A stretch of 64,000 nucleotides of DNA, from contig NC_135903.1 in NCBI RefSeq assembly GCF_964194155.1, forward strand, positions 30,194,001 through 30,258,000. Direction: 5' to 3'. The stretch is from Cetorhinus maximus (taxonomy: Eukaryota). The first letter of the stretch is position 1, and every line of letters begins with the position of its first letter. This document shows positions 1 through 64,000 of the stretch, one piece after another. Below the pieces are notes generated by a model. The model was not told where the DNA came from. It searched no databases and worked only from the letters and a program-made list of their open reading frames with translations. Made by a program: the position numbers and the translations under genes.

Positions 1-354
1 AGGTGAAATATAAGCTGGCTTAAAGGGGGGTGGGACAAGTAGAGCTGGATAAAGGGCCAGTGATAGGTGGAGATAACCAAAAGATGTCACAGACAAAAGG
101 ACAAAGAGGTGTTGAAGGTGGTGATATTATCTAAGGAATGTGCTAATTAAGGGTAGAAAGCAGGACAAGCAAGGTACAGATAGCCCTAGTGGGGGTGGGG
201 TGAGGGAATCGAAAAAGGCTAAAAGGTAGAGATAAAATAATGGATGGAAATACATTTTAAAATAATGAAAATAGGTGGGAAAAGAAAAATCTATATAAAT
301 TATTGGGAAAAAAAGGGGGGGGATCGGAAAGGGGGTGGGGATGGAGGAGAGAGT

Positions 355-1634
355 TCATGATCTAAAATTGTTGAACCCAATATTCAGTCCAGAAGGCTGT
401 AAAGTGCCTAGTCGGAAGATGAGGTGCTGTTCCTCCAGTTTGCGTTGAGCTTCACTGGAACAATGCAGCAGGCCAAGGACGGACATGTGGGCATGAGAGC
501 AGGGTGGAGTGTTGAAATGGCAAACGACAGGGAGGTCTGGGTAATGCTTGCGGACAGACCAAAGGTGTTTTGCAAAACGGTCACCCAGTCTGCGTTTGGT
601 CTCTCCAATGTAGAGGAAACCGCATTGGGAGCAACGAATGCAGTAGACTAAATTGAGGGAAGTGCATGTGAAATGCTGCTTCACTTGAAAGGAGTGTTTG
701 GGCCCTTGGACAGTGAGGAGAGGGGAAGTAAAGGGGCAAGTGTTGCACCTTCTGCAGTTGCATGGGAAGATGTCGTGGGAGGGGGTTGAGGTGTAGGGGG
801 TGATGGAGGAGTGGGCCAGGGTGTCCCGGAGGGAACGATCCCTGTGGAATGCCGCCGGGGGGGTGAAGGGAAGATGTGTTTGGTGGTGGCGTCATGCTGG
901 AGTTGGCAGAAATGGCGGAGGATGACCCTTTGAATGCGGAGGCTGGTGGGGTGATAAGTGAGGACAAGGGGGACCCTATCATGTTTCTGGGAGGGAGAGG
1001 AAGGTGTGAGGGCGGATGCACGGGAGATGGGCCGGACACGGTTGAGGGCCCTGTCAACCACCGTGGGTGGAAAACCTTGGTTAAGGAAGAAGGAAGACAT
1101 GTCAGAGGAACTGTTTTTGAAAGGAACAGATACGATGGAGGCGAAGGAACTGAGAGAATGGGATGGAGTTCTTACAGGAAGCGGGATGTGAGGAGCTGTA
1201 GTCAAGGTAGCTGTGGGAGTCGTTAGGCTTGTAATGGATATTGGTGGACAGTCTATCACCAGAAATTAAGACAGAGAGGTCAAGGAAGGGAAGAGAAGTG
1301 TCAGAGATGGACCATGTGAAAATGATGGAGGGATGGAAATTGGAAGCAAAATTAATAAATTTTTCCAGGTCCAGACGAGAGCATGAAGCAGCACCGAAGT
1401 AATCATCGATGTACTGGAGAAAGAGTTGTGGGAGGGGGCCGGAGTAGGACTGGAACAAGGAGTGTTCCACATACCCCATAAAGAGACAGGCATAGCTGGG
1501 GCCCATGCGTTACCCATAGCCACACCTTTTATTTGGAGGAAGTGAGAGGAGTTTAAGGAGAAATTGTTCAGTGTGAGAACAAGTTCAGCCAGACGGAGGA
1601 GAATAGTGGTGGATGGGGATTGTTTGGGCAACAA
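355..1634 (-). pseudogene. Penelope RT + GIY-YIG endonuclease, frameshifted
   Basis: RT motifs QIKGVAMG/MGPSYACLFM, YIDD, LPFLDL and HYKPNDSHSYLDYSSSHP. Endonuclease NLVYCIRC..C..LYIGETKRRL..RF..H, ending EQHLIFRLGTLQPSGLN. Motifs are split over several frames. Confidence 0.93.
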
Positions 1635-2114
1635 TCTTGTTGAAGCTCAATGCAAACTGGAGGAACAGCACCTCATCTTCCGACTAGGCACTTTACAGCC
1701 TTCCGGACTGAATATTGAGTTCAACAATTTTAGATCATGATCTCTCTCCTCCATCCCCACCCCCTTTCCGATCCCCCCCTTTTTTTTCCAATAATTTATA
1801 TAGATTTTTCTTTTCCCACCTATTTTCATTATTTTAAAATGTATTTCCATCCATTGTTTTATCTCTACCTTTTAGCCTTTTTCGATTCCTTCACCCCACC
1901 CCACTCCCACTAGGGCTATCTGTACCTTGCTTGTCCTGCTTTCTACCCTTAATTAGCACATTCCTTAGATAATATCACCAGCTTCAACACCTCTTTGACC
2001 TTTTGTCTGTAACATCTTTTGGTTATCTCCACCTATCACTGGCCCTTTATCCAGCTCTACTTGTCCCACCCCCCCTAAACCAGCTTATATTTCACCTCTC
2101 TTCTATTTTTACTT

Positions 2115-2153
2115 AGTTCTGTTGAAGGGTCATTCGGACTCGAAACGTTAACT
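2115..2153 (+). ncRNA. Minimal type I hammerhead ribozyme motif in the Penelope pLTR (variant core CUGUUGA)
   Basis: AGTT-CTGTTGA-A-GGGTC-attcg-GACTC-GAAA-C-GTT-AACT: helix I AGTT/AACT, helix II GGGTC/GACTC, palindromic AACGTT helix III. Confidence 0.75.
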
Positions 2154-3309
2154 GTGTCCCTCTCCGCAGATGCTGCCAGACCTGCTGAGTTTTTCCAGGT
2201 ATTTTTGTTTTTGTTTTGGATTTCCGGCATCCGCAATGTTTTGCTTTTATCTTAGAGTCAGGTTCATCTGACTATAGCCGTTGTGGGTTTTATTGTTGGT
2301 TTTGTTTGTTATTTGAATGTAAACTGGTGGTTTGAGAATCTGCAATGCGATATATCAATTAGCAGGTTTAAGAAAAGGAGATCATTAAACTCAGGAACTG
2401 GGAAAATGGGTGTTGTGGAAGAGATTAGACAAAGGTGGTGCAAGATTCCGGTTGCAGACAGACATGGGCTGGGGAAGAAGAGAATTCAACAGTGTATCGG
2501 ACATCTGGGCGGGGAATGGGGGGGTTGTATTAATGAAACCAGGAGATGCTAGGACAAATTAAGCAACTGAATGAGGGGGTGATGTAGCTATTACAGCAAG
2601 AAATGGAGAGTCAGGGAATTCAGAGAGAGCAGTCCCTGTGAACAATATCGAGTTTGGACATGAAAATGACAGACATTCTTGTTAGAATCCTGAAACAGCC
2701 TTGGTGGAAAGTTAATAGCTCTGGATATTGCAGTGCACGCCACCTACTTATCCCATACTCAAGACATCAGTTCCACAAACATGTTCATTCTTTTTCATTG
2801 TTTTATTTCTTTTAGCTAGATATCCTCTTTATCATCTTTAAGTAGTTTCCTCTCTTGGACCGACAAATTCTAATCTTCAATTGAAGCACATCAGATTAGT
2901 AAATGGGAATTTTACCTTCATTTTAATAAAGTGCCACATTACAGTTGGAATCTATGGGCATCTGTTTCTCAGACTGCCATTGTTTGCCCCTTTTTGCATT
3001 GAAGTTAGGAAAGATTTGGGACGTTTTATGAAAGTGACGGTGCCAGTAATTTTCAAAAGTGAAGTCTTGATCTGTCTCCTGGTTGCACTGAACTCCTGTA
3101 GCAGACCATCACACATTGGATTGAGTTCGCAACCGGTCTTATTTTCATGTTTAACAAGTGACTGTTAAATGTGGAGCAGCAAATGCCGATGGATTCCCCT
3201 GTTCCGCTCATTTCTCACCAAGCCATTGTGACATTTTAAGGGATCATTCTCCTGAAAAGAAGTGACTTACAAGCATTTATTTCTGTACTGATCTAATGGG
3301 GCCTGGAAA

Positions 3310-5097
3310 CAGGCAAAGTACCAGGGCCCATGACTTTTCTCCTGGGCCTTGCCACTGCCTCCTCTTCATCCTCTCTCTCACTTCCTGCTCCTGCTAATCT
3401 CCTAATGAGCTGTCTCCTTCCAGCAACTCATTGCCCTCAAGGTCCACACTTTCCTGGAGGGCCATGTTATGAGAGAGCAGTAGACGATCACAATGATCAG
3501 ACCCTTGCAGGAGAGTGTTGGAAGGCACCATTCAACAGGTCCAGGCACCAGGAATCATTTCTTTAGAAGACCAATGGCCTGCTCAATGGCTGTCCTACTG
3601 AGCAAGTGGCATTGGTTGTACCACCTATTTGTGTCTGTCTGGAGCTCTTGAAGGGGGGTGAGTAACCAATTTCCCTGAAGATCCATCCATGTACATTGGG
3701 ATTTGGAGTGAAGACCTGAGGCAGCCTGGACTGGCAGAGGTTGAAGGAATCATGGCAGCTGCCATGAAAGCGAGCATAAATGTGGAGGAGGCCCTTGTTG
3801 TGGTCGCGGACCAGTTGGACATTGAGGAAGTGGAGGCCTTTCCTGTTGATAGATCACACTGGCCAGTCGTTGGGTGTCCTGATGGCCACAGTCAATGATA
3901 CCGGACACTTGGGGAATTTAGCGATGGAGGTAAAATCCAATGCCCTCTGTTCCTCCAAGACCTTGTCTGTCGTAGTGGTGTGAAGCCATTTTTCAGATGC
4001 TACTAAGGTCCACAGCTGATCCTAGGAAGGAGCCAGAAGTGAAGAAGTTCATGGCCACAGTAATATTGATGGTCTCTAGTTGGGCATGGTGCCCAGTGCT
4101 GCAAGATCTTGAGGATGAGGTCATGAGTGTCTGTGACCATCTGCCTGGAGGATTGCAGTCTCTTGTGGCACTGGTTCTTGGCCATCACTAGGTAGCCAGA
4201 GTCTTCAGTGGTAGATCCTGTGGTGAGGATGTGGGGCAGGATGAGTTCAGTGAGCAGGGGGGTGAGACTGACTCGTCGACGTGTAAAATGACGCGGGATG
4301 ATGTCAGGCGGAGCTCCCAATGTCACCCCATGTCATTACAATTTTCAGGTCGATGGGGATGCAGCTGAATCAGCTGTGCGCCCGCCAACCTGTCAATGGC
4401 CAATTGAGGCCATTTAAAAACTAAGTGAAGTAGTTAAACAACCTGCCCATCCAATCTTAGAGTTGGCGGGCAGGCCGGGAGCCCTGGCGGGCTTCAGAAA
4501 AAGCATGAAACCTCATCCACGGGCGGGATGAGGTTTCATGTAGGTTTTTAAAAATTTACTAAAAATTAAATTAGTCATGCCCCCATTGCCAGTGGGAACC
4601 ATCCTTCTGGGCAGGTGGCTGCCCAATAGTCTTGTCCTCTGCTCTTTTGGCCCCGCAATTCTGACCCAATTCAAAGCCCAGGTGCTGAGTGCCCACTCTC
4701 TCTGCCAACTATGCAGCACCTATGTCACCCTCTTAACAAGCATCAATCTCCCCTTTGCCTCGATGATCCACTTATGGGTCTGGGGTGATGCCCTGAGGCT
4801 GCCGGACTGCCTCTCCACTGCTTACCCACCTCCCTTTAGCTGTTTCTTTACTTAACCCGTGCACCCCTTAAAAAATTTAAACTTCAAACCTTGAAAAACT
4901 CTTAAGCTTTTAAACAGCTTTAATTGGCCTCAATTGGGAGGAGAGCAGTATACCTGTCGCACCCTCATCCCCACCCGGGTGATTATTGCCGACGCCAGGA
5001 ACAGTGGATTGAAACTGATACACCGCTGGGCACTAATATTTTCAGGCATCTCCCCCCTCCCTTCCCGACTTCGAAGTGGGGGGGCAAAAATTCAGCC
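3310..5097 (-). mobile_element. Decayed PIF/Harbinger transposon (transposase remnant ~3340-4240), with a nested Harbinger terminal fragment at ~4234-4575
   Basis: Minus-strand peptides YNQCHLLSRTAIEQAIGLLK and TVAMNFFTSGSF. Terminal AAAATTCAGCC (reverse complement GGCTGAATTTT) ends at 5097. Confidence 0.75.
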
Positions 5098-6290
5098 AGT
5101 TAATCCTACCACAAACCACACAAATTCTGCAAACACTATAGTATGAAATAGAATCTTGAATATTGTTTACAGGAAACATTTTACCACAGGCAGGATATTT
5201 ATTTTTTAAGAAAATGACAGACACTTCGTCGTTGGGATCAATTACATGCTGAGGAGATTTACATTAATACCTTAATTCCCTTTGAAAGAATGTAAATGTT
5301 TTATCACAGGTCTGTGTAAAGAGGTACGTGTAACCGGAATAAGACACACCGAAGACAAAACCTCTTTGGTCTGATCTTGTAGGGCTCGTAACATGGCCCC
5401 AATTCTTAATGAAATGGCACCCAATTTAACTTATTTGTTCTGTGGCCTTCATAGACTTCTTAGTCTCAATCCTACAATATAGTTTGATAACAGATTCTAG
5501 TGCATATTTCCAATGACAACGGAGTAGAACATGTGAAAGCATTGAAAATGTACCTTGCCTCAGGCAAGATGGCTTTCACAGGCATACTTAACACTTCATT
5601 ATTTTCAATTATTCTAACTTTAACATGAATAAACACGAGTGGGAGAGTGAACTCAAAGGTTGAAATAATCCATACTTGGCAAGCAAGAGGCTGTTTGCGA
5701 ATGCCTTGTTTTGATTTAATTCTTTCCGTTCAAATACATTAATTATTTTTGAAAAACCACAGTACAATCAGGGAGGTCTGTCTGACAAAGTGAAGATGGG
5801 CTTCAGCCGCGCCTCACTTTTGTGCTAATTGCAGCACTCCCTCATACCAGTTTCAGATCGATAGATACTTGCACGATACAAAGAAAGGCAGTTTGTCTAT
5901 GCAGATCTGAAAGGAAACTTTAAAACGAGAGTTTCATGCTTAACACAATGTAACATATCCCTGCAACATTTTCTACCTGTTCCCAGCCCTGTCACAACAA
6001 TGTTAAGCCATTTCTTAACACTTGTACCACTTGACTTAAACTTCTAAACCTTCATATTTTTCTTTATACCTTTATCAAATACTCAGAGGGAAGGTCTCTC
6101 GCTTCTGAGTCAGAAGACTGATTCTCCAGAGTGCTGCACTGTAAGCTCCTGTCTTTCAGGTGAGACATTAAACAGGTGTCCTGTCTGCCCTATCAGGTGG
6201 ATATAAAAGGTCCTGCAGTACTATTTTGAAGCAGAGCAAGGGAATTTTCCTTAGTGTGCTGCAAAATATTTATCCTTCAAGCAACATAAT

Positions 6291-7425
6291 TGTCATGACA
6301 GTGGATCACAGCCCTGAATTACTTACTGACATATTGAACTTGTTAAGTAAGATATGTGTTTTTAAAAAAGACCTACAAGCAAAAGCTGGGTGAGAATGTA
6401 AAGTTACCACTTTCTGCAAAATTCCTATGTGGATTATACTTGACTGACTAGTCCAAAGAGATCCTGGAATGTCACACCTAAAAAGGTGCCAAGGCCCAAT
6501 TCATTCAGAAACACTTGAAAGGAAGAAATGCAATGTAAAAGGCTGGACTTTAATCTCCTGTGGTTGAGGAGACAATGGGGACTGATCACCATATCTCAGC
6601 AGAAACCATCTCCTTTTGAGTAATATCTCAGGATGTGGTAATTGCCTGAGTTGAAAGAAAGCAGATTCTGGGTGAAAGACATGTTTGTTTTTCCCTTCCA
6701 GGAATACACAAGAAAAAGGGTTAAAAAGCCAAACCTGCTCTGTGTGTTCTAGTTCTGGTGTGCTAGTGTGTGCTATGAAGGTCACAACAGGTGAACATCA
6801 ACTGGACATCCCTGCAGCTTACAAGTAAAACTCTCTCTCTTTTGCTGGAGGCAAGTCAGCAAAGCCACAGTCAAAAAGGAAAGGGGACAACCCCTTCAGC
6901 TAACCTGCAGAACCAAGTGTCTCCAAACGCACTGCACAACTGCTTTAGTCAGCTTTACCGGAATCACTCAACTTAATGGCTGCAACATTTCGCCATCTAC
7001 TCCTCACAGACAAGCTAAAGACTGATTTCTATATCTTTTCTGGCTTTAAGTTTTGGACTCGACTTCTCATTCCTGATCTGTGTGTGTGTGTGTGTGTGTG
7101 TGTTGCGTTTTTATTATTTTTTCTCGGGGTTTTAGTAACTAATAAACTTATTCTTCCTTTGACTCAAGAAAGCCTGGTTAAATTGGCTCCTTCTAAAACA
7201 TAAATGTATTTGGACTGGGGAAAGGTATCCATGAGGGAACGGGTCCATTTTAAATTAAACCTTGTTGAGACCAACCGAGGAGGTTGAATAAAGAAGGGGA
7301 GGCAGCTCATTCCTCCTCACCTGGAAACATAAAATCGGGATCCCATTCGGGAAGTTAACAATTTGGGGTATCTCTTCCAGGATCATAACAAATTGGGGGA
7401 CGTCGACTGGAGACCAGTCTTAACA
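6291..7425 (+). mobile_element. Solo LTR (ERV/Gypsy type) inserted in the SINE
   Basis: TGTCATGA...TTAACA termini exactly interrupt the SINE. AATAAA at 7141 and 7288. Degenerate TSD ATAAT/ATCAC. tRNA-Pro-like PBS units at the 3' end. Confidence 0.7.
7079..7102. repeat. (TG)n microsatellite
   Basis: Direct TG run. Confidence 0.95.
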
Positions 7426-8304
7426 ATCACAAAAACAGATTATCTGGTCACTCTCACATTGTTATTTGTGGGAGCTTGCAGTGTGCAAACTGGCAGCCAA
7501 CTGCCCTTCAGCTCTTGTCTTTATTACAACAGTGTCTTCAAAAGTACTTCATTGGCTGCGCAGGACTTTGGCGTGTCCTGAGGTTGAGAAAGATGCAATA
7601 TAAATGCAAATCTTTCTTTTATTTGGTTCTTCCAGCTAATCACCTATTTTCCCAAGAGAAGAAAGCTAGTGAGCTATTTACCCCTTGCAGCAACTTTCCT
7701 TGCTTTGCAATGTGTATCATTTACGTGTTATCAGTGATCCTTTTTGAGCTCAGATTACAAATATTCATGCTCCAAACATCTCATATTTCTAGCGTATTGT
7801 GTAAAGGAAGTTTTTCCGGATCAAAAAAGTTACTTTGCTCATGTGTGGTGTATTTTGCTTGTGTTACGGAGTTTGGGCAATTATCTTACACACTTTATAT
7901 TAAAGTGTTGCTTTGTGGGACAATGCTGCATTATAAGCAAAGGAGCATACATGGTTTCAGGTGCAGACAACACTAGCTTGTGTCCTCACTTCATTCACAC
8001 TGCAGGAAGATGTAAATGGGCGCTGACAGTATTGCCTGCCGTCAGGAGTGTCTCTTGTCCTACTTGTGGGTTTGCTATCAGCCCATCTGTACCAGCCAAT
8101 GATGCTGTTATATGGCCCTTACTTACTTACAACATTGGGAAGATCCAAAGTCAGCCGTGCAGAGTTGGGCATGTTAGCTCAGCAGCTGTGCACCTATAAA
8201 TTGCAGACAGCAGTCCCAGTTTTGTGGCAAGTGCTCCAAATATGCCCCATGGATAAAAGGGCTGAATTCAGAACGCAAGCAGTCTTATTTTATTGAGGCT
8301 TAAA

Positions 8305-8727
8305 GAAAAAACAACACTTGCATTGTTAAAGCACCTACCACAAGCACAGAACGTTCCAAAGCATTTTACAATCAATGAAGTACTTTTGAGGTGTAGTCAA
8401 TGCTGTAATGTTGGGACATGGCAGCCAACTTCTGCACAGCAAGCTCCCATGAACAACAATGTGGTAACTGCACCTTAATTGGAGGATAAATATTGGCCAG
8501 AACAGGAGGGATAGCTCCCCTGTTCTTCTTTGAAATAGTGCCATGGGATCTTTTACATCCACCCGAGGGGCCTTTGTTTAATATTTTATCCAAAAGACAA
8601 CGCCTTCAATGCCTGAGTGCTGTGCTAGAGAGTCAGCCTTGCTGTTTGCACTAAAGTCCTGGAGTGGGACATGAATCTACAACTCTCTGGCTCAGAGATG
8701 AGCGTGCTACGTGCTGAACTACAGCTG
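8305..8727 (-). mobile_element. Deu-domain SINE (SacSINE1-like), near full length
   Basis: Reverse complement of the same Deu core and tail seen at 6085-7620, with a tRNA-like head near 8660-8727. Confidence 0.8.
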
Positions 8728-9790
8728 TTTATTTATATGGGATATCAATGAGTGATAAAACTGACCGAAAAACGATGATAAGGTGGAAGTAGAGCAGTAA
8801 TGCTGTCAACCTATATCTTTCATTGAATGACTGGGCCTAGCTGTAACAAATTATCAGTGCTAGGAAATAGAGGAGGATGGAACAGTTAATTGCACTATAT
8901 TATTGCCAGCATCCTCTCTAAACACAGGTTACTGCCAATGGTAACACCTGGCACCTGTTCTTTTTATTCACATTTCCAATTGGAGGACAGTAGGTGGACA
9001 GGTAAGAGTCCATTTTCCTGAAATGACTTGTTTCCTAAAGCTTATGATTTATGAAAATGCCTCACTTCTCTCAGTGTTTTTCTTGGATGAGATAATTAGA
9101 GGAAGCTAGAAGGTACAGATGAAAGAATGCTTTGTTCTGTTTTTTTTTTCCTATTTATGTAAATGTTTTCACCTATCAAGAAGTACACGATACTTGAAGA
9201 TCAAAGGATTGTTGGAAATGAAGAATCCTTGCAGGTGTTGTCAAAGATATTTCACATTCTTCCCGGCTATCAAACAAACACTGTTTGTCTCCTATTCCCT
9301 CAGGCTTCTATTGATGGCATTTCTTATTCTCTATGCTTATGAACCACTGCATTAAGTAGGCAGACTTGAAGAAATCAATGAAAACAAAGTTATACTGTTC
9401 ATAGTTACTATAGTCAGTTCCTCTTAAAGCCTGCCTTCTCTTTTAACATTACACAAGGCTGCACAATCCTCCAGAGACTTTAAGACGATCTTTTAAAAAT
9501 AATCATTTAGTATGTACCCATTTTTGATGTGAATTGTGCACTGATCAAGGTGAGGAATTTCTGCAGGAGCAACCAAACTGAGCCAATTACCGATCGCTTC
9601 ATGTGGATCAAACTTCACATATTACATGGTACAATCAATTGAAGAATATTTATTTACATTTGCAATGATAAAATCAGCAGAGTATTTCAAAGGGTTTTCT
9701 CATGTAAAAGAAAATTGTTGCCCTCTGATTTGTAATCTTAAAATGGCTCCCCATGCAGCAATTTCCCCTCCATCTAAGATTAGTAATTTG

Positions 9791-10033
9791 ATCATACGAT
9801 CATATGAACAAAAAGCAGAAGTAGGCCGATAAGCCCCTCAAGCCTGCTCCGCCACTTAAGATCATGGCTGATCTGATAGTAAACTGAAATCTGCATCCCA
9901 CCTACCCCCGATAACTTATTACCTCCTTACTTACCAAGAATTTTTTCCACCTCTGCCTTAAAGATATTCAATGACTCTGCATCCATCACCTTTTCAGGAA
10001 GAGAGTTCCAACGACTCACGACTCTCTGAGAGA
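9791..10033 (-). mobile_element. CR1 LINE 3' end fragment
   Basis: Matches the reverse complement of the CR1 tail at 25800-26030 (GTAGGCC..AGCCTGCTCCGCCA..GATCATGGCTGATC). Confidence 0.8.
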
Positions 10034-10036
10034 CAA

Positions 10037-10270
10037 TATTTATTTATTTATTTATTTCTTCCTACCTATCTATCTATCTCTCTCTATATATATCTCTCTA
10101 TCTCTATCTCTCTCGCTATCTTTCTCTCTATCTCTCTCACCATAATCTTATTGAATGGCAGAGCAAGCTCGATGTGCCAAAAGGACTGATCCTGCTCCTA
10201 TATATGATCTTATGAACTCTCCTCTTCTCTCTTCCCCCCTCGCTCTTCTCTCTCTCTCACTCTCTCTCCA
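10037..10270. repeat. Low-complexity TTTA/TCTA/TC repeats surrounding a short plus-strand CR1 tail (10140-10215)
   Basis: Direct inspection; the CR1 tail reads TTGAATGGCAGAGCAAGCTCG..CTGCTCCTA. Confidence 0.8.
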
Positions 10271-10299
10271 CCGCCTACAGCATGTGCCTAGTTCTTATA

Positions 10300-11237
10300 T
10301 TGCTGTTGGCCAATCTCAATGGGAGCTCCTATTTCTGGAGACAACATACTCTCATTTTTTCAAAACCATAACCTGTATCAATATATTCTACACAAACAAA
10401 GAGCTAATACACCTTAAAAGTGACGTAAGAGAGTTTTTATAACCATGAATAACTTGGAGAAAAAGCACCACAGACATGGATATCAGTTCACATGATTGCC
10501 AAGGTCCAGAAAGTCAGAGTCCAATGAGGTTTCCTTCACAGAGGAGCTACAGTTCAGCTAGCTGAAGCAGGATTATGCAGAGTTCCTTTAAAATTGATGG
10601 TGACACAGCGAGATGGGGTTGGTATACAGAGACTTGGTCTGCTCAGCAGGTGATGGCAGGAATCTTCCAGGGAAACAAGGTTCAAGGAAGCTTAGACTTG
10701 ATGCAGACTGTTGGTCAGCCTGGAGTCCAGCTGTGATGTTTGCAGGCTAGTATTTAAACAGCAAGTTTCAAAATGTAATATTAAAACTTTCCAAAGGCTG
10801 GAAGCTTAGGTCATGTGATGTGGCCCATTAACGAGTTTGTTGTAGGCTAGCAAGCAGCTTCCATGCCTCTGGTCAAAATCCATTGTTCACCTAAGGATAT
10901 AAATGGTGGCTTTTACTGCCTCTGCAGGCTTAATGGGTTTTAATGGCTTCCCCTTTGTTATAGGACCAGGCTGGGGAGATGGATTGTCTGCTGGTCTCTG
11001 GTTTCATTGATTGTAATGTGTCCTGACAATGAGAGATGTGAGATTCCACAAGGATGAGGGCTGAGTTTTCGTCCTGTAACTGTTGTTGGAAATTTCCAGG
11101 AATCATAGCTGACTTGTGAATTATGTGACCTGTAGCAGCCATCTTTTGGTTCAGCAAAGTCCACTTTCTAAATAAGCAAAAAAGTAAGGTTTGATTTAAA
11201 CAGTTTATGATCTCTTTCATGTTTTAAGGACATGACA
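10300..11237 (-). mobile_element. Possible LTR-like sequence
   Basis: Ends in CATGACA, the reverse complement of the TGTCATG start of the 6291 LTR. Left end and TSD not found. Confidence 0.3.
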
Positions 11238-12569
11238 GTAAGCATCAAGTTATGTAAGAAAACATGAAATAGGAAAAATAAAACATTTCACACTTTGAGG
11301 CTGATTCTACAAATCGTCATGCATATTCTACACTTTCTCCAAATTATTTAATCTCTGAGGGAAGTGAATAACTAGAGGTAAAACTTCCAAAAAGTGGAAA
11401 TTATAATTTCTCTATGGCCAGAAAGATACAGGTTATTTGCCGCTCCCTAGTTTCAGTTTACAGGTGACTTTCCCAGGGCCCCAGGAGCACTAGCATCATG
11501 CAGCATTTGATCACTCTTTAGTCATCTTATTATGTGACATTTAGGAAATATTGTTTTTAAGGGAGTGGATCAACACTGTTAATGCTTTTTTGTGGCAGTC
11601 AATTCCACATGTCTACAAAAAAAGATCTACCTTACCTTGAGTCACCCTTGGAGCTTATTAGTTTTGTACCCATGACCTTTAGTCAAAATTTAAATTCAAC
11701 AATGCGGTGATGTAATGGCTCAAGGGAGAAGGGAGATTGACACACCTGATGGAAAGCTATATGATGGCCTTGTCCACTGATTGTTAAATTGTGCTGAGTT
11801 TGAATTGAGTTCTCATTAGTCCTTTGTGTCTGCAATTCAAGAAGGTGAACTGGGAATTTAGTCTTTAAAACTGAGAGATTTTTATAAGCTGGATATCTTT
11901 AGCATCTGATTAAGAATCACTGGGGTTTTGGTTGAATTCTTGATAGATATATATTTTGATGAAAATGAAAAGCAACCAGAGCTAAATTAAAGCTGTAGAT
12001 CAAGCTGAAAGGTCGCTTCTCATTATAGACAGATTTGGGGTTTTTTTTGTCTTACTGAGAGATGCTTTTTCTCGTTCCTAAGCCCACCCAGGAGTTTTAA
12101 GAGTTAGTCTGTCACCATCTTGCTGTCATCCTGAGATACAGCGATGTAACGAAAGGTAGACTCCCTATCCCTTCATGCTATAATAAATGGAATTTTTTTT
12201 TGCATTGTGTTTTGTTTTTTTATAGCAGTGTACCCTTTTCTAAAAGCTTTCTTTGGGAGCTTGATAGAAATTCTCCTATTGCTCATTTTTGAATTATTTT
12301 AGCTCTCCTGAGGTTCCCATGCACAACTTCTCAGCCAAGGGGCCAGGGAGGTAATTGGCTCCCCTGATTCTTTCTGTCTGGAGGAGAATTTTGCCTTCAG
12401 TGCCTGGGCTTTCTGCCTGTAGATCACCCAAACTACCGAGAACCTGTCTTATTTTTATTCCATTGATCTCAGTAGAATAACCGATTACTAGTTAATTATA
12501 TTGTTAAGATACACACGTGAAGGGGCTTGTTTAATTACGTATCTAGAGAACTTATAAAGAGAAACTGCC

Positions 12570-13330
12570 TTTTTGCCTGGCATGACGGGTTTCCTATACA
12601 GACTGCTGCTGCACACCCTTCATGTCCTCGTCCTTGCCAACTGTCCAGACATGCTGTGGTGTTCCATCCTTCCATCCAACAATGGCAGGGATCCCCAGTG
12701 GCGTGCTCTCTGCATGGGAGTCCTACCCATTTCCATCGTGGATCTGGTGTGGATGGCATTGCATGCAGCAATCCCGTACAACCATAGGTTACGATGGTTC
12801 AAGGGCTCCCAGGCCGCCTGTGTTTTCTGTGGCCTTGAGGAGGCCATGTTCCACGCTCACACTGAGTGCACAAGGTTTCAGCCCCTCTTTAGTCTTTTGA
12901 AGGGGCTGCTCCTCAAGTTCTGGTTGCGCTTCAGCCCGATGTTCCTGATCTTTGGCTGCCCGGTGTGAAGGGGGTGGGGGTGGCGGTGGACAGGGAGGAG
13001 GATAGGAGGATGTCATTGTAAGCCTGCTTCTGGGCTTGGCCAAGTTGGCCATAAATAGGTCCAGACAGTGATTGGTTGAGGGGGTCACCCGGCCCAACTG
13101 TTTGCCTCTCTCCCGCGGCTATGTTCGCGGTCGGGTGTCTTTGGACAGGGAACACGCGGTGTCCACTGGCATGCTTGAGGCCTTCTGCAGCCGATGGACA
13201 CCCTGGGCCTGGAGTGCCTCATTACCTCGCAAAACAACATTTTGCTTTAGTTTGTTAAGTTTCTGTTAAATCCTTGTCCTTTTTTTTTAGCCTTTAAGGG
13301 GCTTTCAATTTGGCTAATTCAGTTAATTTG
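12570..13330 (+). mobile_element. Tx1/L1-clade LINE 3' fragment (C-terminal zinc-finger region)
   Basis: DLVWMALHAAIPYN..CVFCGLEEAMFHAHTECTRFQPLF..LLGLAKLAI, followed by a T-rich 3' UTR. Confidence 0.8.
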
Positions 13331-13791
13331 ATTCAATAGTCTGGTTAATTTCACAGGTGCTCAAAAGGGTATAAACAGAGACTGTTGGGGCACGGGGGTA
13401 GCAAGCAGGATACAGACATGTATAATGCTGCATTCTGTAAATAAGCCTATTATCGAGGAGAAGTATTAATGTCCAGGTTCATACTTCACCAACTGGCTTG
13501 GGATTGAGTTAACAGTGAGATCTATAATGGGTGTGTGAGCTGCTCGGTTAGATTATTGCCCTTCTGAGTCTGAGCTGGCTGCTAATGGATTTTTGCCCTG
13601 ATAGAGGAGCGGGAACAGAGATGGATGGGCACATAATTTAGCAGCGCTGAATAGCATGCCTGTTTTCCAGCACCCTCCTGCCTCAATCCATTTTTCCAGA
13701 GGCCATATCGATGGCGGAACAGCTGCCCACTTGCAAATGGCGGGTAGCTTGTTGAGGTAATTCAAAGACTAATGAAGGTCAATGATCAGAG

Positions 13792-14267
13792 GCTGACTGG
13801 AATTTTCCAGCTGTCCAGAGGCAGCATTCCCAGCAGTAGACCGGGGGGGGGGGAACCATGCTGCAGGAACCCACCCCCAACCCACCCACCACTGCCTACC
13901 TGACCACAGTTCTGGCTGCAGGCAGCCCTCTGGAGGGGTTCCTGCTCTGCAGTGGTGGTCAGCAACTGTGGCTATTTTTTATTTCAAATTTTTTAACCCT
14001 GTTGAGGGGGAGCCTCAAGATGGAGGTGCCTTCTCTCTCCCTTACCTACAATGGTAGGTTGCAGTTCCTTCATTTTCTCCTTTTGGCCTTCCAGCTTCAA
14101 GAGCCCACCCGCCATCCTTACTTGGATAGCGAGTGCAGCTTCCGGCCGCCATTTGGCCAATACAGACAAAAGTCATGTCAAGTAACTGCTCCTGACACAA
14201 TGCAGGGTCAGGGACCAGCCTTTGATCCTGATGTTGGGATCGCGACCCAAAGCACAAATTCTCGCCC
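13792..14267. mobile_element. Harbinger-type MITE, degenerate
   Basis: GG..GGAATTTTCC start and AAATTCTCGCCC end, matching Harbinger termini elsewhere in the window. Confidence 0.5.
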
Positions 14268-14609
14268 AATGTATCTGAAAAGAGGACACGGGCTGATTCA
14301 CTCGCCAACTCTTTACGCCTTCCTGTAGCAGGCATCTCATCTCTTTTCTTTGCTTCTAATGACATGGGATTGGGAACTTACTCTATGGAGCATACAAACC
14401 AATGGCCTACGTGTGGCTCACCAAGTGTAAACACGTCAAAGAACTGTTGCCACAATGCCATCTGGACAAAGAGGGTGTTTAAAATATTTTTTTCAAAATG
14501 AAGGGAGGATTGAGATTTGAACATTCAATTAGAATTTGCAGTATATAAGAAAGTATTATGGTGAGTAGCTTCTGAAGTTATGTCAAGAATTATAGCTGCA
14601 GCAACTCTC

Positions 14610-14905
14610 ATATCTGCAATCTCCACCACCCAGAAAGACAAGAGCAATGGATGCATGGGAACACTATCACCTTCAAGTTCCCCTCCATGCATCATCCTGA
14701 CAGGGACATATATTACAAATCCTTCACAGTCATTGGATTAAAATCCTGGAACTCCCTGCCTAAGAGCATAGTGCAAGTATCATCAGCCCATGGCTGCAGA
14801 GATTCAAGAAGGCAGCTCACTCCCAACTTCTCAAAAACAACAAGAAACAGGTTTAAACGTTGGCCCTACTAGCAATGTCCATAACCCCAGAATGAATTAA
14901 ATAAT
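14610..14905 (+). mobile_element. HER1-type LINE 3' fragment, old
   Basis: Similar to 32860-33155 (GCATGGGAACAC..AAGTTCCCCTCC..AAAATCCTGGAACTCCCT..AAGAAGGCAGCTCAC). Confidence 0.75.
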
Positions 14906-15321
14906 AACAGATTCTCTTAAGGAAGGTAGACTACAATTTATAAAATCTTCAAGAAGAGAGTTCTATGAACCTAGTCCTAAAGATTAACAACTGTAAGATG
15001 AGGGATATCAGTTAAATATTGCAGTCTATATTATTTGGTCCTGACCAGTTGTTACTGCTTGCTTCCATGAAAATATCTGAGTTTGGTAGATCATGAGTAT
15101 ATTTTCCATAGAATATAATATCATTACTCTTTAAAAGTACAAGATTCAAAATGTACAATCTTAACACGAGGCACGTTTGCAACAAGATATAGGATATATG
15201 ATGTCTGTACAAATACACGTGCAATATTCAGTCAAGGCTTCTATAAGCCCTTAGAGCTTACAGGCCTTACCAGAGGTTTACCTGATTGAGTTTTTAAAGA
15301 ATATAAAAGCACTTCCTGGGA

Positions 15322-15400
15322 GCTGAAATTAAGCAGAAAATGCTGGAAAACATTCACTGGGTTATCCAGCACCTGTGGAGAGAGAAACAGAATTAATGTG
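15322..15400 (-). mobile_element. Degenerate Penelope family A pLTR tail fragment
   Basis: CAGAAAATGCTGGAAAA..CAGCACCTGTGGAGAGAGAAACAGAATTAA is the reverse complement of the tail at 34782-34850. Confidence 0.6.
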
Positions 15401-15797
15401 CAGTAATTAATGGAGGTGATGAGGGTCTCGTCCACCAGCTGGAGAGCCAGCAAGAGCCCCACATCGCCTCTTTTCAGGAAGGCCGCCTCATTAAATGCAC
15501 TCAGGCACTTAACTGGACAGTGGCGGGCCTCCCCTGAGATCAAAAATCCCAGGGGCGAAAGTTCCACCTGCCAAGGGCTTCCGGTCAATCAGAGGCCGAC
15601 AGCTCCATTGAATATTAGCGCCAATGGGGAGCTGGTGGCTGCTGCTGGTAGGACACCCACGTGAGGCTAAGGATCGCCATGGGCCCAGATCACAGATGAC
15701 TGATGATGGGAGGAGGGGCAGTTGGCAGCAAGGGCAGGGGGCGGCTCTTAGCAAACTCCTCCTTTCCATTGCCGGGCCCCTCAACCAAGCACCGAGG

Positions 15798-16801
15798 GGG
15801 CAGAATTTAATGCTCTCGCCTGTGACAAGTTTGGTGATGGGGCCATTTAATCAGATGGGAGGGCGGTGAGTGGGAACCCCACCACCTTCCTGCCTCCATC
15901 CTGATTAAGTCTATGGCAGGGCCATGGATGGCCTCCTTGTCCCGTCGCCAATTGAGGCGTTTAAATGGACAATTAGAGCCCACTTAATAGGCTCATCCTG
16001 CCACCACTTAAAAACCCAGTGGCGGGTGGTTGGCTGGCCATGCGGGGAGCACATCGGGCAAAGCCTGTCTGGGTTGCTTGCAGCATCCCGAGGGAGGGGC
16101 GGGGGGCCGGGGGGTTGGGAGGGGTTGGGGGGCAGCCCTCATCCAAAGGCACTAAACTTCCTGATCGAAGGACCCAGAATTGGGAAGGCCTACTGAAAGC
16201 CACCCCCTGCCCCCTCCCCCATGACTCCCACCCCACAATCCCCATTCCGTCATCACTCAACTCTGTCCTGGGACCCAGCGAAGATACTAAGCCTTTGGTG
16301 GATGATGTATCAGCAGCAGCCACCACCTCCCCAGTCCTGCTCTCATTAAATCGAGTTACTGGACCCTGATTGGCTGGAAGTTCTCAGAGGGCTTGACTTC
16401 CACCCCCATGGTCCATGTTCCCAGGGAAGGCCCACTGCTGTCCATTTAAGTGCCCAAGTGGCACTTAATACAGCAGGCCTTCCCTATAAGAGGTGGTGCA
16501 GGCCTCACACTGGCTCTCCTGCATGGGTTACATTGTCATGCTCCCTGCATGGCGAGTCTCCAACCCACCACTGGATTGATACCAGAGGCAGTGGGATGAG
16601 GTCCTTAAGTTGGCATGAAAATTGCCTACATAAGGGCCTTAATTGGCAGAAGGGCAGAAAGGCTGTTCATGGGCCTTCCCACCATGGCCTTAATCAGGGT
16701 GGAAGCAGGAGGGCAGCAAGGTCCCCACCCGCCATGTTCCCATGCAATTAAATACCCCCTGCCACCAAACCCGTCCAGGGGGAGGGCATTAAATTCTGGC
16801 C
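15798..16801. mobile_element. Harbinger-type MITE with long imperfect TIRs; a related fragment lies at 15405-15797
   Basis: GGGCAGAATTTAATGCTCTC ... GAGGGCATTAAATTCTGGCC (18/20 inverted match), with further subterminal inverted similarity. Confidence 0.8.
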
Positions 16802-17954
16802 AACGTTTCAGGCTGCTAGTTTTTTCACGGGTATTGTTCAGATTGGAAAAAGTTGGAAGGCGTTTATCTCAAGGTTCAGTATTGGTCTACTTTTGCTCTT
16901 AACAGACATAGGCCTAGGCATAGGAAGGACACTACTAAAATGTTTTAACAACATGAAAGACGCGGGTTTGGCCAACAGAAGGAGAAAATATGAAAGACTT
17001 GAGGATACATAGACTGGTAAGGACAGGTAGTTTAATGTGATGAAGTGCAAGGTAGAGCACTTTTGGAGATTGAATTGTTATCATGCATTTACTTATGCCA
17101 TAATAACATTAACTTACTAGTCTCATTGTAGAAGAATTTTAAATAGCTCCAAATGCTACTGTGTCACTGTTTTTCCATAGGTAAATTTACAATCAGGTGG
17201 ACAGTTAACTAGGTGGATGGGACTTCACACCCTCAGGATTCCGATAACATGAACAACTCCCTCAAATGTCACATTTGCAATTTATGAAACTCTTGTTACC
17301 ACATCATGATTCCTTCTCATCTATTAATTCATGAATTCATAAAGTTCCTCCTCTAAATAACTTTCTGTACTGGTTTTGCCATTCTTCATTCAATTTTCAA
17401 ATCAGACCTTGGAGGTGAACCTTCACATATCACCTCAATGTGAGAAGGGCATCCAGGTCTTTGAGAAAGTAAAGAGGAGAATAATCAAACTAACAGCATC
17501 ATAACATAAGAAATATGAGCTGGAGTAAGCCATACAGTAAGAGAGATCAACAATATGATCTCATGGGGAGATGAAATAGTTGGTGATCTGGATGAAGGAA
17601 ATCAAATGGGATAAAGTGCTTTCTTCATTCAATCTACCTTGTGATCTTGAGTTGTGCTTAGTTAGAGGTTCAAGGATCTAATAACTGGTTTGTTCTGATA
17701 CTCAACTGTGATTGTGCTGTTATGTGACTGGATATCTTAATTCTCTGCAGCCAGACACAAAATTGTGCTGTTGCTGTGGTTGCTGGGCAGATTTTACTTC
17801 TGCAATAAATGTCCATAATGTGAAATTTATTTCTAATACCCGATTTTAATACAAAAATGCTTTGTGTGACACAATAGGTTAGTGCAATATTCTTTCACCT
17901 CTGGCACTTATATTCAAATAATCAGAAATTATAAGATAAAAGCTTTTAAGTATT

Positions 17955-18180
17955 TTTCTGCTCATTCTTGCAATGTGATCGATGCTGGCAAGGCCAGCAT
18001 TTATTGTCTATTTCTAATTGCCTTTGATCAAGTGATGGTGAGCCACCTATAACTGAGTGGCTTGCCAGGCTATATTATTTCTGGGGCAGTTAAAAGTCAA
18101 TCACATTAGTGTGGGTCTGGAGTCACAAGGCCAGACTGGGTTCGGACATTAAATTTCTTCCCCTGGTGGACATTAGGGAA
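17955..18180 (-). mobile_element. HE1-type SINE fragment
   Basis: Reverse complement of the HE1 body and tail (GGCCAGCATTTATTG..CTAATTGCC..GTGGGTCTGGAGTCAC..GGACATTAG). Confidence 0.75.
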
Positions 18181-20009
18181 GTGTTGGGAGAATGTGGTGG
18201 GGAATTCCCTCCCATCACTGGTTTGATCTTTCTGATCTGGGTGTGTAAAATGCCGGCATTCAGAGCTATAAGTGGAAAATGTCAATTTGCCAGCAATTGC
18301 ATTTGAACATTTTGAATATCACTTTACAACTTGGCACTCAAAGCAATAGTGGTACAACATTTTCATTCATGGCCCATTGTGTGTGATCTAATTTGATTTA
18401 TGTTTCAATTTTTTTTGTTTTCTTGCCTGTAACACATTTCTGTCAAAGTAGCTCATAACTTTAATGTGCTAACCTGCATTAATGTAATGAACTAATGACA
18501 TGGAACTATGGTGCATCAGCAGAATAAATGTCTCCTATTGGGAAATGTACAGACATTGATGCATATCTGCATTTAACTCCCTTCCATGCATGTAGTGTCT
18601 GTTAAGTTATAGCTTTCCTTTTTGGACTTTAATAGGCCTTGATGTGAAATATATAAGAAATAGATTCATCCCCACTTCCTAAGGAGCACTTTGGAAGTTA
18701 CCGGCTTAATTGTTAAGCTTTAGATCCACAAGAATCATATTAATTTGTAGATTTCCTGAGGTGAACAGCTACCCTATCATTTTACGAAATCCCAATATCC
18801 TGGCTTCATCTCTAACTGAAGAACCAAAGCATTTTTGTTTTGACTTGACATGAAGTAATGAGAAAAATGTGGTCAATTTTCCGTAAAATGTGATTTTCCA
18901 GGTGTGTACCATTGAGCAGACATATTGAGATGATGAGAAAGGAGTGAAATACAATACGAGTAAAAAGCTGAAAATCCCCAAAATGAGCTATTTTATGTTT
19001 CTCCACAATTGTTTGAATGTGGCTGAACATGGATTATCTTGTTTCTAGGGTGTTGGATTATTTTAAAAATGACAACATAAGCATTTGCAACTAAGATATT
19101 TTCTTAGTTTTCTTTCATTTTTGAATCTGAAAACAAACCAATGGGGAAGCAGAATGTATGTTCAAACTCTACTGAGTTGGCAAGAGGTCTTTAGATAGTT
19201 GGGATTCTACACAAAGCCCTGGAATCATAGTGAGAGGACAGACTAATTGAAAGAGATACAGATTGCAGATACCGGTTTTGAATTTACAAATAGTGTACTC
19301 ATATTTGGGAGCTTCAAATTCAACTTGTCAAGAAATGTAAATTTTTTGCACTAACAACGACTTTAATCTAAGGATGTGGGGTCTCCCCACCATCCCCAAC
19401 AATGTAGGTTTAATCTGATGGACTCGAAGTAACACAGGCAACGTTCATATTCTCTGTCCTTTCAATTTTCAGCTTTCCAATCCTTATATAAGTTAATGAT
19501 AACGCATTTAAACTCCACCCTTCAGAGGTCACATTGAGCTGATGTCAGAGTGTGCCATACTCCGGTACTTTCCCAGCATTTAAATGCTCAATGTTCTACA
19601 TCAGTTCATGCAAGAAATTTCAGTATCAACCAAGGAATTGTGGATCTGACTGACAGACAGAACAGGTAAAGATCCTTACCCATTACTACAGATACTGCTC
19701 TATATTACTTCAGATGCCGACCTCCTTCACCTCTTATGGAACCTTTCAGTACTTCATTGCTCACATAATCTGAATAGTTCCCTCCTGTGTGGAGCACATA
19801 TCATGATGGGCCTCTACAACAAAAGAAAATATACTCAAGTTTCAGATATAACCTACATGCTAGGTTTTTTTTTAAAAAGCACTTAGTTGGAGGGGAGTTC
19901 TTACATTAAAAGTGCTCATTGATGTTTACTTTTTTGCCTTTTCTTTCCACTATCCACTTTTTAAAATAGATTATTTATGTTTTAACAGTGACTACAAAGC
20001 TACAGTTAC

Positions 20010-21110
20010 ATAGGAACACAGGAAATAGGAGCAGGAGTAGACGATATGGCCCTTCGAGCGTGCTCAGTCATTCAACGCAATCATGGTTAATTTTCTGCCT
20101 CAACTCCATATTTTCCATCCACCCCCTTGATTCCCTGAGAGGTCAAAAATCTATCCCAGCCTTGGATGTATTCAATGATGGAGCATCCACAACCTTCCGG
20201 GGTTAGAAAATCCCAAAGGCTCACAACCCTCTGAGTGAAGAAATGTCTCCCCACCTCAGTCCTAAACACTCAACCTTTATCCAGAGGCTGTGCCCCAATG
20301 TTTTAGATTCCCCAACCAGGGCAATCAGCCTCTCGGTGTCTACCCTGTCAAGCCCCTTCAGAACCTTTGCGTGTTCCAATGAGATCACTTCCTGTTATTC
20401 TAAACTCCAGAGAGCATAGGGCCAATTTACTCAGTCTCTCACCATAGGACAACCCTCTCACCACAGGAACCAATCTAGTGAGCCTTCACTGTACCACCTC
20501 CAAAGCATATATAAGCTTCCTATGGAAATCAGAACAGCGTACAGTACTCTAGGTGCTGCCTCATCAAAGTCCTATATAATTATAGCAAGACTTCCTTACT
20601 CTTGTATTCCAGCCCCGTTGCAATAAAGGTCAACATGCTATTTACCTTCCCAATGCTAACTTTCTGCGACCCTTGTACAAATACACCCAAATCTCTCTGA
20701 ACATCAATATTTAAAAGTTCCATGCCTCTTAAAAAATATTCTGTATTTCTATTCTTATTATCAAAGTAAATAACCTCACACTTCCCCATATACATTATCT
20801 GTTACTTTTTGCCTGCTCACTTAACCTGTCTATATCTCTTTGCAGCCTTTTTATGTCCTCCTCACAGCTTACATTCCCACCTGGCTTTGAATCATCAGCA
20901 AACCTGGACACATTGCGCTTGGCCTCTTTGTCTAAGTCATTAATAGAAATTGTAAATAGTTGGGACTCAGCACTGATCCTTGTGGCACTCTACTCATTGC
21001 CGCCCGCCAATATGAAAATGCCCGTTTATCCCTGCTCATAACTTCCTGTTCATTAACCAGTCACCATCCATGCTAATATATCACCCCAACCTATGAGCCT
21101 CTATTTTGCA
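20010..21110 (-). mobile_element. CR1 LINE 3' ~1.1 kb, decayed
   Basis: KCEVIYF..DVQRDLGVFV, FRTEVGRHFFTQRVVSLW and FADD-region remnants; tail ACATAGGAACACAGGAAATAGGAGCAGG. Confidence 0.9.
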
Positions 21111-21463
21111 CTGTACTTGGAACTGTGTTGAAACATGAATTGATAGAACAAGGGAACCAAATTAACAATGTTCCAGATACTGCTAATAAGTTATAGCACC
21201 AAGTGTGTATATCAGTGAAACTCTTTCATAATGTCAGACTCAGAAATTACTCCCAGCAATCTTGTTGATATTAACCCAAGTTCTCACTGCTTAAATCTAC
21301 AAAAATGCGGGAATAAGCCAATAAAAATATTAAAGTTAAGCGTAGTAATTTGTAACTGATTCCTGTGGACTAGTTCTCATGTTTGCTGTTTATCTTCTTA
21401 AAATGTCAATGGTTGGACTGTCAAATCTAAAAATTAGTTCCTTGGGATATATGCTTAAATAGT

Positions 21464-22330
21464 GGGCGGAATTTTCTGTGCCCACTGGCATCGGGCACGT
21501 TCGGTGGCATGAGTGGACAATATGGCGAGAAAGTCAAAAATCGGTTTCACAGCGTCGTGGAACCAGTTTGCGATCGTTCACTCAGCCCGTTGATGGCGAG
21601 TCCACGTTCCCTGTCATCGGATGTCGGGAACCTCGTTGTAATACATCAGCGTATCATTATAAGGGCCAGCCCGCCAGACTCATCCTCCCCCCACCCCTGG
21701 TGGATCGCCTGCCCACATTGGCAGGAAAACACGCCGGTGCAAACACGTCTTGACAACTGTGACGTACAGAAGTCAGGACTTACCGCCAGGGCCTTGCTCA
21801 CATCGCAGACATCCGTGGAGCAGAAGGTGATGGAGCCCAACACCAACAGAATCCTGGANNNNNNNNNNNNNNNNNNNNNNNNNNNNNNNNNNNNNNNNNN
21901 NNNNNNNNNNNNNNNNNNNNNNNNNNNNNNNNNNNNNNNNNNNNNNNNNNNNNNNNNNNNNNNNNNNNNNNNNNNNNNNNNNNNNNNNNNNNNNNNNNNN
22001 NNNNNNNNNNNNNNNNNNNNNNNNNNNNNNNNNNNNNNNNNNNNNNNNNNNNNNNNNNTTGAAGTGTGAGACCCCTGTGGATGTGTGATGGGTTTGTGAG
22101 TGTGTGAGTTGAAAGTGATGAAAAGAGTAAGTTACGTTGGCAGAACAGATGAGACCATTCATCCTGTAGCGGCACTGGGTGGCTGCCCTCTTTTGCACAG
22201 CATTGGCACTGACCACTGCTGCCACCGCCTTCCATGCTGGATTGGTGATGCACAGGTGCCAGCAGTGCTCCATTCTTCATGTTCAGGTTATGATGGTAGT
22301 GCTGAGCTTCTTGTTCCCTTGCCCCAGGAA
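21464..22330. mobile_element. Harbinger fragments flanking the assembly gap
   Basis: TIR GGGCGGAATTTT at 21464. The right side encodes a minus-strand Myb/SANT piece AWKAVAAVVSANAVQKRAATQCRYRMN, similar to the 47677 ORF. Confidence 0.75.
21859..22058. other. Assembly gap (200 N)
   Basis: Run of N. Confidence 1.
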
Positions 22331-22729
22331 AGCGGCTGTTATTGGGTTTCAAGGATGGAGACACGGTTCACGGTTTCTGCCCTTTTATGTTTCCCAGGAT
22401 TTCTAGTGTAGCACAGATGGGCTTGTGCTTACCATGGATGAAGGACGACATTCATGAGATAAAAGGACATGTTCTTGAGCTCCTGCCTCACTGGTTATGA
22501 CAGCTCATTGGCTATCCTAGGGCAGGGAAGACTGAAAGGTGCAATGCTATAATCTGTCTGGAGAGTTAGCAAGGGCCCTGGGAGCAGGCCAAAAACTTAA
22601 AGGAGTGCCTCTTTTACCGCTTTTCCTCCACCCCAAATCCAGATGTTTATATTTAATCATCACCTTCCATCTGCTGATACCCATCAACGGTCAAAAGGTC
22701 CTGACCTCTCAATCCTGACACACCACCTC

Positions 22730-22965
22730 AGCAAGCCTCCTCGTTCTTGTTCAAAAAGTGTCATTGGATCTTGCGCATCTATTTGATCAGGGAAACAGGG
22801 TCACCACTCAATATCCAGGCCAAAAAATAAATGGCACTTCTGATAGTGCAGCACTCCTGCAGGGTTGCACTGAAATATCAGCCGAAGTGTAAAACACACC
22901 ATGGGGCTTAGACCTACAACTTTCTGCCTCAAAGGTAACTGTGCGAACATTGAGCCTAACAGTCC
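22730..22965 (-). mobile_element. Deu-domain SINE 5' part, old
   Basis: GGCACTTCTGATAGTGCAGCACTCC..TGCACTGAAATATCAGCC..ACCTACAACTTTCTGCCTCA, similar to 8520-8727. Confidence 0.6.
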
Positions 22966-23334
22966 TCAAAGGCTTATACGAGTTTAAAGCTTTCTATGAG
23001 AAAACAGTAATTAATATATTGCAAGATCTTTGCCATGATTAGAATTTTTTTTTTTAGCGACAAGTAGTGGAAACTTTACCCGTGGCTCATGTTTTAATCA
23101 ACTTTGTATTCCACAGAAACATTGGCCTGAATTTTCCGGTTGGTGAAGCGGGAGCGGGTACAAACCCGATCACTGCCTGCGATCAGGTCCGCGCTGCCAT
23201 TTCACGTATTCCTCGACTCCCAAGGTTAGCGGGAGTGGGCGAGTGGCGGAGGGCGTGCACAGGCCGTTGGGTCCAATGGCGACCCGGAAGCCTGTTTAAA
23301 TGAAGGCCTGGCAGTCTTTTCTAGGCTGCTCACA

Positions 23335-26300
23335 ATGGCAAGTGCAAGGCCACAGCAGAGCACTGAGCAGGCCAGTCCGGAGGGTGGGGGGCCAGTGTGC
23401 CCCTTGTTTTTCAGATGATTGACTTGCTGCCCTTATTGAGGAGGTGGCAGCACGGTGGAAGGTGCTGGTTCCCCAGGATGGGAGCAGGAGGCGCCCCACA
23501 TGACGAAACATGCCTGGGAGGAGGGGGCAGAGGTGGTGAGCTCCTGCAACGTGGTGCGGCGCACCTGGATCCAGTGTCGCAAGCGCTTCAACGACTTGTG
23601 CTCTGGCAGGGTGAGTACCATGTTGGCATTGGGCATTTAACCCAGCAGGTCAGTTTACCCACCCCTGCTGCAACCCCCCACCCCCAAGTCTGGGTGTAAC
23701 TACTGCACTGAATCATTGATGGCATTAGTCCTTTGCTGGATGGGCCAGCAGATACTGCCCATGCTGAAGTCAACCTGAGAGGGTGATGAGGAGTTGGAGA
23801 GTGACGTAGTTGAATTTGAGACTAGGGTCCTGAATCTTAATAAAGGAAACTACGAAGGTATGAGACGCGAGTTGGCTATGATAGATTGGGAAATATCACT
23901 TAAAGGGATGACGGTGGATAGGCAATGGCAAACATTCAAAGAGCACATGGGTGAACTGCAACAATTGTTTATTCCTGTCTGGCACAAAAGTAAAACAGGA
24001 AAGGTGGCCAAACCATGGCTTACAAGGGAAATTAGAGATAGTATTAGATCCAAGGAAGAGGCATGCAAATTGTACAGAAAAAACAGACCTGAGGATTGGG
24101 AGCAGTTTAGAATTCAGCAAAGGAGGACCAAGGGATTGATTAAGAAGGGGAAAATAGAGTATGAGAGTAAGCTTGCAGGGAACATAAAAACTGACTGTAA
24201 AAGTTTCTATAGGTATGTGAAGAGAAAAAGATTGGTGAAGACAAATGTAGGTCCCTTACAGTCAGAAACAAGGGAATTTATAATGGGGAACAAAGAAATG
24301 GCTGACCAACTAAATACATACTTTAGTTCTGTCTTCACAAAGGAGGACACAAATAACATACCAGAAATGTTGGGGAACACAGGGTTTAGTGAGAGGGAGG
24401 AACTGAAAGAAATCAGTATTAGTAGGGAAATGGTGTTGGGGAAATTGATGGGATTGAAGGCCGATAAATCCCCGGGGCCTGATAATCTACATCCCAGAGT
24501 ACTTAAGGAAGTGGCCCTAGAAATAGTGGATGCGTTAGTGGTCATATTCCGAGATTCTATAGACTCTGGAACAGTTCCTACAGATTGGAAAGTAGCTAAT
24601 GTAACCCCACTATTTAAAAAGGGAGGTAGAGAGAAAACAGGGAATTATAGACCAGTCAGCCTGGCGTCGGTAGTGGGGAAAATTCTAGAGTGTATCATAA
24701 CAGATTTAATAGCTGAGCACGTGGAAAACAGTGGCAAAATTGGACAGAGTCAGCATGGATTTACAAAAGGGAAATCATGCTTGACAAATCTACTGGAATT
24801 TTTTTGGGGATGTAACTAGCAGAGTTGATGAGGGGGAGCCAGTGGATGTGGATTATTTGGACTTTCAGAAGGCTTTCGACAAAGCCCCACATAAGAGATT
24901 GGTGTGTAAGATTAAAGCGCATGGGATTAGGGGTAGTGTATTGAGATGGATAGAAAAACCGGTTGGCAGACAGGAAACAAAGAGTAGGAATAAATGGGTC
25001 TTTTTCCAAATGGCAGGCAGTGACTAGTGGGGTACTGCAGGGATCGGTGCTGGGACCCCCAGCTATTCACAACATGTATTAATGATTTAGAAGAGGGAAC
25101 TAAATGTAATGTCTCCAAATTTGCAGATGACACAAAGCTGGGTGGGAGGGTGAGCTGTGAGGAGGATGCAGAGATGCTTCAGTGTGGTTTGGACAAGCTG
25201 AGTAAGTGGGTAAATGCATGGCAGATACGGTATAATGTGGATAAATGTGAGGTTATCCACTTTGGTGGCAAAAACAGGAAGGCAGATTATTACCTGAATG
25301 GCTATAAATTGAGAGAGGGGAATGTGCAACGAGACCTGGGTGTCCTTGTACACCAGTCACTGAAGGTAAGCATGCAGGTGCAGCAGGCGATAAAGAAAGC
25401 AAGCGGTATGTTGGCCTTCATAGCGAGAGGATTTGAGTACAGTAACAGGGATGTCTTGCTGCAATTGTACAGGGCCTTGGTGAGACCACACCTGGAATAT
25501 TGTGTGTAGTTTTGGTCTCCTTATCTGAGGAAGGATGTTCTTGCTATAGAGGGAGTGCAGCGAAGGTTTACCAGACTGATTCCTGGGATAGCGGGACTTA
25601 CATATGAGGAGAGATTGAGTCGGTTAGGATTATATTCATTGGAGTTCAGAAGAATGAGGGGGGATTGCATAGAAACCTATAAAATTCTAACCGGACTAGA
25701 CAGGGTGGATGCAGGAAGGATGTTCCTGATGGTGGGGGAGTCCAGAACCAGGGGTCACAGTCTGAGGATATGGGGTAGACCATTTAGGACTGAGATGAAG
25801 AGAAATTTCTTCACCCAGAGAGTGGTGAGCCTGTGGAATTTGCTAGCACAGAAATTCGAGAAGGAGTTAGATATAGCTCTTGCGGCGAAAGAGATCAAAG
25901 GATATGGGGAGAAAGCAGGAGCAGGCTATTGAGTTGGATCATCAGCCATGATCATAATGAATGGAGGAGCAGGCTTGAAGGGCCGAATGGCCTACTCCTG
26001 CTCCTATTTTCTATGTATGTTTCTATGTATGTGTTTTGCCCCCGCAGCATGTGTTACACTGAGTCCCACATGACTGGTTTGGGGGCAACCTGGAGGAGCT
26101 GCACCTAAGCACTGTGTTAGAGCTCCAGGACATGTCCAAGTCAGGGTGATGAGATGCTGGGAGGGGAGCTTCAAGGTGTCATGGCAACAAACCATCTGCT
26201 GTCCTCTGCGCTCCATGTGCTTGCGCCATGTATGGAAGGATATACCGAGTGGTGCCTAATGTGATGTAGGCAGCATGTGTCCAAGGGGGGGTGGGGGTGT

Positions 26301-27753
26301 TGGGGACCAGGTCCAGCATCTTTGTGTGAGTGTTCGGCAGCAGCGGGGTGAGGAGGCTCTGGAGCCCTGATATGTCCCACTCTGGTTGGGGTGGGCCGTG
26401 CGCGAACAGAGTCCACGTGCAATTTTCACTAATCAATGCTCGTCTCTCATTTTCAGGAGAAGAATGCTCATAATGCGGCAGAGTGTGTGAGGACTGGCGG
26501 CGGCCAGGAGCAGATCGCCATTCGTAACTGCTTCAAGCAGGAGGGCCTGGATCTGGAGAGGTGCCATGCGCCAAGGTCCACTGGTGTCGGTGAGGCTGGG
26601 GTGCCACGGCCAGGTATTTATGCCCAACAGTGAGGTCAGCATTGTTCTCCCAACAGCCATAGCACTGCTGAATGTTAAATGATTTAATTTTGCAACATGG
26701 CTTGACCATTGGTTATGGAAGGATGAGCGCATAATGATCCGGGGGACAGAGATGGACTTTGTCATTGTCTCCGTGCTAAGTGATCCACTGTCCTTGTTCT
26801 TCCTTTCAGCATCATCGGAGCAGGGTCGGGAGGAGGAGCAGCAGAGGCTCCCTCTCACACCTGAAGGGCCCTGAAGTCTCACCAGCGTCACATCATCTCT
26901 GCGAGGCAGACACCAGCGCAGATACTAGCACCTGGATGGGAATTCAAATATCGGTTAGTGTCCCGGGGCACAACGGTGAGGGCACTTCACAGTTGCTGGA
27001 GGAGCTGGCAGAGACAGAGAGTGCCCATGGTGCCAGCAGTCGGAGGACTGCAGGGGACCAGGCACATGCTCAGTCAGTGCCTGATGATGTGCCTCTGGAG
27101 TTGTCCGCGATGCAGCAGGTGCAGGAAATGCGGCCGAGTGTGCGGGAGCATCTGGGGGAGATACATGAGGCATTGCTTGGCTTGGTCTCCGTGGTGGAGG
27201 AGTCTACGCAGACAATCGCTGAAACAATGAGCCACATGTCCGAGCGCCATGCATCCTCCATGGAGGAGAGGCTCGTGGAGAGGCTCCTCCAGGAGACCTA
27301 TCAGGGCTTCCTGGGGATGCGCTCGGACCAGCAAGCCCTCACATTGGAATTGACCTCAGCTGGTCACTGCCATTGTGGGAGATGGTCTGGGCATAAACTT
27401 TCCCAGCTCGGTGCCCATCCATCCACGGTGAGCAGGGAGGTCTGAAGCGACCTCACATCAGCGCAGCAGCTGCCTGGCGTTTCTCTGCGGGCACCTCTCA
27501 GGGCGCTCCGGATGAGGGCGGCAGCTCCTCCGCCCCTCTCCCAGTGACCGTATCATCCAGTGAGGCTGCGATGACTGGGGAGGTGCCAGCTGTGGAACTG
27601 GCAGCTCCCTCCCAGGCGGGGCCAGCACAGGCTGCACAGGCCAGAGGACGACCACCAAGGTCATCGAGGCCAACAGGACAGCAGAGTCAGCAGGCTGGCT
27701 CAGATGCCACTCTGAGCGATGGGGCGGCACCAAAACGTAGCACCCGGAAATGA
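23335..27753 (+). pseudogene. Harbinger Myb/SANT-like DNA-binding protein gene, 3 exons (~23335-23610, 26457-26613, 26810-27753), frameshifted
   Basis: Trihelix motif AWEE.AEVVSS..VVRRTWIQCRKRFNDL then donor GTGAGT. Acceptor TTTCAG then EKNAHN...RTGGG, donor GTATTT. Acceptor CCTTTCAG; basic C-terminus GRPPR..PKRSTRK. Confidence 0.82.
23792..26031 (+). mobile_element. CR1 LINE, 5'-truncated, ORF2 RT with frameshifts
   Basis: KSPGPDNLHPRVLKE, NYRPVSL, QHGFTKGKSCLTNL, YLDFQKAFDK, KFADDTKL, LVRPHLEYC, FFTQRVV; (TTCTATGT/ATGT)n tail. Confidence 0.97.
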
Positions 27754-28093
27754 AAACATAAGGCACCTTAGGCACATCACAGGTTTTTCACTGGTGCTTT
27801 TCTGTTGGCCCAAGATGAGGCCTTTATGATTTTATTTGATTTTTAACACTTGTCTTTTCTTTGTAATAAGCTGCTTTGTTTGGCATATTAAATTTAGATA
27901 TGCCACCATGGCTGTGGGTGCCTCTTTTCTTCTGTGTGTGTATGGTTTCCAAAACTGTAATGAGTGCTTTGTGGGACATTCAGCTTTATTAACAAGGCCC
28001 TTAGTTACTGTTGCTAACCTGGCAGATTTTGCACTTAGTGTCGAGTGTCAAGCCGGCAGCCCAGGCTTGTCCTGGGGGTCCATCTGTGTTGTG

Positions 28094-29200
28094 CTAGCTG
28101 AAGGTTTGTTGGATTAAAGCCTCTCGGGTGTCCCTGCCTCCCTGGTGTATGCCCGGGTCAGTATCTACCTCCTCAGCATTTCCCTGTTCATGCTCATCCT
28201 CGGACTCACTGCTGTACTCATCGTGTGCAGCCGCGGACACTGCGTCGACGTCTTCATCATCCACTGCGTCCCCCCTTTCCAGCGCAAGATTGTGTAGAGT
28301 GCAGCATGCAACCACTATCACTGAGACACGATCTGGGGAGTACTGGAGTGCGCCCGCTGAGGGTTCAGGCATTGGAAGCGCATCTTGAGAAGACTGATGA
28401 TTCTCTCCACCACAGCCCTTGTGGAGACGTGGCTCCTATTGTACCGCTGCTCAGCTTCTGTTCTTGGATGGCGGAGAGGCGTCATGAGCCACCTTCTGAG
28501 GGGATAGCCCTTGTCACCCAGCAGCCAACCATCCAGCCGGGCTGGAGCACTGAAGAGCCCCGGCACCTGGGAGTGTCTGAGGATGTAGGCGTCGTGGGAG
28601 CTGCCTGGGTACCTTGCACAGACTTGCAGAATCTGCATCCTGTGATCACACACTATCTGCACATTCATGGAGTGGAAGCCCTTCCTGTTGATGAAGGCAC
28701 CGGGCTCACCTGCTGGCGCCTAGATGGCCACGTGTGTACAGCCTATTGCACCCTGGACACGGGGGAAGTCAGCAATGGCCGCGAAGCCTCTGGCTCACTG
28801 TGCCTGACTTGCCTGGTCACAGCGGAAGTGGATGAAGGTCAATGCCCGTCTGAGCAGAGCGTCTGTAACCTGCTTGACACAAGTGTGGACAGCTGATTGG
28901 GAGACACCGCAAAGATCACCCACCGAGCCCTGGAAGGAGCCAGAAGTATTGAAGTTGAGGGCAGCTGTGACCTTTAGAGCCGCTGGCATGGGGTGTCCAC
29001 CCACACAGTTAGGGGAGATCTCAGGCCCAATCATCTGACAGATATAGTTGACTGTCTCACTTGAGAGACGGAGCCTCCATCATCACTGCACCTCAGACAT
29101 ATTGAGGTAGCTGCTTTGCCACCTGTAAACCTTGGCAGCAGGATAGCTCCTTCCGCCTTGGACTACCTCTTGGCCCTGCGCCCCTTGTGCCTGTGGCTCC
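28094..29200 (-). pseudogene. Harbinger DDE transposase (HARBI1-like family), disrupted
   Basis: KVTAALNF.SGSFQ, GAIGCTHVAI (first catalytic D changed to G, followed by a stop), [51 protein letters not shown]. Confidence 0.93.
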
Positions 29201-31514
29201 TCTCTGGAGGCTGAATATGCACTCCTAGCCTCCTCCCACTTCTAGCCCTCCCTTCCTCCTCAGAGGAGCTGCCTCCAGTGGACAGTTCAGCTCCCATTCC
29301 CTGGCTAAGGGAAGGCTTCCTGAAACCTGCAGGCCAAGAAAAGATTCCTCACTGCAGTGTGCTGACCTGAAGGTCAAGAGTCCAGAGAAAGCAGCTGGTA
29401 AGCGTTCTGAAGTACTGCAGATCACACAGGCAAGTTTGAAAAACTTTCAAAAATAAACACTTGACTGTGCACACTCACGGCCCCAGTGAGCCCTCTTATC
29501 CCGACCATGGATGAGGTCAATACAAATGTGTCCTACCCGCCTGCCCATTGCGTCCCTGCGCCAACCTCGAAGATCGCACGGGCGCCGAAAAATCGGCGTC
29601 GATGGAATACTTAAGGGCCTTAAGTGGCCCATTAATTAATGACTGGTGCGTGTCGGATATCATCGCGTGCCCGCCCAGTGAAATATCGCGATGGCGCGTG
29701 GTGACATTGGGACACTCGCCCAACCTCACTGTGCCTCATTTTACGCACTGACGTGCAGGACCCGCCCCCACACAACAATAGGGAAATTCTGCCCATTGAT
29801 TCTGTTAATTCTAATAATTCCAGTCACTTCAAGTGAGGACATCTAATAGTTTCAACCGCAACTTCCCTCAATAGTCCAGCTGTGAACACATTATATATGA
29901 AATTAATGAATATTCATGTCAGTGACCCCTGGTTTCCAAACACAATAATAAGAAAATGGACAACTAAAAAAATGGTTATTTATTGTGATCTCACCCTTCC
30001 TTTTCCTTCCTGGATCTTTTTCCAAATATATTCCTCCATGAGCTTTCTCATTTGGATGATTGTCAGAAGCAATAGACTTGATAATGGAAATGACTGACGG
30101 ACAGTGGCCTTTTAATGAGCGAAGATAGATGACTTTAATAAGCACTCCACTCAGTAAGCTAGCTGAATACCAATAAAAATCCACTTCAGTTGTGGCAGGT
30201 CAGACTCAGAGTTGTGATCATTTGACTGTAAAACCAGAGATGTGATGGTATCAGTCCATCTTCATCAAATAAATGACAATTTCTATTATTTCGTGCTACC
30301 TCCTATTGTATGGCTTTCTATTGTGTATCTATCTGCTCAAGCTGGGCCTTAAGTTTGATCCTATCAGTTCAATAATTCTGCTATGCTGACCCACACTTTC
30401 CTCGATTGTGAGTTAAATGCATGGCAAAGTAACATGTCACAATACGCGCGCAAGCAACTTATTGTGACAGCATCATTTAAGGTCTCCTGTGAAAATCCTG
30501 TGGTAATCTGATAACGTTTCAAGGAACTACATTGTTATTTTAGCACTCACTTCATATAGACAGTGTGGGAACAAAGTGGACAAGGCATTTTCCTCAGAAG
30601 GAATGTAGGAGCTTAATTACACCGATTCCATCCCACGAGAAAAGGTTTCAATTTTTGGCCCTGACTTGGAGTGGTTACTAGGTAGCCTGTATTCCTGGAA
30701 CGCTGGCTGTTTAGTCTAATTTCTGCTATGCCAGAGGGCATTCTGGACTATTCTTATGATGAGACCTGTGGAATGCTATACATCTTCCTGTTGGATGTCA
30801 TTCATAGGCCTTATCAGTGGGTACACTGCTACTTTGAGCAGTTTAATTAATAACTGTCAGCTTGCAGCAATTTATCATTGGAAAAACAGGAGGAGGGGAA
30901 CCAGAATAAATACATGGCTAATAAGTTTGAAGAATTAATCATGAGATTTTGTTTCTGTCGCTCGGATGTCTCTTTTTGAACTTCAAAAAGAAATGTAACC
31001 TTGTCTCATGCCTGAAAATAAATTATCTGACTAGTAAAGATTGGCAATTGGAAATAGATTATTGTATGTACCTCCTCAGCTCTAATCAACTCATTTCACA
31101 TTGGACTTTATTTTGCAGTGGTTAAAGCCATTTATCCTATTTTTCTTAGTGCTGGAATGAGCCGGCCATCAAGTAAACCATGGTTGCCATAGGTTATTAC
31201 TGCCACCGTTGTGTGAATTCATAGCTGTCAACCACAAGAATTTAATTCATGAAAGATGGTTATTGTGTTGCCTTAGAGTGTGGTCTCAGGCCTCTTCCTC
31301 ACTCACTCATGTTCGAGTGTGTGAATAGTTACTGAACCTAACAATGATTGAAATGAAATCTCTCTTGTTCGTAACAGGCCAGTTATTATGTGCAAATAAG
31401 GCAGGACATTATCATACTTCATCCAACAATATTCGCATTCAGATTTTGAAATGGTAAAGTCAGAGAATGAGGAGGTGATAAGAGTGAGAGTAATGTCATT
31501 ATGTGAACAGCTTA

Positions 31515-31598
31515 GAACGCTCTCAAAGGCAATTAGGGGTTGGCAATAAATGCTGGCCTAGTCAGCGACGCCCACATCCCATGAATGAATAAAAAAAG
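31515..31598 (+). mobile_element. HER1/HE1 3' tail
   Basis: GGCAATTAGGGGTTGGCAATAAATGCTGGCCTAGTCAGCGACGCCCACATCCCATGAATGAATAAAAAAA. Confidence 0.85.
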
Positions 31599-31639
31599 AG
31601 TCGTTCCCATTAAGAATTCATACACTGAAAGATCGTGGT

Positions 31640-33352
31640 GCAAGATCAAATCACAATGCTACTGCCTGTACTCTTACTCACATTAAGCCAGCATCTTCAT
31701 GACCCCTCCCATTTTCAATTTCCACTGGCTTCCAAGGAATCTAATTGAAAATTCTTGTCCTTCATTTAAAGGCCATGTGGCCATTATCTCCCATTATCTC
31801 CTTCGGCCCAAAGTCTCTATACCTTCTGCTTCTGTAACATATTCGTACACTCTGTTTTTTCTGTCCTGCCATTAGTAACTGCGCCTTCAGGCAATATAGC
31901 CTGTTCGCTGAATCTTCACCAGGGCCACTCAGCTCCTGACCTCATTACAGTCTTCGTTCGAACATGGGCAAACGAGCTGAACTCCAGAGGTGAGGTGAGT
32001 GCGACTGCCCTTGACATCAAAACAGCATTTGACCAAGTCTGGCATCAAGGAGCGCTAACAAAACTGGAGTCAATGCTAATCAGGGGGAAAGCTCTCCGCT
32101 GGTTGCACAAAGGAAGATGGTTGTGGTTGTTGGAGGTCAGTCATCTCAGCTCCAGGACACCACTGCAAGAGTTCCTCAGAGTAGTATCCGAGGCCCAACC
32201 ATCTTCAGCTGCTTCATCAATGACCTTCCTTCCATCATAAGGTCAGAAGTGGGGATGTTCGACTGATGATTGCACAATGTTCAGCACCATTCGTGACTCC
32301 TCAGATACTGATGCAGTCCATGTCCAAATGCAGCAAGAGCTGGACAATGTCCAGGTTTGGGCTGACAAGTGGCAAGTAACATTTGCATCACGTAAGTGCC
32401 AGGCAATGACCATCTCCAACAAGAGAGAGCCTAACCATCGCCCCTTGACATTCAATGGCATCACCATTGCTGAATCCCCCACTATCAATATCCTGGGGTT
32501 ACCATTGACCAGAAACTGAACTGGACAAGCCATATCAATACTGTGGCTACAAGAATAGGTCAGAAGCTAGGAATCCTGTGGTGAGTAACTCACCTCCTGA
32601 TTCCCCAAAAATTCCTGATTCCTCACCATCTACAAAGCACAAGTCAAGAGTGTGATGGAATACTCTCCACTTGCCTGGATGAATGTAGTTCCAGCAACAC
32701 TCAAGAAGTTTGACACCATCCAGGACAAAGCAGCCTGCTTGATTGATATCCCATCCACAAACATTCATTCCCTCTACTACTGGCGCAAGCGGCAGTAGTG
32801 TGTACTATCTGCAAGATGCACTGCAGGAACTCACCAAGGCTTCTTTGACAGCATTTCCAAATTGATGCCTGTTACCATCTAGAAGGACAAGGGCAAGATA
32901 CATGGGAACACCACCTCCTGATAGTTCCCCTCCAAGCCACTCGCTACCCTGACTTGGAAATATACCATCATTCCTTCACTGTCGCTGGGTCAAAACCCTG
33001 GAACTCCCTCCCTAACAGCACTGTGGGTGTACCTACACCACTTGGGCTGCAGCGGTTCAATAAGGCAGCTCACCACCACCTTCTCAAGGGCAATTAGGGG
33101 TGGGCAATAAATGTTTGTTTAGTCAGCGACATCCACATCCCATGAATGAATTTTAAAAATCCTTCAGCAACTGGCCTGTCGGCTCCCTCTCGCCTTCGTA
33201 GGCCTCCTTTGAGCCCTTTTCTTCAGCTATACTTTTATCCCCTCTTCCTGTTCACCCTGCAGCATAATGAGCACCATTTATCCACTCTTCCATGAAATGC
33301 TTTGAGATGTTTTGCTGTACATAGCAAGCACATCAGAAACGTAAGTTGTTGC
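31640..33352 (+). mobile_element. Old L2 LINE 3' fragment, split by the HER1-type insertion
   Basis: Degenerate NA.A..LT..K / FHWLP / KILVL region at 31640-31775; L2-like tail ending AACGTAAGTTGTTG near 33350. Confidence 0.5.
31891..33160 (+). mobile_element. HER1-type CR1-clade LINE, 5'-truncated
   Basis: ALDIKTAFDQVWHQG and DDCTMFSTI..WADKWQVTF; HE1-shared tail; imperfect TSD CCTTCAG(G)CAA at 31884-31894 and 33161-33170. Confidence 0.92.
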
Positions 33353-33429
33353 AGAACTTCACATGTGTGCATTAGTGTCTAAACTGAAAGCGTTTATTCA
33401 TTGCATTTGTAGAAATATTGCAATACAGT

Positions 33430-33655
33430 GCCCTGATGGTTTAGTGACTGAAGGCCTATCATGAAGTTGAATTCAATAAATCTGATAATTTGTGGGTTTG
33501 GCATTTGAAAATTATCATAAAAAGTACCAAATCATACCAATTAGTTTGCTAATGTTCCTGCCGGAAAGGAACCTGTTACCCCTAGTTTGTCTGGCCTACC
33601 TGTGACTCCAATCCTACACTATGCGACCAAGATGGGCAATAAATAATACAGCCAA
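33430..33655 (+). mobile_element. HE1-type SINE, old
   Basis: TTGAATTCAATAAATCTG..CTAATGTTCC..GGAAAGGAACCTG..TCTGGCCTACCTGTGACTCCA..GATGGGCAATAAAT. Confidence 0.65.
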
Positions 33656-33913
33656 AGTTGTCAAATTCAATCCTTTGGTCTGTGCTGAATTATCTAATTT
33701 CAGTTGGGGAAATAATTGGCTATTACAATTGGCCTCATTCCAATACTCCCATTCACACATGGGGGCTGCCAATTTACACTCACACGCCCAGACAGGTGGG
33801 ATGTGGCCCTTTGTGGAAAGAGTGTGCATTCCATATTGGACAAGCAGCAACCCTACAGGCCCATGGAAAATTTGGTTCAATTGCAGAATATTAAACGTAA
33901 TGATAGTTTTCTC

Positions 33914-34056
33914 CCGGGGGTCGGCAGGAACGTGGAGTTCAGGTTACAATCAGATCAGCCATGATCATATTTAATGGCGGAGCAGGCTTGAGAGACCGGG
34001 TAGCCTACTCCTGGTCCTAATTCATATGTTCGTATGTATGTTCATATGTTCTATGC
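33914..34056 (+). mobile_element. CR1 3' end fragment
   Basis: GATCAGCCATGATCATATTTAATGGCGGAGCAGGCTTGAG..GCCTACTCCTG plus (TTCATATG)n tail. Confidence 0.85.
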
Positions 34057-34749
34057 ATGTCAGATACCCAGCTGAAAACGTCTTTTATTGAAAGCCTCAA
34101 AACTCCAACCTGCAAATTGCAGCTCCAAACTGCAATTTCACCAGCATTCCAATCTGTGTTCAAACGCAAAGTTATTTTATAGAACCGAAGAAAAAGGCAA
34201 AAATACAAAAGCAAAACACCACGGGTGCTGGAAGCCTGACCAAAGGTCATCAAACTGAAAAACTCTTTCTCGCTCCATAAATGCTTTTCATTTTAAAAAG
34301 GCAACATAAAACTGACAGCAAGGTGGTTTTTGGAATTTATGATCTCACAAAATTCCTGCAAGCAATGGGTACATAGATCAAACTTGCACAAAATGAGTAC
34401 TTCTGCTGCAAGAACACTAGCAGCTCTGTACATACAAACATGGGATAGAACTTTTCTGAAGGGCAAGATAACAATTATTTAATTAACTCCTAGTTCAGTA
34501 TTGGCATGTTGGAAAAAGTTAGGAAAGAATGAGACTTTGTTCGGCCCCTAGAGACATGCTTTTGCATTTAGCATTTAGAACTTAGAATTGTAGATCTCTA
34601 GGGCCACACACATCCCATTAATTATTTCTTATTCTATTTTAAAATGTTATTCATGCTTCACTCTCATATTCTAATTCTTCTAGGCCTCTTGCTTTCTTAT
34701 TTAACTTTTTACAGTTGGGTTCTTCAGAAATTACATTCACATTTTATAA

Positions 34750-34852
34750 TCTCTGAAGAAGGGTCATACGGACTCGAAACGTTAACTCTGTTTCTCTCTC
34801 CACAGATACTGCTAGACCTGCTGAGTTTTTCCAGCATTTTCTGTTTTTGTTA
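34750..34852 (+). mobile_element. 103-bp hammerhead-bearing Penelope-derived mini-element with a 12-bp TSD
   Basis: TSD CACATTTTATAA at 34738-34749 and 34853-34864; body homologous to 2118-2215. Confidence 0.88.
34753..34787 (+). ncRNA. Minimal hammerhead ribozyme motif, canonical core
   Basis: CTGAAGA-A-GGGTC-atacg-GACTC-GAAA-C-GTT-AACT. The 5' strand of helix I is largely lost at the insertion junction. Confidence 0.75.
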
Positions 34853-34974
34853 CACATTTTATAAAGTTGTTACGTATTCATACATAGATTTTGCGGAGCT
34901 ACCATGTATATAGGTGCACATTCAAATATATTCGGTAAAGCTGTTGCACAATTAAGGGTGCATTCATGATTTTA

Positions 34975-35190
34975 TCCCATGGTGAGAATTTTTTGATGCA
35001 GCAAGTTATGATGCATTGCCTGAAAGGGTAATGGAAGCAGGTTAAATAGTAACTTTCAAATGAGAATTGGATAAATAATTGAATAGGGAGAAAGGGCGCT
35101 ATGAAACCCGCAGGGCAATGGTACTAGTTGAATAGCAAAGTGCTGACATTATTATGATGGGCTTTATACTTTCTTCTTTGCTGTAAGATT
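34975..35190 (+). mobile_element. Old CR1 3' fragment
   Basis: TGCCTGAAAGGGTAATGGAAGCAG..ACTTTCAAATGAGAATTGGATAAATA; similar to 60355-60495. Confidence 0.6.
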
Positions 35191-35533
35191 AAGTTACTGT
35201 ATATTTTGGCACACATTTTCCAGAGCTGGATGCTCTCATACAGAGTTTATGAAGACGTGCATCCTGACTGAACAATGTCCGTGGAAGGATTGTATTGCCA
35301 CATCTCCTAATTGTACTGGAAGTGATTCAGGTTGGCATCAGAGGCAGACCCTTTATCCCCGAGTTCTGGGACTAGATATTCCCATCCCAAATCAGGATGG
35401 AATGGGAGCGGGACTGGAAAAAAAAATGGCTCCAGGGACCTTGCATGCACGGTCTGCCGCCTCCATTCCCTATTCTGATGATTTTCCAAGGACAGGGGAA
35501 GAGCAGGGGCGAGCAGGAGAGTGAAGTCTCCTT

Positions 35534-35669
35534 AATATAAAAGCAAAATACTGCGGATGCTGGAAATCTGAAACTAAAACAAAAATTGCTGGGAAAGCCC
35601 AGCAAGTCTGACAGCGTCTGTGGAGAGAAAGAGCCAACGCCCCGAGTCCAGATGACTCCTCCCCAGAAC
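35534..35669 (-). mobile_element. 136-bp Penelope-derived hammerhead mini-element, A-to-G mutated, with a 12-bp TSD
   Basis: TSD TGAAGTCTCCTT at 35522-35533 and 35670-35681. The reverse complement aligns with 2115-2250 and 34750-34852. Confidence 0.88.
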
Positions 35670-37054
35670 TGAAGTCTCCTTCCTCATTGGCTGGATGGAT
35701 CAAGGTCGTAGGGAGCTCATTAAGAGCTCGCCCTCTGAATTCTGGTATTTTCATAGGGTGAATGGCTGTTAAGAGCTCCCTGAGGCTGACCAGCGGCTAC
35801 TTGGTGGGAACAGGGCCATTGATACAGTTTTATTTAATGCAAAAAAGTGAAAGCTTGAATAAAAGCTACTGAGCAGTGATAAATTTTTACTACCAAGCCT
35901 TTCCCTACCCTATCCCTGTCTCTCCATTAGACAATTTGAAGATGAAGATCCTTTCATTTCTTTAAGGGCACACACAGATGACGTCCACAGCAATGTCTGC
36001 CGATTCAGGCAAGAATGTGGCCCATCTGTTCTGCCTCCATTTTTTCATCCCTTCGTAACCCCAGGCACTAACTGAGCAGGAGAGCCATGAAAGTCATTCT
36101 TCACGGCACGCTGGAGATGGAGCCAGAACCAAACCCACCTCCCGATTCCTGCCTCCAACAGAAAAATCCTGCCCCTGGAGCTGGTTATGGCCCCTTTGGA
36201 TTTGGCCCCTTTATACTGGCAGCCGTGTTAGTTGGGTTGGTGCTCCTCATGATTTATTTGGCCTGTTTCTTAATGAGATTGTGGTGTCACTGCATGGATG
36301 ACTGGCATTAGAAAAGGAGTTTTTCAGTTTTAAATTGGAAACAAAACATTTGTGTTCTTGTTGCTCTGTAATATTAGAAATGATCATATTTTTACAAAAT
36401 AGCTCTGACTGGTAGTGAAAAATGATGTTAATACACAGGTAATGCCTTCATTCAAACAGGGGACAAAAGAATTTCATAGACATGTATTAGCACATTCATT
36501 ACTAATCCCCCACAGCCCAATTCATCCAAATGAAAGATAAGAGTATATTTCAGTAACTGACACTCCTGACATGGAGTTTTGCCCTATGGAACTGTGTATT
36601 AGAAATTAATATACATCATCCTCTTGATTTCCCACTCATTCATTTAAATGTTTGTGATAAGGATGTGTGTGATGATGTGGTTGGAGTACAATATCTTTAT
36701 CAAATGTGTGTGCCCCAGTCATTATTTTCTTATTTGTATTTATTGATTTGATGTAGGAGCTCATATGCAGATAAGTGGCAACTTAAACAGGTACCTTGTT
36801 ACTCCAGAGATGTAAAATGCTAGAATATCCATTATTTGCATTCCACATATAGCATCAAGCATTACCTTCTTGCTTCCTCTGTTGATCTGCTTCACTCTCC
36901 ACAGGCCTGCCCCATATTGTGACCCAGATAAGTTGAAGTTTTCTACAGATGAATGTCAGCGAGACCAAAGCTAAGACCCCATCTTGTTGGACGCTGCCAG
37001 CACTGTGTATCACAGGTCTTCATTCCCCACTGTCAAAGGGATAATTCCAGAAGT

Positions 37055-37400
37055 CCAAAAGCTGGCGCACTGCTTGATCCTAAGCTGGACTTCTTTTCCC
37101 ATTTTCTATCATGGAAACTACTTTCTTATACCTGAGTAACATTGCCTCCTTCTGCCTCTCCCTCTCTCACGGTGCCAGAATCCATGTATTTATCACGTTA
37201 AGGAACATTTTCGCTAATGCCATCCTAGCCAGCCATCATCCATCACAATGCACAGTTCTTCCAGAATGTTCTGGCTTGCGCTTATACCCATACAAAGCCC
37301 TGCTGTCTCTTCACCTTACGAAGCTGCCCTCACTCCCCGTATCCCAGCAAATTGATCTCAAGACCAGATCCTTTACCGTATCTTTTCCTCAATGGCACCA
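37055..37400 (+). mobile_element. Ancient L2 LINE ORF2 fragment
   Basis: LLDPKLDFFSH, TFLYLSNIA, IHVFIT.R..FANAILA and QQIDLK resemble the L2 RT C-terminus. Confidence 0.65.
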
Positions 37401-38551
37401 TAATAATCGCAAGCTGTATATCCCCTCTTCACTCTTCATTCAGCTCCTAGCATATTCCATGCTACCATCGATGGTCCTCTTTTAGCCAGTACCCTTTGTG
37501 AGTGTCCTTTATCCTGCTTTTTTTGACTTCAAAATAATCCTAAGAACCCTGGTCTATGACTGGATTAACAATATGCTGTCCCATTTTCCCTTTTCATGAC
37601 TATTCAGATTCTTTTTTTCTTTCTCCACCTCATAAATGTTTTGAAATATCTCTTTGTGCATGAGGCTAAATATTAACAAGCATATATGAAGGCAATTGTG
37701 AAAAAGTGCTTCTTAAATGTTCAAACTTTAGCAGTGGGAGCAGCTACACCCCAATGGCACATGGTGCAGAATGTATGTACACTCTGCTCCTAGCTTTCTG
37801 GGAATTAAGCTTGCTGGAATAACAAGCCAATAGCATAACTTACATTATGATTGGAATCAGAGCCTGAAACAACTGGGATTAGTGGTGACATGATTCTAGC
37901 TTACTAGCCTTGTGAAGTCTGTACTACAGTGTTACTGCAGCTAAGTTAGATGACTTTGGGTGTGTCAAGTCAAAATATCAGCCTAAAGCCGTTATTTCAC
38001 AAACAGTACTGGGTGGAATCTTCTGCTCTCTCTGGTGGCAAGCATGGAGGCAGTAAAGGCTTTTAATTAGGCGGGATGGTGGTGTACCTGAACCCTGCCA
38101 TCTTCCCATCTCCACTGTAGAGTAAAGGGTTAATGGTTATGTTAATTAGACAATGATGTTAATGATGATGTAACCGTGACATCAGGGTCAGATAACCAGG
38201 AGACTCCGAGAAAGCAAGACAGAGAACAGTCTCTGTGAAGAGAATAATGTGTTTACCATGAAGTCTTGGATGTAAATAATGAAAATAAATAGTTTTGAGA
38301 AAACCCAAACACTGACTGACTATCTCCAAGTCACTCGTAGAGTAAGAGAAACCTCATCCAGTCAGAAGAGAACACAAAGTAAAGGGCAACAAGCCAAACC
38401 ATGGCGGCAGTGCTGGAGACTATAGTTTAAGGAAACTGAGACCACAGATTGATAACTCACTGGTGAAGGCTCAGGAACAGCTCGACTTCTTGAAGAAGAA
38501 TGTCATAAATCAGGTGTACCTTGGTAGGGGACAGTGAGCGAACCAATCAGG

Positions 38552-41500
38552 ATGTCAACAGCCATTGAACAGACACTACCGCTTCCACAGCCCTTCCAAC
38601 ATATCAAAGCTCTTTAGCAAGGAGAACAATGGAAGCTTTGGTGCTGAACATTTGAAAGGCATCAAACAGCTTTGGACTTGCAACAAAAGGCACAAAAAAA
38701 TAGGTCAGTACCCTTTTATACACATTTGGGGCCATAGCTGATGATGTCCTGCTGACGCCTGTAGTCGAGGAAATCTCAGGATCTTAAGAGGAGGTTTTAA
38801 GGGCCTTTGATAGTTACTTCAGCCCTAAGAAGAATCTGGTCATTGAACGGGTGAGATTCAACCAAAGAAGCCAGAGGCCGGATTCATTTATTAACGATTT
38901 GTATAGACTCACCAGTAGTTGCGGCTACAGTGCTTTAAAATGCAAGTTCACCTGCGACTGCATTGTATTTGGCAGGCTTGACAAGGTGCTGTCAGACTTC
39001 TTGCAAACCAAGGAGGATTTAACGTTAGAGACAGCTGAACAGTTTGCAAGACAGGGGGAGCTGCGAAAACAGAATTGGGGTTTGCTTCAGGGAGATGTCC
39101 AGGCTCAGGAGTGGTCAATCCAGTATGTAGACCCAAAGCAGGGAGCCCTGCCCACCGAAATCCAGCAAAAATACCCCGTCAAAACCACCAAAGGAGCGGG
39201 AAGAACCCTTCCACCTATTTTCAAATATTTGAGATACGGCACCAAAAAGCAGCATCACCACGCAGAATGCCAAGAAGTTGAATGCTTTCTCTATAGCAAG
39301 ACTGGACATTTTAAACAGTTCTGCAAATCTGAAGCACTATTCAAGGGAAGAGAGCTGGAACAAGTTTCCAGTCATTCTAATGTACAGGAAATTGGGAATA
39401 AAAACATTAAAGATGAAGATTCCCTAGGAGAAACAAAAAATTCCAATAAGCAGCCCTTGTCTGTGGAGCTTGAAGTCAAAGTACAAATTGACAGGATGCT
39501 GCATGAAGGAATGATCTCTCCTGTAACAGTGCCTATAAAATGATGCTCAGGGCTAGTGACAATCCTTAAGCCTAACGGTGAAATCAGGCTCTGCGTTGAC
39601 TTGATACAGCTAAATAAAGTCATTCAAAGAGAATTACACCCGATGCCTTCTGCTGATGACATTCTTGCAAAGTTGTCCAAAAGTGATCTTTTTACGAAAC
39701 TAGATGCCAACAGTGGGATTTGGCAGATCCCCTTTGGCCAAGAATCAAGATTGTTGATGATGTTTATCATTCCCTTTGGTCGCTCTTGTTTCAGTCAGCT
39801 TCTCTTTGGCAAATCCTCTTTGCCAGAAATCTTTCAACACTCTACGTCCAACATCCTTGAAGGCAGAGAAGAAATTATTTGCCACTTGGATGACCTCTTC
39901 AACCATGTTACTACCAAAGAAGAGCACGATCATTAATTCTGGGAGGCTTTAAAAGTGCTTGAATAAGCAGGCCTCGCTCTAAATGAAATGTGTGAGCTTG
40001 GGAAAACCACTATCAGATTTTTAGGGCATATTATACATCAAAAAGGGATAACAGTAGACCCCCAAAGGAGTAAGGTGATTAAAAAATTTCCACAGCCCAA
40101 GTGTGTTGCTGATATACAATGATTTTTAGGCATGGTCAATCAGGTGGGGAAATTCATCCCAAATTTTCAGATTACTTAATGGGCTTACAATTTAGGATTG
40201 AGATGGACCATAAACCTCTGGTCACTCTCCTGAACTCCAAGGAAATTGCTAAGATGCTACCAAGTGTTTCCAGCGAAAACTCATAAGCTATGACTCTATG
40301 ACAGAGTATGTGCTGGGGAAAAGTCAGACAACTGCCGACACACTAAGAGCTACACTCAACCAGGTTACAGAACATCACTTGATGCTCATCTCTGAGGTGG
40401 AAGCATATTCTTCATCAGTAACAAGTGCCCCACCAGCCTCTGCAAACAAACCCAGAGAAATCAGAAAAGCCCACTTGAAGGGCACAGAATGCAGTCAGAT
40501 CTGAACATACTGCCAAGATGGTTGGCCTGAATATGTCACAAGCAAACAAGTGATATGACAATACCATGAACAACAAAAACATCTGACACTTGTTGATGAC
40601 CTCTAGTCTTCAATGACAGGCTACTAACCCTGAGAGCGATGCAAAAAGACATTCTCCAAAAACTCCATGGTGATCATTTGTGCATTACCAAATAAAGAGC
40701 ACGGGCACAACAATCAGTATGGTGCCCAGGAGTTTCAAAAGCCATAGAAGAATCTATTTTGACATGTCATACTTGTGTCATCAACAGCCAAGAACCAACA
40801 GAACCATTCCTACCATCAACATTTCATCCAGGCCTAGGCAAAGGCTAGGAATGGATCTGTTTGACTTCAGAGGAAAAATATATCTCATGCTCATTGACTA
40901 TTACTCCCCTCCTCATACCATGCCCTAACAGGGCGTTAGCAACCATGGACTTCCACTGGATCGGCCCATGATTATACTTGAAAAAGCACTGCAGTGGCTT
41001 GCCATTGCTTTTTGCAGTATGGCAGACTAGGAAACTCTCCCATTCTTGCCACCTGCCATCAGGTATAGTGGACAGATTTACAGGCTGATAATCAACCTGT
41101 TTGGCCATGTTATGAATGATGGTAGCCTTCCGTAGCCATCAAACCCTGAAGTGGGACCTGAACCCAGAGCTTCTGGCCCAGAGATAGGGATACTGTCCAC
41201 TACACCACAAGACCTCCAACTTATACTCTTGCTGGTTGGAACGCTGTACCACAAATGCAGAAGCTGTGGTAAAAGCATTGAAACATATTTACTCTCCACC
41301 TGATATTCTGGGCAAGGTAGTCTTGGTTAATGGTCCACAGGTTATAAATGAACACTTCTGACAATTTGCAGCAGAATATAGATTTCACCAAGTGACCAGT
41401 TTACCACACCATCTGCAGGCTAATGGAGAAGTGGAGAGAGGTATAAAAACTATCAAAATGTTGATGAAAAAGGACAATGACCTCACATTAGCCTTACTCA

Positions 41501-41760
41501 ATTACAGGGTGATGTAATTAAGTAATGGCTTTTCACAGCAGAAATACTGATGGGGAGAAGGCTATAGACCCAACTTCCTTCATTGCAACTTAAATTCAGA
41601 CCCAACATCACCGTATAAGGTTGTGACCGAGTAAGGAACAGACACACAGAGAAACCGTCCAGCTGGTATAATCGCCAGCATAGAGTGAGAACATTATCCA
41701 CATTAGTATCTGGGCAAAAAGTGTGAATAAGAGACCATGGGGAAGAAGGTACAATCATAC
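38552..41760 (+). pseudogene. Gypsy gag-pol remnant
   Basis: gag RFNQRSQ..DSFINDLYRL..CGY and degenerate knuckle C..YSKTGHFKQFC. RT IRLCVDL..LNK, KLDANSGIWQI, PFGR, HLDD. RNase H DHKPL. Integrase GMDLF..IDYYS and QANGEVER. Confidence 0.92.
40907..41217 (-). mobile_element. tRNA-derived SINE with an RTE-like tail, inserted in the integrase
   Basis: Minus-strand A box TGGTGTAGTGG and B box GGTTCAGGTCC; GCAATGGCAAGCCACTGCAGT..GTCCATGGTTGC tail; splits IDYYS|.WLE; imperfect TSD ACTATTACTC/ACTTATACTC. Confidence 0.75.
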
Positions 41761-43099
41761 AGCAAACTCAGCAGCCGCAATCATACCTTGCACAAACACC
41801 ACTTGTGGCTCTCCAAAGAAATAGAAAGGCTCTGATACTCATGTAGCCACAAGGAGACAATCATTTGTGTATTACCATGATGGGAATGATGAGACTGACT
41901 CTGCAGCAAACATCTCAAGAAATGACACTCGAGTCCAGGAATTGAGCATAGACCAGCACCCTCAACCAACAGCACTCAAGACAGGGTCAGGGAGCATTGC
42001 AAAAGCACCAGACAGGCTCAATCTTTGAGATTATGACTTTGGGAGGAGATAGTGGGAATGTAAATAGTTTAACAAAATAATTTAACAGTTTCGAAATTAT
42101 ACTTGCGGGAGAAGTAGAGTAAAGGGTTAATGGTTATGTTAATTAGACAATGATGTTAATGATTATGTAGGCATGGCATCAGGGTCCGATGACCAGGAAA
42201 CTCCAAGAGATCAAGACAAAAAGTCTCTGTGAAGAGAACAATACACCTACCATGATGTCCTTGACATAAATAGTGTCGATAAACAGTTTTGAGAAAAATT
42301 AATTACCTTCTCCAAGTCACTCATAGAGTAATAGAAACCTTATCCAGCCAGAAGAGAACACAAAGTAAAGGGCAACAAACCAAACTATTCACCAGAAATA
42401 AGTTCTGGGTGGGAAGGCCCATGGTCGACCTGCCGAGTTAATGACCACTTAAGAGCCTCATCCTGCCACCACTGGTATTAATCTAGCTACAGGTGGACCT
42501 GTCGCTATGCGGCATGCATGGCAGTTAAAACCATACGGTCAGCTTGTCCCCTCCTGGGCGGGTCCCTCAATTAAAGGCACTCAGTGCCTGATCGAGGGAC
42601 TGTATGTAGGAAGGGCAGGGCCAGCTGAGACACATCTCACTGTCCTTGCTCCCACCCCTCTCCCTGCAACCGCCACCCTACAAAACCCCCACCCCATCCC
42701 CCACATTACTTACCTGTGGCCTAGGTCACTCTGCGATCCTGGGACTCCAGTGTCTGTCCTTCTGGCAGCAGCCACAGCCTGTCCAGTGGCGCTGCTGAGT
42801 ACAAGGGCTGACAGCCTCTGATTGGCTGGCAGCTCTCGATAGGTGAGACTTCCGCCCCTGGGAACTTGCTTCGGGAGGAAGGCCCACCACTGGCTCCACT
42901 GTTGCTTGATTGGCTTGTGGTTTGGTGACCCTTCCCAAAAAGAAGCAACATGGGTCTCCCACTGGCTCTTTAGCTGACAGACAAGACCCCTGATGCCTCA
43001 ACAAGATTCAGCCCAGTATGTTGTTAGTTAATACAGAAGCTAGAGAAAAGTTTTTTTTTGGTTGGAGTGAGTCAGTCTGCAAAATGTTTTAACGTTCAA

Positions 43100-44330
43100 T
43101 ATTGTTGGAATTTAGACAGCGCTGGGATCAGTCACCAGGTTTCGAATGAAATTCGTGGAATGGAAAATTGGGCAGGTTGCATAGTGAACTACCATCCAAT
43201 TTCCACCACTGCCCCAAGCCACTCAGAATGCCACTCAGCACGCAGGCCTGGACCTTGGAATGTGCCAATCTGCAACACTCAGTCATGGATAACACATTGC
43301 ACTGGAAGACCAGCAAGCTTTGGGCAGATCAAAGAGCAGCTTTCACCGAGTTGATGGTCCTCCAGCCACAGTTGATGTTTATCTCAGTGTGCATCCCTAG
43401 GAACAGCCTGTAGAGCACAGAATCCTGCAAAACAGAGCTGCTTGGGATGAACCTTGATTAAAACCACTGCATCTTTTTCCAGACCGTCTTTGCAAAGGCA
43501 TGTTCCAGAAGGAGGTGAACAACAGTCTCATCGCCATGACAGCCGTCTTAAGGGCAACATGCAGAGAGGGTGAGACTCCAGGTGTGTAGGAAAGATCTGA
43601 GGGGGATGGCCTTTTTCACCATCAGCTATGCTATGTGTTTGTGCTTGGTTGAAAGTTCTGGTAATGAGGCATTCTGCCCAATGACAGTCTGCTCAGAGAA
43701 CCATCCGACAGGATCTGTCATCTCCTTTTCCCGCAGGGCCTCTAGAATGTTACGTGCAGACTACTGCCTGATGGGCTTGAGTTCAAAGGTGTTTTTCTGC
43801 ATAAATTTTTCCATGAGGGACAGGTGGTACGACACAACCCAACTGCTTGGAGCGTCCTGCAGCAACGTGGCCAGACCCGTCCTTTGCAACACCGTGGGCA
43901 GGTAGAGCCTCAGCACGTGGTCACACTTGGTGTTTGTACACCAAGCGTCTACGCACAGTTTGATGCAGCTGCACACAAAGATGGTCATCAAGATGAGGGA
44001 AACGTTGGGCACTATTTTTCCAACTTTATCTAGAGGTTTGTACATTGTGTTCCTGTGAACACGATCTATTTTCAACCTCCAGATAAAGCAGAAGATGGCT
44101 CAGGTACTAAGCGCAGGAGTGAGGAATGGTCCAGATCTATGCCATATACCAACACCACCGAGAGCGCCTCACACCTGATGACCAGGTTCTTACCCGCAAT
44201 GGAGAGGGAGCATCATTCCCACATGCCCAACTTTTGGTTAACCACAGCTACTTGCTCTTTCCAGTTTCTAGTACATGGCAGTCCCTCCAAAACATATCCC
44301 TAGCACTTTCAGGCAGTCTGACCTGATGGC
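43100..44330 (-). mobile_element. Tx1/L1-clade LINE ORF2 3' fragment
   Basis: KIDRVHRNTMYKPLDK.GK.VPNVSLIL..FVCSCIKLC..KCDHVLRLYL, plus a zinc-finger-like C...GDETVVHLLLE near 43500-43560. Confidence 0.8.
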
Positions 44331-44795
44331 GAAGGGGACAAAGTGTCAGTCAGCCCAGTTCTCAAAGAACTTCTGTATTCAGAGCCCTAATTGCAATATA
44401 ACATAAGATGACAACACTAATGGTCAACCTGGCTACTTCTTTCACCCCTCCTATCCCATTGCCTTAGCATTTCTGCCACTGCAGCATGTGGGGTAAGCTG
44501 ACTCACTAGATCATTAAACATAACCTTCTCGGCTAGTATCATACACTTGTTTGTTGATGTTACGAATTGAGGGAGGTACTGAATTTAATGAGGACATATG
44601 ATTATTAGCCCATTTTGTTTTTAACACAAAGCATTGGTTAAAAGCGTAGCTATACTATTGGCCAGTTACTGCATTATATCACAGAGATGTTGCAGTCAGA
44701 AAATCGAAGTAAATACTGAGGTTGATCTCACATGAGACTTTATGAATTGAAGTGACCTATTTCTGAGCTCTCTGCGGTTTTGCAGTTTGGAGACC

Positions 44796-44912
44796 TTGGG
44801 GCCCTGATTCTAATCAACATTCGGCTGTCTTTAACTGGTGTCTCCATAACTCACAGTTTTAATAACTTATGCCAATTTAGAACAGCTGAACACTGATTAG
44901 AATCAACCCCAA
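44796..44912. repeat. Short palindromic MITE-like hairpin
   Basis: TTGGGG..TGATTCTAATCAACATTCGGCTGT pairs with ACAGCTGAACACTGATTAGAATCAACCCCAA. Confidence 0.75.
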
Positions 44913-45340
44913 GACGCCATCTGACTTAAAAAAAGGAAGTTTTATTGGAAACAAACAGAATTTAAACAAGAAACACATTTTATGCCTTTAAGATTAAGGT
45001 ATTTAAAGTAGCCTTAGAGACAGGAGTTGATTATTTGCATGCCAGAAATTTCAATATGTATACATGGGTCAATCCATATGAATATGTTAGTCAGTGATGA
45101 GAAAAAATTATTCAACTCATCTAATCCCTGTAAAGCATTAACTCTTCCATCACAATATATAATGAGGTTAGATATCTAACCTGAGAATGGCTGGGCAGCC
45201 TAAATTATTCTTGGCCTGCTTCAATGATACCCATTAGGTTGCTCAGACAATCATTGTTGAGGTTGCAATGAATGCCATGCTGAATGACTCTGAATCTTTG
45301 CACTTGATTGCATGGAATTTTTTACAACCAGGAATTCATA

Positions 45341-45992
45341 AGAAACTGAACTGGACTAGCTATATAAATACTGTGGCTACAAGAGCAGGTCAGAGGCTAG
45401 GAATCCTGTGGTGAGTAACTCACCTCCTGCCTCCCCAAAGCCTTCCCACCATCTACAAGGCACAAGTCAGGAGTGTGATGGAAAACTGTCCACTTGCCTG
45501 GATGAGTGCAGCTCCAACAAAACTCAAGAAGCTTGACACCATCCAGGACAAAGCAACCCACTTGATTTTCACCCCATCCACAAACGTTCACTCCCTCCAC
45601 CACCGATGCACAGGACCAGCAGTGTGTACCATCTAAAAGATGCACTGCAGGAATTCACCAAGGCTCCTTCGACAGCACCTTCCAAATGCACGACCACTAC
45701 CATCTAGAAGGACGAGGACAGCAGACACATGGGAACACCACCACCTGGAAGTTCCCCTCCAAGCCACTCACCATCCTGACTTGGAAATATATTGCCGTTC
45801 CTTTATTGTCGCTGGGTCAAAATCTTGGTACGCCCTCCCTTGGAACAGTACTGTGGGTGTACCTACACCACATGGACTGCCGCAGTTCAAGAAGGCAGCT
45901 CACCACCAGCTTCGCAAAGGCAATTAGGGATGGGCAATAAATACTGGCCTAGCCAGTGATGCCCATAACCCAAGAGTGAATTTTTTTAAAAA
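45341..45992 (+). mobile_element. HER1-type LINE 3' fragment
   Basis: Closely similar to 32511-33158 and 61150-61780, with the HE1-shared tail. Confidence 0.92.
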
Positions 45993-47103
45993 GCCATCAC
46001 TGCAATATGTACCAATAGAATGGATCGTACACTGATGGTGGGTCCCCCCTACCCCAGTGTGTCGGGGGCGAACTCATCTCCGCTTAACCAGTTTACCCTG
46101 TTTTAATTTTTCAGTTGTCGGCCCTATAACTAATATGAGACAGGACTTGTGTCCATCTCCAGGAGGAAGTCCTGCCTTATAGAGCTGCCGGCCAATTGGA
46201 GGCCAGCACATCATACTTTTCAACATAGTTGTCACTATGGGCCTCACTTGGTTTCCTCAATTTAGATAATTACACAATCCTGAAATCTTTGGTCAACTGA
46301 GTAATTTTGAGACGGGAAGAACTCCCAGAGAGAAGAAAGGCTGAAAATTGATATAATTTCTTTTCAAGTATATAATAGCTATACTGTAAAATGTAAATGT
46401 GACAAGGCACAAGGAATCATAAGACAAAGAACCAGCTTTGCATTTATTCCCAGTCAGCAGCTACTACACTGTTGGAAAGTTAACATTTTTAAGGGTTTAA
46501 TGTTGAGCTTTATTGCTAGCCCGTTTGGAATCTAAGAAAAATTATGACTAAAGGATTATTCACTTCAAGGGAATTGAAAGCATTAGAAATGTAGGATGTG
46601 AAATCAAAAAAAAGATTGACAGTGGCATTTCCCTTTCTTTGGGGTATCGAACCAGTGAAAAGTCTACCATCGTTTGGCAGACAGCATCACAGAGCAAAGG
46701 CAATGCTGATTTCACTTACAGTGGAAGGACACACCCAAGTTTACACTACATTCACTTCTAAAAAGAATGTTATTACTTAATGTGTTTAAGTGGAAATGAT
46801 AAAAAATAGTTTAATGGATGTCAACAGCCTGCCATTATCAGGCTATGTATATATACCATTCACATGGGCGTTCTTTTTTGTAACAGACTGTCAACAGTGG
46901 AGCAGAATTATTTGTGAACTGTGTCCATAGTGGAGTGCATATATTCAGCAAAAGTAAGTGGAAATAAATAAAATATCAGTCCCCTTTCAAGGTACTTATA
47001 CAGAATTACCAAGAGCCTTTGAAATTTTGGCATGGGATGCTAATGTACAATCACTTAACACATTCAGCTTAAGTTCCTTCTTTTCTGATTTGAGCAGACA
47101 TGT

Positions 47104-47404
47104 TGGCCATAATTTGTTTAGGCGGGACACCTAACAGTGCCTGCCATTAGACTTGCTCTTGCACGCTCAGGTTTTGATTTTTTGCATGTCAAGTTGCTGG
47201 AAATGAAAGCTGCTAATGTCGCAGTCAGGGAAACTGGACATCTGGCGCCTGAGTGAACAGAGAAAACAACAGAGTATTGCCTTAAGCTGTCAGCTTGAAG
47301 GATTGTGAGGTGAACAGTGCAAGGACCAAGAAGGAAGTGTAAATTAGAGTGGGTGAATTCACTGTCAAATCAGGCACCGAAATGGAAATAAAGGGAGCAA
47401 AATA
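47104..47404 (+). mobile_element. 5' part of a non-autonomous DNA element, same family as 63093-63793
   Basis: GGCCATAATTTG..CATTAGACTTGCTCTTGCA..GGGTGAATTCA(C/G)TGTCAAATCA is shared with 63093-63360. Confidence 0.7.
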
Positions 47405-50400
47405 AAGAATCATCCCAGGTTTGCACTAAGTGCGGTAGCGGGCTGGAAAAACGGCGTTTTGCCCGCTGGCTGCAATGGCGGCTTCTCACGCCATATTGTC
47501 CCAAACCCGCTGTATTAATTAAGTAATCCCAGGAAACACGCTGTTTCCATGGCGGATGAGCTCTCATTCGGCCGATATGCCACCACCTTGCTGCTTCATC
47601 ACACTTGGCACCATATTTAAAGTGCAGCCGCACACACTGCTCAGTGCTTCCAGCCCACGATTGCTGAACAGAAGACATGGCCCCAAAAGACAAAAAAACT
47701 GCAGCCCCCAGGTTCAATAACGCGTCCCTCAAGCAACTTTTGGATGCAGTGGAGGCTCGCCATGATGTCCTCTACCCCCACTCCGGCCGCATGACAAGCA
47801 GCAACCTCACTAATCTGGCGTGGGAGGCGGTGGCAGCAATGGTCAGTGCTAACGCCCTGCAAACGAGGACAGCCACCCAGTGCCACAAGAGGATGAAGGG
47901 TCTCTTTCATTCCGCCAGGATAAGTCACTCTTCTCATCACTCTCAACTCACACATTCACAAACCCATCACAGATCCACAGGGATCTCACTCACTGCTAAT
48001 TCAAGGGACATCACCATTCACTCTCTCACACACAACTTCATTGCCCTCATCCTGTCCATGACACGACTCACCACCCAAAATGCCAGGCATACTTATTATT
48101 CAGCGTGGCAGGCATCCTGCTTACACTCTCCATCTCTATTCATGCAGGATAAGTTGGCACACAACAAGAGGGAGAGGTCGCAGACTGGTGGAGAAATGCC
48201 TGAAATCAGGGTCCTCATGTACTTTGAAAACAGAGCCATCCAGCTGGCTGGCGAGGATCTGGACCGGTCCTGTGCTGACGGTGAGGTCGGCGCTGCTCTA
48301 CCAAGTGAGGATCCAGCAGTGCAACATCCATCAGACAACCATGCTGTGAGTGATGTGTCCTGTTTCACAGACCACTGGCATGCACTAATGACCTTTCTTT
48401 GCTTTCGCAGCCACACCTGAGAAACAGCCGACAAAGTCCACAAACCAGGGCCTCCAATCGAGCCCCGAAGGAACCACTGAAGAGGAATCTGAAGGCACCT
48501 TCATTGAGGACCTGTCACAGCGCTCACCCACGCCTTCCACCAGTCAGAGGCACACACTTCGGTGGGATCTAGCTTTAGCGCAGCCTCAGAATCACAATCT
48601 GGTGAGCACATCGCACTTCCTGATCCACAGCAGGCAGCAGCAGGTACCTCCCTGGCATCTGGCACTCGGAGGACTGCTGGAGGACAGAAATTTACTGAGT
48701 CTGAGTCCGATGACAAGCCTCGGGACTTGGCCATGTCACAGTTGCTGGAGCTGCAAAGGCAAGTTCAGAAACATCAGGAAGGGATGTCCGCTGCACTCCT
48801 CAGATTGCAAGGCACAATGGAGGAAACATAGAAACATAGAAACTAGGAGCAGGAGTAGGTCATTCGGCCCTTCGAGCCTGCTCCACCATTCAATATGATC
48901 ATGGCTGATCCTCTATCTCAATGCCATACTCCCACTCTCTCCCCATACCCCTCGACTCCTTTAGAGTCTTGAAATCTATCTATGTCCTTCTTAAATATAT
49001 TCAGTGACTTGGCCTCCACAGCCTCCTGTGGTAGAGAATTTCACAGGCTCACCACCCTCTGAATGAAGACGTTTCTCCTCATCTCAGCCCTAAATGGCCT
49101 ACCCCATATCCTGAGATTATGACTCCTTGTTCTAGACACCCCAGCCAGAGGAAACATCATCCCTGCATCCAGTCTGTGCAGCCCTGTCAGAATTTTATAT
49201 GTTTCAGTGAGATCCCCTCTCATTCTTCTAAACTCCAGTGAATACAGACCTAGTTGGCCCAGTCTCTCCTCATGCGAAAATCCTGCCAAGCCAGGAATCA
49301 GTCTGCTGAGCCTTCGCCACACTCTTTCTATGGAAAGTATATCCTTTCTTAGGTAAGGAGACCAAAACTGCACACAATAGTCCAGGTGTGGTCTCATCAT
49401 GGCCTTGTACAGCTGCAGTAAGACATCCTTGCCCCTGTACTCAAGCCCTCTTGCAATTTAGGCCAACATACCACTTGCCTTCGTAACCGCTTGCTGCACC
49501 TGCACGCTTGCTTTCAGTGATTGGTGTACAAGGACACCCAGGTCCCCTTGAATGTCAACATTTCCCAATCTATCACCATTTAAATAATGCTGTGCCATTT
49601 GGTTTTTCTTACCAAAGTGGATAACTTAACACTTATCCACATTATACTGCACCTGCCTTGTATTTTCACACTCACTCAACCTGTCTAAATTGCCTTGAAG
49701 CCCCTTACCATTCTCCTCACCACTCACATTCCTACCCAGTTTTGTGTCATCAGCAAACTTGGAAATATTACATTTGGTTCCCTAATCCAAATCATTAATA
49801 TATATAGTGAATAGCTGGGGCCCAAGCACATTTCCCTGTGGTACCCCACTAGTTACCGCCTGCCTTTCCAAAAAAGACCCATTTATTCCTACTGTTTGTT
49901 TCCTGCCTGCTAACCAATTCTCAATCCATTCCAATATATTACTCCCAACCCCATGTGTTTTAATTTTTCACACTAACCTCTTATGTGGGACTTTATCGAA
50001 AGCTTTCTGAAAATCCAAATACACCACATTCACTGGTTCTCCCTTACCTATTCTGCTAGTTACCTCTTCAAAAAGCTCCAGTAGGTTTGTCAAACATGAT
50101 TTCTCTTTCATAAACCCATGTTGACTTTGTCTAATCCCATTGATATTTTCTAAGTGTTCTGTTATCACATCCTTTATAATAGACTCTAGCATTTTCCCTA
50201 CCACTGATGTTAGGCTAACTGGTCTGTAATTCCGTTTTTTCCCTCCCCATTTTTTTAAATAGCGGGGTTACATTTGCCATTGCCCAATCTGCTGGGACTA
50301 TTCCAGAATTTACAGAGTTTTGGAAGATAACAACCAACACATTCAATTTCCATGGCAACCTCCTTTAGTACCCTAGGATATAGATTATCAGGCCCTGGAG

Positions 50401-52072
50401 ATTTATCAGCTTTCAATCCCATTAATTTCTCCAGCACTTTTTTTTTAGTAATATTAATTCCCTTCAATTCCTCCTTCTCACTAGACCCTTGATTCCCCAG
50501 TGTTTCTGGGGAGTTATTTGTGTCTTCCTCCGTGAAGAAAGAACTAAAGTAGTTATTGAATTGCTCTGCCATTTCCTTGTTCTCTATTATAAATTCTCCC
50601 ATTTTGGACTGTAAGGGACCTACATTTGTCTTCACCAATCTTTTTCTTCTTCCATACTTGTAGAAGCTTTTGCAGTCCTCTTTTATGTTCCTTGGAAGTT
50701 TACTCTCATACTCTACTTCTCCCCTCTTAATCAATCACTCGGTCCTTCTTTGCTGAATTCTAAACTGCTCCCAATCCTCAGGCTTGCTACTTTTTCTAGC
50801 AACTTTATATGACTCCTCTTTGAATCTAATACTATCCTTAATTTCTATTGTTAGCCATGGCTGGGGTCACTTTTGTGGTTGTGTTTCTGCACCAGTTGCA
50901 ATGCATACATTCATTCTTTAAATATTAGCCATTGCCTATCCACTATCGTGCCTTTTAATGAAGTTCCCCAATACAACTTAGCCAACTCATGACTCATACC
51001 ATCGTAGTTTCCTTTGTTTAGATTTAAGACCTTAGTTTTGGATTGACTACTAGTATTTGGACTACTTCACTTTCCAACCTAAGGAAAAAGTCTATCATGT
51101 TATAGTCACTGTTCCCTAAAGGACCCCACACAACAAGTTTACTAATTAACCCCTTCTCATTGCACAAAACCAAATCTAGGATAGCCTGTTCCCTAGTTAG
51201 TTCCTCTACGTACTGGTCTAAAAACCACCTCGTACACACTCCAGGAATTCATCTGCCACAGCATTATTGCTAATTTGGTTTGCAAATGTAGATTAAAGTC
51301 ACCCATGATTATTATAGCACCCTTGTTACACGCATCTCTATTTTCCTGTTTAATGTCATCTCTTACCTTACCGCTACTGTTTGGAGGCCTACAGACAGCT
51401 CCCACTAATGTTATTTGGCCCTTGTTGCTTCCTAGTTCCACCCAGACTGACTCTGCATCTAGATTTTCTGAGCCAATATCCTCTCTCACTATTGCACTGA
51501 TTTCATCCTTAACTAACAATGCCACACCATCTCCTTTTGGTCCTTCTTAAATATAGAATACTCTTGGATATTCAGTTCCCAGCCTTGGTCATCCTGCAGC
51601 CATGTCTCTGGAATCACAATCATATCATACCCATTTACACCTATTTGTGCTGTTAATTCATCTACCTTATTGCGAATGCTCCATGCATTCAGATAGTGCC
51701 TTTAAATGTCTTTTTACACATCTTTTTTAAAAAGACGAGTCTAAAGGCACTGTATCTGAATGCACAGAGCATGCGCAATAATGAGGAGCTGGTCCACCTT
51801 CAGTTTGTGGTGATAGCGCTGGCATGCCAACGCCATCGAGGTCAACACTGGTAGGACGGCAGCTGCCATGGAGACCTTGGTCCAGGATGTCGACCCTGCA
51901 CTGCTGCATGGGCTGAACTCCATCACTGATGCCATAGTTGGCCTCCAACAGTGGGTACAAGAGAGGGGTGTGGGGCAGCTCGACAGATTCCCCTTCTCCT
52001 CAAGGAATCAGCCAGGGGCTCTTGGGCACCCATAGGGAGGAGGATCAGCATGGGCCATCCACCCAGGCATTA
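47405..52072 (+). mobile_element. Harbinger fragment with a Myb/SANT gene, interrupted by CR1 at 48825-51779
   Basis: MAPKDKKTAAPRFNNASLKQLLDAVEARHDVLYP..AWEAVAAMVSANALQTRTATQCHKRM. First donor mutated (ATAAGT). Exon 2 DKLAHNKRERSQTGG. Coding-like sequence resumes after 51780. Confidence 0.85.
48825..51779 (-). mobile_element. CR1 LINE covering most of ORF2 (endonuclease + RT), decayed
   Basis: VALLVK, ESVWVEL, CRPPNS, MGDFN, AILDLVL, KSPGPD, YLDFQKAFDKVPH, RPHLDYCVQFWSP. (GAAACATA)n tail at the left; TSD AATG(G)AGGA at 48816-48824 and 51780-51787. Confidence 0.96.
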
Positions 52073-52074
52073 TT

Positions 52075-53251
52075 CCTGCTTTGCAGGTTTTTTCCTTCAC
52101 ACCATGAGCATTTCAAGATGGCAGTTGGCGTGCTTTTCCCTGTTTTTTGAGGGCTTATGTTTTGGTGCACTTTCTCTCTCCTGGCCTACACATTGAATGA
52201 CCTCAGTCATTTGCTTCCAAGGGACTTCACTTTCCTCGCAAACAAACACTATTTTGCTTTCTGAGCTCGGTTTGCCTCACAATTTGTACAGCACTTAGTT
52301 AGCATTGGTCCTCTCTCATTTGCAAGAGATCTTATAGAGCTTCATCTGGGACCCCAACTACTATGCAATCACGAATCAATTCATCCCTCAATATTCCATT
52401 GTCGCAATTTTCTGCCTGTCTGTATAGGTCATTGATGAACAAATCCATGTTTTCACCTGGTCTTTGTTTGGCTTGTTAAATTTTGCCCATTTTATATTTA
52501 AATTTTTGTGAATGCTGAAATAAGAGTCAAATGTCTTTAGGACCTTAATGTAAGACCATGAAGCCTCATTGATTCCCTGTCTCGCTATTACGTCATTGGC
52601 GATAGCTCCATTGCATAGAGGAAAGTTGATCCTTTTGTTCCTTTTGTTCCAAGAAGCGGCTCTATACCTGGAAAAACTCTTGCTCTTGTTGTCCCAGTGC
52701 TGAAGTTGTTGCAACCCTTCAGTGCTTCGGAAAGGTTCCGGTATTGGCAGCGTAGATTCCATGCTTGTACCAAGCTCTGTACTTGTTGCTACTTCACTGA
52801 TGATGCTTGTTGACTCTGGTATGTGCTCACTACTGTTCGGACTCCGGATCTGTGTCTCAGCATGCACCTGCTGCACCCACAATGCTCCGACTTTATGGTG
52901 AATCTTCAATCTGCTCCTTTCATCCTTCTTTCAAGGATCTGTATGCTTGTCAGGTCTGTAGTCTTTTCTAGGAGTTTTCTGGGTCTTTTACTCACTGTCA
53001 GCTGCCACCACATTTCATCATGTATTCGGGGTCCAGATGGGAGTCTTTGGGGTTTGTCTATTTTCCTTCATTAAGCTACTCAAGATTGTAGTTAGTTAAA
53101 ACTATTATTATTTATTTACAGCCCTATGTACATCTTAGGAACTCTGCATGAGGTTGGACTTCTCTCTTCAGGTCTCGTTACTTAGTCATGTGTCATTACA
53201 TCATAGTTACATCAGCATCATGTGCTTCTGATGTTAACCCTTTACTCTACA
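52075..53251 (-). mobile_element. Truncated Gypsy element: LTR (53087-53251) plus gag remnant
   Basis: LTR TGTAG...CTACA, with TTAACCCTTTACTCTACA being the reverse complement of the 38116 LTR start. gag LRDELIRDCIVVGVPDEAL and VLKTFDSYF..KNLNIKWAKFN. Confidence 0.85.
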
Positions 53252-54039
53252 AAACCTGATTGATGGAGAAGGGTAATCAATGATCTCTAAGAGGCCCCAC
53301 CAGAACTCATGTCAGCTCTCAGCTGGCAATACTATCTTTGAGGCTCAACAAAGGTGAAACATTCAGAAATTCCAGGGTGGCTTTGAAGCTCCTCCAGTCA
53401 TGTCTCCTTGTTCAGTGTCCCCTCCTCTCTCCCAAATTTTTTTACCCTTCTTAATTGAGGCGGATCCAAGTGTAATCAGATCCCTTCCCAAATTCCTGCC
53501 CGCCTGCCCGTCAACATCTCTGGACGAAATTAACCTTTCCACTTACGTTGGCCTCAGAAATTTTGGAGATAATATATAACGTTGCAAAAACTCATTTTGT
53601 GATTAGCCTACGGGAGGCAAAGTTTGCACCATTCCAAAGTTGAAGTTTATTTTTGCATTACCGTATCCAAGCAATTTTTCGACTAAGAACAATTTTGATG
53701 GAAGTGATGTGTCTGGTTGCTGGGCGTGATACCCTCCTGGTGCCTGTGGACATCTTGATATTTTTACCTTTGGTCACTAATGTGTCATCTAATCACTGAT
53801 TCTCATATTCTCTCTTTGGCAGCCTAAACCATATGATTTAGTCCTTCATGTAAGCTGCTCAATATTAAAAATATTCAAACCTGAAAATAACAGTAGCCTT
53901 ATAGAGAATGGTGTGCACCAGCATGTTTCTTTGTTTATATATTTTCATTGTTTAGATTTTATGTTACAGATCACAACACAGGGCAATGCAAGTTTAAGGA
54001 TGTTTTTGCAAAACCTCTGAGGTCAGTTAGTATCTTTGA

Positions 54040-55080
54040 AGAGAATCGATGTGATCACGATTCATATGTGCCAATCTCTTGGAAGTCTCACCTTCAGCTG
54101 CACTCCTGCTGCCAGCCTTCACCACAGTGTGGAAGCAACTTGTTCAGCCCCACCTTGCACCTCTGAAGAGGAACAAGTGGCTTCTCCTCAGCCACACGCC
54201 GTTCCACAGCTCAGCAGAGATGGACACAAAGGTCCGCTCCAAGGAGGGGGCCCTCAACACAGGATCCACAGGCAGAGGATCAGCTCCCTCGACAGGCGAG
54301 AGCACCAGTGTCTCAGGGGACTCAGAATTTCGTAGCATTTCGTTACTGACGTCTACAGCCTCCTGGAACAAAACCGCCTTCCCAGTGGGCCAGGTGGGGC
54401 ATGCAATTCCACTGGCTATCAAGGTGGCTGTCATTGCAGGGGCATCTGCTCCCCCTCCCCATTCCCCCCCCCACCTGCCACCAGTCTCTGTTATTATTGG
54501 CTGCTCAGGTGGGGATGTGAGGTGCCTGGAGAGAGAGGGATGAATGGAGATGTCAGGTGTGTTGCCCTGAGGAGTGCTGTGCTGAAGAACGCCGGGCAAG
54601 TCCGAATATGGGGCTTGGCATCTGAAAGTGTGATGCCACTTACCCTTCCCGCCCTCCTGAGGAACCTCTTAGTGCACTGCCTCAGGCTGGATGGCCAACA
54701 TTTCTGCTGCTGACTCCCTTGGCCGCTTCCATCCACCCCTGCATGGTTGGAGAAGCTGTACTTTTCCTCCCATCCTGGGCAAACATCACCTCCCTGCAGT
54801 CCATCCAGATAAGAGTGAGAGACCTGGGGAACAGACTTCTCAGTTCTCCATTTCTGCATTTGCTGCAGCCTCAAAGATCCACAAGCAGTCAAGCCATTCC
54901 GACCCATGCTGCCGTTCCTTGAATAAGAAATGATCGGGGAACCCTGAAGCAGAATGCTAATGCTGCCGCTCAGCTAAAGAGCACAGCAAAGCACGCTGGA
55001 GATTTCAACTGGGTGGGTTACTTAGGTAGGTGGGTGGAGTTATGGATGGGTAAACTGAAGTCTGAATTTCCCAACAAACT
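54040..55080 (-). mobile_element. Decayed Harbinger Myb/SANT gene region
   Basis: Minus-strand remnants (..QDGRKS....QGWMEAAKGVSSRN) resemble exon 1 at 23335-23610; composition is similar to 26810-27750. Confidence 0.55.
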
Positions 55081-56025
55081 GTAGAATTTTAACTCCACAG
55101 CATGGGTTGTTTAGCCCTGACAGGTTTCCCATCTGGAGTCAGTCTGATTGACAGGCCACAGGGCGATTGCCAACCTCAGGTGTAGGATCCAATACGCGGG
55201 TGGGTTACTCAATCCCTAACCCCATTGGGGAGAGGGTGTATGATCCCTGATCTTGGGGGTTTTGTATGGGGGAAGTCAATGCAGGAGGGGAGCTTTAGGG
55301 GGAAAGGGGATACAGTGTAGCGAATCACTGTTGCTCCTTCTGGCCCATAAGCAGTGCTGTAAATGCACCTGCCTTCTCCCCTAATCTGTCATTTCTTTAA
55401 GACTTGGGAAACCTCATTAACATATTTAACATACCAGTCCACCTCCTCGGCATGTGTTGACTGCCCTCCACTTGTCCCACCTCTGTAAGACCCGGAAGTC
55501 AGCTGGGTGCGAGTCGGCTTTCATTTTTCCCGATTTAACCCCCGCACCCGCACCTAAACCTATCTGCTCACCTATTTAAAATGTCCCCCATAGAGAAGTC
55601 ATCTTTCCTCTGTTGCAAGATGTATTTTTTCCAAGACTGCGGTATAAACATGTTAAAAATTGAATCAAGAAAAGTGGTTTCTATAAAGAAATAATATTGT
55701 AGTGCTACAGAACTTAATATCAAGTGGGGCATATGACAGGCAGCCAATGCAATGCCCCATTTTGCAGTTACCCTTGATGAAGTTTGATCTGATGGGCTCA
55801 TGAGACTTTGCTTGAAAGCTCAGGGTGTTGGAGGGGGATTTCCCAGAGACTTTTCCAAGTTGGTTGCAAGCTTTCTCTTCATTCTGCTTTCTGTATCCAG
55901 GAGAAGAAGTGGTTAGGGGCTCTGTCACTGTTGTGCTACGTCAGTGATGTGTACAGTTTGCACCATCTTTGAACAAGATAGGCCTCCCCACCCTTTCTTT
56001 TTGGGTGCTGGAAAGAGAGACATGT

Positions 56026-56059
56026 TGCCGAAGCTTTTCATCTTGCACTCATCAGGACA
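56026..56059 (-). ncRNA. Minimal hammerhead ribozyme motif (family B)
   Basis: Minus strand TGTC-CTGATGA-GTgcaagAT-GAAA-AGC-TTC-GGCA: canonical core, palindromic AAGCTT helix III, helix I TGTC/GGCA. Confidence 0.78.
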
Positions 56060-56465
56060 AATGCAAGAATTCCAAATTTCAAATGATCATAACAACTTCT
56101 ATTACAGGAGAAAAGGGTGCTGATTGGTTGGCAAGTCAACTCTGGCTGAGGCATTGCCATGGAGAATGAGCCACATTACAAACCTGACTGATTATCTCAA
56201 ATTGGTTATTTGTGTAGCTATTCGCGCTCTCATTTACACTTGCTAGAAGCAACATACATTCCTGCACAGGGATCCATTCTCTGCAAACAAAAGGAATATC
56301 TTCATGCCTTGCACTTTTTTTGAATCACCAGGGAGCCTGGGGAGCCTAAAGTTTCCATTTGCTTCCTCCATGGCAATCTCTTGGCAAATCAGAGTCGCTT
56401 TGCCAACCAGCCAGCACCTTTTCTCCTGTAATATACATGGCTGTAAAATTTGGTATTCTTGCATT

Positions 56466-56499
56466 TGTCCTGATGAGTGCAAGATGAAAAGCTTCCAAA
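56466..56499 (+). ncRNA. Minimal hammerhead ribozyme motif (family B), helix I disrupted
   Basis: TGTC-CTGATGA-GTGCAAGAT-GAAA-AGC-TTC-CAAA. Confidence 0.68.
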
Positions 56500-56805
56500 A
56501 CACGTCTCTCTCTTCTGCAATATTCAAGTTCTACACCACCGAGCAAATGTTGACATGTCTTTTATAAAACTAATTGTAATTGAAGAATCCATAGTTGCGG
56601 TAAACTATCTTTGGTGAAAATATCATTAAAAATTTCAACTTTTATTATATTAAAGGGCCATTGCTGTTCCTGTATGATAAGGGTCATCAACTTTACAATT
56701 GCTGAAGGCAAAACTCAGCCAGAGTGAGATTTTATGGCAGCAAGAAAAAGCAATGAAACAGATCTAAACCGTGGCCAAATAGTTAAGTGCAACAGAGTGC
56801 AATGG

Positions 56806-57425
56806 AGTGCAAACTGGAGGAACAGCACCTCATCTTCCGACTAGGCACTTTACAGCCTTCCGGGCTGAATATTGAATTCAACAACTTCAGATCTTAAACT
56901 CCCCCTCCCCCCATCCCCACCCCGTTTCTTCTCCCACCCCCCCCACACCCCCCCCCCCACCCGCTTTTTTTTTCAATATTTATATAGATTCTTCTTTCCC
57001 CACCTATTTCCATTATTTTTAAATCTAAAACTAAAACCTTGTTAGCCTTTCCACCCCACCCCCACTAGAGCTGTACTTTGAATATCCTGTCTTCCATTCT
57101 TAATTAGCACTTTTCTCAGACAAAACACCTCTTTGACCCTTTTGTCTGTGACATCTTTTGATTATCTGCTCATCTCCACAATCACCACACCCTCAATGTC
57201 TCTCTCTCCCCCCACACACCCCCCCCCCAACCCACCTTAAACCAATTTATATTTCTCCCTTCTTCTAACTATGCTTCAGTTCTGCCGAAGGGCCATGAAG
57301 GCTCGAAACGTTAACTGATTTCTTCTCCGCCGATGCTGCCAGACCTGCTGAGTTTTTCCAGGTAATTCTGTTTTTGTTTTGGATTTCCAGCATCCGCAGG
57401 AGCTTTTAGCTTTTTGTTTTTATAC
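56806..57425 (+). mobile_element. Solo Penelope family A pLTR with an 8-bp TSD
   Basis: Encodes CKLEEQHLIFRLGTLQPSGLNIEFNNFRS*; homologous to 1651-2253; TSD TGCAATGG at 56798-56805 and 57426-57433. Confidence 0.92.
57276..57318 (+). ncRNA. Minimal hammerhead ribozyme motif (variant core CUGCCGA)
   Basis: TCAGTT-CTGCCGA-A-GGGCC-atgaa-GGCTC-GAAA-C-GTT-AACTGA, with a 6-bp helix I. Confidence 0.72.
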
Positions 57426-58857
57426 TGCAATGGTTAGAGCTGAACTTACTTTTAATGGTGAGATACTGTGGTGTGAACCTTGTCGAAAGTAAAGGGTGAA
57501 ATATCTGGCACAAAAACAGAGATATAACCAGAAGGTCATGGATTTTTTTTTAAACTAATTTTTCCTTGGATAGTTTGGCAGAAGGCAACGGCTGATTAAT
57601 CTTGTGCTTTTTCTAATGTAGTGCCTTCTCAGACAGGGAACCTGGTTTTGCATGGAAATGAATACAATGAGGAGCATTAGGCCATGGGAATCTAGTGATA
57701 GCATCCCCCTGTCTAGCCACAGCCAACTACTAGCAAGGTTTCAAGTACACACTAAATCAAGCAGGCTTGCCTAAAGCTAGGAAGTTTGCTGCTGACAGTT
57801 AACCTTTTACTTTACCTACAGGAGAGATGCAAGGGAAAGGGACAATTGCTCATGGAAGGCCACCTAAGCCAATCAGTTTATTGTTTACACCTGCAAATTT
57901 AAAAACGATGCCCAGACTCCTTATTATTTTGAGAATGCGACCGGAACCTTGTGCTGCTACCAGGAGCAGGAAACGAGGCAGGCGGGCACCCTTAATCGTA
58001 CGGGAGGTAAAATGTCAGGTTCTTGACTGTAGGATGAAAGTAGGGAATTGCAGTTGTGGCCGATTGAAGGCGGATCACGCTACCTGACAGAAAGCGGTAG
58101 GAATCTATTTTCAACGTATTAGCATGTCATGCATTCTCATTAAAACACCATTGTGTCAGATTAAATGATATATTTGCAACTCTGCAGCAAATGAGAAACA
58201 CGTGCCTTCAGATCCTTGACTGGTTAAAGGTGGCGTGCGGTAAGCGAGGTCATCTTCCTGGTGGGATTTGGAATGAGTAGGAGCTGTTTATTTTTTCATG
58301 GGAAGCTTTGTTGGACCCCGGGGGAGAAGGGATTGATGCACTGAGATCAGGTGGACACAGTGCAAGGGGAACAGGGCGTGGCTGACAAAGGAAAGGTGAG
58401 GAGGGAGTTAGGCAGGTTGCTGGCTGTGCAATGGTGATTTGGGGCATGGTGATTGAGAGAAGGAGGGAGATTCATGGCAAACCTACAAGGGCTCATGGGG
58501 GGACAGAGGGAGGAAGCTGGACTACACAGGGAAGTTCAATATCGACAGAGTGGAGGTCAAGCATGATTGTGGGGAGATCAAGGCTCATAGATGGAAAGCC
58601 AATGGTGAGGTTCTGAGAGTCAAAGGTAACAAAATTAAAGGTGATGGAGAAAGGTTTGTTAGTGACATGATAGGTCAAGAGTAATGCGAGGTGCATATCG
58701 ATGGTGATGGTGGGGGCAGCTCCAGAGTGAATGAAAGTTGAGCTAGGGTGATGGTGGGTAGCTCGAAAGTCAACAAAGGCAGGGCAAAGGTGATGGAGTC
58801 AGGGTCAAGGCTGATGGAGGGAAGGTTAAAGGTGTCTGAGGGATGGTGCAGAGTGAT

Positions 58858-59190
58858 GGCGGTGGCAATAGTGGCATTGCTGCTGGGCTAGTATTCCAGA
58901 GACCCAGGGTAATGCTCTGGAGACCCAGGTTCCCACAGCATTATGGTGAAATTTGAATTCAATAAAAATCTGGAACTTAAAGTCTGATGATGACCATGAA
59001 ATCATTGTTGACTGTTATAAAACCCCATCAGGCTCACTAATGTCCTTTAGGGAAGGAAATCTGCCGTCCTTACCTGGTGTGGCCTACAGCAGTGTGGTTG
59101 ACTCTTAAATGCTCTCTGAACAAGAGCAAAGGGCAATAAATGTTGGGCTAGCCAGCGACACCCACATCCCCTGAACGAATAACAAAATAA
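58858..59190 (+). mobile_element. HE1-type SINE
   Basis: tRNA-like head, TGGTGAAATTTGAATTCAATAAAAATCTGGAA body, and HER1-shared tail GGGCAATAAATG..GCCAGCGACACCCACATCCC. Confidence 0.9.
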
Positions 59191-59339
59191 GCTCCAGGGT
59201 CAATGTGAGGGTGTCCGGGGACAGAGCTGCAACAAGACAGAGGTCTCTGGATGAGGATGGAGATGTCCATGTAGAGTGGGTAGAGACCAGGGTGTGGCCA
59301 ATGCAAAGTTCTCAGGCCAAGAGGGAAGGCTGACTGGTG

Positions 59340-60060
59340 CCCCCTTGTTTTTGTTTGCTGTTCACCTCAGCCACTCACAAATGCTTCAGGGAGGTCACCA
59401 ATGCCCTGTTCAGAAGAGCCAATGACTTTGTACAATTCGCCAGAGAGTCAGGCAGCTAGAAGTGTGGAATTCGGCACCACCACTGGATATCCACAGATAA
59501 GAAGGGCATTTGCACACATGTTGGGCTATGAGCTCCCTGGGGTCATCCAGCAGCATTCGTAGACCAAAAGGGCTTTCCACTCTTTCAATGTGCATCTCGT
59601 GCATGGCCACTGCAATAGAATCCTGAAGGTGTATGTTCGCTTCCCAGGAAGCTCTCATGACTCTTATATCCTCAGTCACTTTCAGGTGCCACAGTTGTTT
59701 GCTCCCCAGCCCCCAGCAGCTGCAGGGGTGGCTCCTGGGGGACAGGGGATGTCCTGTGTGAAACCCACAAAGCCCAGCAGAGGAAAGCTATGATGCCTCC
59801 GATATCTCAAAAATGCTAACAAATAGACCATTGGAATGCTGAAGATGAGGTTTCACTGCCTTGACCTTCTGAGTGGAATGCTGCAGTATGCACCAGTCTC
59901 CAGGGTCATTGTGTTCTGCTGTGCCCAGCACAACCTCACACTGCAAAGGGGTGAGCAATTGCCAGACAGGGAGATGGAGGAGTCGGAGGCTTCCTCAAAT
60001 GAGGATGAAGGGGTAGAGCCTGATGGCCCTGAGGGCTGGAGTGCATGGTATGGCTACAAC
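59340..60060 (+). pseudogene. Harbinger transposase, heavily decayed
   Basis: VRFPGSSHDSYILSHFQVP, WLLGDRG and IGMLKMRFHCLD.LSG.LQYAP..VIVFCCAQHN. Confidence 0.85.
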
Positions 60061-60496
60061 TGCAGATGCCAGGACAATGGAATGATAGACAGGTCCATAA
60101 AACCCTCGCTGAAACCTGATTCACACAAGACTGAGGCACCTGAAAGGTCTTTTGATCTCCTCCTCAATAAACATCACAGTGGAAGTACCTGCAGATCTGG
60201 CACACTCCTTCCAGACCAACCTACATCTCTACAAGGGCTGCAGGCCCTTGGCATGGACAAGCCCATGCATGGTTTCATCAAAGCCACACACATTTTTGAT
60301 TTGGAAACTAAGTCGCACATGGCTCAGTGACACATGCTCCAAGTTACCTGGATACTTATGAGTGGGAAGGTGCTGTGTGAATAGATGGTGGGAGCAGATT
60401 CAAAAAGAACTTTCAAAAGGGGATTAATTATTGGCAAAGGGCTGGGGAGTGGGACGAATTGGATGGGCCCTTTCAAAGAGTTGACACAGAGCATGA

Positions 60497-61782
60497 CAGC
60501 ACTTGCTTAGCAATACCCTGCTCACTGATGCCGGGGTTTGTGTTCTGCCAGGGCCACTCAGCTCCTGAGCTCATTACAGCCTTGGTTCAAACATGGGCAA
60601 AAGAGCGGAACTCACGAGGTGAGAGTGACTGCCCTTGACATCAAGGCAGCATTTGACAGAGTGTGGCACCAAGGAGCACTAGCAAAACAGGAGTCAATGG
60701 GAATCAGGGGGAAAACTCTCCACTGGTTGGAGTCATACCTAACACAAAGGAAGGTAGTTGTGGTTGTTGGAGATCAGTCATCTCAGCTCCAGGACATCAC
60801 TGCAGGAGTTCCTCAGGGTAGTGTTCTCGACCCAACCATCTTCAGCTGCTTCATTAATGACTTTCCTTCCATCATAAGGTCAGAAGGGGGGATGTTCGAC
60901 TGATGATTGCACAATGTTCAGCACCATTTGCGACTCCTCAGATACTGAAGCAGTCCACGTCCAAATGCAGCAAGACCTGGACAATATCCAGGCTTCAGCT
61001 GAGAAGTGGCAAGTAACATTCCTGCCACACAAGTGTCAACCATTAGCCATCTGCAACAAGAGAGAATCCAACCATCGCCCCTTGACATTCAATAGCATTA
61101 CCATCACTGAATCGCCCACTATCAACATCCTGGGGGTTACCATTGACCAGAAACTGAACTGGACAAGCCATATAACTACAGTGGCTACAAAAGCAGGTCA
61201 AAGGCTAGGAATTATGCAACGAATAACTCACCTCCTGACTCCCAAAAGCCTGTCCACCATCTACAAGGCACAAGTCAGGAGTGTGGTGGAATACTCACCA
61301 CTTGCCTGGATGAGTGCAGTTCCCACAATACTCAAGAAGCTTGACACCATCCAGTACCAAGCAGCCCGCTTGATTGGCACATCCAAAAACATTCACTTCC
61401 TCCACCACCGATGCGTAGTAGCAGCAGTGTATATCATCTACAAACTGCACCGCAGGAATTCACCAAGGCTCCTTCAATAGCACCTTCCAAACCCATGACC
61501 ACTACCACCTAGGAGGACAAGGGCAGCAGATAGATGTGTACGCCATAATCTAGAAGCTCCCCCCAAGTCACTCACCATCCTGACTTGGAAATATATCACC
61601 GTTCCTTCGCTGTCGCTGGGTCAAAATCCTGGAACTCCCTCCCTAACAGCACTGTGGGTGTACATACACCACATGGACTACATGATTCACGAAAGCAGCT
61701 CACCACTACCTTCTCAAGGGCAATTAGGGATGGGCAATAAATGCTGGCTCAGCCAGCGAAGCCGACATCCCGTGAATGAATA
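60497..61782 (+). mobile_element. HER1-type CR1-clade LINE, 5'-truncated
   Basis: ALDIKAAFDRVWHQG, GVPQGSVL, DDCTMFST, ILGVTIDQKLNW, YKAQVRSVVEY; HE1-shared tail. Confidence 0.95.
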
Positions 61783-63092
61783 ATGGGCTTCGCTGCAGTC
61801 AAAGACGTGTGCTGGCAATGGCTGAGGGAGGCAAGACACAAAGGAACAGTCATCAGCAACGAAGTAAGTCAGGGGAAGCGGAACCCATGAGGGGAAGAGG
61901 GGAAGGGAGGAGCAGGGGAAGCCTACACTTCCCTGTAGGGAGCAAAAGAGCATTCCTCATCTTCCAGGCCTCAGGAGGGAAATAAAAAAAATCTACCTGC
62001 TTGAACCTCTCCTTAATATCCCCGATTCTATTGTCGTTGTCTTCACCTGGAAGAAATACCATTGGCTTCCCTGCTCAGGCCACAGGTAGAATTGTAGTTG
62101 GGGCCTGATTAAGTCATCAGACCCCAATCTACACATTTAAAGCGCTGCTCTGCTGGCTTCAGGCAGGCGTGCTTGTTGCCTGCTTGGAGGGGCAGGTTAA
62201 AATTGAAGGCAACAGGATCGGTGAGGGACCGAGCCACACATCCTTGCACTAGACCGCTAGGAAGCAAATACACTTTTTTTTTTAACAACTTTCCCACAAA
62301 GAAAGAATTCGAGGACGCTAATCCCCGATTAGAGTACTTCCATGACCTGAGAAAATAATTATGTTAAGATATATCTTTTATAAACTATTTGAAGTTAACT
62401 GTCCCGGCCTCTTCCCCATACCCCCAAAGTCTGTGCTGTATCTCCGTATTTAATTATTTTGTTTCCAATCACAGATGTCCATCTCCAGGAAGCTTACTGG
62501 GTGGGGTTTAGTACACACCAGTGGGGCATTTTGCTTATCTGCCATTGAGCATTATTAATTGCATTAAAGGGGCAGCCATATGCAAATAATGAATGGGTTA
62601 AAGTGGCCAAAATTGGGGTGTTTGAAAATAAAGCTCAAATGGCTAACTGGGACATTTTGGTTTGCATATCTTGTGTGCTGCTTATCCCCACAATCTTTAA
62701 AATAGATTCACCAATCAAATTCAAATGAAGTGAAATGCAACTGATGGTTTTCATTACACTTTTAATATAGAAATTGTATTTTGTCAGCTGTTGTTTTAAT
62801 TTCCTGCTATTTGCACAAAATCTTTTGAGTCCAGTCCCAGTTCCTGTAGTGTTTATTAAGCCAGCTGCATTGCCTAGATACCTGTCAACTTCTGTGTGGC
62901 CAACGTAAGCAGTGGCTGTGCTGGTACAGGTGTGCTGTGATTACTCTCTACTAGTCAGGATAGTTTTACACTGCATTTCCTGAATTGCAAAGTGCTGGAG
63001 GAACTGAGATGTTTTTACAGCAACAGACAAAACAAATCCATTGCTCAAGGGGGTTAAGGAAGATCTGTGTTAAAGGAAATGTTAAATACATT

Positions 63093-63793
63093 GGGCCATA
63101 ATTTGCTATTCCACGGCATTTAATGGCGTCTGTCATTAGTTAGACTTGCCCTTGCATGTTTAGGCTTTTAAAATGTTTTGCATGAAAGTGTGAGCTGATA
63201 GCATCGCAGTGAATGAAGCCAGGAATCTAGGGCCTGAGTGAATGGGGCAAGCTGTACATCTCCTTAACCAATCGAATTGAGAGATTTTGTTCTTAACACT
63301 GCAAGGACTGCGAAGCATGTGTCATTTTGAGTGGGTGAATTCAGTGTCAAATCAAGTACAGAAAGAGAAATAGCGAGAGAAAAAGCAAGTTTAAATTCGG
63401 AGAAAGAGAAATAAAAGACCTTTTTTTTAAAAAGTAAGAATTTAAAATTTGACATTATTTTTAAAAATCTCCAGTAATTAAAACCTGATGGACACTTGCA
63501 TTAGTTAATTACCAGTGGCAGAGAGGTTAACTTGCAATTACTAATGCATCACATTATTAAAAGCTTTGTAAGTTGAAATGGCCAAGACTTTCTGTGGTAA
63601 ATTTGCTTCACATCCACCATGCAAAAACAGCAACAAAGCCTTTCAATGCTTTTCGATTCTGGTCCATTAAGAATAGAAAGGATAGTTTTCCGGCACCTCC
63701 CATTCCCCAATATTGAGTTATCACAAAACCTTTAGAATTTAAGGTTGTTCATCCCATACTTGCATGATGTAGCACCTCACAAAAATTAGTGCC
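63093..63793. mobile_element. Non-autonomous Harbinger-like DNA element
   Basis: Termini GGGCCATAATTT / AAAATTAGTGCC with ATT on both flanks; related copy at 47104. Confidence 0.65.
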
Positions 63794-64000
63794 ATTTCTG
63801 ACGATGAGGGGATAATTTTTCATTTACGACTCGCTTCTGGTTTGGACGCCTGTTAAGAGAAAGGATCCTTTTTGGTAAAATCGGCGTTTGGGAAAATCAG
63901 GCATGCTTTCAATAATGGGCACCTAAACCCGCAATGTCAGTTTGACTCTGTAGTAGCTTGGGGATTACCCTCTGAATTCACATCGATAACATAGCTACAA

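Follow-up and report, generated by a model that had tools for sequence, protein, structure and literature searches.

In the yeast retrotransposon Ty3, synthesis of the first plus-strand strong-stop DNA extends over 12 nt of the tRNA, and this dead-end product is then displaced (PMC5371799). Transfer is made by a second strong-stop DNA, which ends at U5, so that the element does not take its primer-binding site (PBS) from the tRNA (PMC5371799 and PMC7472051). Retroviruses inherit the PBS from the tRNA half of the time (PMC4549124), and the available part of a review describes their plus-strand transfer as intramolecular (PMC12789967). HIV-1 isolates of the MAL type have a duplicated piece of the PBS fixed in their lineage, namely a single partial copy that lies in the leader, 3′ of the PBS (PMC3185550). 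Helenus and TRIMp3 carry tRNA-related sequence inside their LTRs, in the case of Helenus a tRNA-gene-like piece within non-coding mini-elements (PMC10886601, in the excerpts available). In the openly accessible literature (subscription journals, Repbase and Dfam lay outside the scope of the search), we found no description of LTRs that contain PBS arrays. Dual-PBS vectors have reportedly been the subject of earlier work. Here, we describe a solo LTR of Cetorhinus maximus that ends in an array of three dead tRNA-Pro primer-site modules, which we consider to have arisen and been rearranged through strand transfers out of register in the course of reverse transcription (probability about 0.68).

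The window, a stretch of 64,000 nt (contig NC_135903.1, positions 30,194,001 to 30,258,000) from a genome of 4.0 Gb, contains the LTR within a SINE (Table 1). The 5′ part of the host SINE lies to the left of 6290, and the flanks of the LTR are joined in three uninterrupted SINE copies, which represent empty sites and bear out the sequence-only reading of a solo LTR inserted into a SINE. The two copies of the target-site duplication differ at one position, and there is one spare base. Contigs from a second species span the junction at 7425 with 5 differences in 145 nt (16 to 19 differences in 441 nt of the flank of the insertion), and the insertion is therefore older than the split from that species. 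A second AATAAA is located near 7141; if the AATAAA next to the array served as the poly(A) signal, the array would make up most of U5. No tRNA gene was found in the window. Two further structures were observed in it: inverted repeats at 20-454 and 1641-2079 with 93 to 97% identity, which form a fold-back structure, and two long inverted repeat copies at 23821-26016 and 48834-51036 with 77 to 84% identity.

Table 1. Features of the solo LTR, its terminal array and the insertion site, in window coordinates
Feature	Position	Strand	Basis
Left target-site duplication ATAA, with a spare T at 6290	6286..6289	+	Sequence and empty SINE sites
Solo LTR (TG...CA) of a predicted Gmr1-type Ty3/gypsy family	6291..7425	+	77-84% to other copies; internal domains of relatives
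(TG)12 microsatellite within the LTR	7079..7103	+	Tandem Repeats Finder run
AATAAA just 5′ of the array	7287..7292	+	Sequence
Pre-array LTR end with decayed TAACA	7304..7334	+	Comparison with the unit-less related family
Unit A, dead Pro-PBS copy without gap, plus TAACA	7335..7360	+	Isotype scoring
Unit B, dead Pro-PBS copy in which 2 nt are inserted after the fifth nucleotide, plus TAACA	7364..7390	+	
Unit C, dead Pro-PBS copy with a 2- to 3-nt insertion and a longer tail	7394..7425	+	
Right target-site duplication ATCA	7426..7429	+	Sequence and empty SINE sites
3′ part of the host SINE split by the LTR (end approximate)	7426..7620	+	SINE copies and second-species contigs

The letters and periodic units that had been reported for 7326..7425 are present as described. 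Each unit consists of a TGGGG-type start, a body resembling a primer site and a closing TAACA, and the units are separated by spacers of 3 nt; the TAACA motifs start at 7356, 7386 and 7421 (spacing of 30 and 35), and that of unit C is the true integration end of the LTR. From the window alone, the array gives little signal. It escaped Tandem Repeats Finder, a repeat search yielded a single 30-nt pair at 70%, and two matches to the junction pattern were reached in 18 of 100 shuffles. It is the relatives in the family that decide whether the array is real.

To define the family, 49 natural fragments from five elements were scanned for protein domains. The internal regions encode a SCAN gag, a CCHC knuckle and an integrase, followed by reverse transcriptase (RT) and RNase H. 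The SCAN-type capsid domain (PF02023) was above the cut-off in two of the five elements (L273 and L280), and H2C2/rve preceded RVT_1 or RT_RNaseH in four (L189, L197, L280 and L281); the scan gave no RT match in L273. A Pfam search of fragments of L007 alone returned only a subthreshold AhpC-TSA match, and the 30 matches of a first PBS search belonged to other families, none of them matching this LTR. TG...CA termini, a target duplication, a PBS 2 to 4 nt after the 5′ LTR and a purine tract before the 3′ LTR were all found, as is typical of LTR retroelements. Among 13 pairs with both flanks read, 4 had exact 4-bp duplications and 6 had duplications that differ by one base. On the basis of the SCAN gag and the integrase-before-RT order, the family is predicted to be an old Gmr1-type Ty3/gypsy retrotransposon. 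That domain order is given for Gmr1-like elements in the accessible part of bioRxiv 10.1101/2025.03.03.638093, and the available portions of this source and of PMC4592553 indicate that the SCAN-type gag, the CCHC knuckle, the absence of a detected env domain and the abundance in a fish-like genome are shared as well. The MLV-type PBS had implied a gammaretrovirus-like ERV (ERV1) or MLV-like provirus, which was rejected since the integrase comes first and no env match was obtained; about 430 bp separate RNase H from the 3′ LTR in L189. What sets the family apart from Gmr1-like elements is a U5 that ends in one to five PBS-derived modules. In contrast to the tRNA-gene-like LTR promoter and the non-coding nature of Helenus and TRIMp3, as described in the accessible text of PMC10886601, its LTRs hold short antisense primer-site copies and its elements are coding (gag-pol).

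With the last 435 bp of the LTR as the query, 4459 candidates were obtained, of which 40 were scored and the best 30 retrieved. All 30, which include the window copy and were chosen for the likeness of their ends, showed the A-B-C end, and many of them were flanked by 4-bp target duplications. An anchor just upstream of the array matched exactly at 746 places in the genome (control, 0), and the first 90 anchor copies in genome order, picked regardless of the array, served as a census. At least one unit was present in 82 of these 90 copies, while none of 180 control stretches could be parsed, so the array is a family-wide trait and not the one-off duplication that the sequence-only reading had named as its refutation. 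The array types were AC (29 copies), BC (21), ABC (17), C (7), other partial arrays (8) and unparsed ends (8), the last being broken-off copies or other unit types. Regular arrays (C, AC, BC or ABC) thus accounted for 74 copies, and all 74 ended in C; one copy of the 90 (L225) had five units. Minor subfamilies were also seen, with a shorter A and an X unit (L181, L218, L219, L222, L225 and L299) or with other unit types (L234 and L246, three unclassified units). The copy pairs L261/L262 and L270/L271 have identical flanks and are segmental duplicates rather than separate insertions.

Array type follows the descent of the LTR body. A first tree comprised 68 rows (23 of the 90 copies were left out because their bodies were short or broken or their arrays were of another type), and 8 more rows were left out of a second tree. 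Array type changed 11 times on the LTR-body tree, compared to 36.4 times in shuffles, and none of 200 shuffles gave so low a value. AC copies had longer end branches (0.112) than ABC or BC copies (0.094; P = 0.003 and 0.01). The root on a related family that has no units falls in AC, a weak root that depends on two rows with 17 to 21% of the columns. The likely order is AC, then ABC, then BC, with C-only arrays having arisen several times. Unit B was gained between A and C, losses of units recur, and fresh units appear at the PBS side. The unit-less family (L389-L392) carries a near-perfect Pro PBS directly after the pre-array LTR end and has only the 3′ 200 bp of the LTR and the leader in common with the window family.

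Both LTRs of an element carry the array and unit number varies, which answers two of the checks named in the sequence-only reading. Among 32 two-LTR elements read by eye (L283 was excluded, its second LTR being another 5′ LTR), the same array was found at both ends in 19. Extra units were confined to the 5′ junction in five, three of which had a tRNA-form unit; the 3′ LTR lacked A in one, the 5′ side had fewer units in three, and four were damaged. The LTR pairs are 10 to 16% diverged. The family therefore differs from the HIV-1 MAL type, as far as the accessible sections of PMC3185550 describe it, in that whole modules of LTR end plus PBS lie upstream of the PBS, inside both LTRs, and have spread with solo LTRs.

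The units were compared with tRNA genes of 10 isotypes from the same genome, an incomplete set. Proline was the best isotype for A (37 of 46), B (33 of 38), C (58 of 74) and the real PBS (56 of 61), its score was reached by at most 1 of 300 shuffles, and glutamine was never best alone; the family mode of unit A matches Pro at 15 of 18 positions when CpG decay is forgiven, and in unit B the 3′ 12 nt are tRNA-like. The units are thus copies of a tRNA-Pro PBS, as proposed, whereas the suggested Gln origin of the first unit was rejected. With all units derived from Pro, a repeat-spacer record of several tRNAs fails too, as does a CRISPR-like memory array, for which constant repeats with spacers of varied origin were not found. 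Repeated capture of the PBS into U5 stands as the best reading, and the fresh additions described below carry tRNA sequence; the notion of a primer record of different tRNAs does not. Two regions rich in tRNA genes were also observed: G000:C32:8.8-16.3 Mb holds many tRNA-Pro gene-like copies, a large part of them changed at position 59, a variant that fits units A and C better by one base, and G000:C35:9.03-9.13 Mb holds a tandem tRNA-Gln gene array with periods of about 1 to 2.8 kb.

The real PBS, located 3 nt past the LTR end, forms a median of 10 contiguous pairs with the tRNA and then departs from it, and no tRNA matching this genomic form was found in the incomplete set of 10 isotypes. 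The units form only 5 to 6 contiguous pairs at the primer end, the insertion in B and C lying 5 to 6 nt from it. For the last 10 nt of the tRNA copy, the order is reversed: the medians, measured on decayed copies, were -8.2 kcal/mol for B and -7.4 kcal/mol for C, compared to -4.7 kcal/mol for the real PBS. Self-folding medians were -6.7 for C, -2.8 for A, -3.0 for B and -2.2 for a perfect PBS, and hairpin occlusion was rejected as a general device of the units because only C folds clearly.

These pairing data bear on a functional reading in which the units offer alternative sites for priming, or form a decoy that catches 3′ tRNA fragments or PBS-binding repressors, and in which the array keeps a record of several tRNAs; we regard this reading as very improbable. 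The total duplex energy with the tRNA end is similar for B and C (-23) and the real PBS (-24.8), and junctions such as C-B-PBS in an element with C-only LTRs (L335) could stem from priming at B; as traces of priming within the array, L335 and L306 are ambiguous. However, the pairing of the units breaks 5 to 6 nt from the primer end, no intact LTR among the 90 ended before C, and use of A, B or C for priming has left no clear trace in the regular arrays, all of which terminate with C; this speaks against routine use as priming sites. Mammalian 3′-tRFs target PBS-derived sites (PMC12853362, accessible part), which would suit a decoy, but KRAB-ZFPs such as ZFP809 are confined to tetrapods with few exceptions in the available text of PMC4592553, and the units decayed like the LTR body after insertion. 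At non-CpG sites of 19 LTR pairs, 131 of 1052 positions (0.125) differed in the units and 397 of 3136 (0.127) in the adjacent body (P = 0.91), so host-side constraint is not indicated and a decoy kept by the host is not supported; neutral decay after insertion is compatible with a decoy role during the active period of the element. A lower divergence of units among copies (0.11 to 0.12 versus 0.15 to 0.19) was set aside because the copies had been chosen by unit quality.

Evidence on how units arise came from the 5′ junctions. Of 62 junctions in which C is followed by TGGGGG, 61 were classified: 47 had the genomic form, 8 the tRNA form by score, and 6 were unclear. PBS matches were bimodal, with 7 of the 61 at 16 to 18 of 18 and the remainder at 14 or fewer. 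Setting aside one doubtful case (L264) and one with a foreign LTR (L277), six family copies of the tRNA form remained, and a unit tail followed the tRNA form in four of these six, the other two standing in register, but the genomic form in none of 47 (P = 5e-5). Another 73 junctions were selected independently through the 3′ half of the real PBS and read by eye; a tRNA-form unit lay upstream in four clear cases (L323, L356, L360 and L372) and two probable ones (L330 and L412). The typical product reads B-C, a tRNA form with the tail of B, C again, and the real PBS (L083 and L353; L074 and L288 are alike), and these extra units are absent from the 3′ LTR of the insertion concerned. A strict search gave six matches and none in the control; two of the six belong to other families. 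These are two Pro-primed families (L060/L358 at C35:10273725 and L354 at C3:192978912), each with a doubled junction made up of a near-perfect PBS, a short tail ending in TAACA and a second, more divergent PBS. In six relatives of L060 (L054-L059), the PBS occurs only once.

Our account starts from the observed sequences, their sidedness and their pairing ranks; the strand and step of origin, and the entry of the units into both LTRs one cycle later, are presumed by analogy with yeast Ty3. Ending in a tRNA copy, the first plus-strand strong-stop DNA would normally be a dead end but would sometimes complete the transfer. Since its last 10 nt pair better with B or C than with the mismatched PBS, its 3′ end would land at least one slot upstream and duplicate the module of LTR end plus PBS. 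If the downstream PBS then served for priming in the following cycle, both LTRs would acquire the extra unit. Slips in the opposite direction would remove units, and internal units, no longer corrected against the tRNA, would decay. The mismatched PBS would persist because the PBS of Ty3-type elements is not inherited from the tRNA. The near-perfect PBS of the unit-less related family and the doubled junctions in two other families are consistent with this model. Against it stand the 10 to 16% divergence of the copies, the chimera described below, which is a single locus, and the 3 of 32 elements with fewer 5′ units.

The main weakness of the transfer model is a second reading open to most tRNA-form units, in which the first 10 nt of the real PBS are joined at CTCG to the 3′ half of B or C. 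Units might then be gained and lost by template switching or slippage between the PBS and its look-alikes without any tRNA being copied, an explanation that we consider unlikely. The real PBS, B and C share TGGGG and CTCG, so that such a hybrid equals the tRNA form, and plain duplications (L219, L370 and L379) and deletions of units do occur, as do several origins of C-only arrays on the tree; the 5′ extras of L335 and L336 are of old unit types and not of the tRNA form. Yet the reciprocal hybrid at the common CTCG was found in none of the 73 junctions read by eye, among which one deletion at another microhomology was noted, and in-register tRNA forms would need two switches. Only L372, in which one base is present in the tRNA and absent from both parents, the solo LTR L071, which carries a tRNA-form unit, and the chimera L277 escape the hybrid reading, and the contrast of four to six tRNA-form extras with no reciprocal product is modest. 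In-register tRNA forms (L076, L086 and L393) might have come from recombination with a perfect-PBS relative. Unit B looks like a hybrid of C and the tRNA, and the formation of A, B and C as such was not observed. In L071 (1519-1545), the tRNA-form unit continues with sequence that resembles the tRNA-Pro T loop, with 21 of 24 letters matching and a single change opposite position 58; primer read-through that landed on the AAC of the LTR end might, judging from this one copy, have seeded the first unit.

In the chimera L277 (G000:C15:33369200-33377500, about 180-2135), the 5′ LTR is 74% like another family (L037) and is followed by a tRNA-form unit, the units of the window family and the 3′ LTR of the window family. 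The flanks are colinear in a LINE with a 4-nt overlap, which indicates one target site. This element would be the product of an intermolecular plus-strand transfer at one locus, and an RNA template switch could not supply a whole foreign 5′ LTR including U3.

The constant position of C also fits selection on the element for an auxiliary site that pairs with the 5′ strand of the tRNA T arm and offsets the short PBS. This can hold together with out-of-register transfer, and it resembles the HIV primer activation signal (PMC3185550, in the sections available) or the bipartite PBS of Ty1 and Ty3; we nonetheless think it rather improbable. Unit C pairs with the 20 tRNA nucleotides next to the primer end at a median of -21.9 kcal/mol, compared to -14.0 kcal/mol for shuffles and -14.2 kcal/mol for a perfect PBS, and the 35 nt before the PBS gave -21.2 versus -12.8 here and -9.6 versus -10.4 in perfect-PBS families. 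In cofolding with the whole tRNA, however, C plus PBS bound more weakly than the PBS alone in five of five copies. Part of the match comes free from the self-complementary T stem, a stretch further upstream also beats its shuffle in perfect-PBS families (-14.0 versus -9.5), another unit adjoins the PBS in 4 of 30 junctions, and C is perhaps last merely as the carrier of the integration end.

Under the transfer model, the family resembles Ty1 and Ty3, as portrayed in the accessible parts of PMC5371799 and PMC7472051, in that 47 of 61 copies keep a genomic PBS unlike the tRNA, as expected of a dead-end strong-stop DNA. It differs from them in the minority that carries the tRNA form, mostly out of register, and in the one copy that joins two families; the writing of tRNA sequence into the element recalls retroviral PBS inheritance (PMC4549124). 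The array indicates no host function, and for such a role we found no evidence; it is most likely a by-product of transfer. For annotation, tools that end the LTR at the first PBS-like site misplace the boundary by 30 to 100 bp. Measured against the yeast rule that the primer tRNA of Ty1/Ty3-type elements is not inherited and the retroviral rule of intramolecular plus-strand transfer, the family would constitute a fossil record of exceptions, which span many independent insertions and would have a simple cause in a mismatched PBS beside better-matching relics. The locus and its relatives thus give population evidence on how PBS arrays form, and they point to a route for LTR exchange between families. 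We tentatively suggest that the tRNA-bearing strong-stop DNA of Ty3/gypsy elements may be a working germ-line route, which would write the primer out of register, ratchet the LTR end longer in PBS-sized steps and let families with the same primer exchange entire LTRs within a single round of reverse transcription by way of dead primer-site landing pads (L277), with unit C as a relic turned into a second tRNA-pairing site.

Follow-up and report, generated by a model that had tools for sequence, protein, structure and literature searches.

The window, i.e., the whole 64,000-nucleotide stretch of Cetorhinus maximus DNA analysed here, contains two short inserts that represent leader copies of a Penelope-like element (PLE), each flanked by exact 12-mer target-site duplications (TSDs). 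Positions in the family are numbered from the base that opens the 5' strand of helix I in the hammerhead (+1; 34749 in the case of insert 1). Insert 1 (34750–34852, plus strand, 103 bp) is templated from +3 to +103, a short 3' site, and has no tail; its TSDs occupy 34738–34749 and 34853–34864 (plus strand), and the last base of the left one is family position +1. Insert 2 (35534–35669, minus strand, 136 bp) runs from +2 to a long 3' site and includes a tail of ~35 nt, with TSDs at 35522–35533 on the 3' (tail) side and at 35670–35681 on the 5' side (both minus strand), the latter with a microhomology overlap with family +1. A flanking 12-mer like these was obtained in 0 of 200,000 random junction draws from the 64-kb window. 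The initial annotation had described both inserts as lying between perfect 12-bp TSDs, the first starting 3 nt before CTGAAGA, and both descriptions hold, with the strand of the second now given as minus. Its remark that a tRNA head and a Pol III box are missing from both inserts is also borne out: no tRNA is found in either insert, nor any A or B box, even with one mismatch allowed for the B box. A SINE-type head (tRNA, 5S, or 7SL, with an internal Pol III promoter) is accordingly absent from the inserts as judged by Rfam, tRNA, and A/B box searches.

Neither insert keeps an intact ribozyme. In insert 1, CTGAAGA begins at 34753, 3 nt inside the insert, and the absence of G+2 leaves just one or two of the four helix I pairs. 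The core of insert 2 is destroyed, reading CTGGGGA, with GGGG instead of GAAA; compared with its 29 nearest relatives it has 15 differences, nine of them A>G, at +8 to +76.

Other traces of the family are scattered over the window. A GIY-YIG fragment lies at 355–891 (minus strand; Pfam E 3.8e-4, below the cut-off) and belongs to a PLE copy that is related and broken; the long inverted arm of this copy, at 1641–2253 (plus strand), comprises 3' UTR, a TATA-like motif at 2086–2090, +1 at 2115, hammerhead, and tail; its partner arm, located outside the window, ends at +101. At 56808–57420 (plus strand), an older subfamily is represented by a long copy truncated at its 5' end, with +1 at 57278 and the core CTGCCGA; in its hammerhead region (57278–57320), helix II contains a compensatory C-G pair. 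A diverged short copy covers 15290–15399 (minus strand, ~+31 to +141), and a tail-only remnant at 34202–34239 (minus strand) matches the insert 2 tail at 82%. The window further holds LINE-like RT fragments, which are repeated (23779–26028, 31770–33166, 48826–51036, and 60548–61781), a Myb/SANT-like ORF that is possibly derived from a DNA transposon (47668–48420; Pfam E 1.3e-4), and a MITE-like element with an inverted-repeat pair (56006–56164 and 56366–56519; 77%). Three motifs made up of a pyrimidine tract and AG, at 34787–34805 and at family +90 to +143, resemble splice acceptors, and intronic inserts could act as cryptic acceptors.

The hammerhead module and its parent element

The predicted minimal type I hammerhead of insert 1 (34753–34787, plus strand) is recognized from its sequence, from pairing over 145 copies, and from an architecture like that outlined in the available part of PMC4209133. 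The core (34753–34759) is followed by an unpaired A, helix II (34761–34765/34771–34775), GAAA (34776–34779), a palindromic CG, the predicted cut after 34783, and the 3' strand of helix I (34784–34787), the 5' strand of which is damaged. A loose CTGANGA..GAAA motif occurs in the window at chance level (10 found, 7.3 expected), Rfam reports no hammerhead at the gathering score or at E≤10, and insert 1 folds no better than shuffled sequences (z +0.36); the hammerhead call therefore rests on the family-wide architecture. Rfam matches to mir-7094 were rejected as being far under the gathering score. Among the 145 distinct copies, the pairs of the 5-bp helix II are kept in 133–141, the 11-nt core is intact in 83, and a C·A mismatch is present in helix I in 89, while double-sided (compensatory) changes are nearly absent. 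Minimal type I hammerheads of metazoan pLTRs are described as having a short helix I, an unpaired nucleotide before helix II, and a palindromic helix III (PMC4209133, in the part available). The family has this architecture, from which insert 2 departs in the core and insert 1 in part, in helix I. Recurrent deletions from ~+28 to +46 are seen in three copies (L036, L050, and L060); they span the cleavage site between short CTC repeats, and their junctions differ.

The module is present at both ends (2859–3151 and 5848–6121 of the L163 sequence) of a 3-kb element in the same genome. This parent, L163, is frameshifted and encodes a GIY-YIG domain (E 3.3e-4), and the evidence for its RT is weak (RVT_1 at E 0.21, a DKG motif, and atlas DUF8422/RVT clusters at 0.92–0.97; a PDB search with the RT returned designed proteins only). 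With this weakness of the RT evidence, L163 has the organization of an EN+ PLE, i.e., an RT with a C-terminal GIY-YIG between two pLTRs. A zinc-finger-like linker, C-x4-C-x2-C, precedes GIY-YIG in the majority of the family and is altered in L163; according to the accessible text of PMC8557442, such a linker between RT and EN marks Neptune and Nematis. The motif points to Neptune as the parent clade, an assignment made from the linker and not from a tree. The inserts are the hammerhead and tail module of this Neptune-type PLE, which has a full-length parent in the genome, and L163 supports the origin from a PLE, with likely mobilization by PLE RT/GIY-YIG, that had been suggested at the outset. 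Downstream of +1, a uORF of 30 codons begins at +58, followed by the first ATG of the main frame at +175, so the module would serve as 5' leader as well as 3' end.

A 36-mer at +66 to +101 has 4,030 exact matches in the genome and its reversed control none. The copy sample consists of the first 100 of the 4,030 matches, all with the exact 36-mer and all from the first 106 Mb of one contig (C1); removal of L126b (the other arm of an insertion already included) and L091 (which duplicates L080) leaves 98 copies, comprising 32 long copies, 28 solos, and 38 head-to-head doubles. TSDs of 9–17 bp (mode 14) are present in 48 of the 98, compared with 10 of 263 in the control. The optional 30–40 bp tail typical of EN+ PLEs, often on one side only, is also found in the family.

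The 5' boundary and the likely RNA start

The 5' ends of the 98 copies are concentrated at one point. While 28 are at +1 to +4, just four are at −5 to −1 and three within −60 to −6; a further 31 are scattered over −61 to −1473, and 32 fall at +5 to +66 with a shoulder at +5 to +15. Nearly half of the cDNAs that reach +4 (32/66) stop within −5 to +4, and this wall exceeds the stop rates both upstream (0.0007/nt, P 2e-52) and downstream (0.005/nt, P 1e-25). A TATA(A/T) motif is located at −29 to −32 in 15 of 21 full-length 5' pLTRs, and a TATA motif at −29 in 11 of 13 long copies of the older subfamily. The motif precedes the wall by 31 nt, and a distance of 29–32 nt from TATA to start is the canonical Pol II spacing. 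The same boundary appears in ORF-bearing copies, where 7 of 30 5' ends (5 of 28 events) start at −5 to +3, though the query favoured longer ones.

In young pLTRs, the wall coincides with a hairpin spanning −10 to +16 (−3.8 to −10.3 kcal/mol in 20/21; loop at ~+2 to +5), which could make it an RT stop on a longer RNA. An RNA cut on such an RNA, at a 3' splice site or some unknown processing site, would have the same effect, and here it is relevant that a YnAG acceptor-like sequence (pyrimidine tract and AG) ends at +2, that an intron in D. virilis ends at helix I (PMC4209133, in the part available), and that the 5' ends have a shoulder at +5 to +15. The older subfamily speaks against the hairpin: it has been lost there (−0.7 to −2.9 kcal/mol in 12/13 copies), yet the wall stays, with 5 of 30 main arms ending at −1 to +3. 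As for splicing, 46 solos have no sequence in common at −1 to −8 that could correspond to a shared exon 1, there is no GT(A/G)AG donor within 1,274 nt upstream, and templated ends include G+2, which would be inside the intron. A stop or cut on a longer RNA is therefore considered unlikely. Since full-length copies begin at +1 too and the wall persists without the hairpin, +1 is the likely RNA start, and on these grounds a Pol II start at +1/+2 is the likely origin of the boundary.

The base at the start is not uniform: G is present at +2 in 30 of 46 solos, A at +1 in 14 of these 30, and of these 14 a single one has an additional G ahead of A+1 that might be cap-derived. No DPE match is found at +28. 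RNA contigs, the form of all 23 runs listed, were compared for four runs; their depth drops past +1 in X3 and X4 and not in X1 and X2, and the four sets contain no pile-up of starts or ends and no usable splice joint; contigs by their nature cannot show starts. The leader layout of the shark element is not universal, since the D. virilis Penelope has, according to the available parts of the reports, a TATA-less internal promoter (PMC2377424) and a hammerhead well downstream of the start (PMC4209133).

Double copies, and probable internal priming and editing

The 3' ends fall at two sites ~35 nt apart, with 45 of 100 at +101 to +114, 55 at +135 to +143, and none between, within a range limited by the anchor on one side and the reference end on the other; insert 1 ends at the first site, whereas insert 2 extends to the second. 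The apparent microhomology at the 3' junctions is an uncontrolled observation. In the head-to-head doubles, a short arm is combined with a long one in 36 of 38 cases (19 expected, P 2.5e-9; the short partner arms include four that end at +63 to +85), two long arms occur in none, and the rule holds in all four long inverted pairs. Subfamily sites are common to both arms in 70 of 86 comparisons against a shuffled mean of 0.62, a significant excess at the four chosen sites, and minor variants in 11 of 27; when all sites are used, the likeness between arms is 0.872 against a shuffled maximum of 0.875 and is not significant. The junctions of 37 of the 38 doubles are distinct, and 2 of 13 solos with TSDs carry a stub of 7–9 nt of the opposite arm.

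These properties of the doubles fit priming on both cut target strands. Doubles could instead arise by fold-back self-priming on cDNA or on an antisense template, with solos as their collapsed remains, a model that has been proposed for rotifer PLEs (PMC3846280, as far as its available text goes) and that would agree with the variants common to both arms and with the perfect palindromes centred at +2/+3 in 2 of 38 doubles. A folded, short-primed cDNA cannot yield an arm with a tail, however, and nothing would make a long-primed cDNA halt at the short site; mixed doubles nevertheless make up 36 of 38, with no long/long case among them. Edited solos, moreover, read A>G on the sense strand (three cases, from a biased search). 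Because of the short/long pairing and the absence of long/long doubles, priming from both target nicks is favoured over antisense self-priming, and we regard the latter as very unlikely.

The clustered A>G changes are on the hammerhead strand in three solos, insert 2 (nine changes), L139 (eight), and L142 (five), and the core is destroyed. RNA that forms a hairpin is expected to carry clustered A>G changes when edited by ADAR. The pattern in insert 2 suggests ADAR-like editing, with the proviso that a biased search lies behind the three solos. Clustered editing is rare, with none of 134 unbiased arms having five or more A>G or T>C changes. Genome-wide pattern matches numbered 5 for A>G and 10 for T>C, but the patterns required three and two changes, respectively, and are thus not matched; among the 10 T>C matches, 8 have just two or three such changes, and the richest sits in a double. 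A more extensive case is a 1,068-bp segment that contains a double and is duplicated in inverted orientation 78 kb apart (L242, 934–2001, and L243, on contig C12). The two differ by 16 A>G changes in two 100-bp bins over the hairpin, all on one physical strand, compared with one A>G in bins 1000–1699 and 1900–1999 of the shared 1,068 bp. This suggests that an edited hairpin RNA was copied back. Doubles can accordingly be re-copied as passengers, some copies are secondary, and insert 2 may be derived from such an edited, double-type hairpin RNA. L242, L244, L245, and L246 have PLE insertions of four different builds at an identical position in one host repeat of high copy number; a target preference for this site is possible, the search being biased toward it.

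Probable run-off copying and comparison with known elements

The inserts probably correspond to the first ~103 or ~138 nt of the hammerhead leader of the PLE, copied by an RT that starts internally and runs off the 5' end of an uncleaved mRNA. The initial annotation had instead proposed a promoterless, SINE-like ribozyme family with an uncleaved, multimeric, or circular RNA as template. Its PLE origin and short size class stand, as does the uncleaved template, since 2 of 136 arms end at +34 to +38 compared with 35 at +1 to +4, and the random truncation ends without a short class that it had named as the contrary outcome are not what is seen, the short size class being non-random. Self-propagation is not supported. 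Short and long copies are alike at 14 of 15 polymorphic sites and equally diverged (8–10%; 98 of at least 4,030 copies), and the sole differing site, +25 T, is enriched in long copies; C>T at this helix II position is found in 7 of 32 long and 1 of 54 short copies. Source genes of their own or short-specific subfamilies, as expected of a SINE, are not found among the 98 copies.

A self-propagating ribozyme SINE, or a retrozyme made from multimeric or circular RNA, would account for a distinct size class with TSDs and at least 4,030 copies; one double has been transcribed, edited, and re-inserted, and non-LTR retrozymes are reported to derive from pLTRs (bioRxiv 10.64898/2026.07.22.740005, in its available part). 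Retrozymes are, however, defined by tandem units and circular RNAs (PMC7229834 and the same preprint, as far as available), and the window contains no head-to-tail hammerhead array, none of the 98 copies has an adjacent head-to-tail neighbour, and the four with a same-orientation neighbour within 500 nt are all at least 180 nt away from it. The ends lie at +1 and the tail sites, away from the cleavage site, which also goes against the proposed multimeric or circular template. Furthermore, short copies have no variants of their own and the same age as long ones, the junctions of the doubles are unique in 37 of 38 cases, the double that was re-copied moved within 1,068 bp of flank and not by its own ends, and no more than 83 of 145 copies retain the 11-nt core. 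Inserts that span the cut site can be accounted for by the 5' end of a linear mRNA, so circles are not needed, and self-propagation is highly improbable. The inserts are a by-product of a known element and not a new SINE class; rather than a SINE or retrozyme, they probably represent run-off copying of the leader of the PLE mRNA.

In such a mechanism, the PLE RT would begin at one of two internal sites and run off the 5' end of a TATA-driven, uncleaved mRNA. A start in the 3' copy of the module would give ordinary, long 5'-truncated insertions, a start in the 5' copy would give stubs, and priming by both nicked target strands, one per site, would give a head-to-head double. The TATA motif is missing from the stubs, which are probably dead on arrival. 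Somewhat more tentatively, we favour an insertion reaction on sense RNA in which a dimer uses the short site for priming on one cut strand and the long site for priming on the other. As the start sites are also present within the first 140 nt of the mRNA, most insertions would then be retro-copies of a capped leader headed by the hammerhead. If this two-primer reading is true, the stubs record, across the genome and in fossil form, where the transcript and both RT starts lie and where ADAR edited the template. Debate on PLE transposition concerns the polarity of the template (sense or antisense), the choice between self-priming and twin priming, and the role of the hammerhead, and the stubs bear on each of these. 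From them, the RNA is predicted to start at +1/+2 and each strand to have a single start site; the hammerhead would remove 35 nt together with the cap from the mRNA and should nevertheless be uncleaved in the RNA that is copied. The many solitary minimal hammerheads of animal genomes could also be explained in this way, with no need to invoke another mobile element.

Truncation, inverted arms, one-sided tails, and solitary hammerheads are already in print. Within the literature accessible to us, including part of PMC6765202, neither a 5' wall coinciding with the transcript start nor a pairing of short with long arms is described; subscription papers and supplements may contain such a description, and the titles listed include no paper on edited PLE copies.

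A close functional parallel is the anole PLE Poseidon_Ac, for which in vitro TPRT, as described in the available text of PMC11167929, involves two internal RT starts, an uncleaved RNA template, and cutting and extension of both strands. As in the shark family, the two starts bound the tail and the template is uncleaved; both strands are cut and extended, and a dimer is predicted. The leaders differ, with the Poseidon_Ac ORF starting in stem II and the shark family having a uORF at +58 and its first main-frame ATG at +175. The main text for Poseidon_Ac, as available, does not describe a 5' wall or a pairing of start sites across strands, although supplement figures may show 5' ends (PMC11167929).

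Published insertion units of EN+ PLEs share a 5'-truncated pLTR, an adjacent inverted copy, and a one-sided tail of 30–40 bp (PMC8557442 and PMC3846280, in the parts available). Their truncation is described as variable, whereas two thirds of the shark copies stop at or below one base, resulting in units of 100–140 bp, and the short/long arm rule (36/38) is quantified here. Non-LTR retrozymes are likewise small, non-coding, and PLE-related, with a type I hammerhead and long TSDs, but the available descriptions (PMC7229834; bioRxiv 10.64898/2026.07.22.740005) present them as head-to-tail repeats of ~150–450 bp with circular RNAs. Unlike these, the shark inserts occur singly or in head-to-head pairs, and their limits are +1 and the tail sites. 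The hammerheads of PMC4209133, in the part of that study available, resemble those of the shark in the short helix I, the unpaired nucleotide, the palindromic helix III, and their occurrence mostly as single, dispersed motifs, and differ in that the shark family has a helix II of 5 bp and a helix I C·A mismatch in 89 of 145 copies. The single motifs are explained there as truncated PLEs in general, whereas the shark copies have a defined 5' boundary.

Follow-up and report, generated by a model that had tools for sequence, protein, structure and literature searches.

What process changed nine adenosines to guanosines, eight of them within 30 nt, in a single short retroelement copy in the genome of Cetorhinus maximus? 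The copy occupies positions 35534-35669, minus strand, of the 64,000-nt stretch of contig NC_135903.1 that was analyzed (the window), and a first-pass annotation had described it as a possible fossil of ADAR hyper-editing in which clustered A-to-G changes erased a ribozyme core. Including its tail, it measures 136 nt and is a solo pseudo-LTR (pLTR) from a Penelope-like element, with matches of 84-90% genome-wide. The minus strand reads as the annotation gave it, and the 12-bp target-site duplications (TSDs) at 35522-35533 (element 3′ end) and 35670-35681 (element 5′ end), both on the plus strand, are identical. The tail of ~35 nt (35534-35570, minus strand), which had been described as nearly unmutated together with the TSDs, indeed contains no A>G change.

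The annotation had counted 8 A-to-G changes in 35 nt against the pLTR at 34753. This neighbor (34752-34851, plus strand) lies tail-to-tail with the copy at a distance of 680 bp, has a 12-bp TSD of its own, and belongs to another subfamily; for this reason, the 29 closest genomic copies and, separately, a local consensus of nine neighbors were used instead. The cluster stood and the comparator did not: against either reference, the copy has nine A>G, three T>C, one C>T, and one T>A changes, and the 29-copy reference gives one further difference at the penultimate base. Eight of the A>G changes are confined to 35634-35663 (at 35663, 35662, 35659, 35642, 35641, 35640, 35635, and 35634); position 35599 holds the ninth. 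The remaining differences, T>C at 35616, 35597, and 35593, C>T at 35605, and T>A at 35575, are at about background level. With a control rate of 3.6%, the binomial probability of nine or more G among 29 A positions is 5e-7, or 0.04 when multiplied by the 70,677 copies that match the family motif, a calculation that ignores age differences between copies. The T>C changes (3 of 52 Ts, P=0.19) are unremarkable. Three of the nine edits follow a G.

The annotation had named reads and identical copies as evidence that could tell against editing. Contigs from two sequencing runs carry the eight core Gs. That of run X3, which is possibly the assembly's own sample, spans 35603-35950 with no differences, while that of run X12, which has a different species label, spans 35606-36000 with 11 differences, none of them at the eight core sites; the ninth site is outside both contigs. 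Raw reads of run X21 barely cover the unique part of the locus. An assembly error is unlikely to be behind the cluster. Since the X12 contig shares the core Gs, the cluster is real and predates the split from that species, although this sharing alone does not date it to the insertion. No identical copy was found among the best 40 of 1441 candidates, in which other matches were at best 84-90% identical, and a search for the source locus of the copy found none.

The copy is a pLTR fragment of an EN+ Penelope-like element. In longer relatives, coding sequence for a reverse transcriptase (RT) and a GIY-YIG domain lies upstream of the pLTR on the same strand, and the hammerhead motif has the same sense as the open reading frame; the solo copy lacks this coding part. 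Pfam matches were weak: RVT_1 in L264 (E=8e-4, below the cut-off) and GIY-YIG in L122 (E=1.3e-4, at the cut-off), with none for the protein of the third relative, so that two of three proteins were matched. Head-to-head pairs number 30 among 152 control copies, and a one-sided tail is common in the family and present in the copy at 35534-35669. These traits match the EN+ Penelope-like layout of RT with a C-terminal GIY-YIG, an inverted arm, and a one-sided tail that is set out in the available text of PMC8557442.

Other members of the family are found in the window. Long inverted arms at 20-454 and 1641-2079, 93-97% complementary, stand directly upstream of a pLTR at 2116, and the three together are probably one inverted Penelope insertion. 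The copies at 2116-2253 and 57281-57414 (both plus strand) have non-canonical cores with A6 as U or C, which are common subfamily traits. At 34202-34239 (minus strand), the family is represented by an isolated tail alone. Separately, a hairpin at 51659-51788 (plus strand) has a weak miRNA-model score (40 bits against a gathering threshold of 90) and is probably a palindromic repeat.

The eight clustered changes fall in a hammerhead motif at 35632-35670 (minus strand), which is of the minimal type-I kind described in PMC4209133, as far as the accessible text goes. The unedited family motif occupies the 5′ 40 nt and has a 4-bp stem I, a 5-bp stem II, and a palindromic ACGU helix III. Its stem cells are paired in 94.9% of cases versus 21-49% in slid controls (24 distinct rows); covariation in the stems was not above that of shuffles (88/500), and an Rfam scan gave no hammerhead match. 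The nearest subfamily of the copy keeps an intact core. In the copy itself, the core sequence CUGANGA, GAAA, and UH is gone, with A6, A13, A14, and A15.1 reading G. In minimum-free-energy folds, the unedited relative forms both stems, whereas the edited copy retains stem II and loses stem I. Since four core As read G, the motif of this copy is predicted to be inactive, and its loss would be a by-product of editing and not its target. An edited core is not expected to block copying, because cleavage by the hammerhead was dispensable for insertion in vitro according to the available text of PMC11167929. The same text reports that one Penelope element primes internally at two sites, which define the tail.

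Exact motif counts were made over the whole genome. A fully degenerate core gives 70,677 matches, so that the family has at least this many copies. The UUAA pair reads GG in 116 motif matches, and the last two As of GAAA read G in 129, with seven matches to a backwards control. All five As of GAAA and UUAA read G at five places versus 0.0002 expected from independent control rates; the four such copies other than that at 35534-35669 differ from it in subfamily traits. By hand count, a further G occurred in GAAA in 36 of the first 100 TTGG matches, in 3 of 100 CCAAC matches, and in 0 of 100 unselected ones (compared by Fisher tests).

For substitution rates, a selected set was assembled from 79 of the 116 TTGG matches and 56 GAGG copies, the latter from 59 further GAGG matches of the 129. 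Copies with fewer than 66 aligned bases were left out (3 of 59 GAGG copies and 8 of 160 controls), and 8 of the 135 selected copies were removed as duplicates or twin arms. This left 127 independent copies, which belong to several subfamilies, and 152 controls, all located in the initial 3.3 Mb of a single contig; in 41 flank copies taken from other places, the A>G rate was 4.2%. As each copy had been picked for one AA>GG pair, rates were compared outside the picking motif. There, A>G changes amount to 219/1830 (12.0%) in the selected set versus 79/2196 (3.6%) in controls (p=3e-24). T>C stands at 101/4622 versus 163/5590, A>C at 4 versus 11, and T>G at 21 versus 35 changes, and flank GC content is 0.432 versus 0.427. 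With the picked sites counted, 54 of the 127 copies have at least five A>G changes. With no increase in T>C, A>C, or T>G, two explanations are excluded for the class: symmetric mutation and GC-biased gene conversion (gBGC), the latter kept by the annotation as an alternative.

Two counts of the opposite change deserve mention. In the GTTAAC palindrome, a strand-symmetric count of 116 AA>GG against 207 TT>CC opposes editing at face value; it is confounded, since one of the T>C changes is a common subfamily trait, and it was replaced by the co-occurrence and outside-motif tests. A set picked for T>C, of which 28 of 56 matches were analyzed, had a T>C rate of 8.7% versus 2.9%, with other changes also raised, as in older copies, and only single copies in it (with 23 and 16 T>C changes) are convincing. 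At L301:1446-1614, one arm has 23 T>C changes in the element sense that extend past its present partner, and no edits are seen in the other; the arms seem to derive from different templates. Two A>G changes in the motif distinguish the subfamily comprising L123, L124, L061, L062, and L064 from sister subfamilies, and it is a matter of speculation that an edited template may have founded this subfamily. One variant motif has 11 identical matches within 1.8 Mb (G000:C22:3.48-5.31 Mb), which suggests a locally amplified unit.

The sequence context of the changes agrees with editing by ADAR. In the selected copies, A>G is lowest after G (75/867, 8.7%) and higher after A (26.6%), C (20.6%), and U (18.3%), while the corresponding control rates are flat at 2.8-3.8%. 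Outside the picking motif, the rate after G is 9.7% versus 14.8-19.1% after other neighbors (p=4e-6). This avoidance matches the published ADAR preference, in which upstream G is depleted (available text of PMC4365171 and PMC2873906). The pooled set departs from a textbook ADAR pattern in that 5′ U is not the best neighbor and the 3′ neighbors rank as G (18.4%, barely above A), A (18.1%), C (16.5%), and U (9.8%). One hot spot is the A in the TCAGA context, which is changed in 51/126 cases. Strand bias toward A>G over T>C and depletion of 5′ G were two of the checks that the annotation had recommended, and both came out on the side of editing.

The extent of editing along the element indicates the kind of duplex involved. 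The A>G rates in three successive parts of the body are 12.2%, 18.1%, and 12.8%, and the rate in the tail is 2.0% (6/293) versus 2.7% (10/369) in control tails, so that the tail is spared genome-wide as it is at 35534-35669. Such a range would be expected of pairing with an inverted arm that has no tail. Because editing extends far past the ribozyme, peaks just downstream of it, and ends at the tail, the duplex was likely a long hairpin of inverted pLTRs. Of the two sources of double-stranded RNA that the annotation had offered, inverted pLTRs are, thus, retained, and a palindromic hammerhead dimer is rejected, since editing peaks downstream of the hammerhead (18.1% versus 12.2%). The hammerhead core is not specially targeted. 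As for the enzyme, the adenosine-deaminase family PF02137, which includes ADAT/ADAD-type paralogues as well, has 27 exon-level matches in the genome.

Inverted pairs allow the timing of the changes to be examined. Among 46 pairs in the selected set, the partner carries both picked Gs in 31, a mirror-type change in 2, and neither in 13. Further changes shared by the arms comprise 78 A>G versus 12 T>C, compared with 4 versus 8 in 30 control pairs. Since the arms share Gs, these were likely present in the template before the two arms were made. Shared Gs could also come from a source element that had been edited beforehand or from conversion of one arm by the other. A mirror pattern, with A>G along one physical strand through both arms, is seen at L087, L167, L034, L032, L221, L282, and L281, and an unedited source is present for both of the mirror loci whose junctions were searched (two of the seven).

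Two daughter and source pairs provide the closest view. L304 is a 1068-bp, 5′-truncated copy of L303, 78 kb apart, that ends in a LINE-type tail and has a TSD of only a 7-bp match. On the strand that ends in this tail, 15 of 42 As changed in the paired arms versus 2 of 306 in unpaired sequence, including 0 of 33 in an A-rich unpaired stretch. The second daughter, L305, lies on a different contig from its source, L306; the copy measures 7.7 kb, has a 10-bp TSD, and carries a LINE-type tail on its minus strand. Relative to L306, L305 has T>C changes on the plus strand, which correspond to A>G on the RNA strand, at 17 of 56 positions in the arms, 63 of 1199 in unpaired parts, and 0 of 17 in the tail. 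As directly as genome sequence can, these pairs show a route from an edited hairpin RNA through reverse transcription to a new locus. A third junction match, L302, proved not to be a source. Toward the far end of the L305 copy (L308, ~5300-5445), there is a second one-strand cluster of 14 T>C changes, for which no inverted partner was found in the 20 kb examined. Some edited loci have been duplicated locally, including L167 and L168 (~100 kb apart) and L186-L188 (40-110 kb apart). At L167, ~780 bp separate the A>G arm from the T>C arm, which is embedded in a LINE-like fragment that has its own, imperfect TSD.

Taken together, it is very probable that ADAR deaminated a fold-back RNA of the element at 35534-35669 and that the inosines were copied as G at a germ-line insertion. 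The annotation's central claim of ADAR-type editing before integration is well supported by strand-specific A>G, 5′-G depletion, the lack of an effect on flank GC, and contig support. The duplex would have formed in a transcript that read through two head-to-head pLTRs, the second of them tailless, and ADAR would be the enzyme that edited it. Reverse transcription would then have run from the tail as far as the 5′ edge of the hammerhead, with the reverse transcriptase reading inosines as G during insertion in the germ line. The editing may have occurred on the template of this copy itself or one round before. Fixation in the genome would in turn imply ADAR activity in the germ line.

Of the competing explanations, burst-like misincorporation by RT has the highest probability and is still improbable. 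An imbalance of dNTPs, for example, could place C opposite template A on occasional molecules, and the outcome would likewise be strand-specific, older than the insertion, and common to both arms; the preference of the edits for A runs (5′ A, 26.6%) would also fit. What it fails to account for is confinement to paired arms, given the unchanged A-rich unpaired stretch of L304 (0/33) and tail of L305 (0/17), and it leaves unexplained why Penelope pLTRs and LINE-carried hairpins bear the same mark.

Slightly less probable again is a change at the locus after insertion, in which either an edited read-through transcript was written back or the DNA was deaminated within an RNA:DNA hybrid. The copy does have an inverted relative 680 bp away, and mirror-edited hairpins with a single TSD do exist (with sources sought for two of seven). 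However, that relative has no T>C or A>G changes, and, as the mirror T>C changes are missing there, editing in place is unlikely and local pairing with the copy at 34752 is rejected. Moreover, a separate source without edits exists for each of the two mirror cases tested, and the core Gs are already common to a second species label.

A similarly small probability goes to a third explanation, in which the cluster stems from ordinary mutation of DNA, from GC-biased gene conversion, or from chance extremes in a very large family. The family has at least 70,677 copies, independence predicts ~21 of the 129 GG pairs in GAAA, and the copy at 35534-35669 has three T>C changes besides its A>G cluster. 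For the class, this explanation is refuted by the unraised rates of T>C, A>C, and T>G, the near-equal flank GC, the five five-site copies, and a polarity that tracks the RNA strand; for the copy taken alone, the corrected chance is the ~0.04 given above. Least probable of all is that the copy belongs to a small subfamily of the ordinary kind or that its bases are an artefact of sequencing or assembly, since, although A/G and T/C variants do occur in the motif at the subfamily level and the DNA search scored only the best 40 of 1441 candidates, the other four five-site copies differ in subfamily traits and the bases are present in contigs of two species labels.

Beyond the single locus, it is somewhat more probable than its opposite that ADAR has been a source of heritable, structure-guided mutations in non-LTR retroelements in the germ line of this vertebrate, and that its edits serve as single-molecule barcodes of element arms. 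If so, any fold-back Penelope stump in a mobilized RNA, whether driven by Penelope or LINE machinery, would be open to editing and fixation. The barcodes would show that a single RNA molecule was the template for both arms of a typical inverted insertion, or that the cDNA of one arm served as template for the other, and would constrain an open step of Penelope transposition. A-to-I editing is usually transient. Here, dozens of non-LTR copies apparently carry it as a fixed part of inherited DNA, which would make them the ADAR counterpart of APOBEC fossils. They provide a dated record of editing in the germ line, and the edits that two arms have in common offer a test of how Penelope builds inverted insertions. 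The copy at 35534-35669 is itself inert. The class is rare, with 116 and 129 motif matches that partly overlap and are not all edited among 70,677, and has therefore had little effect on the composition of the genome.

The literature searched, which took in a minority of subscription papers, gave no report of Penelope or LINE copies that were edited by ADAR and became fixed in genomes. The term "ADAR" does not occur in the text of PMC4866542 or in a 2026 retrozyme preprint, and one reporter study of human L1 RNA observed no editing, according to the accessible text (PMC5224506).

Several known systems resemble the present one in part, as far as the available texts describe them. EN+ Penelope-like elements (PMC4209133, PMC8557442, and PMC11167929) have in common with this family an RT with a C-terminal GIY-YIG, a minimal hammerhead in the pLTR, an inverted, 5′-truncated arm, and a tail of 30-40 nt on one side. 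They differ from the copy at 35534-35669 in that its hammerhead core is destroyed, and template editing is not mentioned in those parts of the papers. ADAR hyper-editing of inverted-repeat transcripts (PMC4365171) likewise yields dense, one-strand A>G changes in paired repeats with depletion of upstream G. There, the changes are seen in RNA reads, whereas here they are in genomic DNA, and enrichment of downstream G is weak. The avian retroviral sequences RAV-1 and ALV, which were reported as A>G hyper-edited (Felder 1994; Hajjar and Linial 1995, both cited in PMC8586724), share ADAR-linked edits that were fixed in DNA via reverse transcription. Those are retroviruses; in contrast, the edits described here are inherited in endogenous Penelope-like and LINE-type retrotransposons, and those of the copy at 35534-35669 are common to two species labels. 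Finally, APOBEC-edited LTR retrotransposons of vertebrate genomes (PMC4866542 and PMC2873906) are comparable as deaminase clusters fossilized in rare retroelement copies. In that case, the changes are G>A and arise by deamination of cDNA in LTR elements, while in this family they are A>G, depend on structure, and reside in non-LTR elements.
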